Shown one piece after another: positions 1-64,000 of a DNA stretch of 64,000 bases. Under the pieces are notes generated by a model. The model made no database searches. It was given only the letters and a program-made list of their open reading frames with translations, and was not told the origin of the DNA. The position numbers were made by a program, and so were the translations under genes. The stretch comes from Lytechinus pictus (Eukaryota), in assembly GCF_037042905.1 (NCBI RefSeq), contig NC_087251.1, forward strand, positions 2,978,001 to 3,042,000, read 5' to 3'. The first letter of the stretch is position 1. Every line of letters begins with the position of its first letter.

Positions 1-6
1 GTTTAG

Positions 7-3000
7 ATTCCAAAAGGAGCCGCAGCATAATGCTGGTGAGTTTTTTTTTTATTCAAAGATCTGCCATTTATCATATATTGATTGTTAAGTTTTGAATGTA
101 TAGATCTCCTGTAGTTTTGATGAAAATAACCATGTTTTTTCAGGAATACAATGTTTTCAGTTTTGTTGATGCGGACAAGTAGAAGTTATCTATTACCATG
201 CCCTACGTATTACTTGATTTCAACCATAGACATAAATTTATATGCAAACAAAAAGAGAAAATGATTTAATTCCAAATACAGTGCATGTGCTAATCCTGTC
301 AAAGCTTTTTAGTCATTAATGAAATGAATGGAAAATGAAAAAAAAAATATGAGTGCTCCTGTAGTTTGGCTAAATTGCAAGTAGAGTCTCAGAAGATCTC
401 TTCCATTTGAACAGACAATTTTGAGGGACTTTCATTTTATAATTTGTCATTTTGAAATTTGAATGGTAAACACATCAACTCTATTGTTTTATTTTGTTGA
501 TATTCATTAACTCAGAAAAGAAAGTTGCACCATTTAGTGTTCTGATGGGCACTTCATTTTAGTAAATTTGCAAGAAAAAAGTTATCTGGTATTACATGTA
601 CATGTAGGTTGAGATTATTAAAAGATCAATAGTGCAGTTTGAAAGTTGAATGGTTTCAAACGGCTTTAATGTTGCTGGTAGATGGATACACTCTAAGACA
701 AAGTAGTGCTAATTAAATGTTTAGAATATCCTATGCATGCATCAACTCACCCTTTCTGTAGTTGATATATGTATTGAAACTTAATGTTCCCATTCCAGAT
801 ATATATTTATATGCATTGTATCAGTGATGACCCTTTTCATATATATATGTACATGTATAATTTCCTTGGTAAATGCTACCTCCCCTCCTGCTTGTGATGT
901 TCCCACAAGTGTTAGTGTATTTGTCTGTAGAATAAATTGAGTAAATGTATTGCCCTGTATGTATTATTGTACATGTTTGTCTATATGTCTAACCTGACAT
1001 TAAAATTTGCTTTGCTGTACCCTGCTTGCTATAGCGTCCCATTCTACATATAACCAGGGTAAGTGCAGGAAAATGAACCAAGTCTGCACGATGCATGTGA
1101 CAAGTATCTAGCATGTTTAGAGCAAGAAATATAAGTTGTCAAATATCAATACTAATACATGATTTCCCATTACCGAGGTGCACTGTATATGAATTCATAC
1201 ACTGGCAGACCCAAGGGGGGGGGGGGCAAAGCCGGCCCGTGCCCCCCCCCCCTTTCAGAAATATGCAGGCAGCTGTAAATTTTTGAAGCAACTTAGAAAT
1301 ACACAGTTTGAATATATGAAGTTCATTTAAAACACAGATACATGTAAGTTTCATAAGTAGTAGTTTTGATTTTCGAAATTTGTATTGGTTGAAAAAGAAG
1401 TTTGAGAAGCTTTGCATTTTGTATTACAGTTAATTTTGTCACACCTCATGTTTTACTACAAATTACACTGAGAAAATTGAGACATGTTTGCCAAATAATT
1501 GTATTTTTATGCGACGGAACGATTGACTTTCAGACTACTGGCATGTATTTCACAAGATTCAAAGCATCTGTTCCAAGGCAACAAATATTAATGAGCATGT
1601 TTTCATCAACCTGTCATCCATGAAGTTTCTGTAGTTTGTGCATTATTTATAACATCTTGGAAGACTGAATACAACCCCCAGAGCATTCATAATTCATTTT
1701 ACGTTTTATATGATTTGCATTAATAGTCTTCATAAAGGTAGAGTTAAGATATCCATGAAGCTGTATAGGATTTAATTTGGTATTTTCCCTTCCATTCACA
1801 ACTCGCACATTATTGTATTTTACCCCATCTGTTTGTGATGAGTATTGCTGACAATAATTCATTTCACCATTAGAGATACCTTAGACTTTAGAAACAGAGA
1901 GGTATACTAATCATCTTGGATATGAGACACAGAGACCATCCTGAATGAAAGAAGGTTCATATTTTTGTCAGTGATGGTCATTTCATGCTTGATGAGCAGG
2001 TGTAGATAACTACCATCTGGAAATATACTACCATACTGAAATAGCCTACAACCAAGGGAGTATGAAACCTCTATATCAAGTGACTAATGAAAGCTCAAAA
2101 AATGAATTCAGAAGATAAAGAAAATACTTATAAAATAACAACTGTATAATGTCAAATAAATATTAAATATATCAATCATCAATTAGACCAATTTAAAGTT
2201 TATTAAATAAGATTTGAAGAAAAATAGTTATTGTTCCATCCATTAATTTTACCTTAAGTATATGTGTTTTCATGAAATTATTCATTCATCAATGATAACT
2301 GAAATTTCAAAATAAAAAATGTCCATGTCCAACTTAATTCATACATAATCGCATGTGCAGTGATATTCAAGGAATGTAAATGCCACTAGCCCTTTGAGGC
2401 AAGGCCAAGTTTGTAGATTAATATTGATTATTCAAGTATTCACACACACACACCCATCTACCTTGCATCCTTTCTCCCCATGGGAGAGTAAGGGCCATGA
2501 TCTCAATGCTTGACTGAACACTATACCCATGGCGTTATTCTTATTGATTTTTAAGATGCTTGATGATGAATGTAAATGTCATTACCAATACCAGCAATAG
2601 ACAATATTAAAATCATATTGTACATGTTCGTTTTGCATTTATATAGTTTCTTGGATTATTCTTGTAAAATTGAGTACTGTAAGCAACCTTGCAGGTGTTA
2701 TATTTGATATTTTTTTAAGGAAGGTTAATCCACTACTTGCAAGTTATTTAGATTTCTTTTGTGAGAAGACTTTTTTTTTGGTGCTGTGGTGGTTGGATCA
2801 AAGTTTGAGTTTTTGTCATACCAGTATGAAAATATGATTCAACTTATCTTTACACCCTTCAGTTGGTACAAAGTTCCTTTATTTTGATTTAGAAACATAC
2901 TGACATTCCTCCTTAGGTGTTTATGGACTTGAAATACAAATACATGGAAAAAAAATCATACTAGATCAGTCTAAATCAGATAAAAAAGACAATTTTGAAG

Positions 3001-6000
3001 AGAAACTTGTATTTTACAATTTTGATGAATGTGTATATTCTAAACATGTGCCTACTCTTTGGTTTTCATACTTTGTGAGTCTTTACCAGCCAAATGTTCG
3101 TTATGGAATCCTATCCTTAGCCAAAGTTGATGAATTCTCACTTGGGCATGAAAGATGTTCTTGGGTTTTGGAATATTGTTTGTTTAAAAAGCAGGTAATC
3201 ATTCCGATTGTATGGTATCCTGCATGATCCTGTGCCAATATTTGAGAGCGTGCCATTGTCACTTGCAAATTAGCTTGATAAATTATTCACTGAATATGCT
3301 AATTTGAAAAAAAAAGTTAACATGTAAATTTTAATCTGGAAATTAAACCCCACGATAAGGCTCGTTAATTGTCTCTCCATGAGAAAAAAAAAACATACAT
3401 GTTTTGTTTGGGATAGTTTCTGGATGAGAATTAGGAGCACAGTTTGAAAACTTTGGCTGATAGAAAGGGGTGGACCTCATATAGGCCTATATAGTCATAA
3501 TTGTGTTAGCCCTTTTACCGAAACCCATGACCTTTTACATTTGCAATGCCTTTGAGTATGCAATACTGTAGTCCTTCAGTTCAAGTGCATACCTTACAAT
3601 ATGAGTTTCTGTATGCAAGTGTTGCCATGCAAACTGTTACGGATAAGATGGGGAATTATCAGACTCCTGTGGAAGACTTATGAGCAGTTGGTAAAGTAAG
3701 CCTGCCATCGTATGGACTTCAAATGTGGATTTGTCCCCCCAAAAGTAACAGCCCCCCCCAAAAAAAAAAAGGCTTATCAGTCCAAAATGGAGATAGTTTT
3801 GTCTCCCCCCAAAAAAAAAAACTTGACTAGCATAAAGAGAGAGAGAGAAAGAAAAAAAGTTTATCACTCCTAAATTAATGTACTTTAAGGGGTGTGCCAT
3901 TTTACAGGATGCTCTGGGCTTCCTGCACCTTCTGACCCACCCTTGATCCTCACCTGGACTTGTGACCAAACAGAAAAAAAGAAACAAAGAGAACATTGTG
4001 CAACTAAAAGAATGAATACTTAAAATCTCAAGTCTGTTATAATTTCTTTGTGCTGCACTGCACAATTTAAGTTAAATGAGAAATGATAATGAATGATTAT
4101 AAAACATAAGATTTATATAGCTTACTTTCTATCTTATTCAGATGCTCAACATGCTGCAGTGAAAATTATGATGTAATACATTACAGATTCTAAAAATTTA
4201 TGAAATAAAATTTTGATGTCTGTCAAAAAGCATTCTTATACAGGTACATGTACATTGTATTTCTATCAATTGGTACTTGTGATATACAAACTAATATGTG
4301 AAATATTATGAGCATAAAGCATATATTGAACACAAACACTGAACATTTTATTATTTTATATCAGTCACAATGTGTTGTATATGTAATGCACATTTTGTAG
4401 ATATATAAGTTTCTCGTAGCAAAACACATATTCACCGCCTCACCTAAAATGATGATTTTTATGACAGATGCAAGTAGATTATTTGTACACAAAGATTTTC
4501 TAATCTAATAATTTTGTTAGAAATACAGAGATTCTTTATAAATAAGAATTGTTTTAATGTAGTGATAGTGCATTGTCCAGAAACACGTACCTTGGTGTAT
4601 GCTAAAAAACAGAATGCATGTAACGTAATATATATACATTGCTTTGGATTTGTGCTCGATAAAAGCACAAATCAAAAAATATTTGTGCCCCATATCAGGT
4701 ATTTGTGCATTTTGTCAAGTCATGTCAGTCATGTTTTCATTTTTGTTTTGTACTAAACCATGTTGTCCTAATAGATGTCCACTACATTTACATTTTTGTT
4801 AATGAAACAGTGATCATTTAAAAAATATATGCATCAAAATATCTATCTCCATTGCATGATCATGAATCTGTATACAGTGTGTAAAAGACCTACAATGTTC
4901 TGCATATATAAAAAATTACTATTCTGTATTTCTGATTTCAGTATTTATTTCAGGTCTTGTAATTGCAGATTTGATGGGGGGAAACATGGATTTATCTATG
5001 CATTACATTGCACTTCATTCATTCAATACTATCAATCTTAAGCTGCCATTTTGATTAATTTTAAAAAGGAATTTTAGATTAAAAAGAAAAAGTTCAGATC
5101 TTCTCCTTGAAAAATGTGTACATGTAATAGATGTGTACAAAAAAACGTCTGCTTCACAAGCTTCATAATGCTCATATTTTAACTTGTAAGTTTTTGTTTA
5201 TATACATAGAGGAAGGCTACGTTCGCATCTACCTAAGAGGACGCCCTGTAACCAACTATCTTCCATCAGACGTTGAGGATTATGATATCAATGCCAAGCA
5301 CCCTGCACCAACTGAGAAACTCAAACTTGACTGGGTGTATCCTTTCATTAATTACGTAAAATGTCTTTAAGATTTGTATGGCATTTAAGTTTAGTTTTCA
5401 CATGAGGTATTTATTATCTTGAATAACCTATCTACCTTGTAAAGCTATGATGCCTAGATTTAGAAACCAAGTTGTGAACAGTTTGATCTGTGTTGCAAAA
5501 TAAAGATAGCTTGCTACAATGCTACATAGAAACAGCGCATTACTTACTAATAGAGAGTACTATGGGACTACCACAGAGTAAAATTAATCAGGAGACATCC
5601 AACATTTTGTTCATTATGTATTCAAACATGAATCACTTTGGTATACAATAATAGAAATGTAACGTTAAAAAACCCTATATTTAAAGTAGGCAGAGTGGCA
5701 AACCAAAAATATAGAACAAAATGAATCCCAAGGATAGCTTTGTTTGACAAGATAACAGTAGTTGGGTACTTAAAATCAGTCTATGTCATGTTATTAAGGC
5801 AACCATGTTTCAATCATGAAATGAGTAGCAATCCACCAGCCTGTGAAAGAGAGAACACTTTTCATGGTGTGTGAACTGCAAATAAAAGTTAATGTAAGTT
5901 TGTTAGTGTGACATCAAATTCTCTTCATGGATCTCAGAGGGGCACGTATCATTCAAAAGGTGGTGGTAAAACTGGAATAGATGCATCATACATGAATGCA

Positions 6001-9000
6001 TTTATGCAATTGGAACTAAATGAGCCATGATATTCCAAAGGACTTGGTTGAAGCTTTGTCCTGAATAGAATTGTATTTAGGTCTAAGAACTAATCGGTAT
6101 GGGGCATTAGTCTTGTCTATCAGTGACTCATACATTGCTTTTGTCACTTAACCTTGATGAGGAAGACAGACAATTACGCACCTCTGAAGCTGAATTACAA
6201 TTTTTGAAAATCCACCATGGATCCTAGAATGCAATCATTCTATATTCTTTTCAAAGTACCTCTGTCTCTGAAAGTCATAATTGATAATACTCCATTGTCG
6301 ATCTTCACATATGTACATTTCTATAAAGAAATCAAGATGGGATATGTCAAGTTGAGCATAATTTAGGCATGTGGGGGGGTGTACTTAGTATAAATATATG
6401 ATATGTATTTGCTGCGGCTGAGACCCCCATTTTCAGCCTACTTTTTTTTCCTTTTCCATTGACCCTCAAATTAGTGATTTCTCGTTCCAATGCATGCCCA
6501 TCATGAACTACTCAGCTGGAGTGGCAAGCTCGATCGGCGCAGAGCCATTGCACCTGGCCGCCGAAGCTCCCCGTGCTCGCAGCTAGCTTGCATAGCCCAA
6601 TATGAATCTAGCAAGAAGCACGCATGATTTTTTACGTAGCTGCTACCATGCTATGCCTACTATCTAATGAGTTCCGAAGACCCCTGTTTGATGGTCAGTT
6701 CCAGAGCATTTTTTAGCAATCGTTGATCCAAGAGCCATTTCGGAGACCCCTGTTTTAAGATCAAGATTTCTTTCCAAAGTCCCCGGACCCCCGACTTTGG
6801 CGCGGCACATAGGTATCATGTTATAATCACTCCCCTGAGAATTTAGGATGGGAAGATGACTTGCAGAGTATTGTAAAGGCAGTCAGATAATCAAAATTAT
6901 CATTTTTTCAAACACAGTATTGTTCATCTGACAATGCTAATATGGTAGTTAATGATCCACAAGGAATTAGTAATTTCCTTGTGGCATTGAATGTGTTAAT
7001 CTAGAACCTCCTGCTAATCTGGCTTCCAGACATTATTACAGGTCAGTTTAGAGGCTGAGAATCTTACATCGTAGATTACTTCATGGAGTGATGATGAATG
7101 AATAACTCATTCCTTATGAGTTGCATTATTTGTATCTTGGGACAAAGTAAAGTCTTTTGATTTTGATCAGCATAAATGTTCACATTTAAAGAAAATCCCA
7201 AACATTATTTGTCAATCTTCAGTCGAAACCCATGTATATAATTTAAACTCCCATCTAATTGTTGACATTAAAGAAAAATCCCAAACATTATTAGTTTGTC
7301 AATCTTCATTCGAAACCCATGTATATAATTCAAACTCCCATTTCCCATCTTATTGTTGGCACAGGTTGGTGTTTAAATGTATGTTTACTTGTCATTCAAG
7401 TGAAAATACAGATATAAAACCCATGTCAGAACTTGCAAGGGTTGCTTTCTTTTTGTTAAAAAAAGATGACAGGAATATTTTGATAATAGGTCTAGTAATC
7501 CTCAAGTATGACTCCATAGAATGCTATTGATATTACCATTGATGAAATGATAGGATGTGGTGTTCATTAAAGTTATAACAGGGTGTTCTGCTTTAATTAG
7601 TCACATTTTTCATAAAGTATAATATAATTCTGAGGTATGATTACCGAAGTCTATTGATAATGATATTTTTTTCCAATTTCAAATAAAGTATATGTGCAAA
7701 TGACAGGTTCCTTTTCTTACTGAGTGTGACCCTTCAAATGTAGAAAGAGGCTTCAGCAGCACACACTCAGCTGACAGTACCCCTTTTCATCCTTGGATAA
7801 ATCATGGACCTACTAGGATTAAACAATCCATTATGGTCCTTGATTACTACATTCAGATTCCTGTTGAGTTGCTGCAAGAAGGTCATAGGTGCTGTGTAAA
7901 TCAATTGCAGTAAGAACCTTCTTGCTGAACCTGATATTATCATAATGTTATATTCAAATTATTATATTGAATTAAGATAAGATGTGCTATTGGACAGCAG
8001 TAGATTAACCTTGGGAGCATATGGCGACTACTGGTAGTCTACCCTGTCTTCTTGTTCAAAGGTGTACATTGTACATGTATGGGAGTACAAAATATATTAT
8101 GTAATGTCATGATGTTACATATATCTTCAGACAACTTAGATCCAATTTGCCCAAGAATTATTCCTACTGGGTGGATAAGAAAATTCTGTGAATGGCTTTT
8201 TTAAGCTGGAATTTAGCTAAGTGAATAATTCCTTTTCACATGGTATTAGTTTAAATGTAACAGTCTCTCAAGTGACTTAAGGTACATGTACTCTTGTGGA
8301 GGAAGTATGATTGAACATTCATATAAATTGTAATTTAACTCTTGAAACTTTATAGCTTTCTTTTGGAACATATAGGCCTAGGCCATAACTAAGTGCAAGA
8401 ATTTTGTAGGAGAAATAAAATCTAGATTCTGTATGTGCTTCATATGAAAGGGTTTAATCTTTCAAAGCTGTTTTACTTTTCTGTTTCTATTTAAGTGACA
8501 AAATGATCAATGTTTGCGGTTATGATCACAGTGATTATGATGATAAAATCACCCTTTATGAAGTGTACATTTTCTTTACAAATAATTTCATTTCACAAGA
8601 TAACACCACTTCCAATGTTCACTGCATTGTCCAAACTGTCCAATCTAAATCCAATACATGGCGGAATCCTTGACATGTAGATTGCTTCCACTCGGGTTGC
8701 AAGCCTATTCCCAATTTTCAATTACTGCATGAGGAATACATAAATAACCCTTCCATGTCTGTACCAGCTTAGGGTCAGCGCAACACATTAACATAATCCA
8801 CCATACTTGATTACTTTGACAACTCACATCCAGTACTGGTCTATTGGAGAATACAAAGCTATCATGAATATCATATGACCAGCTGAGGCAATCCAATTTA
8901 ATCAACTCAAATGATTCTGTGCTTGAAATGTTCTTTCAAAGGAGAATTGCTTATCCAAGCATTTATACGTTGGCATTGATCATGAGGGAAACTATGCAAA

Positions 9001-12000
9001 TGAACTGAAATATATGTGAGACTTTGAGGACCAGTAATAAATAAAATGACTGTGCAAAACTAAAAATCAAATTTTATTTCATTTATTTAGGGAGAGGGTT
9101 GTTGAACCATTGTTCTTTTCCAAACTTAAATGTGTTGGAGTTTTATTCTTGATGCAATCTAGAGATAATACTAGAATACCTTCTATTGCTTTGGAATCTG
9201 CCAGAGTACTAGCTAGGAAGCAGTCATGCATTGTTGTATATGGAGGATTAAATGTTGCCTATAGTTATTAGGTGGGATTGAAGAAGATGAAAATGGAGAT
9301 AGATAGCCTTGACTAAGCCACTGGGATTAAAGGGGAGATTATTGCTTGACATCCCAGGCATTTGGTATAATCTCATGTGATTTATGGAGTATGGAGTATT
9401 TATTATCAAAGCTTTGATTTATTATTTGTACAACAAAAATGAAGGATTAATGACAATATTTGGGATTGCCTGTTCTTCTTAGAATGGTGTTAAAATCTAT
9501 GCATTTAGAAAGATTCAATATTGTTTTTTTTTTAATCTTGTATTTATAGAGTTCATAATCATTTAAAATGTTAGAACAAAAGCTCTGTGAATACTGAACA
9601 TTTATATTTATAATGTTACTAGAACGTGTTCTATATTCTGATTTGTCACAAGTGGAATAGATATTCCTTATTCCTTCATATTAAAAAAAGAAAGACAGGA
9701 TACCGTTCTCACTACCTTCCTAAAACTAGTTTAGTGGAAACTAGTTTAACGTGTAATGAGAACGGTCGAAGTGATCTTCCAAACCAGTTCATAAAACCAC
9801 CTTGCGATGTAGTTTTAAAGATCGCTTTGCCTCGTTAAACTAGACTCAGCGAAAGTGAGGACACAACCGTTCTTCGGGAAGCGATCTTCGCACATTTTGA
9901 GCACGCTACTCCACACCCTGTGTGTAGATTGCCTACGCTGCGGTTTTTAATTTCGCGAAATGTGGCACCCCACTGAGAGTGTTCCCATAGCAACAAGATT
10001 GCTCTACATGAAGTGATTTTGAAAACCACTTTTGTGTGATCAAATGGGAACGCTAGCAAAGCAATCTTCCAGACTGGTTTCCTGAACCGGTTTCCAGTAA
10101 ACTAGTTTCAGAAAGCATAATGAGAACGGTGTCTATGACACTGGAATAGAATCTGTGTAGACGATAATGAATTCCATTCTTAATTGTTACACACCTTGAC
10201 TTAAAATTCTTAAGATATGGGTACCGTGGTCGAGACTGCCGTTGTAATCTCTACCTCCTTCCGACTGGTGAGATCGTCTACTTCATGGCAGCGGTTGTCA
10301 TCCTCTATAATGTAGAAGAACAGAATCAAAGGCACTACATGGGTCATAATGATGATGTCAAAAGGTTAGTTCAATTAGTTACTTGATTATAAACTACATA
10401 TATTTATTGTAGATATATACAAAATGCAGTATTGAGAAAATATGTGAAACAAATCAACTGTTTATCATCCTCTTTAATTCACTGATTCTTATGAAAGGAA
10501 AATTTCAAACTATTTTCTTCAATGAGTTACCTACCATGATCAAACTGCCGAGCTCCCATATATCCTCCCATAATGGTAATAATAACTGAAGTGTAAACTC
10601 CGAAGTCACGCTTGGTTACCTCATATTTGTATGTGGAGCTTAGTAAAGACTTCTTTTAATATGAAACCTACAATGAGCTTATCCTGCATTCCTTTCATTT
10701 TGTTTGTTATTCACTTCATTAATATCCCGCTTTGCTATATAGTTCATAAACCAATGAACAATAGAATATATTCACATCATTTACTCATTTATTTTTGTAC
10801 TGGTTTTAAATACAAAGAAGATTTTGAAAATAATATTAAACAAAAAACTAAAAAAACAAATATTATGCATGACCCTTATTGTTAGTATATATTTGTATAA
10901 TGTATTTCAGTTTAAATGAAAAAAAAATTAATATTTTATTGTAGGCTCTTAATGCTGTGATTTTGTAAAAACAACTTTTCAGAAAATAATTTCAATTTCG
11001 ACTAAACTAAATCATCCCCCATGTTTGATTCAGAACTGATGTTTCATATCATTTGCTTGAAATTACACCATATTCAATATTTGAATACCTTATCATAGTT
11101 AAGGTGCTATCCATGGCTAAACTTGCAAATATTGAGAAGATATTTTTTTCATTAGATACAAGATCTCTGATGGCTAAAAAGTCCAATTCTTGAGAGATAT
11201 ATTCTCCCACATCTAGGACATGTGTAGTCTTGATATCTAAAAGCATCTTGATTTTGGGCGTTGGCTTTTTCATTTTTCAACTCCTTTTTCAAGGTCAGCA
11301 TTGCGTCTTTCTTCAAAAGAAGTTGCTGCCTTCTTGATGCATTGTCTCCATGCATTCTGGGTTTTTTTTGTGTGCATGTCTTGCATGTCTTGGTATCCTT
11401 GTTTTTGAGGTTCACCAACAAAGAGAATCCGAACAGTATCACGTCCATCTGATCTGGTCAGTGGAGGAAGAGTAGCCTCAGATGCAGTCCATTCATAGTA
11501 CTCATTGTAGATAACAAGAAAAATAGATAAAACTAGAACTGCAATCGTTTCAGAACGATGTGCATGCATTGACGCGTCTGATTGAAAGGTCAAGTCGACC
11601 TCAGAAAAATGTTGATTTGAATCAATAGGGAAGAATCCGACAAGCACAATGCTGAAAATTTCATCAAAATCGGATTTAAAATAAGAAAGTTATGACATTT
11701 AAAAGTTTCGCTTGTTTTTAACAAAATAGTTATATGAACGAGCCAGTTACATCCAAATGAGAGAGATGATGATGTCACTCACTCAAAATGGTGCATGCAC
11801 TGTCATGCATGAATGATTTTAGAAAATGGAATAAGAGGTACACAATAATGCATCATGGACAACCTGTCTACCAAATCGGAATGAATTTGGATGAGGAGCA
11901 GAGGCAGGGGAGGACTAACAAAAATTACATGTTAATCAAAGTGGATTTTGGTACATTTTGCCCTCCATAGGAAGTTACATTCTCGAGTCAAACAGATTTC

Positions 12001-15000
12001 GTCCATTTTTAGACCATATGGCCGCACAACAAAGAGAGAGAAGGGAGAGAAAGACAGAGAGAGAGTGATATGAATAAGCATACAAATTTCCCTGACAGTT
12101 CATTAACGTAACCTATTTGTAAAGTACGTATCAGAACGATGTGCATGCATATTACGTTATGCCATAGACATTGTGTACATTTCTGTTGTTGATAATGTGT
12201 GCATTGTAAACAGTATACCATGTGTTCAGATTGATTTATCTTGAAATTTTCTGTTGTAACCTATGTCGTATTTGGTATCAGTAAAAAGAGCATTCCAATG
12301 CGGTGACATTGATACCACTTTTATTTGTGCGCAGGCAATAGACCGGAAGTAAATACCATATAAAGAAAGACATTAAAAATGACAGTTTTTCACAATATTT
12401 TCAAGCTGACGTGAGCTCTATGTCAGTTTCTGTCACAAAAGGTTAACGAACGGTTAAAGTATATATCAATACTCATTTATGCCAAGTTAGAAAGGATAAG
12501 CTTCAATAATAAGGAAATAAGAGCAAGTTGAAGTTGTGCTGGCATTATAGTGCATTTTTGCGTATTTTGCTGATTTTCGGGAGCATTTTTCAGATATTTT
12601 GTCAGTGGTAAGGTATATATTGTTCTAAATGGCATGAAAGGGCATAACTTGAAGACCCTAAATCTAAAAAAGGGTACGGGTTTGGCCATGCATGACGCAA
12701 TGAGGAGCATTCAAAGGTAAGCGTTTTTGAAACTTTAGAGGGCGCTATTTCAATACCGGAAGGTCAATGATGCGTGAAAACTGACTCGTAAGTACAATAT
12801 GTTGCCAGTATTAATTCCTGAAAATATTAGCTCGAACTGAATTAAAAAAAAGAAAGTTATGGCCATTTTACGATTTTCCCTGACAGTTCATTAACGTAAC
12901 TCACTGTAAAGTACGTATCAGAACGATGTGCATGCATAATACGTTATGCCATAGACATTGTATACAATTAGTTATTGATAATGTGTGCATTGTGAAGAGT
13001 ATACCATGTGTTCAGATTGACTTATCTTGAAATTTTCTGTTGTAACCTATGTCGTATTTGGTATCACTGGAAAGAACCTTCCAATGCGGTGACATTGATA
13101 CCACTTTTATTTGTGCGCAAGCAATAGACCGGAAGTAAATGCCATATAAAGAAAGACATTAAAAATGACAGTTTTTCACAATAATTTTGAGCTGACGTGA
13201 GCTCTATGTCAGTTTCTGTCACAAAAGGTTGACGAAAGGTTAAAGTATATATCAATACTCATATCTGCCAAATTAGAAAGGATAAGCTTCAATAATAAGG
13301 AAATAAGAGCAAGTTGAAGTTGTGCTGGCATTATAGTGCATTTTTGCGTATTTTGCTGATTTTTAGGAGCATTTTTCTGATATTTCGTCAGTGGTAAGGT
13401 ATATATTTTTCTAAATTGCATGAAAGGGCATATCTTGAAGACCCTAAATCTAAAAAAGGGTACGGGTTTGGCCATGCATGACGCAATGAGGAGCATTCAA
13501 AGGTAAGCGTTTTTGAAACTTTAGAGGGCGCTATTTCAATACCGGAAGGTCAATGATGCGTGAAAACTGACTCGTGGGTATAATATGTTGCCAGTATTAA
13601 TTCCTAAAAATATTGGCTTGAATTGAATAAAAACAAGAAAGTTATGGCCATTTTACGATTTTTTGACTTTACATTTCAATAAATATCAAGTTTTTGAAGG
13701 AAGGCTATTTCGGATTTGAATTTAGGGTATGAAGATGGCATTTTTAAGGTCTGGTTATACGTCGCAAATGATGGAGCAACTCTTTGACTATCTATAGCAA
13801 CTTGTTAGAAGTCTGTAGCATGCAGGATGCGGGAGTTAGGACGAGATTAGTAATGGTATGCAAATGGACTTGAAATTTACAAAATGGCGCCTTGATGGTC
13901 ATGCATGATTGATTTTGGAAAATGGAAGACGAGGTACACAACTAGGGATGCTGGACAACATGTCTACAAAGTTTGGATGAATTTGGATGAGGGACGGAGC
14001 CAGGGTAGAGCTAACAAAAACCATGTGTTAAACAAATGGGATTTTGTGGAAGAAGCAGAAGAAGAAGACGACGGAATAGGAATACGGAACAAGAACAATG
14101 CATTGTCGCCAGTGGGCGTCAATGCAACTAGAACTGCAATCGTTTCCGAACGATGTGCATGCATTGACGCGTCTGATTGAAAGGTTAAGTCCACCTCAGA
14201 AAAATCTTGATTGGAATCAATAGGGAAAAATCAGACAAGCACAATGCTGAAAATTTCATCAAAATCGGACGTAAAATAAGAAAGTTATGACATTTCAAAG
14301 TTTCGCTTATTTTTAACAAAATAGTTATATGAACGAGCCAGTTACATCCAAATGAGAGAGATGATGATGTCACTCACTCAAAATGGCGCATGCACTGTCA
14401 TGCATGAATGATTTAAGAAAATGAAATAAGAGGTACACAATAATGCATCATGGACAACATGTCTACCAAATCGGAATGAATTTGGATGAGGAGCGGAGGC
14501 AGGGGAGGACTAACAAAAATTACATGTTAATTAAAGTGGATTTTGGTACATTGTGCCCTCCATAGGAAGTAACATTCTCGAGTCAAACAGATTTCGTCCA
14601 TTTTCAAACCATTGGCCGCTCAACAGAGATAGACGCATGTCTACTAAATCGGAATGAATTTGGATGAGGAACGGAGGCAGGGGAGGACTAACAAAAATTA
14701 CATGTTAATCAAATTGGATTTTGGCAGATTTTGCACTCCATAGGAAGCTACATTCTCGAGTCAACCATTTTAGACCACATTGCACCCCATAGGTTAAGTT
14801 CGTTTTTGCGTGAAACCGATCCCATAGACATTGTGTACAATTCTGTTGTTGATAATGTGTGCATTGTGAGCAGTATACCATGTGTTCAGGTTGATTTATC
14901 TTGACATTTTCTGTTGTAACCTATGTCGTATTTGGTATCACTGGAAAGAGCATTCCAATGCAGTGACATTGATACCACTTTTTTTTGTGCGCAGGCAATA

Positions 15001-18000
15001 GACCGGAAGTAAATGCCATATAAAGAAAGACATTACAAATGACAGTTTTGCACAATAATTTTGAGCTGGCGTCAGCTCTATGTCAGTTTCTGTCACAAAA
15101 GGTTAACGAACGGTTGAAGTATATATCAATACTCATATCTGCCAAGTTAGAAAGGATAAACTTCAATAATAAGGAAATAAGAGCAAGTTCAAGTTGTGCT
15201 GGCATTATAGTGCATTTTTGCGTATTTTGCTGATTTTCGGGAGCATTTTTCAGACATTTCGTCAGTGGTAAAGTATATTTTTTTCTAAATGGCATGAAAG
15301 GGCATATCTTGAACACCCTAAATCTAAAAAAGGGTACGGGTTTGGCCATGCATGACGCAATGAGGAGCATTCAAAGATAAGTGTTTTTGAAACTTTAGAG
15401 GGCGCTATTTCAGTAACGGAAATTCAGTGATGCGTGAAAACTAATTCCTATGTATGATGTGGTACCAGTATCAATTCCTGAAAATATGAGCTCGAAATGA
15501 ATAAAAACAAGAAAGTTATGGCCATTTTACGATTTTTTGACTTTACATTTCAATAAATATGACGTTTTTGAAGGAAGGCTATTTCGGATTTGAATTTAGG
15601 GCATGAAGATGGCATTTTGAAGGTCAGGTTATACGTCGCAAATGATGGGGCAACTCTTTGACTATCTATAGCAATTTGTTAGAAGTCTGTAGAATGCAGG
15701 ATGCGGGAGTTAGGACGAGATTAGTAATGGTATGCAAATGGACTTGAAATTTACAAAATGGCGCCTAGATGGTCATGCATGAGTGATTTTGAAAAAAGGA
15801 AGACAAGGGGCAGAACTAGGGATGCTGGACAACATGTCTACAAAGTTTGGATGAATTTGGACGAGGGACGGAGCCAGGGCAGAGCTAACAAACACCATGT
15901 GTTAAACAAATGGGATTTTGTGGAAGAAGAAGAAGAAGAAGAAGACTAGAACTGCAATCGTTTCCGAACGATGTGCATGCATTGACGCGTCTGATTGAAA
16001 GGTCAAGTCCACCTCAGAAAAATGTTGATTTGAATCAATAGGAAAAAATCAGACAAGCACAATGCTGAAAATTTCATCAAAATCGGATGTAAAATAAGAA
16101 AGTTATGACATTTCAAAGTTTCGCTTATTTTTAACAAAAGAGTTATATGAGCGAGCCAGTTACATCCAAATGAGAGAGATGATGATGTCACTCACTCAAA
16201 ATGGTGCATGCACTGTCATGCATGAATGATTTTAGAAAATGAAATAAGAGATACACAATAATGCATCATGGACAACATGTCTACCAAATCGGAATGAATT
16301 TGGATGAGGAGCGGAGGCAGGGGAGGACTAACAAAAATTATATGTTAATCAAAGTGGATTTTGGTACATTTTGCCCTCCATAGGAAGTTACATTCTGGAG
16401 TTAAACATATTTCGTCCATTTTTAGACCATATGGCTGCTCAACAAAGAGAGAGAAGGGAGAAAAAGACACAGAGAGTGATATGAATAAGCATACAAATTC
16501 CCCTGACAGTTCATTAACGTAACTCAGTGTAAAGTACATAACAGAACGATGTGCATGCATAATACGTTATGCCATAGACATTGTGTACAATTCTGTTGTT
16601 GATAATGTGTGCATTGTGAGTAGTATACCATGTGTTCAGATTGGCTTATCTTGAAATTTTCTGTTGTAACCTATGTCGTATTTGGTATCACTGGATAGAG
16701 CATTCCAATGCGGTGACATTGATACCACTTTTATTTGTGCGCAAGCAATAGACCGGAAGTAAATGCCATATAAAGAAAGACATTAAAAATGACAGTTTTG
16801 CACAATAATTTTAACCTGACGTCAGCTCTATGTCAGTTTCTGTCACAAACGGTTGACGAACGGTTAAAGTATACATCAATACTCATATCTGCCAAGTTAG
16901 AAAGGATAAGCTTCAATAATAAGGAAATAAGAGCAAGTTGAAGTTGTGCTGGCATTATAGTGCATTTTTGCGTATTTTGCTGATTTTCGGGAGCATTTTT
17001 CAGATATTTCGTCAGCGGTAAGGTATATATTTTTCTAAATGGCATGAAAGGGCATATCTTGAACACCCTAAATCTAAAAAAGGGTACGGGTTTGGCCATG
17101 CATGACGCAATGAGGAGCATTCAAAGGTAAGCGTTTTTCAGACTTTAGAGGGCGCTATTTCAATAACGGAAGGTCAATGATGCGTGAAAACTTATTAATA
17201 TGTATGATATGGTACCAATATCAATTCCTTAAAATATGAGCTTGAAATTAATAAAAACAAGAAAGTTATGGCCGTTTTACGATTTTTTTTACTTTACATT
17301 TCAATAAATATGAAGTTTTTGAAGGAAGGCTATTTTGGATTTGAATTTAGGGCATGAAGATGGCATTTTAAAGGTCAGGTTATACGTCGCAGATGATGGA
17401 GCAACTCTTTGACTATCTATAGCAATTTGTTAGAAGTCTGTAGCATGTAGGATGCGGGAGTTAGGACGAGATTAGTAATGGTATGCAAATGGACTTGAAA
17501 TTTACAAAATGGCGCCTTGATGGTCATGCATGAGTGATTTTGGAAAATGGAAGACGAGGTGCACAACTAGGGTTGCTGGACAACATGTCTACAAAGTTTG
17601 GATGAATTTGGATGAGGGACGGAGCCAGGGTAGAGCTAACAAAAACCATGTGTTAAACAAATGGGATTTTGTGGAAGAAGAAGAAGACGACGGAATAGGA
17701 ATACGGAACAAGAACAATGCATTGTCGCCATTGGGCGTCAATGCAAAGAAGAAGAAGAAGACGACGGAATAGGAATACGGAACAAGAACAATGCATTGTC
17801 GCCAGTGGGCGTCAATGCAATCAGGATAGTATTGCATGGAGAAGTGAAGACCATCATCCTGCTTTCCTTACAGACATTTATACCTTACAGACATTTATAT
17901 AGCGCTTTACACAAAAGTTTCAAAGCACTGTTATACAAAAAGAAACAGAAAATTACATGAGAATAGCTTCTAATACATAATAAAATAAAATACGATACAT

Positions 18001-21000
18001 TATTTACAATCATTCATTCAAATAGAAACACATAACATATGGATAATCTATAAAATGACAAAGCAAATTAAAAACCTAACTATCTGTGCTGTGTCTCAAG
18101 TCTCTTCTTGAAAGTGTGAGGTTTGGGTGCATCATGAATATGTGCAGGGAGAGAGTTCTAAAGTAGAGGTTCACAAACAGGAAAGCCCTAGTGCCATAGC
18201 GGTTGTGGATGCGCGGTCCAAGTGCAACCTGGGGGTCTTGTTGAAGATCTGAGATTTTTGCAATAGTTTTACAAGAATATTGGTGATCTTCTTCTGCAAT
18301 AATTCAAGATCAATGGATGGTTGAATAGCTCTTTGATTTCCTTTGAATCTGCTCATCAGGTCATTTCATCTCTAACTTGATCATGTTCACATTAGTAATT
18401 GCTTACTATGTTGTTAGCATTTTGATAACATTTAAATATCCATGTTTAGGTGCTATATTACACACATTTTTTATCAAGTACACTCTTAGTAGTATCATTT
18501 ATTGTATGGTAAATCACTTTTTCTGGTAGGATAAATGGTTTTTATTTCAAGGTTTGTCATAAATTGAAAATTCTGTTTTATAGGTATTGGTATAAACTAA
18601 AATCCATAGAATAAAATGATGAATTTGAAGATATTAAATGATCCCATGGTTTCAAATGATCTTCATTTGCATACAAATAATATATTTGTGCCATATTTTA
18701 TTTTATACAATCAGTTAAGCAAATCTTGTATTTTGTTATGTTTATAAACTCTGCTGACTTAATTCTTTTTCACATGTTTAATGACTAGATTTAACATTTC
18801 TCATTTAATTTGACAGCATTGCAGTGCATCCAGACAGTGTTACCATAGCAACAGGTCAGGTAGCAGGTCACGATGCTGCTGAGGGAAAGGTGAGGCTTAC
18901 AATACTCCTATGATGATGATGATGGTGATGATGGTGGTGATGGTGGTGGTGATGGTGGTGGTGATGGTGGTGATGGTGATGATGGTGATGATGGTGGTGA
19001 TGGTGGTTATGGTGGTGATTATAATAGAAGATTGGACTTGTTTTTTTGTTAAAGTGCTCAAGGAACTTTTCAAGGAAATAAGCATTGGACATTAATGTAT
19101 GAGAGTGAAATATTTTGTAAAATATCTTCAGGAAAACTGAGAGGATGAGCAAACAAATGTCCCCCCCCCCATTAGGGTTGCTAACAAGAGAACTAGAAGT
19201 GAGGACCATAAAGATCTTTGAAGGGATGTAGCTTTTATTCAATTATTGAGGTTTGAGTTGCTATTTTGCTGACTTGTGACTTGGTTTGCTAGATGCCCAA
19301 ATGACTTGGGACTTGACTTGGACTAGCAACAAATGACTTGGGACTTGACTTGGACTTGGAGCAAAATGACTTGCTACTTTTCAAGTCTCTCAATTTTGAT
19401 TGCATATTTAAATAAAAAAAGTGTTTACACCTTTTGCATAACATACTGATCTGTGCGATGCAATATACTATATGTTTTCCAATTATAAAAATCTCTTTAC
19501 ATCAAAAGAAATGGTTATTAACCAAGAAACACATAAGGGAAATAAAATAAATGGTGAATTATATAATTATTTTTTCTGACTATCATGTCAAAATTTATCA
19601 CAAACTGATATTTTCATATTAAAAATGTGAATAAAATTTGCTTGCTTGGTACTTGCATACAACTCTGGTATGATCTATTGTTTTAAGCATTTTAATTTTG
19701 AAGGTGTGATAATCTTTTTCATGGACATATTCTTTGGCTGAAAGCTGTCACTCATGAAATATTCATGAAAAATTAATGAAATATGAACATAGGACTAATT
19801 ATTCTTGGTTGAAACCAACCAATCCTATTTCTCCCCTTTAGCCCCATGTGAGGATTTGGAGTTCTATCACCTTGGAAACCCTTCATGTTATTGGTCTTGG
19901 ATTCTTTGATAGGGCAGTATGCTCACTCAGTTTCTCTAAAGTGGTAAGGTCTTTTTGTTTATATTCTTCTTGGAAAATACAACATTTGCTTAGAGTGGTG
20001 CTGAAAAGTTTAATGAAACCCAACAGAAAATGCACTTCTTCATGCTGAGTGTTGAATGGGACAACAACACAACAATGTTCAGCGAGCACAGAGAAACAAA
20101 CTTTATTGAATGTAATATTTTATCACCTGACTTCATAATTAAAAATCTAAAATATGGGAGAATTTGAACACTTCAAATATGTTCATTTTTCTGGTGGGGT
20201 TCACTAACTTTTAGCACCACTGTATATCAATAGAGCACTGGGAAGCTTTGTGTATTCTTTAAAGATAGTCACATTTCTGATATTACCTTGATGTATTATT
20301 ATGTTAGAAATTATAAGTGATTGTAAATATTATTTGTATCTATATTCATGCCAACAATATTATTGGTATCTATTCATGTTAACACCCCCTCCCGTCCTCA
20401 GATTTAATGATGTATTAGTAGTTGACTATAAATTTGTACAAAATTTTAGCCAATTTATGAAGTCTTTACCCACTACCAGTAATTTTGACATTGGTACACT
20501 ATAAAAGAACCAATTGTTTATTATTGTTATCTATTGTAACTGGGGTTTGGTTTGACAAAGCTATTGGTATCTTCTCTTACAGAATGTAGGTGTTCATCTT
20601 GCAGCTGTTGATGAATCTAATGAACATGTTCTCTCATTGTGGGACTGGAAGAAGGAGAAGAAAATCTGTGAAACAAAGGTATCTATGTATTCCTGCAATT
20701 AAAAAAAACAAACTTACATTGATAAGTTATGAGCTGAAGTCAGCAGCAGAAATGCAGATGTGAACAAGACTACTCTTCCAAGTCTATTTGTATGTTGGAT
20801 CATAATTTTTTTTAAACATATTTTTATGTATAATTCTATCTGTATTACAAATTAGTGGATTATATGCCTTAGCAAATAAAAATTGAATGTAGAAATAAAT
20901 AGCTATGTTAGAAATAAAAGAAGATTTATTTTTTCACTTTCAGAACATATGTAATTAAATGTCATCTTGTTTTTTTTTATTTTAATAGCAAGCATGTATT

Positions 21001-24000
21001 TTGGGGTTGATATTAGACTTTATTTGTTATTTTCCAATCAGAGTTCTCAAGACCCAGTCTTAGCCTGTGAGTTCCATCCTATGAATGATGAACAGATCAT
21101 CACACTTGGTAAAGGTCACATTCATTTCTGGAACACTGCTGGTGGAAAACTGGTCAAGAAATCTGGTATCTTTGAGGTAAGATTGGTAGTCTCAAGTTAA
21201 TTAAAGTTTGTAATTTTACTGAATAATAACACAAGGTATATATACAAGTTATTATTGTTTTTCATTTGAAATCTCAAGCCAGTACATCTTCAGATGTTTA
21301 TTCATACATTTCAGGGGCCACAGAACGGTTTTCAAAGTGAAGGGCTGAGCCAAAAGTGGGGGGGGGGGGGGGCTGACCATGCAAAAAATCACAATCATAT
21401 GGTCATTTTTACATTTTTGTACACGGTTTTGGAGAAAAAAAAGGGGGGGGGGACTTCCGCGGCCCCTGCATTTAAATTGTAGATAAACATATCAATAAGT
21501 TTAGATTTCAGATTTTTATATTTTTGAAAATAATTTGAGTGAAGAAACTAGTGTCGAGTGTTTGTCGGAGGTATATATTATCTTACACCATAAGTCAAAT
21601 ATCAATGTAGTTTAACAAAGACCTGTGAGTTAAGGGAATAAATAGCCTCCCAGCATTCATATTGTCCATTGCAGAGTTATATTGCAACCAATTACAATTT
21701 TACATATACCGGTACTCTTGAATGTTTTATTGGTTGTACATTGCATTAATCTAATCATTTTTATGTCATGAACCACCTAGAACATGAGGTCTAATGAAAT
21801 GGTCTGTTAATGCATGTGAAAACTTGTACTCAAGTAAGAATGGCAAGTTGATGGTTTTTTTTTAATGTTTGTTCCTGGACTAGAAATATGATAAGCCCAA
21901 GTTCGTGTTGAGTCTTGCATTCACTGGTAACGGTGATGTTATCACAGGAGACTCTAATGGAAATATGTACATCTGGGGAAAGGGTAAGTTTGAGAATAAT
22001 TGAGTTCTTGGAATATTTTTTAAATGAAGAATTTTGATAGGATATCACACACCACAACTGATCGCATATACCTATATTGGTAGCATGTCTTAATCAGCTT
22101 CTTTACTATACTAGCTATATGTATATATCAATACATTTTGATTCAGTTTCTGTTGAAATTCATTTTGATTCTGAATGGTTTATGTTTTTTAAAGATGGTT
22201 GAATCAATGGGTTGAATGTAAAAAAATTATCTTATCAACATTTTGCCAAGTCATATTATAATTGATAAAAAGTAATCATCATAAGAATTATATATAGAGT
22301 AGTGTACAGAATAAGCAAACTATTTAATATACTAAATTGAATCAGGAAGGTATTCATTTATTGTAAAGATTAAGAATAAGGAATACATTAGATGGCAGCA
22401 TTTGAATACTGATGTTTGCCAAATTGAATGTGTGCTTGATTCCTTACAGGCAATACACGTATCTCCCAGGCTGTTCTTGGAGCTCATGAGGGTGGTATAT
22501 TCTCTCTATGTGTGATGAATGATGGTCAGATTCTCTCTGGAGGAGGGAAAGACAAGAAGGTTGTTCTATGGACTGCAGACTATCAACAAAGTGAAACCAC
22601 TCAGGTAAAACATTCAGCTTTCTCCTATCTCTTTTCTGTCTCCCTCTGTCCTCTGCCTATCACTTATCGGCTGATCTGTATTAATACCAATGCCATTGGT
22701 TACTTTCATTGTGTGGGTTGTTTTTTGCAAAAGCTTGATTGATAGGTTGAGATAACGCTACTTATTGGTGTTCAAATAGTGATCAATCAATCCCAACACT
22801 TTGATTCTCTATTGCTATTATATATTCAACTCTGTTAATAAAATTGTTACTGATATTTCACATCAATTCTCTTCTTGATCAATGATTAAATATCAGACTT
22901 ATCATTCTTTTTTCCTATTTGTATTTTTTATCAAGCAGCTATTCTAGAAGTTCTATGGTTTTTAATACAAATTAAACCATAAGCACTAATTAATAACTGG
23001 TGTTTAGATTTGTGGGAGTTGTGATCCATAAACTGGTTTTATGCTAGGATAGACCTCTTATGTCACATCGACTGACTATTTTTCCTTGATTTTCATTGCC
23101 TGAAAATTACAGTTCCTATGTCTGATTAATCATATTTTGAAAATAAAATATCTGACAAATTCTTTGAGGAAATGCCCCCAGATGTGCGCATGCCCTTCTC
23201 TCAATTAGCCTGTCATTATCTGTATCCTATTATTTGATTATCAATTCAACATTTATTGCATCTTACTTTTCAAGGTTCATCATACAAGTCATCTAATTGA
23301 TATACATGTATGTATTTTGGGAGTAGTCTGAAATCCTAAGCATTTTAGCACTTAGAATGAAAATAAAATGTTCTACTGTTAAACAAACTCAGCAATGTGT
23401 ATATATATTTTTGACCGAAATGTTAAAAAGAGAATGATTTCAATTTTTTATCAAGGTCCCTGAGTCTACAGGACCAGTAAGAACTCTGTGTAAAGGTAAA
23501 GGGGAGAACTTCTATGTAGGAACAACCAGGAATGCCATCCTCAGTGGGGATATGGGAGGAGACTTCAACACTCTGGTCCAGGTGAGACATCTCTACAAGA
23601 GAAATAGGTTTTATTCAGCAAAACAGAGAATATTATGATGGGGAGAAATGGCTTCTTATTTAAAGATACATAATGTAATGCTGCATATTAGACATTGGTA
23701 ATAGGTTTTAACTGCGCAAGTTGATATCAGAATGATTTTGGTTTGTTGGAGTGATCACACTTCTCTTCCTTTTAGACTGGGTTTTTGGTGGAGAGGATTT
23801 CATCAAATGTTATCATTTATAATGGTTTTAAGGATTAAGTGTATATCAAGTATTATGCATGTCATGTGTTCATGCTTTATTTCTATGCAGCCGTATACTC
23901 ATGGATACAGCAGTGTGCATTTTACTCAGGCACTGTATATAATTATGATGTCAAGAAGATTAAGCCCCTTCATCAGTGTGATCAAAGGATATTTGAAGAG

Positions 24001-27000
24001 ATTTGGAAAAAAAATTACACTACAAATTGATACTGCCAACCCATTTTATCAAACAAATAATGCACATGTTCAATACCTGATGATAGTGGCATTACAGGCA
24101 TCTGTGGTATTTACAATGTAAAGCAGAAGCATCCAGTACAGGTGTCCTGTGGTTGTTGTAGATTGTTAAATAACTTCAAATGTGCTGCATTGCTACACTC
24201 ACAACTGTGCATTATTTGTTATACTGTAACATAGATTAATGGACCCAACAATTCTAATTCTAGTATCACTTTTTGATGTATTGATTTCTGTAGGCCCATA
24301 CGGAAGAGCTGTGGGGTTTAGCCATACATCCAACACAGGGTTTGTTCTTGACATGTGGATATGATAAGAATGTCATCTTGTGGGACTTTGAACAACACAC
24401 ACAAAGATGGAACAAATTCATGGAGGTCAGTACTTCTTTCATCTTTACTCGACTCCAATTCTGACCACAAGACCAATCATCAGAAATGATACTTCTTTTG
24501 ATATTGTAATAGTGCTTTTTTCTTTTAAATACTTCAAAGATTAAACCAAATATCTTAATAATCTAACAAAAGTTTGCAAATAATGTTTGATGAAGTATTT
24601 TTGGTGAAACAGATTTTTCAATCCTCTAAAATCAGTTGCCTACCTGGGCAATTTCCTCTGCTTTTCTTGTTTTTGCAATCTTGATTATAATGCAATGATT
24701 CCAAAGTTTCACCAGGACACTACATGTACATGTGTAAGTCGTGTTCTCAGAATACCTATTTTGAACAAAATATTACTTTCTCAAGTTCTTCCTGTTCAAG
24801 TTAAGATATGTCAGCTTGATTCCAAACAAACCAGTTTGATGTGATTGTTTGATGTGATTGTTTGAATTGATTGTATGATTTGATTGTATGGTTTGATGTG
24901 ATTGTTTGATTTGATTGTATGGTTTGATTTGATTGCATGATATGATATGATTGTATGATTGTATTTTCTAGGATGGATGTCAATCAGCTGGGTTTCATCC
25001 CTCTGGTGAAGTGGTTGCCATAGGAATGACCAGTGGACGATGGGTAGCCCTAGACGTAGAGAATGGTGATCTCTATACAGTACATACTGATGGCAAGGAA
25101 CAACATGACATCATCAGATATTCACCCAGTAAGAACAAGAGGATACATGTTGAATAAATGTATATTAGAGATGTGTTCATCAAAGTTATATATTCACCAA
25201 ATCAGCTGTGGCATTTATATACAACTTAAAACAAGAGTCATGTTGAATGTATTGGAACTGTGCCTTTCTATTTGCATTAAAACCTGTAAATCATATTGTC
25301 AGTATAGAGGGAAATGCAGAAAGGATAAAGAGAGTAAAAGAAGAAAAACTAAATCTCTAAAAATGCCCATCATTAATTTAAAAAAAATGCCGAAGGCATT
25401 ATGTTTCCGGCTTGTCATTCATTACTTCTTTATTCCATAATGGATTTTTGTCAAACCTTCACAATAATTATGTTTCTTTTATTTTTCTACAATTATTAAA
25501 ACCAATTTGATATCATGGTGACATTCCCATTCAATTGAAATTTGAGAAATGTGCTATTAAAGGGTCAAAATGAAGCATATATCCCAGCTATTATTATTCA
25601 TTGATTGTATTTACTGTATGATTCATATTTCAGATGGAGAATATCTTGCAGTAGCTTCCCATGATAACTACATCTATATTTATTCAGTGAAAGAAACAGG
25701 CCGAAAGTACTCCAAAGTTGGAAGATGTTCTGTACGTATTTTATTTCTTATTATAAAATTGATTAAATTTCCTATTTGAATAAATAAACTCAATCTTATC
25801 AATGTGCATTGAATGATATAAAGGTATATGTTAATTCTCTGTATTGATGCTATATAAATCTTGCTGGATAAAATGAATTGAATTAAAAAATGTTATCTAA
25901 AGTGTGAGAGTTTTCTATTGATATTTACAGAAGTATACAGAATATTCAATTCAAGGTTTACAATTATGAAAAAAGGGGAATAAATTTCAGTTAAAATGAA
26001 ATCCATGTCATTTTCACCAAACTTTACACACAGCACTTTTGTTGGACCAAATGTGCATTAAAACACAAAAAATGTACCAAAGACTTTGTATCTAAAAGTT
26101 CTAAACCACTCTTCCATTTATTTAAACTCAAGGTCATATATGTCATACTTTGCAGCACTACAGACAAATGTATTTGGAAGTTGTAGAGGCATTTAAAAAA
26201 TGGGTCCATGGATTATTTTCAGTTGATAACATATAATAAAATAACACAAGAATTGCCTATAATGGTTATCACAAATATATCAATGAAAATTTCATGTCAT
26301 AGTTCAAAAGTTACTGAATTTTCAAGACAGTGTTTAAATTATAAATTTGTATTATATTAAACTTTGATAAGGATGATAACAGCTTGTTCCCACTGTCATG
26401 CAACCCATTACTAACGCCACCATTTTGTTTTGTAGCTGGTCACAATTTTTTTTTTAACCATTCAAAATATTTCTCTGATAAATACAATTGCTACGACTGA
26501 TGCAATACTTTCTGATACGGTCACTGCGATTGCTCCACGACTAAGACCATGGTTTCAGTCGTGAAGCAAATCGTGAAAGTGGGAACTAGGTATTAATGGA
26601 TATCAGAAATTAGATGATTATTATTGCTGGGTCAAGGTCAAAGGTCATTTCAGATCAGTTAACTTGGGTGTGAAATGAATTGATATTTGTTCATTATTTT
26701 GAAAATACTTTTAATGAAACATTTAAGATTAAGGTCAGTGTTTCTCCCCCCTTTATGATAAAATGATTAATCTTACCCAGTAGTTGTTTCAATGTCAGCA
26801 CCGCTACTTAATTGAATCATGTAATGCTGCTGAGACTGCCAGGGAGTTCAACTTCTTATTACCATTCTCTTATTTCTTGTTTAGGGTCATTCTAGCTTTG
26901 TAACTCACATTGACTGGTCAGCTGACTCCACCAAACTTCAGTCTAATTCCGGTGACTATGAGCTACTCTTCTGGGATGCAGAAACCTGCAAACAGATTGT

Positions 27001-28986
27001 TGGCAGCAAAGAAACAAGAGATATTGAATGGGCAACATTCACTGGCGTCCTTGGATATCCTGTCTGTGGTATGTAATAATGTCTTTTTTGATATAGTCCC
27101 ATAAATCTTTGGTTCAATATTTTACAATGCATCAAACCTGAGAGTCAATTTTTCAGGCGTACAGAAGTGTAGTAGCCACTATATATTTTCTCATCTGTGT
27201 TTCTTTGTGAATAATTGGGATACGGAGGGTCATCTCAGTGTCATGTTAATATTTTTTGCCTTAAAAAAAAAACTTTTTGAACACACATCTCACAGTATTA
27301 GTAATTACATATCAGAAAGCTACAAATATTATTTCCTGCATTTTCAGCCGAATTCCTTGCTTGAGAAGAGGGTTAGAGCAAAAATGAAAATATATGCAGT
27401 AATTTTATTTGTTTGGATCTCAATTTTTTTTTCAACCTCAACATACATCATTTGAAATGTGCTTTTATCATCCACACTAAATGTGCAGTCATGTCATGTA
27501 GTGATGAGCTGAAATAGTTACAGACAATTTGGAGGTAATATACCAATCTTCCAGAGGCTTTTTGCCAATTATAGAGAGCAAGCTGATAAAAATAAGGTTT
27601 TCCTTCTCACCATGAATGATAATCAAACGAGAGGTGAAAATAAGGCAAACTTATCTCTGAGCTTCCTGACTTTTTAGACATAGTAATGACAAAAATTCTT
27701 GTACTATTCATGTATGAAACATTGTTATTCATGTATAAACCATATTAGAGTTCCCTGTGTTTAACGTAACAAATTGTTACCTTTTGCATGCCATCAGACC
27801 AAGAGTCAATTTCACTAGTAGAGGTCAAAAGTGACGGTTGGATAAATTATACTAAAATTCATTAGAAGTCATGTGTTGAATTTCAAAGGATCTTGCAGAT
27901 GTATCGTTATGTTCACGAAAGACAATTTGACATATATTATGAGTTTCTGGTCAATAATTATTTGCACAACTTCTTTAGATGATGAACAGTGCCTTCAAGC
28001 CAAGCATGTGTTATATTTGTTTATCCAATTGAGATATGCATTAGGATAGTTTGTTACTTGCTCTTCTTTACGTTTGATTTGAAATACAAATCCTGATATC
28101 TTGTACTCAATTCGGAGCATTACAAGGAACATGAAATGACAGTTTATCTCAGATTTGATGTAAACCATCTTACTTTGAATGTTATTGCAGGCATCTGGCC
28201 TGAAGGTAGTGATGGTACAGATGTAAATACTACAGCACGATCAGGAAATGGTAATATCTTAGCTACTGGGGATGACTTTGGAAAGATCAGTCTCTTCAGA
28301 TATCCTGTCAACCATCCAAAGGTGGGTTCATCTACTTTGCTGAATCAAAGGGGGGGGGGGGGTTATAGAGTTATTCATTAGTAGTGCAGGACTTTATGCA
28401 CCATTGGATCTTGTTCTTTGCTACCAAATCAAGTTACCTATCATTTTCCTTCCTATCAGGTTAATCTGATCCCTTTTCTGTTATAGTCTTCTTGTTCAGA
28501 AGCATTTCAATGAAATGTTAATAACTGAAGAAAATATAAGTGAAATGATTTGAAATTCATTCCCACTATTTTGAAACCTCAGATCAGATTTCTTGATCTG
28601 TTGAAACAAGAGGTCTATCAATTCATAAAGGTAATAACATGAAACACACCATGTCCTCCCCAACTTGAATCATTTTCACTGATTCATCAATTCGCATTCA
28701 TTAAAAGCTGATGGGTAGTTTCTCCATTTCATTCAAATGTAATATATGAATATCATGGGAAAATATGAAAAAACAAATAACTTTTTTTCAAGTCAAGTTC
28801 CCACTGATTTTTATAAATGATTTGGTATGATTGATAACTTCATGATATTGTATCTTTCAGGCTGACTGCAATTCATTCAAAGGCCACAGCAGTCATGTTA
28901 CTAGTGTTGCATTCAATGAGGATTCCACTAAACTCATTTCTACAGGCGGACGTGACATGTCATGCATGCAGTGGAGTGTTGTCTAA
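7..28986 (+). CDS. EMAP: Echinoderm microtubule-associated protein (EMAP/EML family; HELP motif + WD40 repeats), 5'-partial, about 639 aa in window
   Basis: Exons joined by hand with AG/GT boundaries and consistent phase: 7-35, 5210-5336, 10215-10364, 18817-18889, 19842-19943, 20583-20678, 21042-21176, 21884-21983, 22450-22604, 23456-23581, 24294-24425, 24972-25128, 25634-25731, 26885-27068, 28191-28321, 28861-28986 (TAA). Translation FQKEPQHNAEEGYVRIYLRGRPVTNYLP...[30 protein letters not shown]...GHSSFVTHIDWS...GIWPEGSDGTDVN...GHSSHVTSVAF...MQWSVV* carries the EML HELP motif and WD repeats. Confidence 0.96.
1035..1058 (+). CDS. EMAP: Candidate 24-nt frame-preserving cassette microexon of EMAP (adds ASHSTYNQ)
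   Basis: ctatag|CGTCCCATTCTACATATAACCAGG|gtaagt. Phase 1-1 with no stop. CTAAC/CTGAC at 989-998, four TGC motifs in the pyrimidine tract, TGCATG at 1092-1097. Confidence 0.6.
5337..10214 (+). other. U12-type (minor spliceosome) GT-AG intron in EMAP
   Basis: Donor GTATCCTTT at 5337-5345. Branch site CCTTGAC at 10194-10200, about 15 nt before TAAG 10211-10214, with no pyrimidine tract. Splicing restores DWV|YGYRG. Confidence 0.92.
9699..10133. mobile_element. MITE with terminal inverted repeats
   Basis: GATACCGTTCTCA...AAACTAGTTTA at the left pairs with TAAACTAGTTT...TGAGAACGGTGTC at the right. No coding capacity. Confidence 0.75.
11152..11460 (-). mobile_element. Degenerate 3' end of an RTE-like non-LTR retrotransposon ORF
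   Basis: Frameshifted pieces AWRQCIKKAATSFEERRNADLEK and YTCPRCGRIYLSRIGLFSHQRSC resemble the C-terminal region and C2H2-like finger of RTE-clade ORF2. Confidence 0.7.
11532..17820 (-). mobile_element. Head-to-tail tandem array of 3 non-autonomous Helentron-like (HINE-type) elements
   Basis: On the plus strand, units begin ACTAGAACTGCAATCGTT at about 11532, 14127 and 15945. Subterminal inverted repeat TGCATTGACGC (11565-11575) / GCGTCAATGCA, terminal hairpins and a (GAA)n microsatellite. The repeated spurious ORFs in the track mark the copies. Confidence 0.8.
17870..18160 (-). mobile_element. Decayed L2/CR1-like LINE 3' remnant
   Basis: Minus-strand translation NSLPAHIHDAPKPHTFKKRLET resembles the WNSLP..FK..LKT ORF2 terminus. 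GTAAAGCGCTATATAAATG tail-like motif near 17892-17910. Confidence 0.5.
18910..19018. repeat. (GAT/GGT)n microsatellite
   Basis: Directly visible. Explains the spurious poly-His and poly-Met/Val ORFs. Confidence 0.97.
19993..20222. mobile_element. Tc1/mariner-like MITE
   Basis: TA|gAGTGGTGCTGAAAAGTT ... AACTTTTAGCACCACTG|TA: imperfect TIRs flanked by TA. Confidence 0.65.
24834..24962. repeat. Degenerate (GATTT/GATTGT)n simple repeat abutting an EMAP acceptor
   Basis: Directly visible just upstream of exon 24972. Confidence 0.85.
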
Positions 28987-31733
28987 CATCAGCTACCGTT
29001 TGTCTTTAGATATATTCATCTAAGTTCCCATATGGTATCTCATGTAACTTATATTCATTGTTCCTCCACTGTTATCTTCCAACATGCCTTATATGGGTTT
29101 TGCTTCATTCATACCAAGGTAGAAATTTTATCAGAGCGATTGAAGTTGTAAGGTAGTAGGGACAGAGAGTTGCACAGATTTGATGGTAATTTGACTATTT
29201 AAGTTTACTGGATGAGTAATTACAAGAAAGTCTTCAAATATAAACATTGTACTTATGGCACTGTTTGTCTTTCACTGAAATGCTTCACAAAACAAGTCAT
29301 CAAAGGAATACAATTATATCAAAGCCTTCTCAATTGTTTTTGATATCTTCAGAAAGTCTATATATTTATGTGTTTGATCGAAATATACCACATTTGGTGA
29401 TGTTTCTACAATCATGAATACAATCAAGTTTATTTGTATTGTTTATTAGTAAATTCTATATAAATATCAGTTATTTCTGTTTGTGGGCTCTCATTAATGT
29501 TATATGCATTGCTTCCTGGCTTCAGTGAGGTGGGATCCTTAACCCAAATGGGAAAGTTAACTTGCCATAACAAGAAAAAGGATAAAAGTAGTTATAGAGA
29601 GTATGCATTGGCATTGCTGAAAGTGTTCATTGGGTGTACATTATTTTTACCATTTTCTTTTTCAAAAAGATATGGGGAAAGTAATGAAAGAATGTACTTG
29701 TTATATTACAGTCTGCTATTCCATGCTAAGGCTATCTATTTAGGTAAACACTTTACAGTCCAGCTGCTGACATATCGTTTAATTTTTATTTCTCGACTCA
29801 ATAGTGTTTTGTCCAGTCAGATTGAAAAGTGGAAGTAAACAAATTCTCTGTTGTAATTAATTCTTTAAAAGTATTGGAATTGCTTCCTATTATGATATGA
29901 ATTATTTCTCTTTGTACTTGTCAAACCTATTACAGAGTAAGGTTGATCAATATTTCCAAGATGTAATATATGAGTGTATGACACCAATGTATTGATTGGA
30001 ATGGAATCATTCATAATGTTTGAGAGTAAATACTGAAAAGAATATATATTTGGTTGAAGTGATTTCACAGAGATGAAATAGATCAGAATTTGATTAACAA
30101 GTGCTATAGTGTGCAGTTTGTTGAAGTGTTTACACAATCTATATTTCTCTTGCATTTAACCAATATCCCATCCATATCACAAGTGAATATGGAAGCAATT
30201 CTGAATAATTTACAATCATTTCCCTTAAAATTTTCCCTCATATCTTTTCTTTGACAATGCTGTGTGGTTTGTTTAACCCATTGATGAGTATGCATACATA
30301 CATTGTTAAACATACCCACTATTAGCCAACCAGAAATACAATTTTTGGTAAGTCTGTGATTCAAGGCCTTGGTTATGTCAATCATTGGGTTAAGGCAAAC
30401 AATTGAGACAATTTTTTACATAAAAACTGGTTAATCCAGTCAATTTACAATCTGTAATTGGAAATATAAGAATGTATGGTCTAGCTATAAAAGGAAATAT
30501 TTTAAAATTCCAGGATTTGTTGTGTACTGTAATAAATTTAAGGAAAACAGTTACAATGGTTTTAGAGATGTCATGTGGTTTGTATCTACCATTTGTTACA
30601 GGGAGGTTCTATGTGACAAGGATAGGCTTTCTCCATGTACAATCTTGTTTGGAAATTGATATAGTCTGACAAAATAGTCTGATACAATCTGACAAAATGT
30701 GTAAGGAAACGTATTTGTAGATATGTAAAGTTATAGAGAAGTAAGAAAACATGGTGGTTGAATTTGTATGGCAAAGGAGTAGTTTTTTGTATAGTCATGT
30801 GATGAATGAAATTCAAGTCCTTGAAACATTAAGGAATTATATTATATTGGGACGCATGCACTGTTCATTTTGTATTTTTATCGCAAAGAAAAAATATATA
30901 GGCCCAGATAACTGGCCGAAACATGTAATGTTCTTCGTAAATACAATCACGACTTCATCTCTTTCTAAGAAATATTCATGTTAAAATTTTCACTCTTATG
31001 ATAAATGATGATAATGATGATAATAATTAAACTTTGAAGTTTGATAAGTTATAAGTACAATGCCTATCTATGTTTCATCATTCCTGAATGTTTAACTGCA
31101 TTGATGTAGAATAGATTACCAGAGAAATGGACATTATATGTACTTGTAAATAGACATTTATTTCATCAAAATTATTACATAACAAAAATAAACACATTTG
31201 CTAATAACTTTTCACATATTTTACAATATAATCTACAGCACAGTAGGTAACATTTTCAAGAAGATAGAACTGGGGGATATCATGAAGCTGTTCATGAATT
31301 AAAAAACTTCTGGCAAGCTTAAGACATCAATTTTGAATTACATCGGCTTGATGTGAAGACACATTAACAGTACAGTTTCAGTAATAAAAATTTAATTTTA
31401 ACTATTGTCACATTTCATTCAAACAGCATGGATACCTGCAGATATTTAGCACTTAATACTCCCATCAATAGAGCTAGACATGTAACTTTATGAACTGCTT
31501 CATGAAAGAGCCTTCAGGATTATATTTCCTATACCTACAATGGCTCATAGAATCAGAGAAGCAGTTTATGAAACAAATGGTGATTTTCATGGACTATTTG
31601 TGTTATAAGCTACCAAAATCCTTGCATCCGATTGGCTCAGAGCAAATTAGTCATTGAAAATCACAATTTGTTTATAATAATAATGTTTGATGGAACACTC
31701 CCCATTACCAGTCAATCTCTTTCCCATAGAGAT

Positions 31734-31885
31734 CAGGGTTTCATTTCATTAAAAAGTTGCTGATAGCAACTCTTGCTGGAATGTCAACTGTCATTGGAAG
31801 AGCCAAGCAGAATTTTCATTGTTATGGTAGTTGACATTCCATCAAGAGTTGCTATCATATAAACTTTTTATGAAATAGGGCCCGG
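31734..31885. mobile_element. Short foldback MITE between the convergent gene ends
   Basis: TGATAGCAACTCTTGCTGGAATGTCAACT pairs with AGTTGACATTCCATCAAGAGTTGCTATCA. The TTTCAT/ATGAAA termini resemble elements at about 31271-31517 and 34936-35099. Confidence 0.7.
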
Positions 31886-32699
31886 TGTTTTTCAGCCAAC
31901 TAAAACCAATAAGTCCACTGAAATTGTCATCTGACAATTTTCACTGAACTGATTTTAATTTATGATGTAACAAGAATTGTATGATGCACAAATTCAGACA
32001 AATTCTGGAAGCATGTAATGCATATTGATTAGCATAAGTGAGGCAATTTTTAATTTTGTCTCACCATGTCTGAATGCTATGAGAATGCTGCTTGGCATTG
32101 TTTTACCAGAGGTGAATGATGTTTTATTGTACAGCTGACCTATACTAGAATACAAGTTAAAAGCATTCACTCTAAATATAAAATGAAATATTTCACCTGG
32201 GTTTAGAATTAAAAGCAATATCATGGGGATAAAAACATTCCTATATTGTTGCATCATTAGACTTAAAAAACAGAAAGCATTGGAATTGAAGTTGGACCCC
32301 TTTGCAGAAAGATAAAATGCATACTTCTGATTTTAATATCAAGTTGTTTAATGTGTTGATTTGCACTTATTCACCACTTTCTGCAATAGTCCCCTATTGG
32401 CATAACTTAAAAAATTAGAATTCATCCATAGCACGAAGATTATGTGAGAGAAGGGATTCGGGATGCATGTTAAATTTATGAGCCAAGTCAGCAAACAAAA
32501 CCAAAGGATTAGGAAACTTGAAATACTAGGGGCAATTCCTGAATCTAGTATCTTACTATAAATCTAGAATTTTCAAGAAAAGGGTAGGTCATTCAGTCTG
32601 GGCGAGCTTATTTCTAATTGATGTCTGTGTGAATGATGGGTACAGTCCGCTGATCAGATAAGGTATAATGTTCATAATAAATTAATTATTCCAACATAT

Positions 32700-34497
32700 T
32701 CATTCCTTCTTGCCTGTCTTTTCCTTTTTCTTCTTCTTTCCTTTCTTTCTTTTCTTGACCACTTTGTCAATATGGAAGCCATCTCGTTTGTCATAGGTCA
32801 GTACACTGCCATTATTCAGCTTGACACCATACAGCATAGCACTTACTGCAAGATCGAACTCCCAAGATTCCTTAGAGATAGAACAAGGTACTTCAGACAT
32901 GGCCATCATGAGTATCATACAGCGTAGTAGCGTTGAAGCAGGATCTAGTGGGCTAGTGGGGGTTACGATTTTGCTGGCTGTGTTTGAGGATACTGGAGTA
33001 GAGTTTGAAGTTCCTGATTGCTCTTTCGGCTGATGACAGGCATTTGGCATATTCTGAAAGAAACAAAATGTAATATGGGATGAGCATGACTTAATTAAGA
33101 CAAAGCTGAACCATAACATTGATATCCACACACTACATCCATAGTATTAAATGATCCAAGTGATTTAGGGAGTGGGATACCATAAGCTTTACAGATATGA
33201 CAAGCTCCTTCCAATTAATCAAATTTAACATGTACAGGTAGGATGGGGGATCGGGTGTCCGGACACTTTATATTTTTGAAGCCTTCTTTTTTGTCTTAAG
33301 ATTACACTAAAAATATGAATTCAATAGTTGTAATCATCTTCTATTTTGTTCTCTATAATATTTTCTAAAATTTTGTACTAAAATTTGATGAAACTTCGCT
33401 TGTAATTTTTTCCAAATGACTTTCTAAAATTGATCGTCCGGACACACAACCTGTCCGGACACACAACAACTGGGTATACCGGTAAGGGAGAATCTTTTAG
33501 ACAAATTGGAAGGTCCCTGATAAAGAGGGTGGCTATGTCTGCACATCTAAATTTTGAATTAAAATCAAACAATCCCTTTGATATTCCATAAAGGCTCAAT
33601 TTTTCCAGATATTCAGAATAATTGTGCCCTATAATTATTAAGTCAACAAAAGAGCCCTTAATATTTAATAAATGAAATTAGTTTCAGCCATTGTCTTGCT
33701 GATCAACTTACATTATCATTGCAGGAGTATGATGATCCTAATGAGGGAACTAAGAATGTTGTTGCCCCAGAGGTAGATTTGGACCTCTTTGGTGGATCAG
33801 GAGACATCAATTGTGTTGCTGCAAGTCTAACTGACTTGGATCTAGCTGTTCCCGGAATTGTTCCTCTGACAAGTGCTGGTAATGTTACGGCTGAAGGAGT
33901 CACAACTTTTTCTTTATTTTGAAGACATGCTGACTGTGGAACTGTTGCAAATAGTGTATTTTGCGGAATGAGAGGAACAGCAAGTTGAGGCAAACTGGTA
34001 AAAACAGGTGAAGCGGGACCAGGACCATTCTTGGTTGTGATGGTGAAAACTGGCAAACCTCCAACAGGTGGCATTATACTCTGGATCGGAGCCGAGATCA
34101 CTGGTGGTAGACGTGTTGTTCCTGCTGCATTGTTGTCTTCATCCTTCTTTTTTAATTCTCGTTTGGGTGCTAAAGGTATTTTCTTAACGCACTTGGAAGA
34201 CTCTTCTGCTCTGCTCTTCATTGCCTTTATTTCTTCCTCCTCTTGCGCAAGCTTTTTCAGTCTTGAACGTTTGTTCTGAAACCAAATGTTAACAAAGTGA
34301 GAAGACATCTCGATCTCCCGTGCAAGTTCTTCTTTCCTATCCCTTCCCGGCCATTGCTCCTGTTTGTAAAGCTCTTCAAGCTTAATCAATTGTTCCGGGG
34401 TAATGATAGTTCTTTTCCTTCTTTTACGTTTCAACATTCCAAACTTTCCTTCAGTTTCTGGTTCAGTTGCAGATGCATCAGATGACACGGTATCCAT
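32700..34497 (-). CDS. Divergent Q50 homeodomain protein (PRD-class-like), 2 coding exons, about 379 aa
   Basis: Exon 1 is 34497-33712 (ACC ATG G context, ends AAT|gtaagt). Exon 2 is 33053-32700 (tttcag|AAT...TGA), phase 0. Homeodomain KRRKRTIITPEQLIKLEELYKQEQWPGRDRKEELAREIEMSSHFVNIWFQNKRSRLKK, Pro/Thr-rich middle, Lys-rich C-terminus. Confidence 0.9.
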
Positions 34498-34519
34498 GGT
34501 TGATTTGTTTGCAGCCTCG

Positions 34520-34700
34520 CCAATTTAGCCGTTTGCCAGTTTGCCTATTAATTATTTTGCATTCAAAATCAAATACAACAACATCACGATCGCGCATTGC
34601 GAATCATACATATTACGCGGTGCATGCATGTACGCGTCAATGGTCATGGGCAACTACAGAACTAGGCGCGTCTTAAGTTTTAGACCAATCAGAACGCAGA
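34520..34700 (-). promoter_or_regulatory. Probable proximal promoter / 5' UTR of the homeobox gene
   Basis: Locally CpG-richer sequence and a GACCAATCAGA CCAAT box at about 34683-34693, upstream of the ATG. The transcription start cannot be determined. Confidence 0.4.
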
Positions 34701-34935
34701 ATTTTAATTGATTGATTTGACTGGCAGGTTCTTCTCAAATCGCGATACGTATTCGTGTTGGACCATAGAGTTGGATAAAGCGTATCCAACTCTATGTGTA
34801 GGAACAGTAGGACATAGTTGCAACCAAAGACAGTAGAGCGCAGCTTCGCTAGATAGCCTAAAATCTTTGGATGCAAGCCCATGCAAGTCTGTTTTAGCGG
34901 ATTTGTTATAATTTTTCGATCCCTTTTTAGAAGCC

Positions 34936-35099
34936 CAAGGGAGCGTTTCATCAAAGGACTTATCAGCCTTTTTATCTGACAAGTCCTGTTTTATCCTACA
35001 GTTACCATAGTAACAGTGCTTCTCAGCCAATCAGAAGCAAGGAAATTTGTCAGATCTGACAACTTTTCGGATGAAAATATTGATGAAACTCTTCCCTAG
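34936..35099. mobile_element. MITE upstream of the homeobox gene carrying X-box and CCAAT motifs
   Basis: Termini AGGGAGCGTTTCATCAA / TTGATGAAACTCTTCCCT. Internal GTTACCATAGTAAC (35001-35014) and AGCCAATCAG. Confidence 0.65.
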
Positions 35100-35239
35100 T
35101 TTGGGGAGGAGGGGGGAGGGTGCTTGGGGTGACTGCCCACTCCCCCCAAAAAAAAATCACGACCAAGAACAAAAGAGAATAGGAAAGAGGGAAGGGTGAA
35201 ATATGCTATTGTTTTTTTATATTAGCCTATGTCAAAATC

Positions 35240-35920
35240 TTTTATTTATTCACGTTTTATTTTAATAGGGTAGCTGTTTCAGTTATGATTTACAAAGGGG
35301 CCCTGCAGCACAATAAAAACAACACAAATTTTATATTACAACATATACATTAAATATATAATAAAAGGTATTAGGTACTAGGTTTGAAGACAGACATTTT
35401 CCCTCCTTCGTTATGTGCCTTTTCTTGTTTTTCTCGTAATTTTTTGCTCTTTTCCAAGCGCCTTGAGCATTGAATCAAAATGGAAAATACGCTATATAGA
35501 TTCTATGTATTATTGTTATTAAATGGAATGAAAAAAAAAGAAAAAGATTTCAAAAAGAAAAAAAAAGACCCTCCAAACAATTACAAAATGAACGAATAAA
35601 ACCAAGATTACAAAAGAATTAAGGATTAAGGCGATTGACGGAAGCATGGATTTTGCACTTTGATTTGAACGATTGTAAGGATGTGGCGTTTCTAACAGAA
35701 AGAGGGAGTTTGTTCCATATAGAACCGTGATATTGAAAAGATCTTTTCATGTATTGAGTTTTAGGTTTGGGTATAAAGGAGATTGGAGCATATCGTGTAG
35801 GTATCTGAGGGGTTCTGAATACTACTAACTTTTAAGATACTCAGGGGCGAGCCCGTTAACTACATTGTACATACATACTCAAAATTTGTACTCGACTCGT
35901 TGTATAAACGAGATTGGATT
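35240..35920 (-). mobile_element. 5'-truncated CR1/L2-clade LINE remnant
   Basis: Minus translation MYNVVNGLAPEYL...FIPKPKTQYMKRSFQYHGSIWNKLPLSVRNATSLQSFKSKCK is a typical ORF2 C-terminus, with stops upstream. AATAAA-rich tail at about 35240. Confidence 0.75.
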
Positions 35921-36345
35921 TTGTAATAAAAATGTCTATTTTTGTTTGCTCACTTTGCTCGCTCGCCACTTGTTTTTTAATTAATGCCTGATACGTCACA
36001 TCTGGCCCCCTCGAAATGTTTGGCTCATTAATTATGCCATGGGGGTCGGTGGCCTATACTTGCGATCGATTTTATCTAGACAACCCCGAAACTAGTGTAA
36101 ACCTTGTTGTGTCATTATTTTAAAAAGAATTATAAGAATACTTTCGGGTATCTTTTTTCTATTGTTATATTATGTATGCATTTCATATTTTACGATATTT
36201 ATCTATGCTTATCTATGGAAATTTGTAATATATAATGCTATTTTTTATATTGAGCTATTGATGTTTGATAGTGTGAAATGTTGATATGAATAAACCTTGA
36301 ACCTAACACCTATGAGAAAACTGGTAATACAGCTCGTCAAAGAAG

Positions 36346-38507
36346 CATAGGCGGATCCAGGCCCCCCCCCCCCCCTATTGGCGGAGCAAAATAAAGAAAA
36401 AGGGGGAAAGAAAGAAAAAAAAGAAAAAGAGGAAAAAAAAAGAAAAAGAGGGGAAAAAGAAGGGGAAACATAAGAGGACGAAGACGATTGAATGAAATAA
36501 GATGAGGGAAGACTTGGAAAATAATCTTTTAAAAAATCTTTCATGTAAAATTTTCGCTCGCGCTTCGCGCTCGCATTGCCTTTTAGGTAATTTACATATC
36601 TTGCTCAATATGGAGCTTAAAATATCAAATTTTGAACTCAATATACAAAACATATTTCAGCTCGGAATTCGAACTTTCATTATTTTGTTTGATTTACAAA
36701 TTGATTTTTAAAAAGTGGTCTGAATATAAACATTTTCTGCTCGCGCTGCGTGCTCGCAAAATTTGATTTGTCAGGTAGCTATTATTTTCGTGTCTTCCAT
36801 AAAGTTTTCAAAATATCCATTTTCATGTCTAATTGTCAAAACGTATCACGCTCGCATTTTGATTGGCGAGTTATGTATGTCTCAGTATTGATTACACAAC
36901 AAACCCCTTTTCATGACAGTTTATCAAAAATTTTGGCTCGCGATTGCGCTCGCATTAATGATTAAATATATTAACTGATGCATCCTATTTATAATTACAA
37001 AAGTGCTTGGAATGTCCAGTTTTCAGGCCATAATGTCATCAGATTTCGCGCCCTCATTAGCATTAATGAATAAGATATTAATTTCAAAATCAAATTGTCC
37101 CTTTTGTTTCATCTCGCGCTTAGCAAGAGGAATAGGAAGATAGTCGGACTATTTTCACATGCATGTCCTAAGGATGTCCCGGTCCTATGTTCAAACTCAA
37201 AGTAATAATAATAAAAAATATCAGCTCTTTATTAAGTGTGATCCATATCAACCTCACAATTTTCCTACAAAGTGCTTGAAATATAGAGCTGAAATTGACC
37301 CTTTTTTCAGATCGGAATATCAAATAGTTTAAGCTCGCGCTTCGCGCTCGCTTTGATTTTTATTATAAGAGATGTATTTAGAATGCCTAAATTCTAGGTC
37401 TAAATATGAAACACGCGCGCGCATGTTTATTCAAATACTCAACTTGTTCTCTATTTAAATCATTATCCAGTTTCAGATCACAATATCAAAAATTTTCTGC
37501 TCGCGCTTTGTGCTCGCATTATTAATGTAGGAAGATTCCCCATTACTCATTATTTTCATGATTTACAAAACATGAATAGAGTGTCCACTTTTTAGGTCTA
37601 AATCTCGAATTTTTTTTTCCGCTCGTGCTTCGCGCTCGCAGCAATTGTTTAGTTATATACCTATCTCGTTTACGATTACAAAAATTGATTAAAATTTTAC
37701 ATTCTTATGTAGAAATGTCAAAAATTTTCAGCTCGCGCTTCGCGCTCGCATGATTTGATTGTTGAAATATGTAACGTCTTCATGGCTAAGTGCAAACAGT
37801 CCTTAACAGGTACCTTTACGATCATTTCAAAGCGTATTTAAAAGTTTTCTGCTCGCGCTCTGCGCTTGCATTATTAATGTAAGGAAGATCCCCACTTACT
37901 CATCCTTTTCATGATTTACAAAACATGAATTGTCTCATTCAGTAGGTCTAAATCTCGAAATTTTCCGCTTGCGCTTCGCGCTCGCATCGATTGTTTAGTT
38001 ATATACTTATTCTGTTTAAGTAACAAAAAGTGCCAAGAATTTCCATTCCTTAGGTAAAAATGTAAAAAATATTCAGCTCGCGCTTCGCGCTCGCATTATT
38101 TGATTTGTAAAATATGTAACGTCTTCATGCATTGCTAACTGCAAGCAGTCTTAAACAGGTACCTTTTCCATCAGTTTATTTCTGCTCGCGCTTCACGTTC
38201 TTAGTAATTATTCATTTGCATACACATCTTTTTCAGGATAACAAACATTGCCCAGAATGCTCAAGATTTTAGGAAAAATATACATAAGATTTTTAAAAAA
38301 ATAAGCTCGCGCTTCGCGCTCGCATTATATAACTAAGGATTATGATATTATATATTCATGTTTATTCATAAGAATAAAGCTAAGAAGTGACTATTAGAAC
38401 TACCCCTTCAAAGAAACCAAAAATCATCTTCGAGCGGCCGAGGGGAGAAAATATGGCTGAAAAAAAATTCCGGGCCCCCCTATTGGCGAAGGCTGGATCC
38501 GCCCCTG
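36346..38507. mobile_element. 2.16-kb non-autonomous DNA element with TIRs, 6-bp TSD and internal periodic repeats
   Basis: AAGAAG|CATAGGCGGATCCAG ... CTGGATCCGCCCCTG|AAGAAG. About 15 copies of GCTCGCGCTTCGCGCTCGC, some degenerate. Confidence 0.85.
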
Positions 38508-39302
38508 AAGAAGTCCATATTCGCAGTGAAATTAATACAAGTTTCGGCGAAAAGCACTGGCGTACAGATGGTGGTCTTATGGAGCCATGGATCCCCTCCC
38601 CCAAAAAATCACGATCAAGAAAAAAAAAGAGGAAAGGAAGAAAAAGATAGGAAAAGGCGTTTAGTATGTTATTTTATGAATATGTGAAAATCTATTACAA
38701 AAATCAGATTTTGATTTAAAAAAATAATCATTGCCCTATTCGCCATGTCATGCCCCTCAAAACTTTTTGTTTATTACGTCACTGGCGAAAGGATAGGCCT
38801 ACCTTAAACGAAATTTGACAAACTCAGAAAGAATCTTAGAAATGTTTTTAGATTAAAAAAACTAAATTCTGCACTGATCTCGAACAGAAAGTAATTTTGA
38901 ACTGGCGACACTTGCAGAAACTTTTCCAAACCTACATTTTTTCATTTCCTCTCCCTCCCTCGTTCAATACGTTTCTCATCCTCTTTCCTATTACATCACT
39001 CTTAATGTAGCTCCCATTTCACAAATAACTTTAAATTTACCCCGATATACTATATCAGACGTGATAGTATAATTTTACTTATTGTTATTTTGCCATGAAA
39101 AAACGTTTGTTGTATACCATAATTTTGTCATAAACTACTAGAATAATAACTCGACAAGAATAGTGTGTAAATTGTAACGAAAATAGTTTATTTGAGATTA
39201 CTAATTTGTCATGAACCTTTAACATGAAAATAACCCCGCTCAAAAACATTCCCCCTTTATATTTCCTCTATCTCCCATACCAAAAAAATGACGAGCACTG
39301 AA

Positions 39303-40395
39303 TTATTTATGAATATTACATAACTTATGTAGGTTCGAATCAGTGATAGGTCAATACGCCATCACGTGATCATAGCTGCGAGGATCGCATAATTTGGTAT
39401 ATTACATAGGTTATGTAGATTCGAATCAGTGATAAGTCAATACGCCAACACGTGACCATAGCTGCGAGGATCGCATTTGTTATATTCTAGGTTTTGACGT
39501 CACCTCAGTGAATATAACTGCGTTGTATTGTCAATTGCAGCGTTATATTCACTAAGGTGACGTCACTCGCTGCTTACAAGTTGCGTAATCAGGTAGTTTG
39601 AACGCGTCGATTGCATGAAGAACGCGCTTGATGCATTTTAAAAATATTTTCTATTATGACGTAGATGGATCAGAGCTGTAGCAAGAATTTCGGGTTGGAG
39701 CTGGATGATGAATGCAATCTCTGATGGCGAATCCACATAGACTATAATTATTAATATCTGTTATATTATATTATAATATAACAGATATTGCCTGGTCTAT
39801 CGCTTTAATAAATAACATTTCAACTCCCCTCCGAATTTATATTTTTCCCTCGGGAGAATATTTTCCCTCAGTGCTGCGCGCTTCGGGCAAAATATAATCC
39901 CTTGGGAAAAATATAACTCAGTCGGGGAGAGGAAATGTTATATTCAAACTCTAGGTAGGCAATATCTGTATAATATTCGAGGTTTTTACGTCACCTCAGT
40001 GAATATAACTGCGTTGTATTTTCAATTGCGGCGTTATATTCACTAAGGTGACGTCACTCGCTGCTTACAAGTTGCGTAATCATGTAGTCTATTTGATGTA
40101 CGCACTATAGTGTTAATGCGTCGATTGCATGAAGAACGCGCTTGATGTATTTTCCATTTTTTTTCTATTATGACGTAGACGGATCAGAGCTGTAGCAAGA
40201 ATTTCGGGTTGGGGCCAGATGATGAAGGCAATCTCTGATGGCGAATCCATATAGACTATATAATATAACAAATATTGCCTGGTCTATCGTTTTAATAAAT
40301 AACATTTCAACTTCCCTCCGAAGCTATATTTTGCCTCAGCGCTGCGCGCTTCGGGCAAAATATAATCCCTTGGGAAAAATATAACTCCGTCGGCA
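39303..40395. repeat. Tandemly duplicated palindrome-rich element (about 490-bp units) plus a short tandem duplication
   Basis: 39487-39975 recurs at 39977-40395. Each unit has the palindrome TGACGTCACCTCAGTGAATATAAC...GTTATATTCACTAAGGTGACGTCA. 39320-39390 recurs at about 39410-39475. Confidence 0.8.
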
Positions 40396-40400
40396 AGATT

Positions 40401-41955
40401 TGCGTTTATCCGCCACTTTTTTACCCTATAATCATGATTCGAATCATGATTCAAATCATGATTCTGCAGAATCACGATTGCGTTTATTGAATATAATCAT
40501 GATTAGAATCACAAACATGAAACACGAAAAAAGGGGCGTTTGGAAAGACGTTTCTGCAGAATCACGTACGAAAATGTTCGAATAAACGATATCGTGATTT
40601 GAATCATGATTATATGACCTCACTGTGTCGGGCTACGGCTTTCGGTTTGACTCTTGCCAAGCTCAAGGCTCTCCATGTGCTCATTGTATGTACATGATTA
40701 CTCTGCATGCATTTCTTGTCATGTTCAAATTCTGTGTTGGTCTTCGCATCGTCCACTACTTTTCATTTTTTGGTCATGTCTTCAACTTCAAGTTCTAGTA
40801 AATGAATTAACTGGACAGACAATGATCTCAGTTGTTGTTGAGTATAGAGTGTCAATATTAAATTGGATCTACGCTGAAATTCACTTCCGAACACCATTTT
40901 GGATTAACTAACAAGATGAATAGAAGCATATGGACCCTATATGATAGAAGTAAACTTAGGTTGAATTCTGGAAGCAAAATATTTTTCGAGAGCCGAAACA
41001 CGTGCGAAAAACTTCCTCTGTCAAACTGCGCACTAGTGATGCGCACTGGATTGGCCCGAATCTGAGGAGAAACAGCATTGGAATGAAGGTCGTCTAAACG
41101 CTGATTCTGTGATATCGTGATTCATGTTTGTGTTTTGAATCATGATTGATGATTCAAAACACAAACATGAAGAGTCAAACCGAAAGTAGCCCGACACAGT
41201 GAGGTCATATAATCATGATTCAAATCACGATATCGTTTAGGGTGCGTTTATCCGCCACTTTTTTACCCTATAATCATGATTCCAATCATGATTCAAATCA
41301 CGATTCTGCAGAATCACGATTGCGTTTAGTCGAAATTGAATATAATCATGATTAGAATCACAAACATGAACTACGAAAAAAAGGGCGTTTGGAAAGACGT
41401 TTCTGCAGAATCACGTACGAAAATGTTCGGATAAACGATATCGTGATTTGAATCATGATTATATGACGTCATTGTGTCGAGCTATTTCCGGTTCTTGCCA
41501 AGGCGCGCGCCCCACGTTGTCACATCACATGTACGTCGCCGACCTCCAATTAAGTGTCCAACGTTGACCTATACTTCCTGGGTCAAACTGCGCACTGTGA
41601 TGCGCACTGGATCGGTCCGAATCCGAGGAGAAACAGCGTTGGAACGAAGGTCGTCTAAACCCTGATTCTGTAGTAATTGTGATTCATGTTTGTGATTTGA
41701 ATCATGATTCCAATCATGATTCAAATCACGATTCTGGCTTGAGGTCGGATAAACGCAGCCTTATTCGAACATTTTCGTACGTGATTCTGCAGAAACGTCT
41801 TTCCAAACGCCCCTTTTTTCGTGTTTCATGTTTGTGATTCTAATCATGATTATATTCAATTTCGACTAAACGCAATCGTGATTCTGCAGAATCATGATTT
41901 GAATCATGATTCAGATCATGATTCTAGGGTGAAAAAGTGGCGGATAAACGCACCC
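40401..41955. mobile_element. Cluster of three same-family PIF/Harbinger-like MITEs, one nested with a TTA TSD (41240-41760)
   Basis: TTA|GGGTGCGTTTATCCG ... CGGATAAACGCAGCC|TTA at 41240-41760 interrupts an inverted copy (about 41166-41955). A forward copy starts at 40401. Rich in AATCATGATT palindromes. Confidence 0.85.
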
Positions 41956-42539
41956 TTAGAACTATGCACTATCACAACTTATTCGTCATGCTCACAATAA
42001 AACATTTTGTTTGTTGAAATAAGGAGCTAATATTTTTACAGTAAAGCATTTTATACTGGCTAGTTTAATACTAATTGAACACCTATTTCCTAATTTTAAA
42101 CAAAAGTTTTTACAGTTAAACAGCAATATTCAATGTTTAAAAATTTTATTGTTGAAAAATATAATATTTTTGTCTAATTTCAAAACATTAGTTTGAAAGA
42201 GCAGCCGATAAAAAAAAAAAAGCAATTATTTCAGAGTTCATACCATTCATACAGTATATATTCTTTAAAATAATTCAACTTAGATTTTATTTCCAACAAA
42301 AATAAATATAATACAACAATCATTACATACAAAGAGCAATGAATTGTACACTAAGTATGTTTTCTGGGTTGAGTAATGAGCACAGTCGAATATATATTCA
42401 CTACACAATATACGTTTATAAAATGAAAAGGAATGCCAACTTTCGTCGAATCTTTAAAAACAAACTTTACAGGATTCCGTAAAATCAGTTGGCTTGTTCT
42501 TGCATCAGGTTCTGGATTCGATATGCCTTCCGGCTGAGT

Positions 42540-45500
42540 TTATATGTATGGATTCTTGAAGCGGAAATGAGCTGGAATCGTTCGGGAACGCTCAGGTCGA
42601 CTGACTGGTGATTCAGGCGGCGTCTCCAAAGCAAGTTGCTGTTCAGATGAAAAAAATATATATATATATATTTCATAATACAGCCGTATGATACACAGCC
42701 ATCTCCATGGTGACATTGTTCGGAAAATATACTTTACACTGACATTTGAAAATAAAATATGCATTATAATTTCAGAAATGATTTAGGGTGATTAAAATGA
42801 TCAATGTACCTCGTACATTGTAGTTCAGCCGGAAGACAGCATACTCATGGCTGACGAGGGTGGTGTTATTAGTGGTGGTATGATAGTTTTAGGTTTGGGA
42901 GGGCCTATGTAATTTTGTTTTGAAGACTTATCAGTGCTTTTTGAAGTAACTCTTCCCCTTGTGAGTTTGTTCCAGTGTGTAAGGGAAGAATGAGTTCTCT
43001 AATTGTGTTGTGGATATTAAGGTAGAGTTTATGTAGCCATGATGACACCTAAGCGTCGGTTCATTAAAATATATATATAAAAATATCGATGTATCTGAAA
43101 AATATGTAATCAATTCATGTTAACAAACAACTTTCATCATATAATCCTGTCAAAATTTCACAGTAAAATATTCACGAATCTTAATACTAGTAATATTGCC
43201 CAAAGTATACACGACTGGTTGTTCAATATCGTGCATATCGTATTGGAGATGAGCTGAAAATTATAGTAATGAGGGGATAATTAATATGCATGATTCAATA
43301 CAATATTAAAAAACTATACCTGTAAATGAAGAGGACCATTGCGATTGCCTTGTTTACACTCCTTCCTCTTGGAGTACAGATATAACTATTATTAAATAAT
43401 TAGAACAAAAAAGATAGAAATGTGTCAACAATCGTCTCTGTCTATACTGGAAACTACAAAGTTTGAATCCATGTCTGTTAGCCGCCTAGTGAATAACTGA
43501 AAAAATAACGGTTTTAAGTCACCTTAGTCATTGAACATTTCGACTCAATTAAATGTGTGTTTGTTATTTGTTTGTTCTCAGTCTTCATAAAAGGGTAATG
43601 TATTTTTGTTTAGATTAACAGGCAAGTATAGTCTTTACCTCTCTTATCTCTTTTTAAAGAAATATCTAAAGAAAATGAAAGGGTTTAGTAATGAAAAGTA
43701 AGTGAAGTTAGTTTGCAAGAACATCTTACGATAAAATGTCAACGAAAGTTATAAGGGTGGTCACTGTAACATAAAGGTAATAGATGCGTAAACTTTTAGC
43801 AACTTTTACGTACGAAGACGACGATGCACACGATAATGACAATGAAACCGATAGACCCTACTACAGCTCCTATGATCATAGACATATTATCTCCCCCTGT
43901 ATTCGACAGTTCCTCCGTTGGATGTTCAATCTCAATCACTGTAAACTTAGATGATATGACAATGTATGTTTGACCTTCGAATGTCACTTCTAAGTCTCCA
44001 TTCTCCACCTTTATAGAAAGAGAAGGTTTACACATGAGCGTTAGATCAGTATGATTTTAAGCTTTCTTTTTCTTATGAAAGAGTAGACCCTACTTAGAGA
44101 AAGAATATCATTTAAAGAGGGTTGATGTCAAAGATTTATTCCTGAATCGTATAATGTTAAATGAATGAAATCATGAAATAACTTTAAATAGTATACAAAA
44201 ATGTACATTACTCTTGAATCTTCCTCCCATTTTCCTCCTTACATTGACGAGAAATAGACATGATCATGATAGACTGATAACTGATAAATTGGTGATTTGT
44301 TGATCTGATTATACATTCCTTTCATTTTAACCATATTCTTGACAATGATAGACATTAAAAACACGAATGGCAGTTTAAAAATGCAAACGGTTTTTACTTT
44401 TGAACGTTATTTCTAATCGATGGCATTAGATAGGTCTTCATTAGATGTCGAATATTATGCGCTATATAAGCATATATTTTTAGTATTATTTATGCAGTGT
44501 TCAGGAGTAAATTGTAGCCTTCTACGATGTTTGAAATAAACACTTACCTTATTTTCTATTGCTTCCTTTATAACATCAACGCTGATTTCCTCTGATGAAT
44601 TCTTGACAATATTAAATTGCAGATTCATTCCTGTGCCATTGTCAGGACTCATCTTTAGATATAAAAGGCGGCAAATATTGGAATTCTTTATTATACAAAG
44701 TCGTTAATCAGTGGTTTATATAGTATGACAAAATAATAAACCATTTGTTTTCTGTCGAGGATAATTAACGAGTAACGAATTTCAAAATAAAAGCAATGAT
44801 TTATAGGCCGTTTTCATTTAGTTTCTTTAAAAAAAGAACGTATCATGTCCATGAAGTGTGTCCTACCTGGTGCCAAACACCACCCTGTTGTCCATTTCTC
44901 TTGGATATATGATCAAATTATGCATAATGAAATACAACCATACTAAAGAACTACATGTATAACACTGCAAAAATGATGGTGTTAATTTAACACCAGCCTG
45001 GTATTTATATTGGTCCGTCCCAGAGAAGCGTTGAAACAACACCAGTTAAGAATCAAATCGATATTGGTTTAACACTAATTAGTATTGCTTAAATGCCAAA
45101 TTGGTGTTAGCCTAACGCCAAACCGGTGTTGTTTCAACACCTCTCTGGTGTGGACCGATCATAGATACCAGGCTGGTGTTAGATTAAAACCGGTGTATTT
45201 GCAGTGAGGGAACATATACTACATAAGGCGCCTTGATCATTCCTCGGAGTGGATATGTGCGCATTATAAATGTGCTTGTTGTAAATATTATTATTATCCA
45301 AAGTTAGCATTTCAATTCATCCTGAAAATTTCACTCAATATAGCTCTATTTAAATGCCTATTATTATTATTTATTATTATTATTATCATTATTTACTTAC
45401 TTCAATATTCTGAATCTGCGAGTTTCCAAGTTTGAAAGTTTGGACCATTCCATTACGAAATGTGCTGTTAAAACGAATCCAATAATTTTAATAATGCGAA

Positions 45501-48500
45501 TCAATAATCATGTCTTGTTATTAATAACATCCATAAAATAGTGCAGATCTATACTAAAACATTAAACAAATTCTTAATAGGTAACTTTTTATTACCCATA
45601 GTGACTCTTTTTCTGAAAAGTATTTAGCAGTTCATAGTGAAGATAAACATGGTTGTAATAATATAGTTCTATAAACAAAAGACTGCTTAAAGATCATCGA
45701 ATGGCGTTAGATATTCCATTGGAATGCTTCATCCAGCAGCATATCCAGATCGAAAAGTATTGAAAAGGGGGAACATGTTTGAATCATTCTATATAGCAAA
45801 TATGCATTTGAAACAAATAGTAATTAACTTACTCAATAAATTCATTTTCCTTTCCTTGTGGGATACCTTTGTCCAATTCAATGGTAGCTTGTGAAATTGC
45901 AGGACTATATAAATGAGAAGAATATTAATAAGAAGTGAAATCACACAATACCCATTTTAGTTCCAAAATATACAGAAAAGCGATGATGCGTTGTTATAAA
46001 AAAAAAATAGATCTAATGACAATGATGATAACGGGTAACAATAAATCCGATTTACAAAACGCGTTTGAGCAATTTTAAGAAAATATTCATGCGAGACTCT
46101 ATGAGGTATAAATAGCATGAGAGTGAGACAACATTTAAAAAAAAGTACAAACAGCAAGCATATATTGAAAATACGCAATATAAACTTCTTATCCAATTAT
46201 GTGTTCTGTTTGATTGAGTGGTTCAACATATTCCAATTCTGTGTTCTGTTTTGTACGGTTCAACATAATTATTCAAATTCATAACCCGTATGTGAAAACA
46301 TATTTGTTGTTAGGATGCCGTGGCGTAATAACCAAAAATATGGAGGGGACCAGACATGGTGTGTGGGGCAAACATTTTTAGAAAGGAAAATTTGACCTGT
46401 TTGATACTAAAAAGATTTATTTTGTGATAACGATAACCATCTTCACTGTCACCCGAAAAGGGAGTATTATTAGGGGAAAGGGGTGGAAAGTGTTGACCAT
46501 TTTCGTTATGTTTCTTCTTTTAAGAGGAAAGTGGACAATTCTGTTAAGTAAAGTGATAAAATAAAAACAGCTGTTGCAAGTATACTGATTCATAAAACAG
46601 ATTGTATTGCTATATCTGATATGACTTAATACAAACATGTATTTGAAATAATTATTCACTTACTAGATGTCTATGGTGATCCATTCAGATCATTGCAAGA
46701 AAGGGAGAGAATAAAAAGAAGAATATTATAAGACCTACATCACATACTATTTGATATGTTTATTCTTACATACTACAAACAATTTTAATCGTCAAAAATT
46801 AAGGTTTATACATTAAAGAAATATACATAATACAAACACGATGCAAATATACAGCTGTGTTGAGATAATATTCGTCAATATTATATCAAAGCACTTTATA
46901 TAAATTCACGTATTCATCACAAATTTATTTCCTTGGTCTTGATATATACTCTTATGCATAAAAACAAACAATTTTTTCTTGTCGCAACGCAGCTCATTCA
47001 ATTAGGTAACGGGTTATCTTGTGACACAACTATTATATCTATTTGATCAATGTACATATATTTTTTTTTGTAAAGCTGTGCACTGTAATACATATATTAT
47101 CAATTAATCGCTAAATGAAATGACCTATTTGGATCATCATTGCATGCGCATTAGACTGACTAGGAACCAATCAGAATAGTGTTATAATACTTACCACAAT
47201 TACTCGTTGTGCATTGCCAGTCGTTTTGTAAACATGTACTGTGAGAAATGGGGATAAGTCAAAACAAAATTTAACAAAATCTAATTTCAATTAATTCATT
47301 TCCTATAATGAGTGTCTCAAGGATATTAGAGATGGCCCTATATCAATGAAATTGATTCTAAACCGACCAGTACTATTCTGTCACTGTAAATAACGTAAAA
47401 GCTGTGGTCGGACTGGAGCTAATTTCGCTAGTTTGTCTGCGCTATAAATTTGAGTTTATTTTACTATTATTATTGTTGTTATTATTTATTCGGCAAATAA
47501 TTGATTTTTTACTTTCTAGATTTCGAACTAGGAATATTGAGTTACAAGTCCCAGCAAGATATTTTCATGTCTCCTACCCCGTTTGTTATCTTTCTATTAT
47601 TAATTGAAAAATCACTGTCACCCCTGCCCCCGAAAGGTTGAACCTATGACTATACTTATAATTTAATTGAAAAATTATTGATATAAAGATTATTAGTCGC
47701 TGTTAGTTGTTTTATCTGTTTATCTTCATGACTTATCTCCGCCCCCTCACGGCCCTGGGAACGATTTTTTTTACTGGGGCTGCTGAATTTGTGTAAATTT
47801 GAAAGCCCCCCCCCCCCAATAAAATAACAAAACAAGGTTTTTACACATCTTCCAGAATACCGGGGGGTGCCGCCCGTGCATGGAGAGTAATACACGCAAC
47901 ATCCCCAAGGAATTTAATTTTTGCGCCCCCTTGGTGGAGGCCAGACAAATAAAAGTGACATTTTCGTGTTATTGATTCCTCGGCGGACGACGATGTGGTG
48001 AATGTAAAGTTGGATAGTTTATATTTTCATCAAACAAAATATGTACGATTTAGATTTTCCCAAAGGTAATTTGTGCCTTATTCACATGAATATGTTTATT
48101 CGTTTGAATAGTTTCTGTTAATATGCGGTGATTATTCTATTCATATAGATGTTATACAAAGACGCTTACCATAGATTACAGTGCTGTGGGCGAATGCTCC
48201 ATTCTTCGTATGGCGTAATACCGTACATACAAGTATTGTCAACTGTTATAACATTGGAAAAATAGGAGGAATTTCCTCTATTATTAAAATTAGAATAATT
48301 AAAATTGAAAGAAATATCAATGCTTAATCAACCACAGTTTTACACCCCTCGAAGGATTGAGGCATTACAATTACAGTAAGGTGGTTTCTTAGCTTATAGT
48401 GGAAATTATTATTCCATTAATGGGCGGCTAACCGATTTAGCCCCTGGAATTGGATGAATCATAGGCCATCAATTCAGGATGTCAGAATGGGGGCAGCAGA

Positions 48501-51500
48501 AGATTTTCAAAGTTTGTCCAACAAAAATAAAATAAAGCTAACAAAAATAAAAAAGATAGGGTCCGACTCCAAAAGGGACACATTTTCACCCTCACTTTAT
48601 ACGGGGATATAAGAGGGCAGGGGCACGTCATTATACATGGTACTCTTTGTGTAAAACTGTAGAGAGAATGTCCTCACCCCTCACACCCCCTGGATTCAAG
48701 CCTGATCAAAATGACTTTATATTGTGACCCATCTTAAACTGAGGAAAAATCAATTTGATTTAATTTTTATTCACATACATTTTCAAACGTGTTCTAGAAA
48801 ATGCTACATGATTTTTATTTGCTAGACTTACCACAGTCATCAAGAGGAGCGCAGTACCAGCGACCAAACTGACAAAGACTAAAAATCAAACAAACATAGC
48901 AAGTAATGAGAAATAGATAATAAAATAATGATAACAAGAATAATAACTCTTATTTACCCAGGGCAGCCACTTTTAGCTGTAAGCTGTTCTTCCAGCGGGC
49001 CCTGCATAACATTATTACCCTTCTGAATTCTCATACGTCGAGCGCCTGACAAGAAGGCAGAAGGTCTTATTTTCAAGTATTTGGTATGACTCGTCCGGGA
49101 ATCGAACCCACGACCTCCTGTTATGTCCGGATATACAGATACACTGTATATATCAGTGAATAGAGAGTCTAACAAAGTTGATAGATGGAAGCTGACATAT
49201 TGGATATTCGTTCATTGTAAATTTATGTTTGTGTTTGTGTTAGCCTATAAAATGAAATATAAGAAGTGAAATGCGTATCCATTTTATACAAATATGAAAG
49301 AATAACTTTTGTTGAGAATGTGGTTGAACTTTATATTAAATTCAAATTAATATAGTAATTTATAAGGTATGGTTTCTGAAAGTTATTTATGAAATAAGAA
49401 GAATTTCATAACAAGATTGTTTAGACTACCATGTTGAACATCTATCGTCTCTTTGAGCTCCTACGTCATATAGCTGATCATCATGTAGACATACACGACC
49501 TGAATCATATCAAGAAAATGGATTAAACATGAAGATTGAACAAAATTTTCAGTTTTTTCACGTTATTAAAAACATAAAATACGATGTAAATTCATAAAGA
49601 GCATTGACAAAAATGAACACTAATGTCAATCCCTTTCTGCACTATATCATTTCAAATAAATAAAAATTATCTCTAATAAAACAAATAAAATCGGTACCAT
49701 TGCGTGTGATTCTTGTAAAGTAGAAATTATGTAACGCCTGTATATAAATAACTTTTCTATCAAGGATGTAACAATGACGTCATACTTACTGCAATCGATA
49801 TTTGTACACAAGGTGATACCATTTTGACAAGCACTGTAGTAAAATGAAAATAGGTTGAAAAATATTTTACGAAATCACATTGAATAACTCTATCAATTAT
49901 TTCAGTTCAGTGGCGTAAAGAGCCAAAACTTTTGAGGGGGCTAGATATGGCATATTGCGTAAATCTATTTAAAAAAAACAATATTTTTATCACATGAAAA
50001 ATCAAATTTTGTGATAGATTTTGACGTTAATTCAGAAAATAATTTCATATTTCGCCTTTCTTTTTTGGTTTCTTTGTGATTTTTTTTTTTTTGGGGGGGA
50101 AGAGACCCCCAAGCCCCCATCTGTACGCCACTGTTTCAAATGTTAGATTCCTGAAGGTGATTCGTTGTTCAAGCAAGACAATCAGACGGTAATAAGAAAA
50201 TGAATAAAATTCCCCTTCTAATACAGATGGCACAAAGAAAATAAAATGATAAGGTGTGAATACTATGTGGGTAAAGACTCCCCCACCTACCATGTATTGC
50301 AGTCTTCATACCAGGTCTCATTGTTGTTATATACATTTCCATCAGCATAACATTCTGAGGGAGAAAAAGAAGATAAGAGCAGGGATGACACGTGAAGATA
50401 GAAATAAAGACAAATGATTTCAGAAGTAGTAATATGACATATTACAATATTCTTATGTCGAGTACGTGTATTAACTTTTAATTGTTGTCGATCAGTATAA
50501 CGATAGACCAAATGCTGATTAAATCACCCATAGATCAAAGTTTCTACCATTAATTGGTCGCAAGTCCCCCCTCCATATATATATTTTTACAAAATGTTTC
50601 GTATATAGTCAAGTTGGTTTAAAAAAATGCTAGTTTCTATGTTTGCAGTGTAGCTGGCCAATATCAACATGATCAGTTAGTTTGATCTTAAACATGAAAT
50701 GATTTAAATTTCTATCGACGACAGAAAAAAAATCATACATTTGCTTTATTGTGTTATCATGAAAAGTACAATAAACTTACCGCATACATTAGAAGTACAA
50801 CCCCATTCGGAGTTATCACAAACGCTATGGGAGAAAAAATATTCCTGTTAGCAATCATTATTCTTATTTTGTCAATTAACCTGTAATTTAAAGGCTGAAT
50901 CAGTGGATAAACACTCAAAAGTAAAATGTTCAATAGAAAGGTTGGAGGAGTGACAACCTTTTCCAAGTGTTTTTATCCAACCTTGCATAAAGCTAAGTCT
51001 AATTTAACTGTTGGGTCGAATCATTTAAACTGGTAAATGCAACATTTAGAAAAGCTTTCAATTGCTGCTTTAACATTTAGGTTTTAAGAGTGAGCTGTCT
51101 TAATAAAATTTTGAAATGAAAAATGTAATCAAATACCTATTCCAAACATTGATCATTAATAATGCCCCCCAAGGCTTTAAGGCATTTGTATAGAAAGAGA
51201 TTTACCATTCTCCACAACCTTCGTTTCGACTTTCTCCGTCTTTAAACGTTTGATCTCCGAATGAACAATCTGAAAGATATAATTTGAACAGCTTTCTTTT
51301 AGTCCAATACCATCTTAATCATTGGAAAAATCTATTACGGCTTTAAAGTCTTATTCATGGGGATTTTAAAGGTACATTACAAGTCAAACTTGCCTTAGAT
51401 GAAATGCAGTATTAGGTAAGATAATTTCAAAGGACGAATTAAAATCCCATGGTTGTGATGTGCATAAATCCAAATATAATGATTCTAAAAATTAAAATTG

Positions 51501-54500
51501 ATTGAGGGTCGTACGTCATTATGAAAATAGTAAAATTAAAGGCGAAAGGTATCTCCCAAGATTTAAACACAGCTCAAAATATAAACAAAAACATATATAT
51601 GATATCATAGCTTGATCCTATTTGAATTTCATGTAACGTAAATATTCCGATGTACGCATAAATGGTATCGCTCGGTGTACGCATGAATGGTATCGCTTTG
51701 TTTTTTATGTGCATGCCCACCCACTCAAATGATGAATAAAAATCGGACACAAAACAGAAATACATTAATGACATATTTTGTTGAATTAAATTTAAATGTA
51801 TTTTTATACTAAATATAAATGTATTTATAGTGTGTGGCAAATAAAGTCAATTTAGAATGTTTGCTAAAGAAAACGAATGGAGACGAAAAAAAGAGTTTCG
51901 AACACAAGAACCAATTACGAGTGTTACATGTACATGTATATCAATAAATTGTATCGTTCGTTACAAGCCACATCAACATCATGTAATAACATTTTTTTCG
52001 AATAATAATTGTAATAAATACTCACCTCGAACATCCGTAGCGCATGTAGTCCCAACAAAGAATGTTGGACAGATACAAAAGTATATATTAACAATATCAA
52101 TACACGTGCCATTATTCAGACAGGGATTGGATTTGCAAGACTTGCTCTCGCTAGATTGGACCGTCGTAAATGAAGGAATGGCCGAATTGGTCGTAGAAAT
52201 AGTTGGAGATTCCCCTAATCAAAAGGCGAAAGAAGAACATAAGCTTGTATTATTTTGGGGCCACTTTCTTAACGGGAAAGGTGTTGTGATGTATTCCTGA
52301 TATTTGGGCAACACCACTGTATGGATATTCATTTACATGACGACAAAATGAATGAGTGCTCTTTCTAAAAATATTCATGATTAACTGCATCAAACACGGC
52401 ACGCGTATTTACGGAACTTAAAAGCAATTCCTTTATTTCAGTTGGTAAATTTCTAACAGGAAATTTGCGTTAACTAAAACTTTAAAATTGTGAAATATAG
52501 GCCCGATCAAAACATTTAGGATTTCGTTAAGGTTATTATTATTTTCATTCATTTGTAAACTAAAGAATGCAATTATTCAATTTAAAAAAATCACTAAAAT
52601 TACTACAATTTCCGATCGATCCTAAGAAAATAGTTGGTAACTCCTTTCCAATGAAATATGAACTAGAATTATGTGTACATAAAAGAGAATGGGCACGAAT
52701 CACGACCATCTTTACAAATTTAGTGAGTTTCTGTCTACCTTTTTTTTTTAAAACTTTATTATTTATGAGCCTACCATCAGCGGCGAGATATTGACAGATG
52801 ATTCCAGTATATTCTTGATGACAGGTGCATATATATCCAACAGGTGAATGTGGAGATGGTGTACATCCTCCACCATTAATACAGGGGTTAGGTTGACACA
52901 CAGCAGTAGCTACAAAGATAATCAAGTTACTACACTGCTGAAAAGAGTACATACCATCTATCAGGTGATTTTAATTAAATATTATAGATATATGGACTGC
53001 TTTGAGAGGCATGGTTGTTTCTAGAGGCTCAAGGGGACCGCAACGCGACTATGCACGAGGGCTTTGCCCGAGGGCATGGTCTGGCCGATGCGGTACCCGC
53101 GAGCCGAATTGAAACAACCATGTCTCGAATATAAAATTAAAAGCAGTCCATATATATTTTATGAACCGAATTATTAAACATTAGATCTAACGTTAGGGGC
53201 TAGTCTATAAAATCTAGATCTAAAAGCCCTGGCCCCAAGCTAACGTTAGGACTTAGGTCTAGGCCCTTACTTAGCCCTGACCCTGAAGTTAGGTCTCAAA
53301 GTCGAATATCATAACTAAGCAGTTCCCGAGCAGTTCATACCGATAGGCCCTACTAGGCCTAGATCTTGATATTTTTAGGAACCAAATTACTAATTAGGTT
53401 CTGATTCTGAATAGGGTCTAGGCTAGATCTAACGTTCAGAAATAAATCACTATTAGAGTGTAATCTAACGTTAGATCTAGGCCTACAGTCGACTAAACCT
53501 ACGTCCTAACGTTAGATCTAATAACTTCTAAGGCTAAGCTAACTAACGACAATTAACATTAGATCTACCCGTCATAACGTTGTCGTTTGTCATACCTAAG
53601 GCTAAGTAACGAGTAACGTTATGTTAACCTTAGAAAGTGCAGTGACCGTCTAATCTTTTCACCCGACTCACCTTTTGCGACTGCGAGCATGCATTTGAGC
53701 GGTCTGCGACAAGACTTGATGATTGATACATCCGTTATGTCCTTAATAAGTTAGTTTTCTTTTAAATAAATGCCATTTATTTTAACAGGAATTAACAAGC
53801 AAAAGTCAAAGATCGGCATCGTTCCATCGATATGTCAAATCCGTTGCGCGCACTTGCGCAATAAGCGCGTAAATGTGCGAATTGTCTAAAACTTTCGATC
53901 AAATCGCGCGGATATTTATGGTATCCGCAATCACCGCAGAAAGCAACATTTTGCATGCAATCAAATGGGGATCTCAGCCAAATTTTGCTATGCCCGTCGT
54001 TAAGGGGCGGGTCAGGGGGCAACGGGCAGAAATCTTGTTAACTATGCCCGTTGCCCTTGGTTACCACCTTAGTTTGTTGTTTTGAAGGCATGGTCGTTTA
54101 CATGACCTCAGTTTTGACCAATCAGAGGAACGGATTGTTCGACATTCTTAAAGAGAGGTTTATAAACATAAATATATTTCACGAAGTAAAAAATGATAAT
54201 TAAGAAAATTATGGTTGTCTACTTCCCTCATCCAATCCAATAAAAAAAATCCAATTATGGATTTATAAAGCCCAAATATCTGTTGCCTCGCCGAATACAC
54301 TAATAAGACTAAAACGTTATAAATTGTTAGCAACTAACTTATAAAGCAACCTGAAAAAGGCTATTAATACTTTAATTTTCACTTTTAAGGCCTGATAGAA
54401 AGAAAAACGTATATTCAGTTTCGAAGCGGTATTATTTGTATAACTTTTTTTGTTCATTAGTAATTTTTTAACTATTTCATTTTTTGGGGGAGTGGCGCTC

Positions 54501-55555
54501 CAAACTCAAGATTTTTATACAAGCAATGGCTATCTAAACTTAATAGGCCATCATCAGATATCAAGATGGAGAGTTTATCTCTTTTGTGAAATATTTCTTT
54601 GTAGCCAGCCCTGCGCTTCATGATTATCGTATTGGCGAACAATTTCAAAATCTTCCAGTCACAGAAGTTAACAAAAATACTTAGTAATGAGGTTCTTGTG
54701 CCATTTTTGTGTCTGGGTAGTTTACTCACTACAGCGCTATGATAAAATGAAAGTGAACATCTTACGTGGAAGTTTGATACCACATGTGACTCCAGTAAAA
54801 CCAAGAGGACATAAGCACATCGGGTAGAAATTACCCAATGAATCTGGCCCTTCAAGTACACACGTGCTCTCACCCTCACAAGGATTCGATTCACAGTCAT
54901 CTGAAATCAATTCAAATATCAAGTAAAAAAGAACCATAATTTTATCGTCTAAATGCAGAAATGCTTATGGGATATGCATGTGTATCAGACTCAATTTTAT
55001 TCAATTATAAAATAATAAGTAATTGTTCATTCCCTGCATAATAATGTCTTGCCCTTCGAAAAAACGAAACGCAATATCTGTAATACAACTACGACACTTG
55101 AGTGAGCTTCTGTTAATGAGTGTAATACAACAATGTCCACCTCTTTCTTATACATTTTTTTTCTTTGCTTCTTCCTCTTCTACATCATTTTCTTCTTTGC
55201 CGTCGTCATCATCATCTTCCTCTTCTTTCCACTTCTTTTTCTCCACTTCCATTTTCATTGATTATTTAGTTATTCATTCAATTTCGCAATAATCCAGTTA
55301 CACCTGTATAAGCTCAGTTCATTACTTAACAAAAATAATTTTGTGTATTACTACTACAGGTAATGAAACATATAATTACATATTTGTGCAGCAGTTGTGG
55401 GTTGTGGAAGTAGTATTACTTCGCAAAGCCTCCCTCCATGTCCTGTAGCACATCTACATATGAAGTCAGTAGCATCGACGTTCCGCCAGCACACACCACC
55501 ATTCTGGCACGGGGGTGGATAGCATGGATCTAAAAGAGAAGAAAAGTTGAACGAG

Positions 55556-55614
<59 letters not shown>

Positions 55615-56703
55615 AGGGGGGGGGGAACGGGGGAGGATGTGAAGTGTGGGAGGATGGATTTTAGTCGATTTGAATAATTTCAATGGATGAAACGATTGTA
55701 TCTTTAAAAGCATTTAAAGCTTCACTCAAACGATCACAAAAATAACACAGTACGACAATACGCCAGACGGTGGCCTGTACTTATAGAGAAGAAGAAGAAG
55801 AACATTAATTAAACTCAACATGCAGAGAGGGTCAATTATTACATGAAACAACATTGAAACAAGGATAAATCTTACGAAATATAATCAATATTGATAAAAT
55901 CTTTTAATCAAAATATATCATATAGTTAATATGGGTATCGCAATTTCAACATGCATTATTTTGAGGGGAACTGCATTTACAAGCAATACTTTTCAATATA
56001 TCTCTCAATTTACAAAGCTTTAACTTGACTTGAAAAAGGCAAATCCATATCGTATGCTACTATAGTTTACACAAAATGTTTTAATGTATAACATCGTAAT
56101 GCCGAATACCTTCCTTTCATCATTGTACGTCCACCGTTTTCGGTATTTTTTTAATTCAAAGGGTATCAATTATGACAACGGAAATGAAACAAGAAACAAA
56201 ATCTATAATAAAGCCAATCTGAAATTAAATGCAATCAGTATGGTCTCTGCATTTACTTCACACCATTTTTCTCTCAAGTCACATTTCTATGTCCCAAAAG
56301 TATCTAGGCTTATATGATTATAGCAAAACGGTTAACGTTGAAGTTTATTAAGATTTGTATGCATGATAAAGTAGTTTATGGAATTAAAAATGTCGTTTAA
56401 AACATAATAACTTTTTAAAGAAAAATTTCGAACATAATTTGTTCCTTCAAAATAAATAGATGCTCACCTGTTGATTCGCATCGTTGACCGAGGAATCCCT
56501 GGGCACACTCGCAAACCTGGACATTCGTATCGAATGTACAAGTACCACCATTTAAACAAGGATCTGATAAACATGATGGCTCTATAATGTTACATATGGA
56601 AATAATATGAAAAAAATTAATGTGCAACGATGTTTTAGAGGTAAAGATAACGGTTTGTGGTAATAAGCACCCGGACCGTGTAATGCTACAACTACAACAA
56701 CAA

Positions 56704-56744
<41 letters not shown>

Positions 56745-59700
56745 ATAACTACTACTACCACCACCATCACTACTAACATGACTACTACTACTTTTACTAC
56801 TTCTATTAAGTTACTGGAAAGTCGTAGCCGTGCTAAACCCAAAGCATTTTGGTGGTCGTGGAAATTGTCCAACAGTTTCTCTAAGGTATGGCATCGTGCT
56901 TTAAAAGTACATACAATAACGAAAAATAGAGGTCGGGTATATAAACTCTAAAACGCAATATCTCAACATACATTATTCTTATTGAAAGCTATACTTACCA
57001 TTCATCTCGCAGTACTGACCAGTAAATGAGGGTAAACATTGACATATAAATGAATCTTTCTGAGAGCTGATGAAACACTGTCCGCCATTGAAACAAGGGT
57101 TAGATGAACACGGATCTGATTGAGAGGATTAAGTGTAAATACTTAAGGTTGTCATTAGAACATTGGCTAAACATATTATACATCCGTATGTTGATATTTA
57201 TAGTATTTGATTACACACCATAAAAGACGAAATGATAGAAGAAAATATACTTATATTAAGAAACAGCGACCAACGACATTTCTTACCTAGGGTATCATAA
57301 CTTGGGTAAAAATTGAAATTAAAGTGTAGTCAGAATTGACAATTTAATTGAAATTATATTCCACCTGTTTTCTGCATAAATCCAGTAAAAGTTTTGTTAT
57401 TTGCTCTGTGTATTACATGATAATGAGCTTCAACGTTAGTAACTTACCAATAAGTTCACAACGAGACCCTACGAAACCATCTCTACATTCACAACTGTAG
57501 ATTGTACTGATAGCGATGCAAGATGCACCGTTGAAACAAGGATTTGATGAACATGCATCATAACGTAGCACTGCTGTGTAAACATAACGAAATAAAACCA
57601 AATTTGTCATGGTGGAATAAAAAAATCAAAATACAAGAATCAAACCTAAGAAACTAGAAAATACAGGGTAATGGGATGAAAGAAAAATATAAAATTGACT
57701 CGTGTGTTATATCAACTACCAAAACCTACAAGGACAGTAAAAGGAAAGTATGCATAGTATGGACACAAGTGATTAGGATCGAAATATTATTCAAAATTTG
57801 CGAAGTGTTAGAAATACACTAAGTATCATGATTTCGATATGTTTCATTTACGAAATATACCACTGGGTGTAGAACTCAACTGTTTGTTGTTTATGTTTGT
57901 TTCTGTTTATGGTAACTCCCGTAGGAACTTGGCACGACAGCACTTTTGCTGCTAAACGCTAAGCTGGTATATAAAACATTTTATAGGAAACATTTTTACG
58001 TCTATAGGTTAATCAGTCATAGTTGCTGACCTTATAGACGACAGATATTACTCTCGGGCCTTTTTATCAAAGTGGAGACAATGGCAGAGTGAGAATTCGA
58101 ACTCACAACCTTGCAATTATGAGTCCAATGCTCTAACCACTGGACCACACGACCCGTGAATTAACTATGAATAAACAAAAAAAAATCTAATATAAAATTT
58201 AATATATTCATCTTTACCCGACTATTCTAATTCTTACATTCCTGGTTGCAGTTCCTGGTTGCAGATTTCATATCGATGTATTAAGGAAGTAACGTCGCAC
58301 AGTGGGCCAGAATTGGTTGTAAGTGCGCCAAAAATATATTTCGAGTTATATTTTTACTTTAACATGTTGATTAAGGGTAATTTTGGGCGTAGAATCGACT
58401 GAACATAATTTAAAGCCGATGTGACGTCACCTTGATACCAAATTTTGATTGGCTACTTAAAACCTATCTGTGAAAAGACAAATTACGCTAAACAATGTGT
58501 AGTATATAAACTTTGTGTTATGTGCTACTGTCAGATTGACAAGAGTGAATGTTGGTTTATGCTTCTCACATGCCTAAAAAGTGTGTATGAGATTCCAAAA
58601 ATAATTTTATGGCATCAAAATGATCATTAATTAGATTTATAAAATCTGAAATATATTCCGTGCTTTATCAAGGTGTGTTGACTTGTGTAAAACGCAGAGT
58701 ATAAATGTATCACTATGTAGAGGGTTTTTTGCTGAAATTATTCTAGAAGTAAGTTTTATCTTTGGAAGAGTTGTGGGTATAGCCCTTATTTGCGTTAGCG
58801 ACCTTTATTTTGTTTACATTATGCCCGGAATTCATGTCATTTTCATGGCATGGAAGGGGAATCGTCCTCGCTGTGCAAAAGCTAACGGCAATGTACACCC
58901 GTACGGTGCGCTACGACGACTGCGCGGTATAAACATGACCGTTTTTTAACAGGTTTTTGGGGTGTTGTGTCAAGTAAAATCGGCTCTAACATGAAAACGG
59001 GCAAAAACGGGCAGCTCAAATTGGTATCGACTTAAAGCTTAGACATCGGGAAAAATGATGCTTATAGAATTAAGACGGAAATCCACGGAAATCTAAAAGT
59101 TTCTAATGTAAATGCAAAAAACATGGATTTTCAGCCTATTTCGAGGAATAATCATCCTATAAACCTCCTGAAAGATGTCTTTTATCTACTTTGAACCCTT
59201 TCACACGAAAGAGGAATATATCAGGATTATGTGGGAGCCATTTCAGATTCCTACATGAAAAACCTCATGTAAAATGGCCTGTTTTTCAACTAGGTTGTCA
59301 TATACGTGACATTTCGCAAAATGTCACATTTTACGATTTGAGGTAGGAAATTAACAACCTTTATGCAAATTCTGGAATGAAATATTTTGCCGAAGTATTC
59401 TTCAAAGTGTTGTCTTTCAGCTGGGCATAACAAAAATTAAAAATCTGAAATTGCCCAAAATGACTTTTGGCGCACTTTTGTTTCGCCCCGGCCCACTGTG
59501 CGTCGTTAATGTGTAATTTAATATATTCATCTTTACCCGAATATTCTTATTCTTACATTCCTGGTTGCAGTTGAGTCCAGTCCAGCCAATTTCACAGGTG
59601 CACCAATAAACTGCATTTTGGTCTTCAAACAATGGATCAATGACGTCACGAACGGTGGTACAGGTTGCTCCATTAAGACAAGGGTTGGACAGGCAGGGAT

Positions 59701-61430
59701 CTAAGTGTACCGTATAAAACGTGCAATCGGGTGAAATTAAAGAGCGTAATCGGAGTGCAATTATCGATCAAAGAGCGTGAGCAAAGAGTGCAATCAAATA
59801 ATGAATAAAACTATAGTAACCAAGAGTGTAATCAAACAGTGCAATAGAAGGTTTCATTGGATGTAGGCCTACAAAATGAATCATAAATGAAAAAAGTGGA
59901 TACATTCATTTACAGGGGAGAGGAGCGAGTTTTCAACCCCGTTATTTTCTGGTGACACCCCTCCCCTCTGTAAACTTCCTTACCTGGTTCAGAGCAGGTT
60001 GTACCAGTAAAGGTAGAAGGGCATTCACACCAGAAGCCTTGAACCATATCTTCATTACCACCGGGTGCAATCAGTGTACAAGTACCACCATTCATACATG
60101 GGTTCGAATAACACGGATCTGTAAGGGGGCAAACAATGGAAGCGACGCTTATCAGATGTATTCAATTCTTTTTTTCAAGCTCAGCATGTTTAGCGAAGCC
60201 GGAAATAAGCAAATTCACAGTTAGCTTATGATAAATTGTTCTCGAAAAACCTTTCCCATTTTCACTAGGATGACTCCTAACCCTTTCAAGTGAAAAAGTT
60301 TTGTAAGCTTTCTCGACAGAGGATCTTGTGGTATTCCAATTTTAAGAAAGAAAGACACGGTATAGACTAGGTGAAAAGAATCATACGTCAGTCTGGAAAT
60401 CGTTTGTTTTATTGTCTGATTTCTTACTCATTGACAATTATTTGGGCTACTGGTAAATAGCAATGATTATGAACTCGTATACACATCAGTTTGGATGTGA
60501 CGCACATGTTTTGGAAGGTATACATGAATAATAATCAAATCACAAAATCTTATGTCAGTAAATTAAAAAACCACCTTGATGGTTTGTCTCAAATGAAATT
60601 GCTCGTGCGCAGTTACAACTGAGAAAATGTCTCTTAGAGCTTTGTGAATTGATTAACTCTTGGTCGTATTCCCATGTTTCATTTATTTCTTGAGTCGAGG
60701 TATATCATGCCCCGCTCTATTTCATATCATGATCACGGTTATCAATACGTTTATTCTACCTTCATCTCTGTCAATTTATTTGCAATACTCACCAATATTT
60801 TGACAATTGGTACCCACATAACCAAGACAGGAGCAAAAGTACGGTGTTAAGTTTTGGTTGAATTCAGTCTGCATCAACTGGAAACACCGTCCCCCATTTT
60901 GACATGGGCTGGGATTACACGGGTCTGTATGTAGAGTTGAAATAACATTTAATGTGATGTGATTAATATTAAAAATAGAGTATATAATAAACCACAATAA
61001 TAACGATGCATCTTATCACATTAATGAACTACTTTTACATTGGTGCAAATCACATCATCATCATTAATGGTCAAAAGAAATTGATTTAAACGTGCACATC
61101 AGGTATCATGCCCCACATCTGTATCAACGTCAAATAATGATTCTAAATATTAATCATTAATCGCAAATAATAAAGAAAAATATTACACAAATTCATCACT
61201 CAACATAATTGAAAGGAATCCTTACTTGATTGGTAAGCTTCTGTACAGTTTATTCCGTAGTACTCTGAAGTGCAAATACAAATGTAACCCAGTGAAGCAA
61301 AGGCTTCCTCCCGACAAGTCCCTCCATTCAAACAAGGCTTTTTAACACATGGACCTTATTGAAGCAGGATAAACATAATAAAATTGAGAGAACAAATATC
61401 AGTCACGTAGCAAACATACCAACTATATAT

Positions 61431-61462
<32 letters not shown>

Positions 61463-61604
61463 TTACTACTACCAATACTACTACTACTTTTCCCTCTACT
61501 ACTACTACTACTACCAATACTACTACTACTTTTCCCTCTACTACTATTCATACTACTGTTACTACTACTACTACTACTTCTACTACTACTATTACTACTT
61601 CTGT

Positions 61605-61638
<34 letters not shown>

Positions 61639-61698
61639 TCTTCTTCTTCTTCTACTACTACTGCTACTACTACTATCACTATTATACTACTACTACTT

Positions 61699-61749
<51 letters not shown>

Positions 61750-61750
61750 T

Positions 61751-61808
<58 letters not shown>

Positions 61809-61944
61809 GCTATACTTCTACTACGTCTACTACTACCACACTACTACTGCTGGTGTTACTACTACTACTACTACTAATACTACTACTACTACTACCACTA
61901 TACTTCTACTACGTCTACTACTACCACACTACTAATACTGGTGT

Positions 61945-61982
<38 letters not shown>

Positions 61983-63645
61983 TACTACTACTACCACTAA
62001 AACTACCGCTACCACTACTACTCAATTTCTTCTACTATAAAAATACTCAACTACTGCTACTACTACTACTACTACTTCTACAACTGCTACTGCTACAACT
62101 ACTACTACTACTAGTATTACTTAACTACGCTTCCTACTCCTACAATCAACACCACCACCAACAACGAAAGGCATATCCATGTGTTTGCCACTTTTATTTC
62201 AGTATCATATTATAAGCCTAAACATGTTTCTCTGATTCATCTCGTGGCGTGGAAAAGTAAAGTGACGTATTTATACATAATTGTGTTTGATTTATTTATC
62301 TTTCAATTTTCCTTTGTGTAATATAGAAGCAACATAATTCGCACTTTTATGTATTGTTTTTGTCATCATTATTTTATGAACATCTGAAGTGTAACAAAGT
62401 CATCCACTCCTGCGTACCTTCTACTTCACAATGGCGACCACTATAACCCGATGTACATTCGCAGTAGTAATCCTGGGTTTCATACTGATTCATACACTGT
62501 GCTCCATTCAAGCATGGTGAACTACCACAGCCGTTGTATTCTAATCAAGGAAAAATAAACAATTACAAAGTAATTTTGAGACCTTGTTATCAGTGCTCGA
62601 AGTTATGAAAATACCGACGAAAGGCATATTTCAATTAACTTAATGAAAATATGAACCGGATGTAGGCCTACGGTACTCACACACTTGGCACCATTATAAA
62701 TAGGAGGAAATAAATAATAAAACGTAATTGTCCTCATCTTCAAATGAATCATAATAAAAGATTGTTAATATCTTCAATATCTTTCTTAATTTACATATTT
62801 CCAAACATCAAAATTTCTATATTTGATCTCTTGTCATGGATTCCAGTAAAAAGGTCATAAAAATAGAAATTGCAAGCTGTGTGTTATTCCTTTCGCCTTT
62901 CGAAACAAATTTTCAAATTTGATAAAGGCTTGGCATACCTCCGGATAGACTCAGTTCGCAGTTATTCCCTGTATATCCATGGTTACATTGACATGTATAA
63001 CCTTTAAATTCAAATGGACTTGGGTCACACCTTCCATTGTCTCCACAAGGATTCGGGTCACAGTCTCCTTTTCCTAGAAAGGAACAAAGCATAAGTGTCA
63101 TGAAAGTTGCGTTTCGAGATATTTTTATCCAACTGAAATACAATTGTTATCTTAAACAGTCACTACATTGTTACCAATAATTGCTACTGGCTTAGTGAAA
63201 AAAATGTTTGTATAGTGAAAATCATTGTATTTCATTTTTAACATCATAAAATTGACTTACTTGTGCAGAGTTAATTGATTTTGAAACTATTGTTATTTTA
63301 CTTCACTACAATTCACAAATTTTCCTGGAAATAATTATTCGTATACAAAACTCAACTTCCTCATTTCTGGACGAGCCAGGTTGGAGAATGAAATTGTATT
63401 TTTACATGGCGTCACTAATCACCATTGAAACCACTTATAATTACATGTATTCTGAAAAAAAATAAGGATTTTGCATAAAGATGATAAAATTTACTCACCA
63501 GTGTCCAGTCTGTCACAGGTATAACCTATATATCCCGGTGCACACTGGCAGATAGCTGTCATGGACAGGGGATTAGCATGATTAACACAAGTGGCGCCAT
63601 TCATACATGGACCGCTGGAACATGGAGTATTGGCGGGAAAGGGTG
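42540..63645 (-). CDS. Single-pass membrane protein with at least 14 EGF-like repeats, 4 VWC/FnI-like six-Cys modules, SEA-like region, TM and short tail; 5'-partial, about 987 aa in window
   Basis: Phase 1-1 EGF exons: 63645-63499, 63073-62939, 62540-62418, 61354-61226, 60924-60793, 60118-59984, 59700-59557, 57570(or 57573)-57448, 57115-56999, 56581-56468, 55529-55380, 54900-54766, 52909-52775, 52214-52026. Split six-Cys modules: 51269-51206/50824-50781, 50354-50291/49833-49790, 49499-49430/48878-48832, 48242-48170/47238-47195. Then 46670-46664, 45904-45833, 45464-45401, 44652-44548, 44008-43814 ([23 protein letters not shown]), 43385-43320 (LYLYSKRK...) and 42638-42540 (...FKNPYI*). The last exon is the least certain. 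Confidence 0.88.
44963..45206. mobile_element. CACTG...CAGTG MITE (CACTA/EnSpm-like termini)
   Basis: CACTGCAAA...AACACCAGCCTGGTAT pairs with ATACCAGGCTGGTGTT...TTTGCAGTG. No clear TSD. Confidence 0.7.
46664..46670 (-). CDS. 7-nt microexon (ACATCTA) of the EGF/TM gene
   Basis: accatag|ACATCTA|gtaagtg with an upstream pyrimidine tract. Converts phase 1 to the phase 2 that the downstream exons need. Confidence 0.78.
48910..49100 (-). mobile_element. tRNA-derived SINE remnant
   Basis: Minus strand has GGTCGTGGGTTCGATTCCCGG (B box) followed by a body. An (AAT)n-like run lies at the left end on the plus strand. Confidence 0.7.
49908..50133. mobile_element. CAGTGGCGTA-ended MITE
   Basis: CAGTGGCGTA ... 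TACGCCACTG. Related copies at about 38557-38784 and fragments near 35100-36040 and 46320. Confidence 0.7.
52988..54165. mobile_element. Unclassified element with a 165-nt terminal hairpin and a TAGATCTA/TAACGTTA-rich core
   Basis: ATATATGGACTGCTTT (52988) pairs with AAAGCAGTCCATATAT (ends about 53154), with nested arms. Repeated palindromic 8-mers at 53180-53630. Right boundary approximate. Confidence 0.6.
55553..55614. repeat. (GA)n microsatellite
   Basis: Directly visible. On the minus strand it extends the pyrimidine tract of exon 55529. Confidence 0.95.
56685..56802. repeat. Compound (CAA/CTA/CTG/CCA)n microsatellite
   Basis: Directly visible. Confidence 0.95.
57880..58156 (-). mobile_element. 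tRNA-derived SINE (tRNA-Met-like head)
   Basis: Minus strand CGGGTCGTGTGGTCCAGTGGTTAGAGCATTGGACTCATAATTGCAAGGTTGTGAGTTCGAATTCTCAC has A and B boxes but a broken anticodon/acceptor stem. It is followed by an about 200-bp body and an (AAAC)n tail. Confidence 0.75.
58298..59500. mobile_element. Non-autonomous Transib/RAG-type DNA transposon, 1203 bp, RSS-like ends, 5-bp TSD
   Basis: CGTCG|CACAGTGGGCCAGAATTGGTTGTAAGTGCGCCAAAA ... TTTTGGCGCACTTTTGTTTCGCCCCGGCCCACTGTG|CGTCG. No transposase ORF. Confidence 0.9.
61427..62115. repeat. Long (CTA)n microsatellite
   Basis: Directly visible. Explains the poly-Tyr/Thr/Leu ORFs. Confidence 0.98.
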
Positions 63646-64000
63646 CTGCATGAAATAAACAAGTTTATTCGTGCAGAAGATAAGCAATATCGTTGATTGA
63701 CAACTGACTATCTATTATAAATCAATGTAATTATGAGTCGTATGTATATACATAACAAAAAACAAACAAAAAAAAACTATAAACATTGATGGACTCTTTG
63801 GCAAGATAAGATTGCGTCTTGTCTCTTATCGCTCAAAAATACCAATTGTCAATTGACAATGAATAAATAACAATTCATCAAAAAACAAAGTTGCGTTTAT
63901 ATATATAAATATATATATATATTATATATATATATATTAGTGTCTTAGTCTGCCTTCACGCAAATACATTTTATTCGTCTGAAATCATTATTACAAGTAA

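Follow-up and report, generated by a model that had tools for sequence, protein, structure and literature searches.

An insertion that begins and ends with the heptamer of a V(D)J recombination signal lies in the genome of Lytechinus pictus, and the locus raises the question of what this element is and whether its two ends are read differently. V(D)J recombination signals (RSSs) consist of the heptamer CACAGTG, a spacer of 12 or 23 bp and the nonamer ACAAAAACC. An earlier note on the 64,000-nt stretch analysed here (NC_087251.1 of assembly GCF_037042905.1, positions 2,978,001-3,042,000 of the forward strand; hereafter the window) had described the insertion as a Transib/RAG-type element whose ends resemble a 12/23 pair of such signals. 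Termini of this kind in sea urchin Transib-N elements were already printed in 2005, in a paper that also put forward Transib ends as forerunners of the 12/23 rule (Kapitonov & Jurka 2005).

The insertion is a non-autonomous Transib-type element of 1203 bp (58298..59500, plus strand, an arbitrary orientation), which we designate family A. It is flanked on the left by CGTCG (58293..58297) and, immediately beyond its right tip, by the identical 5 nt (59501..59505, read directly from the sequence), which form its target site duplication (TSD). The left terminal inverted repeat (TIR; 58298..58333, plus strand, 36 nt) comprises an 11-nt block 1, CACAGTGGGCC (58298-58308), whose first seven letters read directly as the heptamer CACAGTG (58298-58304), a 12-nt spacer, AGAATTGGTTGT (58309-58320), and a 13-nt block 2, AAGTGCGCCAAAA (58321-58333). 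On the minus strand, the right TIR (59465..59500, 36 nt) contains copies of block 2 (59465-59477) and block 1 (59490-59500) around a 12-nt spacer that reads inward as GGGGCGAAACAA (59478-59489), with the heptamer read directly as CACTGTG, the reverse complement of CACAGTG, at 59494-59500. The TIR is therefore bipartite, with two conserved blocks around spacers of equal length that differ between left and right, and at both ends the heptamer is followed by GGCC at positions 8-11. With up to one mismatch allowed, block 1 matches the whole window only twice, in the two TIRs, against 0.32 matches expected, and two matches were reached in 6 of 100 shuffles; block 2 likewise matches the window only in the two TIRs (0.13 expected), a count that none of 100 shuffles reached. 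The heptamers, the perfect CGTCG duplication and the bipartite repeat, with each block present exactly twice in the window, all bear out what had been noted previously. Pfam gave no match above the curated cut-off for three of the element's stop-to-stop open reading frames (99, 64 and 64 aa). The copy differs from the majority of its own five-copy subgroup at 21 of 1203 positions (1.7%) and, as far as its letters indicate, bears no sign of current activity.

In the window copy, the inverted repeat seemingly continues for 8 nt past the tips (TAACGTCG and CGTCGTTA). This appearance arises because the CGNCG target is palindromic, and we rejected the extension as an artefact and not a genuine part of the repeat. 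Together with the TA that lies outside it, the seeming extension would suit a miniature element of another superfamily, in which CGTCG is coincidental or falls within a longer inverted repeat. In the other fetched copies of the family, however, homology ends at CAC, the flanks differ and perfect 5-bp TSDs are found in 24 of 30, so that the family survey rules this reading out and leaves it a negligible probability.

The survey identified a large family. The pattern CACAGTGGGCC-N10-14-AAGTGCGCCAAAA occurs at 717 sites in the genome (358 + 359), compared with 0 + 0 for a control pattern, and 37 of 43 scored genome matches, drawn from 545 first-look candidates, run from end to end at 90-100% identity; the family comprises several hundred copies in the genome. 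Along with the 24 perfect TSDs among the 30 fetched copies, three others are one base off, and copy L018 also has a perfect one once a 2-nt terminal deletion is taken into account. The TSD consensus is CGNCG (position counts C24, G23, N, C20 and G22), and CACAGTG is retained at the left tip of 27 and the right tip of 26 of these copies. The 45-nt target neighbourhood has a GC content of 59%, compared with 34.5% for the window, and 9 of 28 copies are inserted within CCG/CGG repeats. Block 2 lies at offset 23 of both ends in 27 of 28 copies, whereas variable cells make up 10.1% of the left spacer and 1-2% of the blocks, and one copy has a spacer that is 4 nt longer. The element as a whole clearly exceeds chance. 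A search of the genome with the termini, which the earlier note had suggested as a check, thus returned a large family in which 5-bp TSDs recur, and the survey agrees with the description of a well-preserved Transib/RAG-type insertion with a GC-rich 5-bp TSD.

According to the original description, Transib elements are marked by a 5-bp TSD, CAC tips, a heptamer-23-nonamer arrangement and a terminal repeat of about 38 bp, in which a variable stretch of about 23 bp separates the heptamer from an A-rich word resembling the nonamer (Kapitonov & Jurka 2005). The L. pictus element has a 5-bp TSD, CAC...GTG tips with an RSS-like heptamer and a GC-rich target; as in the ~38-bp repeat, CCAAAA begins 23 nt past the heptamer at both ends, within a word that matches the RSS nonamer at 5-6 of 9 positions and has A as its fifth and sixth base. 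The closest published relative is more specific. Transib-N1_SP from Strongylocentrotus purpuratus, for which 8 of 11 tabulated copies have matching TSDs of the CGNCG type (CGGCG, CGCCG and CGACG; Kapitonov & Jurka 2005, PLoS Biol 3:e181, Fig. S4g), shares with our element identical copies of both CACAGTGGGCC and AAGTGCGCCAAAA, a 12-nt spacer, a 5-bp CGNCG-type TSD, a non-coding body and a length of about 1 kb. When the element is compared to the printed consensus, 24 of 36 terminal positions are identical, which is every block position. The earlier assignment to the Transib/RAG type is supported, and the blocks equal the termini of a published sea urchin family. The two differ in that Transib-N1_SP has the spacer AGGGAGGAACCA at both ends and is ~0.9 kb long, whereas the two spacers of our element are unlike and its length is 1.2 kb. 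The exact Transib-N1_SP terminus is absent from the L. pictus genome, where the 10 sites found at up to three mismatches include none with fewer than three and are all family A variants. Judged from the termini alone, the element is assigned to a sister family of Transib-N1_SP and not to Transib-N1_SP itself.

Next, we considered whether the ends form a 12/23 pair. The nonamer-like word CCAAAAATA begins 23 nt past the left heptamer (58328..58336, plus strand), matches ACAAAAACC at 6 of 9 positions and has six of its nine bases within block 2. At the right end, ACAAAAGTG lies 12 nt past the heptamer (59473..59481, minus strand) and also scores 6/9, its last five bases being block 2; a further word, CCAAAAGTC, lies 23 nt past the same heptamer (6/9). 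All three words had been listed before at these spacings, and they are present. What did not survive is the interpretation of the ends as a functional 12/23 pair, given that block 2 occupies equivalent positions at both ends and that the 12-spaced word is a 6/9 match on a background in which 1.8% of the window's 9-mers match the nonamer at 6/9 or better. At this background, a 6/9 word at a spacing of 12 +/- 1 is expected at one end with a probability of ~5% and at either end of ~10%, and the 12-spaced word is near chance level. Across the family, the left 23-spaced word is CCAAAATTA (5/9) in 20 of 28 copies. The right-end word ACAAAAGTG is kept in 27 of 28, which is no better than the conservation of the whole right-terminal 70 nt, and across this stretch conservation is even and does not peak at the word.

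Both ends share one layout of the 23/23 type, with an identical 13-nt block equally far from the heptamer. Since block 2 is equidistant, the right end, where 6/9 words stand 12 as well as 23 nt from the heptamer, reads as '12 and 23' and not as '12'. The asymmetry is also absent from relatives. The ends of Transib-N1_SP are symmetric, and the 12-spaced motif, whose conservation the earlier note had proposed as a check, falls to 5/9 at both of them as well as in a second L. pictus family, family B (GCAAAAGTG at the right end), and in a low-copy right-end variant (ACTAAAGTG). Compared to a V(D)J RSS, the element has the perfect consensus heptamer and an A-rich word at 23 nt at both ends, but its nonamer matches at only 5-6 of 9 positions, it has no true 12-type end and its signals bound a mobile element instead of gene segments. 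Most probably, what looks like a 12/23 asymmetry is incidental.

The opposing reading holds that the ends are functionally distinct in the manner of a 12/23 pair, the right acting through the 12-spaced ACAAAAGTG and the left through the 23-spaced CCAAAA, with one of each required. Both words are 6/9 matches, the right one is present in 27 of 28 copies, and at a spacing of 12 the left end scores just 2-4/9. Related right ends retain [A/G]C.A before AAGTG (GCAA in family B and ACTA in the low-copy variant), where left ends instead have TTGA or CCCA. RSS12-like 5' and RSS23-like 3' ends are described for the insect families Transib5, Transib2_AG and TransibN1-3_AG (Kapitonov & Jurka 2005; Yakovenko et al. 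2021), and a spacer asymmetry of 10 bp is described for the ends of the acorn-worm RAGL-A (Martin et al. 2023). These insect families belong to the same superfamily and share the idea of ends that mimic a 12/23 pair; as described there, however, their ends resemble signals of different length, whereas the distal block of our element is equidistant. Furthermore, block 2 itself supplies five of the nine bases of the 12-spaced word, and only two of these five agree with the nonamer. Transib-N1_SP, which carries the same blocks, multiplied nonetheless with perfectly symmetric ends. With the complete block 2 equidistant, a word of this quality expected by chance at either end in about a tenth of cases and no conservation peak at the word, we regard a 12/23 requirement as very unlikely.

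Family B bears on the same question. Its members are ~2 kb long, contain the same two blocks and have 5-bp TSDs in three of three copies (CGCCG, CGACG and CGCCG). The left-end spacers of families A and B both contain AGAATGA, and their right ends exhibit weak homology (68.5% across 124 nt). The two ends have thus retained separate identities across the two families, and a functional distinction between them may exist; the separate identities are accounted for by common descent. Among the 100 terminal-pattern matches listed, read by eye, the right spacer is the variable one in family B, whereas in family A it is the left, so that no end-specific constraint is common to both. Patterns that excluded the known spacers to reveal further types returned 6 and 12 sites only, all of them A or B variants. 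Rare spacer variants proved to be family A right ends, one of which (L051) is interrupted by LINE-like sequence as judged by eye.

We consider it very probable that the element, non-autonomous and non-coding, belongs to Transib as a sister of Transib-N1_SP, was moved in trans and has ends that are read symmetrically. Its anatomy, family size, TSD length and target and its block identity with the published family are observed; the enzyme and its chemistry we infer, because no autonomous copy with family A termini was found either in a RAG1 profile search or among the long terminal-repeat pairs examined. A partner of the expected sort is known from the accessible description of Transib1_SP, an autonomous sea urchin element of 4132 bp that encodes a 676-aa transposase in two exons and has a CGGCG TSD (Kapitonov & Jurka 2005); host group and TSD type are shared with our element, which, unlike Transib1_SP, is non-coding. 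No counterpart of Transib1_SP was found in the genome by the RAG1 profile, a weak probe for canonical Transib, or among the terminal-repeat pairs examined. The genome search with Pfam RAG1 (PF12940) yielded 22 matches at E <= 10, of which 17 reached E <= 0.001; by BLASTP all 22 candidates are RAG1-like and share 45-100% identity with two open core frames, 595 and 621 aa long. When such a frame was compared to the solved Helicoverpa Transib, the match was E = 3.6e-5 (25 bits); the profile hardly sees canonical Transib, so its absence among the matches says little.

Several candidates for an autonomous copy were rejected. Four pairs of terminal repeats 2.2-7.9 kb apart (L043-L046) contain nested insertions, with a Tc1/Sleeping-Beauty-like frame in L044 and a weak GIY-YIG match in L043 (both by Pfam). 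The L045 insert resembles a LINE reverse transcriptase by eye, and L046 carries extra DNA. Of two others, L056 is an old half-copy and L057 contains nested A copies. Weak RAG1 matches, some in a tandem array on C9 and others on C2, proved to be degenerate pieces of RAG1-like sequence that lack terminal repeats.

That only RAG1-like genes were recovered invites the alternative that the family is moved, or recognised and cut, by host RAG1-like/RAG2-like proteins in place of a canonical single-gene Transib transposase. One locus combines a RAG1-like frame with a convergent 291-aa open frame that looks kelch-like by eye and is putatively RAG2-like. RAG-like transposons such as amphioxus ProtoRAG, acorn-worm RAGL-A and bat-star TransibSU-1_PM also have CAC tips, within CAC heptamers, and 5-bp GC-rich TSDs (Martin et al. 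2020). However, their published ends are A-rich directly past the heptamer (the TR2 region; Martin et al. 2020, 2023) and they carry two genes, whereas GGCC adjoins the heptamer at both ends of our non-coding element; the ends of TransibSU-1_PM are CACAGCGAAAAAT, unlike those described here. No terminal repeat of the family A type is present around the RAG1-like/RAG2-like pair (C182:4000-26000), and echinoderms, in which Transib elements commonly have intact ends preserved, are not known to harbour any transposition-competent RAG-like element (Martin et al. 2023). We therefore judge mobilisation by these host proteins to be highly improbable. An equally slim chance is given to an echinoderm RAG1-family enzyme, possibly the host's intact RAG1-like/RAG2-like pair in place of a canonical Transib transposase, that distinguishes the left from the right end; what leaves room for it are the separate spacer identities in A and B, the 12-spaced word in 27 of 28 copies and the finding of solely RAG1-like genes.

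Under the preferred account, a Transib member with symmetrically read ends, a DDE transposase of the RAG1/Transib kind would mobilise the element in trans. The enzyme would read the CACAGTG tip and, 16 nt inward of it, the 13-nt block AAGTGCGCCAAAA, alike at both ends, and would cleave at the CAC tips and insert into a GC-rich, palindromic 5-bp CGNCG target with a 5-nt stagger, the repair of which would yield the 5-bp duplication. The 12-nt spacers would be tolerated filler, and the right-end ACAAAAGTG an accident of where this filler abuts block 2. The proposed chemistry is based on work on Helicoverpa Transib and RAG: the Helicoverpa zea Transib transposase (structures 6pqn and others) is a DDE enzyme that forms hairpins on the flanks and integrates with a 5-bp stagger. 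This mechanism is presumed to be shared, although the Helicoverpa element is that of an insect.

The window copy would have inserted into an intron of an EGF-repeat gene. An EGF-domain exon on the minus strand lies at approximately 59557..59703 (open frame 59417-59767, Pfam EGF E = 1.1e-7), with a donor GT at 59556/59555 by eye, which places the element ~50 nt inside the intron. The next EGF-domain exon downstream on that strand lies at approximately 57450..57560 (frame 57413-57625, E = 5.4e-8), and a third Pfam EGF match was found among the flanking minus-strand exons (E = 7e-6). Of the proposed location in an intron among phase-1 EGF exons, the flanking EGF exons were confirmed by Pfam, while phase 1 was assigned by eye at one donor only. 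Outside the transposon, 58188..58270 is a degenerate duplicate of the end of the exon with its donor and the adjoining 50 nt of intron; it matches 59507-59594 (66 nt at 92%, with the alignment extended to 58270 and 59594), so that this repeat brackets the element. When a haplotig or paralogue was sought for the right flank, the locus and its 66-nt repeat were the only matches. None of the listed contigs from public runs, which contain at most a quarter of the sampled words and barely cover the unique flanks, spans either insertion junction. A 736-nt contig from one of these (run X3) matches 59507-59895 at ~94% and then continues leftward for 65 unlike letters, which would fit an allele lacking the element.

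At present the finding is routine repeat annotation: a Transib-N family with a few hundred copies and a sharp, documented preference for CGNCG targets, often within CCG repeats. The family also offers a clean and abundant set of substrates in which the heptamer is perfect, the second block is well defined and the spacers vary naturally; with it one could test which features of an end are recognised by an echinoderm Transib or RAG1-like enzyme. Its importance would be greater if the partner enzyme were found and shown to tell the ends apart, in which case several hundred elements with RSS-perfect heptamers would represent a living invertebrate example of a rule with two kinds of end.

An element of 1203 bp (58298-59500) lies between two copies of CGTCG (58293-58297 and 59501-59505), begins with CACAGTG and ends with CACTGTG. 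Its terminal inverted repeat is bipartite: block 1, CACAGTGGGCC, which opens with the heptamer, is exact at both ends (58298-58308 and 59490-59500), as is block 2, AAGTGCGCCAAAA (58321-58333 and 59465-59477), and the blocks are separated by 12-nt spacers, the left unlike the right. Even with one mismatch allowed, neither block has a further site anywhere in the 64-kb window. Three nonamer-like words are present, each matching the V(D)J recombination signal nonamer ACAAAAACC at 6/9 positions. All that the earlier note had described in the sequence, namely the CACAGTG tips, the CGTCG duplication, the bipartite repeat with equal spacers and the 6/9 words, was found in the window. An apparent extension of the inverted repeat by 8 nt into the flanks of this copy was discarded as a by-product of the palindromic target; the homology of other copies ends at CAC. 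A Pfam scan covering three of the element's stop-to-stop ORFs (99, 64 and 64 aa) returned no match above the curated cut-off, and the element is therefore non-autonomous.

Comparison of the element with its own 812-Mb assembly gave 545 first-look candidates; of 43 matches that were scored, 37 cover the element over its full length with 90-100% identity. The pattern CACAGTGGGCC-N10-14-AAGTGCGCCAAAA occurs 358 times in the forward and 359 times in the reverse orientation, against 0 + 0 for a control pattern. We surveyed target duplications in 30 fetched copies of this family, hereafter family A, including the window copy and one locus represented twice (L004/L006). As the earlier note had anticipated, 5-bp duplications recur: they are perfect in 24 of the 30 copies and one base off in three, while the remaining three comprise one whose duplication becomes perfect once a 2-nt terminal deletion is assumed, one lacking the right end, and one unexplained. 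The duplicated word is the palindrome C-G-N-C-G, as expected of a symmetric enzyme whose cuts are staggered by 5 nt. GC content reaches 59% in the 45-nt target neighbourhood, compared with 34.5% in the genome region, and CCG/CGG microsatellites hold 9/28 copies. On contig C6, two full-length copies (2951286-2952510 and 2952516-2953730) stand head to tail exactly 5 nt apart, and the right flank of another copy, L010, contains a further CACAGTG beginning 3 nt past the duplication; these arrangements suggest that the same CGNCG or CCG-repeat targets have been used repeatedly.

Transib elements are characterized by 5-bp duplications, CAC tips, GC-rich targets and a heptamer-23-nonamer layout (Kapitonov & Jurka 2005, PMC1131882). 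The same paper describes the autonomous Transib1_SP (4132 bp, CGGCG duplication, 676-aa transposase) and a non-autonomous element of Strongylocentrotus purpuratus, Transib-N1_SP, whose consensus termini are printed as CACAGTGGGCC AGGGAGGAACCA AAGTGCGCCAAAA at both ends (Fig. S4) and whose listed ~0.9-kb copies carry matching duplications of CGGCG, CGCCG or CGACG on both sides in 8/11 cases. Compared by these printed termini, Transib-N1_SP shares both blocks, spacer length and target with the window element, and differs in spacer sequence alone. The exact Transib-N1_SP terminus is absent from this assembly, and the 10 sites at exactly 3 mismatches are all variants of family A. Family A is therefore distinct from Transib-N1_SP and represents its sister family from another genome. 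The genome copies, their duplications and these published termini together lend good support to the earlier classification as a non-autonomous insertion of Transib/RAG type. Elements of this kind, these exact terminal blocks and the 12/23 idea were all published as early as 2005 (Kapitonov & Jurka, PMC1131882). Martin et al. 2023 (PMC10629977) describe numerous echinoderms as holding Transib elements whose ends appear intact.

The earlier note had also raised the possibility that the two ends form a functional 12/23 pair. In 27/28 copies block 2 starts at position 24 of the end, on both sides alike, and the sequence 23 nt past the heptamer is CCAAAA at both ends; family A has a 23/23 layout. 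In the right end's 12-spaced word, ACAAAAGTG, the first four bases (ACAA) belong to the spacer and the last five to block 2. Across the window, 1.8% of 9-mers score at least 6/9, and such a word would fall by chance at 12 +/- 1 on one end or the other in about 10% of cases. While this word is kept in 27/28 copies, the right-terminal 70 nt are kept equally well (98.4% majority) and conservation shows no local peak at the word. Variation within the ends is highest in the left spacer, where 10.1% of cells deviate, compared with 1-2% in the blocks. A 12/23 interpretation is not supported by these observations. In one copy, L003 (C17:24837037-24838261), the left spacer is 4 nt longer and places block 2 at offset 27 in place of 23; the CGTCG duplication of this copy is intact and its sequence is 99% identical to that of the copy L002, and the extra bases reflect either a later insertion or a tolerance of spacer length.

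A second non-autonomous family of ~2 kb, family B (L047:1001-3001, L048:1001-3002 and L043:1001-5173), has terminal blocks identical to those of family A, different spacers (left AGAATGAACCCA, right AGGAGAGAGCAA) and 5-bp duplications of CGCCG, CGACG and CGCCG. It accounts for about a quarter of the 100 terminal-pattern sites listed, whose spacers we compared by eye (41 A-left, 34 A-right, 11 B-left and 14 B-right). Among these, the B-left spacer is invariant (11/11) and the B-right spacer deviates in 5/14, the reverse of family A. At the 12-nt spacing, B-right reads GCAAAAGTG and a low-copy variant of the right end reads ACTAAAGTG; Transib-N1_SP, whose ends are symmetric, has ACCAAAGTG on both sides, and the left ends read TTGAAAGTG in family A and CCCAAAGTG in family B. 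The left ends of the two families share AGAATGA and the right ends are 68.5% identical over 124 nt, such that left and right each retain their own identity between families; right ends also tend mildly toward [A/G]C.A ahead of block 2. Inheritance by both families from a single asymmetric parent element accounts for these identities without a functional rule requiring two kinds of end, and the symmetric Transib-N1_SP multiplied with identical blocks, so asymmetry is not needed for multiplication. We consider a 12/23-like rule in these elements very improbable.

The autonomous partner that the earlier note had suggested seeking was not found with the Pfam RAG1 model, a weak probe for Transib, or among fetched long repeat pairs; the latter were all copies containing nested other elements or old fragments. 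The RAG1 model identified 22 candidate places in the assembly, all RAG1-like, with 45-100% identity to one or other of a pair of open core frames (595 and 621 aa). The first (C182:15469-20814; L049, L054; 595-612 aa, 250 bits to Pfam RAG1), which is duplicated on C233, is closest to amphioxus RAG1L (6b40, E = 6e-150) and vertebrate RAG1. A cysteine-rich frame precedes it, and after it comes a convergent frame of 291 aa that appears kelch-like (RAG2-like) on visual inspection, an arrangement resembling the classic RAG1L-RAG2L pair. The second (C4:15674907-15676589; L050) is 50% identical to the first. A tandem array on C9 (18152611-18173215; L052), with periods of ~2.4 and ~4.1 kb, contains degenerate fragments of a RAG1-like C-terminal domain, which score 21-32 bits against Pfam RAG1 and are 47-52% identical to the open RAG1-like frames. 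The 595-aa frame matches the solved Helicoverpa Transib at just E = 3.6e-5 over ~100 residues, so that this probe could easily miss a canonical Transib gene. The 22 kb around the RAG1-like frame on C182 (C182:4000-26000) contain neither the family-A terminal repeat nor a CAC...GTG pair with a 5-bp duplication. The ends of family A argue against a RAG-like enzyme as the mover, as the RAG-like ends described by Martin et al. (2020; 2023, PMC10629977) are A-rich beside the heptamer, whereas here the heptamer is followed by GGCC.

The window copy lies in an intron of a minus-strand gene. The earlier note's setting among symmetrical phase-1 EGF exons held for the EGF exons on either side (Pfam EGF, E = 1e-7 to 7e-6) and, for phase, at the nearest donor (...CAG GAA T/GTAAGA), read by eye as phase 1 and ~50 nt from the element. 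Two copies of an 83-88-nt piece (58188-58270 and 59507-59594), comprising an EGF exon end, the splice donor and the first 50 nt of intron, bracket the element, the duplicate being degenerate. The right copy begins 1 base past the target duplication, and 22 nt of unrelated sequence separate the left copy from the left CGTCG; the duplicate may stem from an earlier tandem duplication or from repair associated with the insertion. One public-run contig matches the right flank at ~94% between 59895 and 59507, where the match stops exactly, and continues into 65 unlike letters; it is slender evidence at most for an allele without the element, perhaps also without the flank duplication. A very high-copy repeat (57900-58167) adjoins the locus, with a summed contig depth of 10^5 to 10^6 in three runs versus tens in unique flank, and many public-run contigs end at 58154-58158. 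Imperfect CTA/CTG trinucleotide-rich repeats occupy neighbouring introns (56671-56813 and 61421-61500).

The window copy clusters with four others at 96.8-97.4% identity and differs from the majority of this five-copy group at 21/1203 positions; the other 23 aligned copies lie on average 3.1% from their own majority. In public-run contigs, family A is found in three samples of one species label and also in a second, with roughly 92-99% identity in the eight pieces listed. The termini are intact, yet nothing points to present activity. The anatomy of the element and its target are observed directly, and the chemistry that we propose for them draws on studies of RAG and the Helicoverpa Transib. 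A Transib/RAG1-type DDE transposase, acting as a dimer, would bind the heptamer and block 2, both ends alike, cut at the CAC tips and join the two 3' ends to a CGNCG target at positions separated by 5 nt, and gap repair of the 5-nt stagger would then produce the 5-bp duplication.
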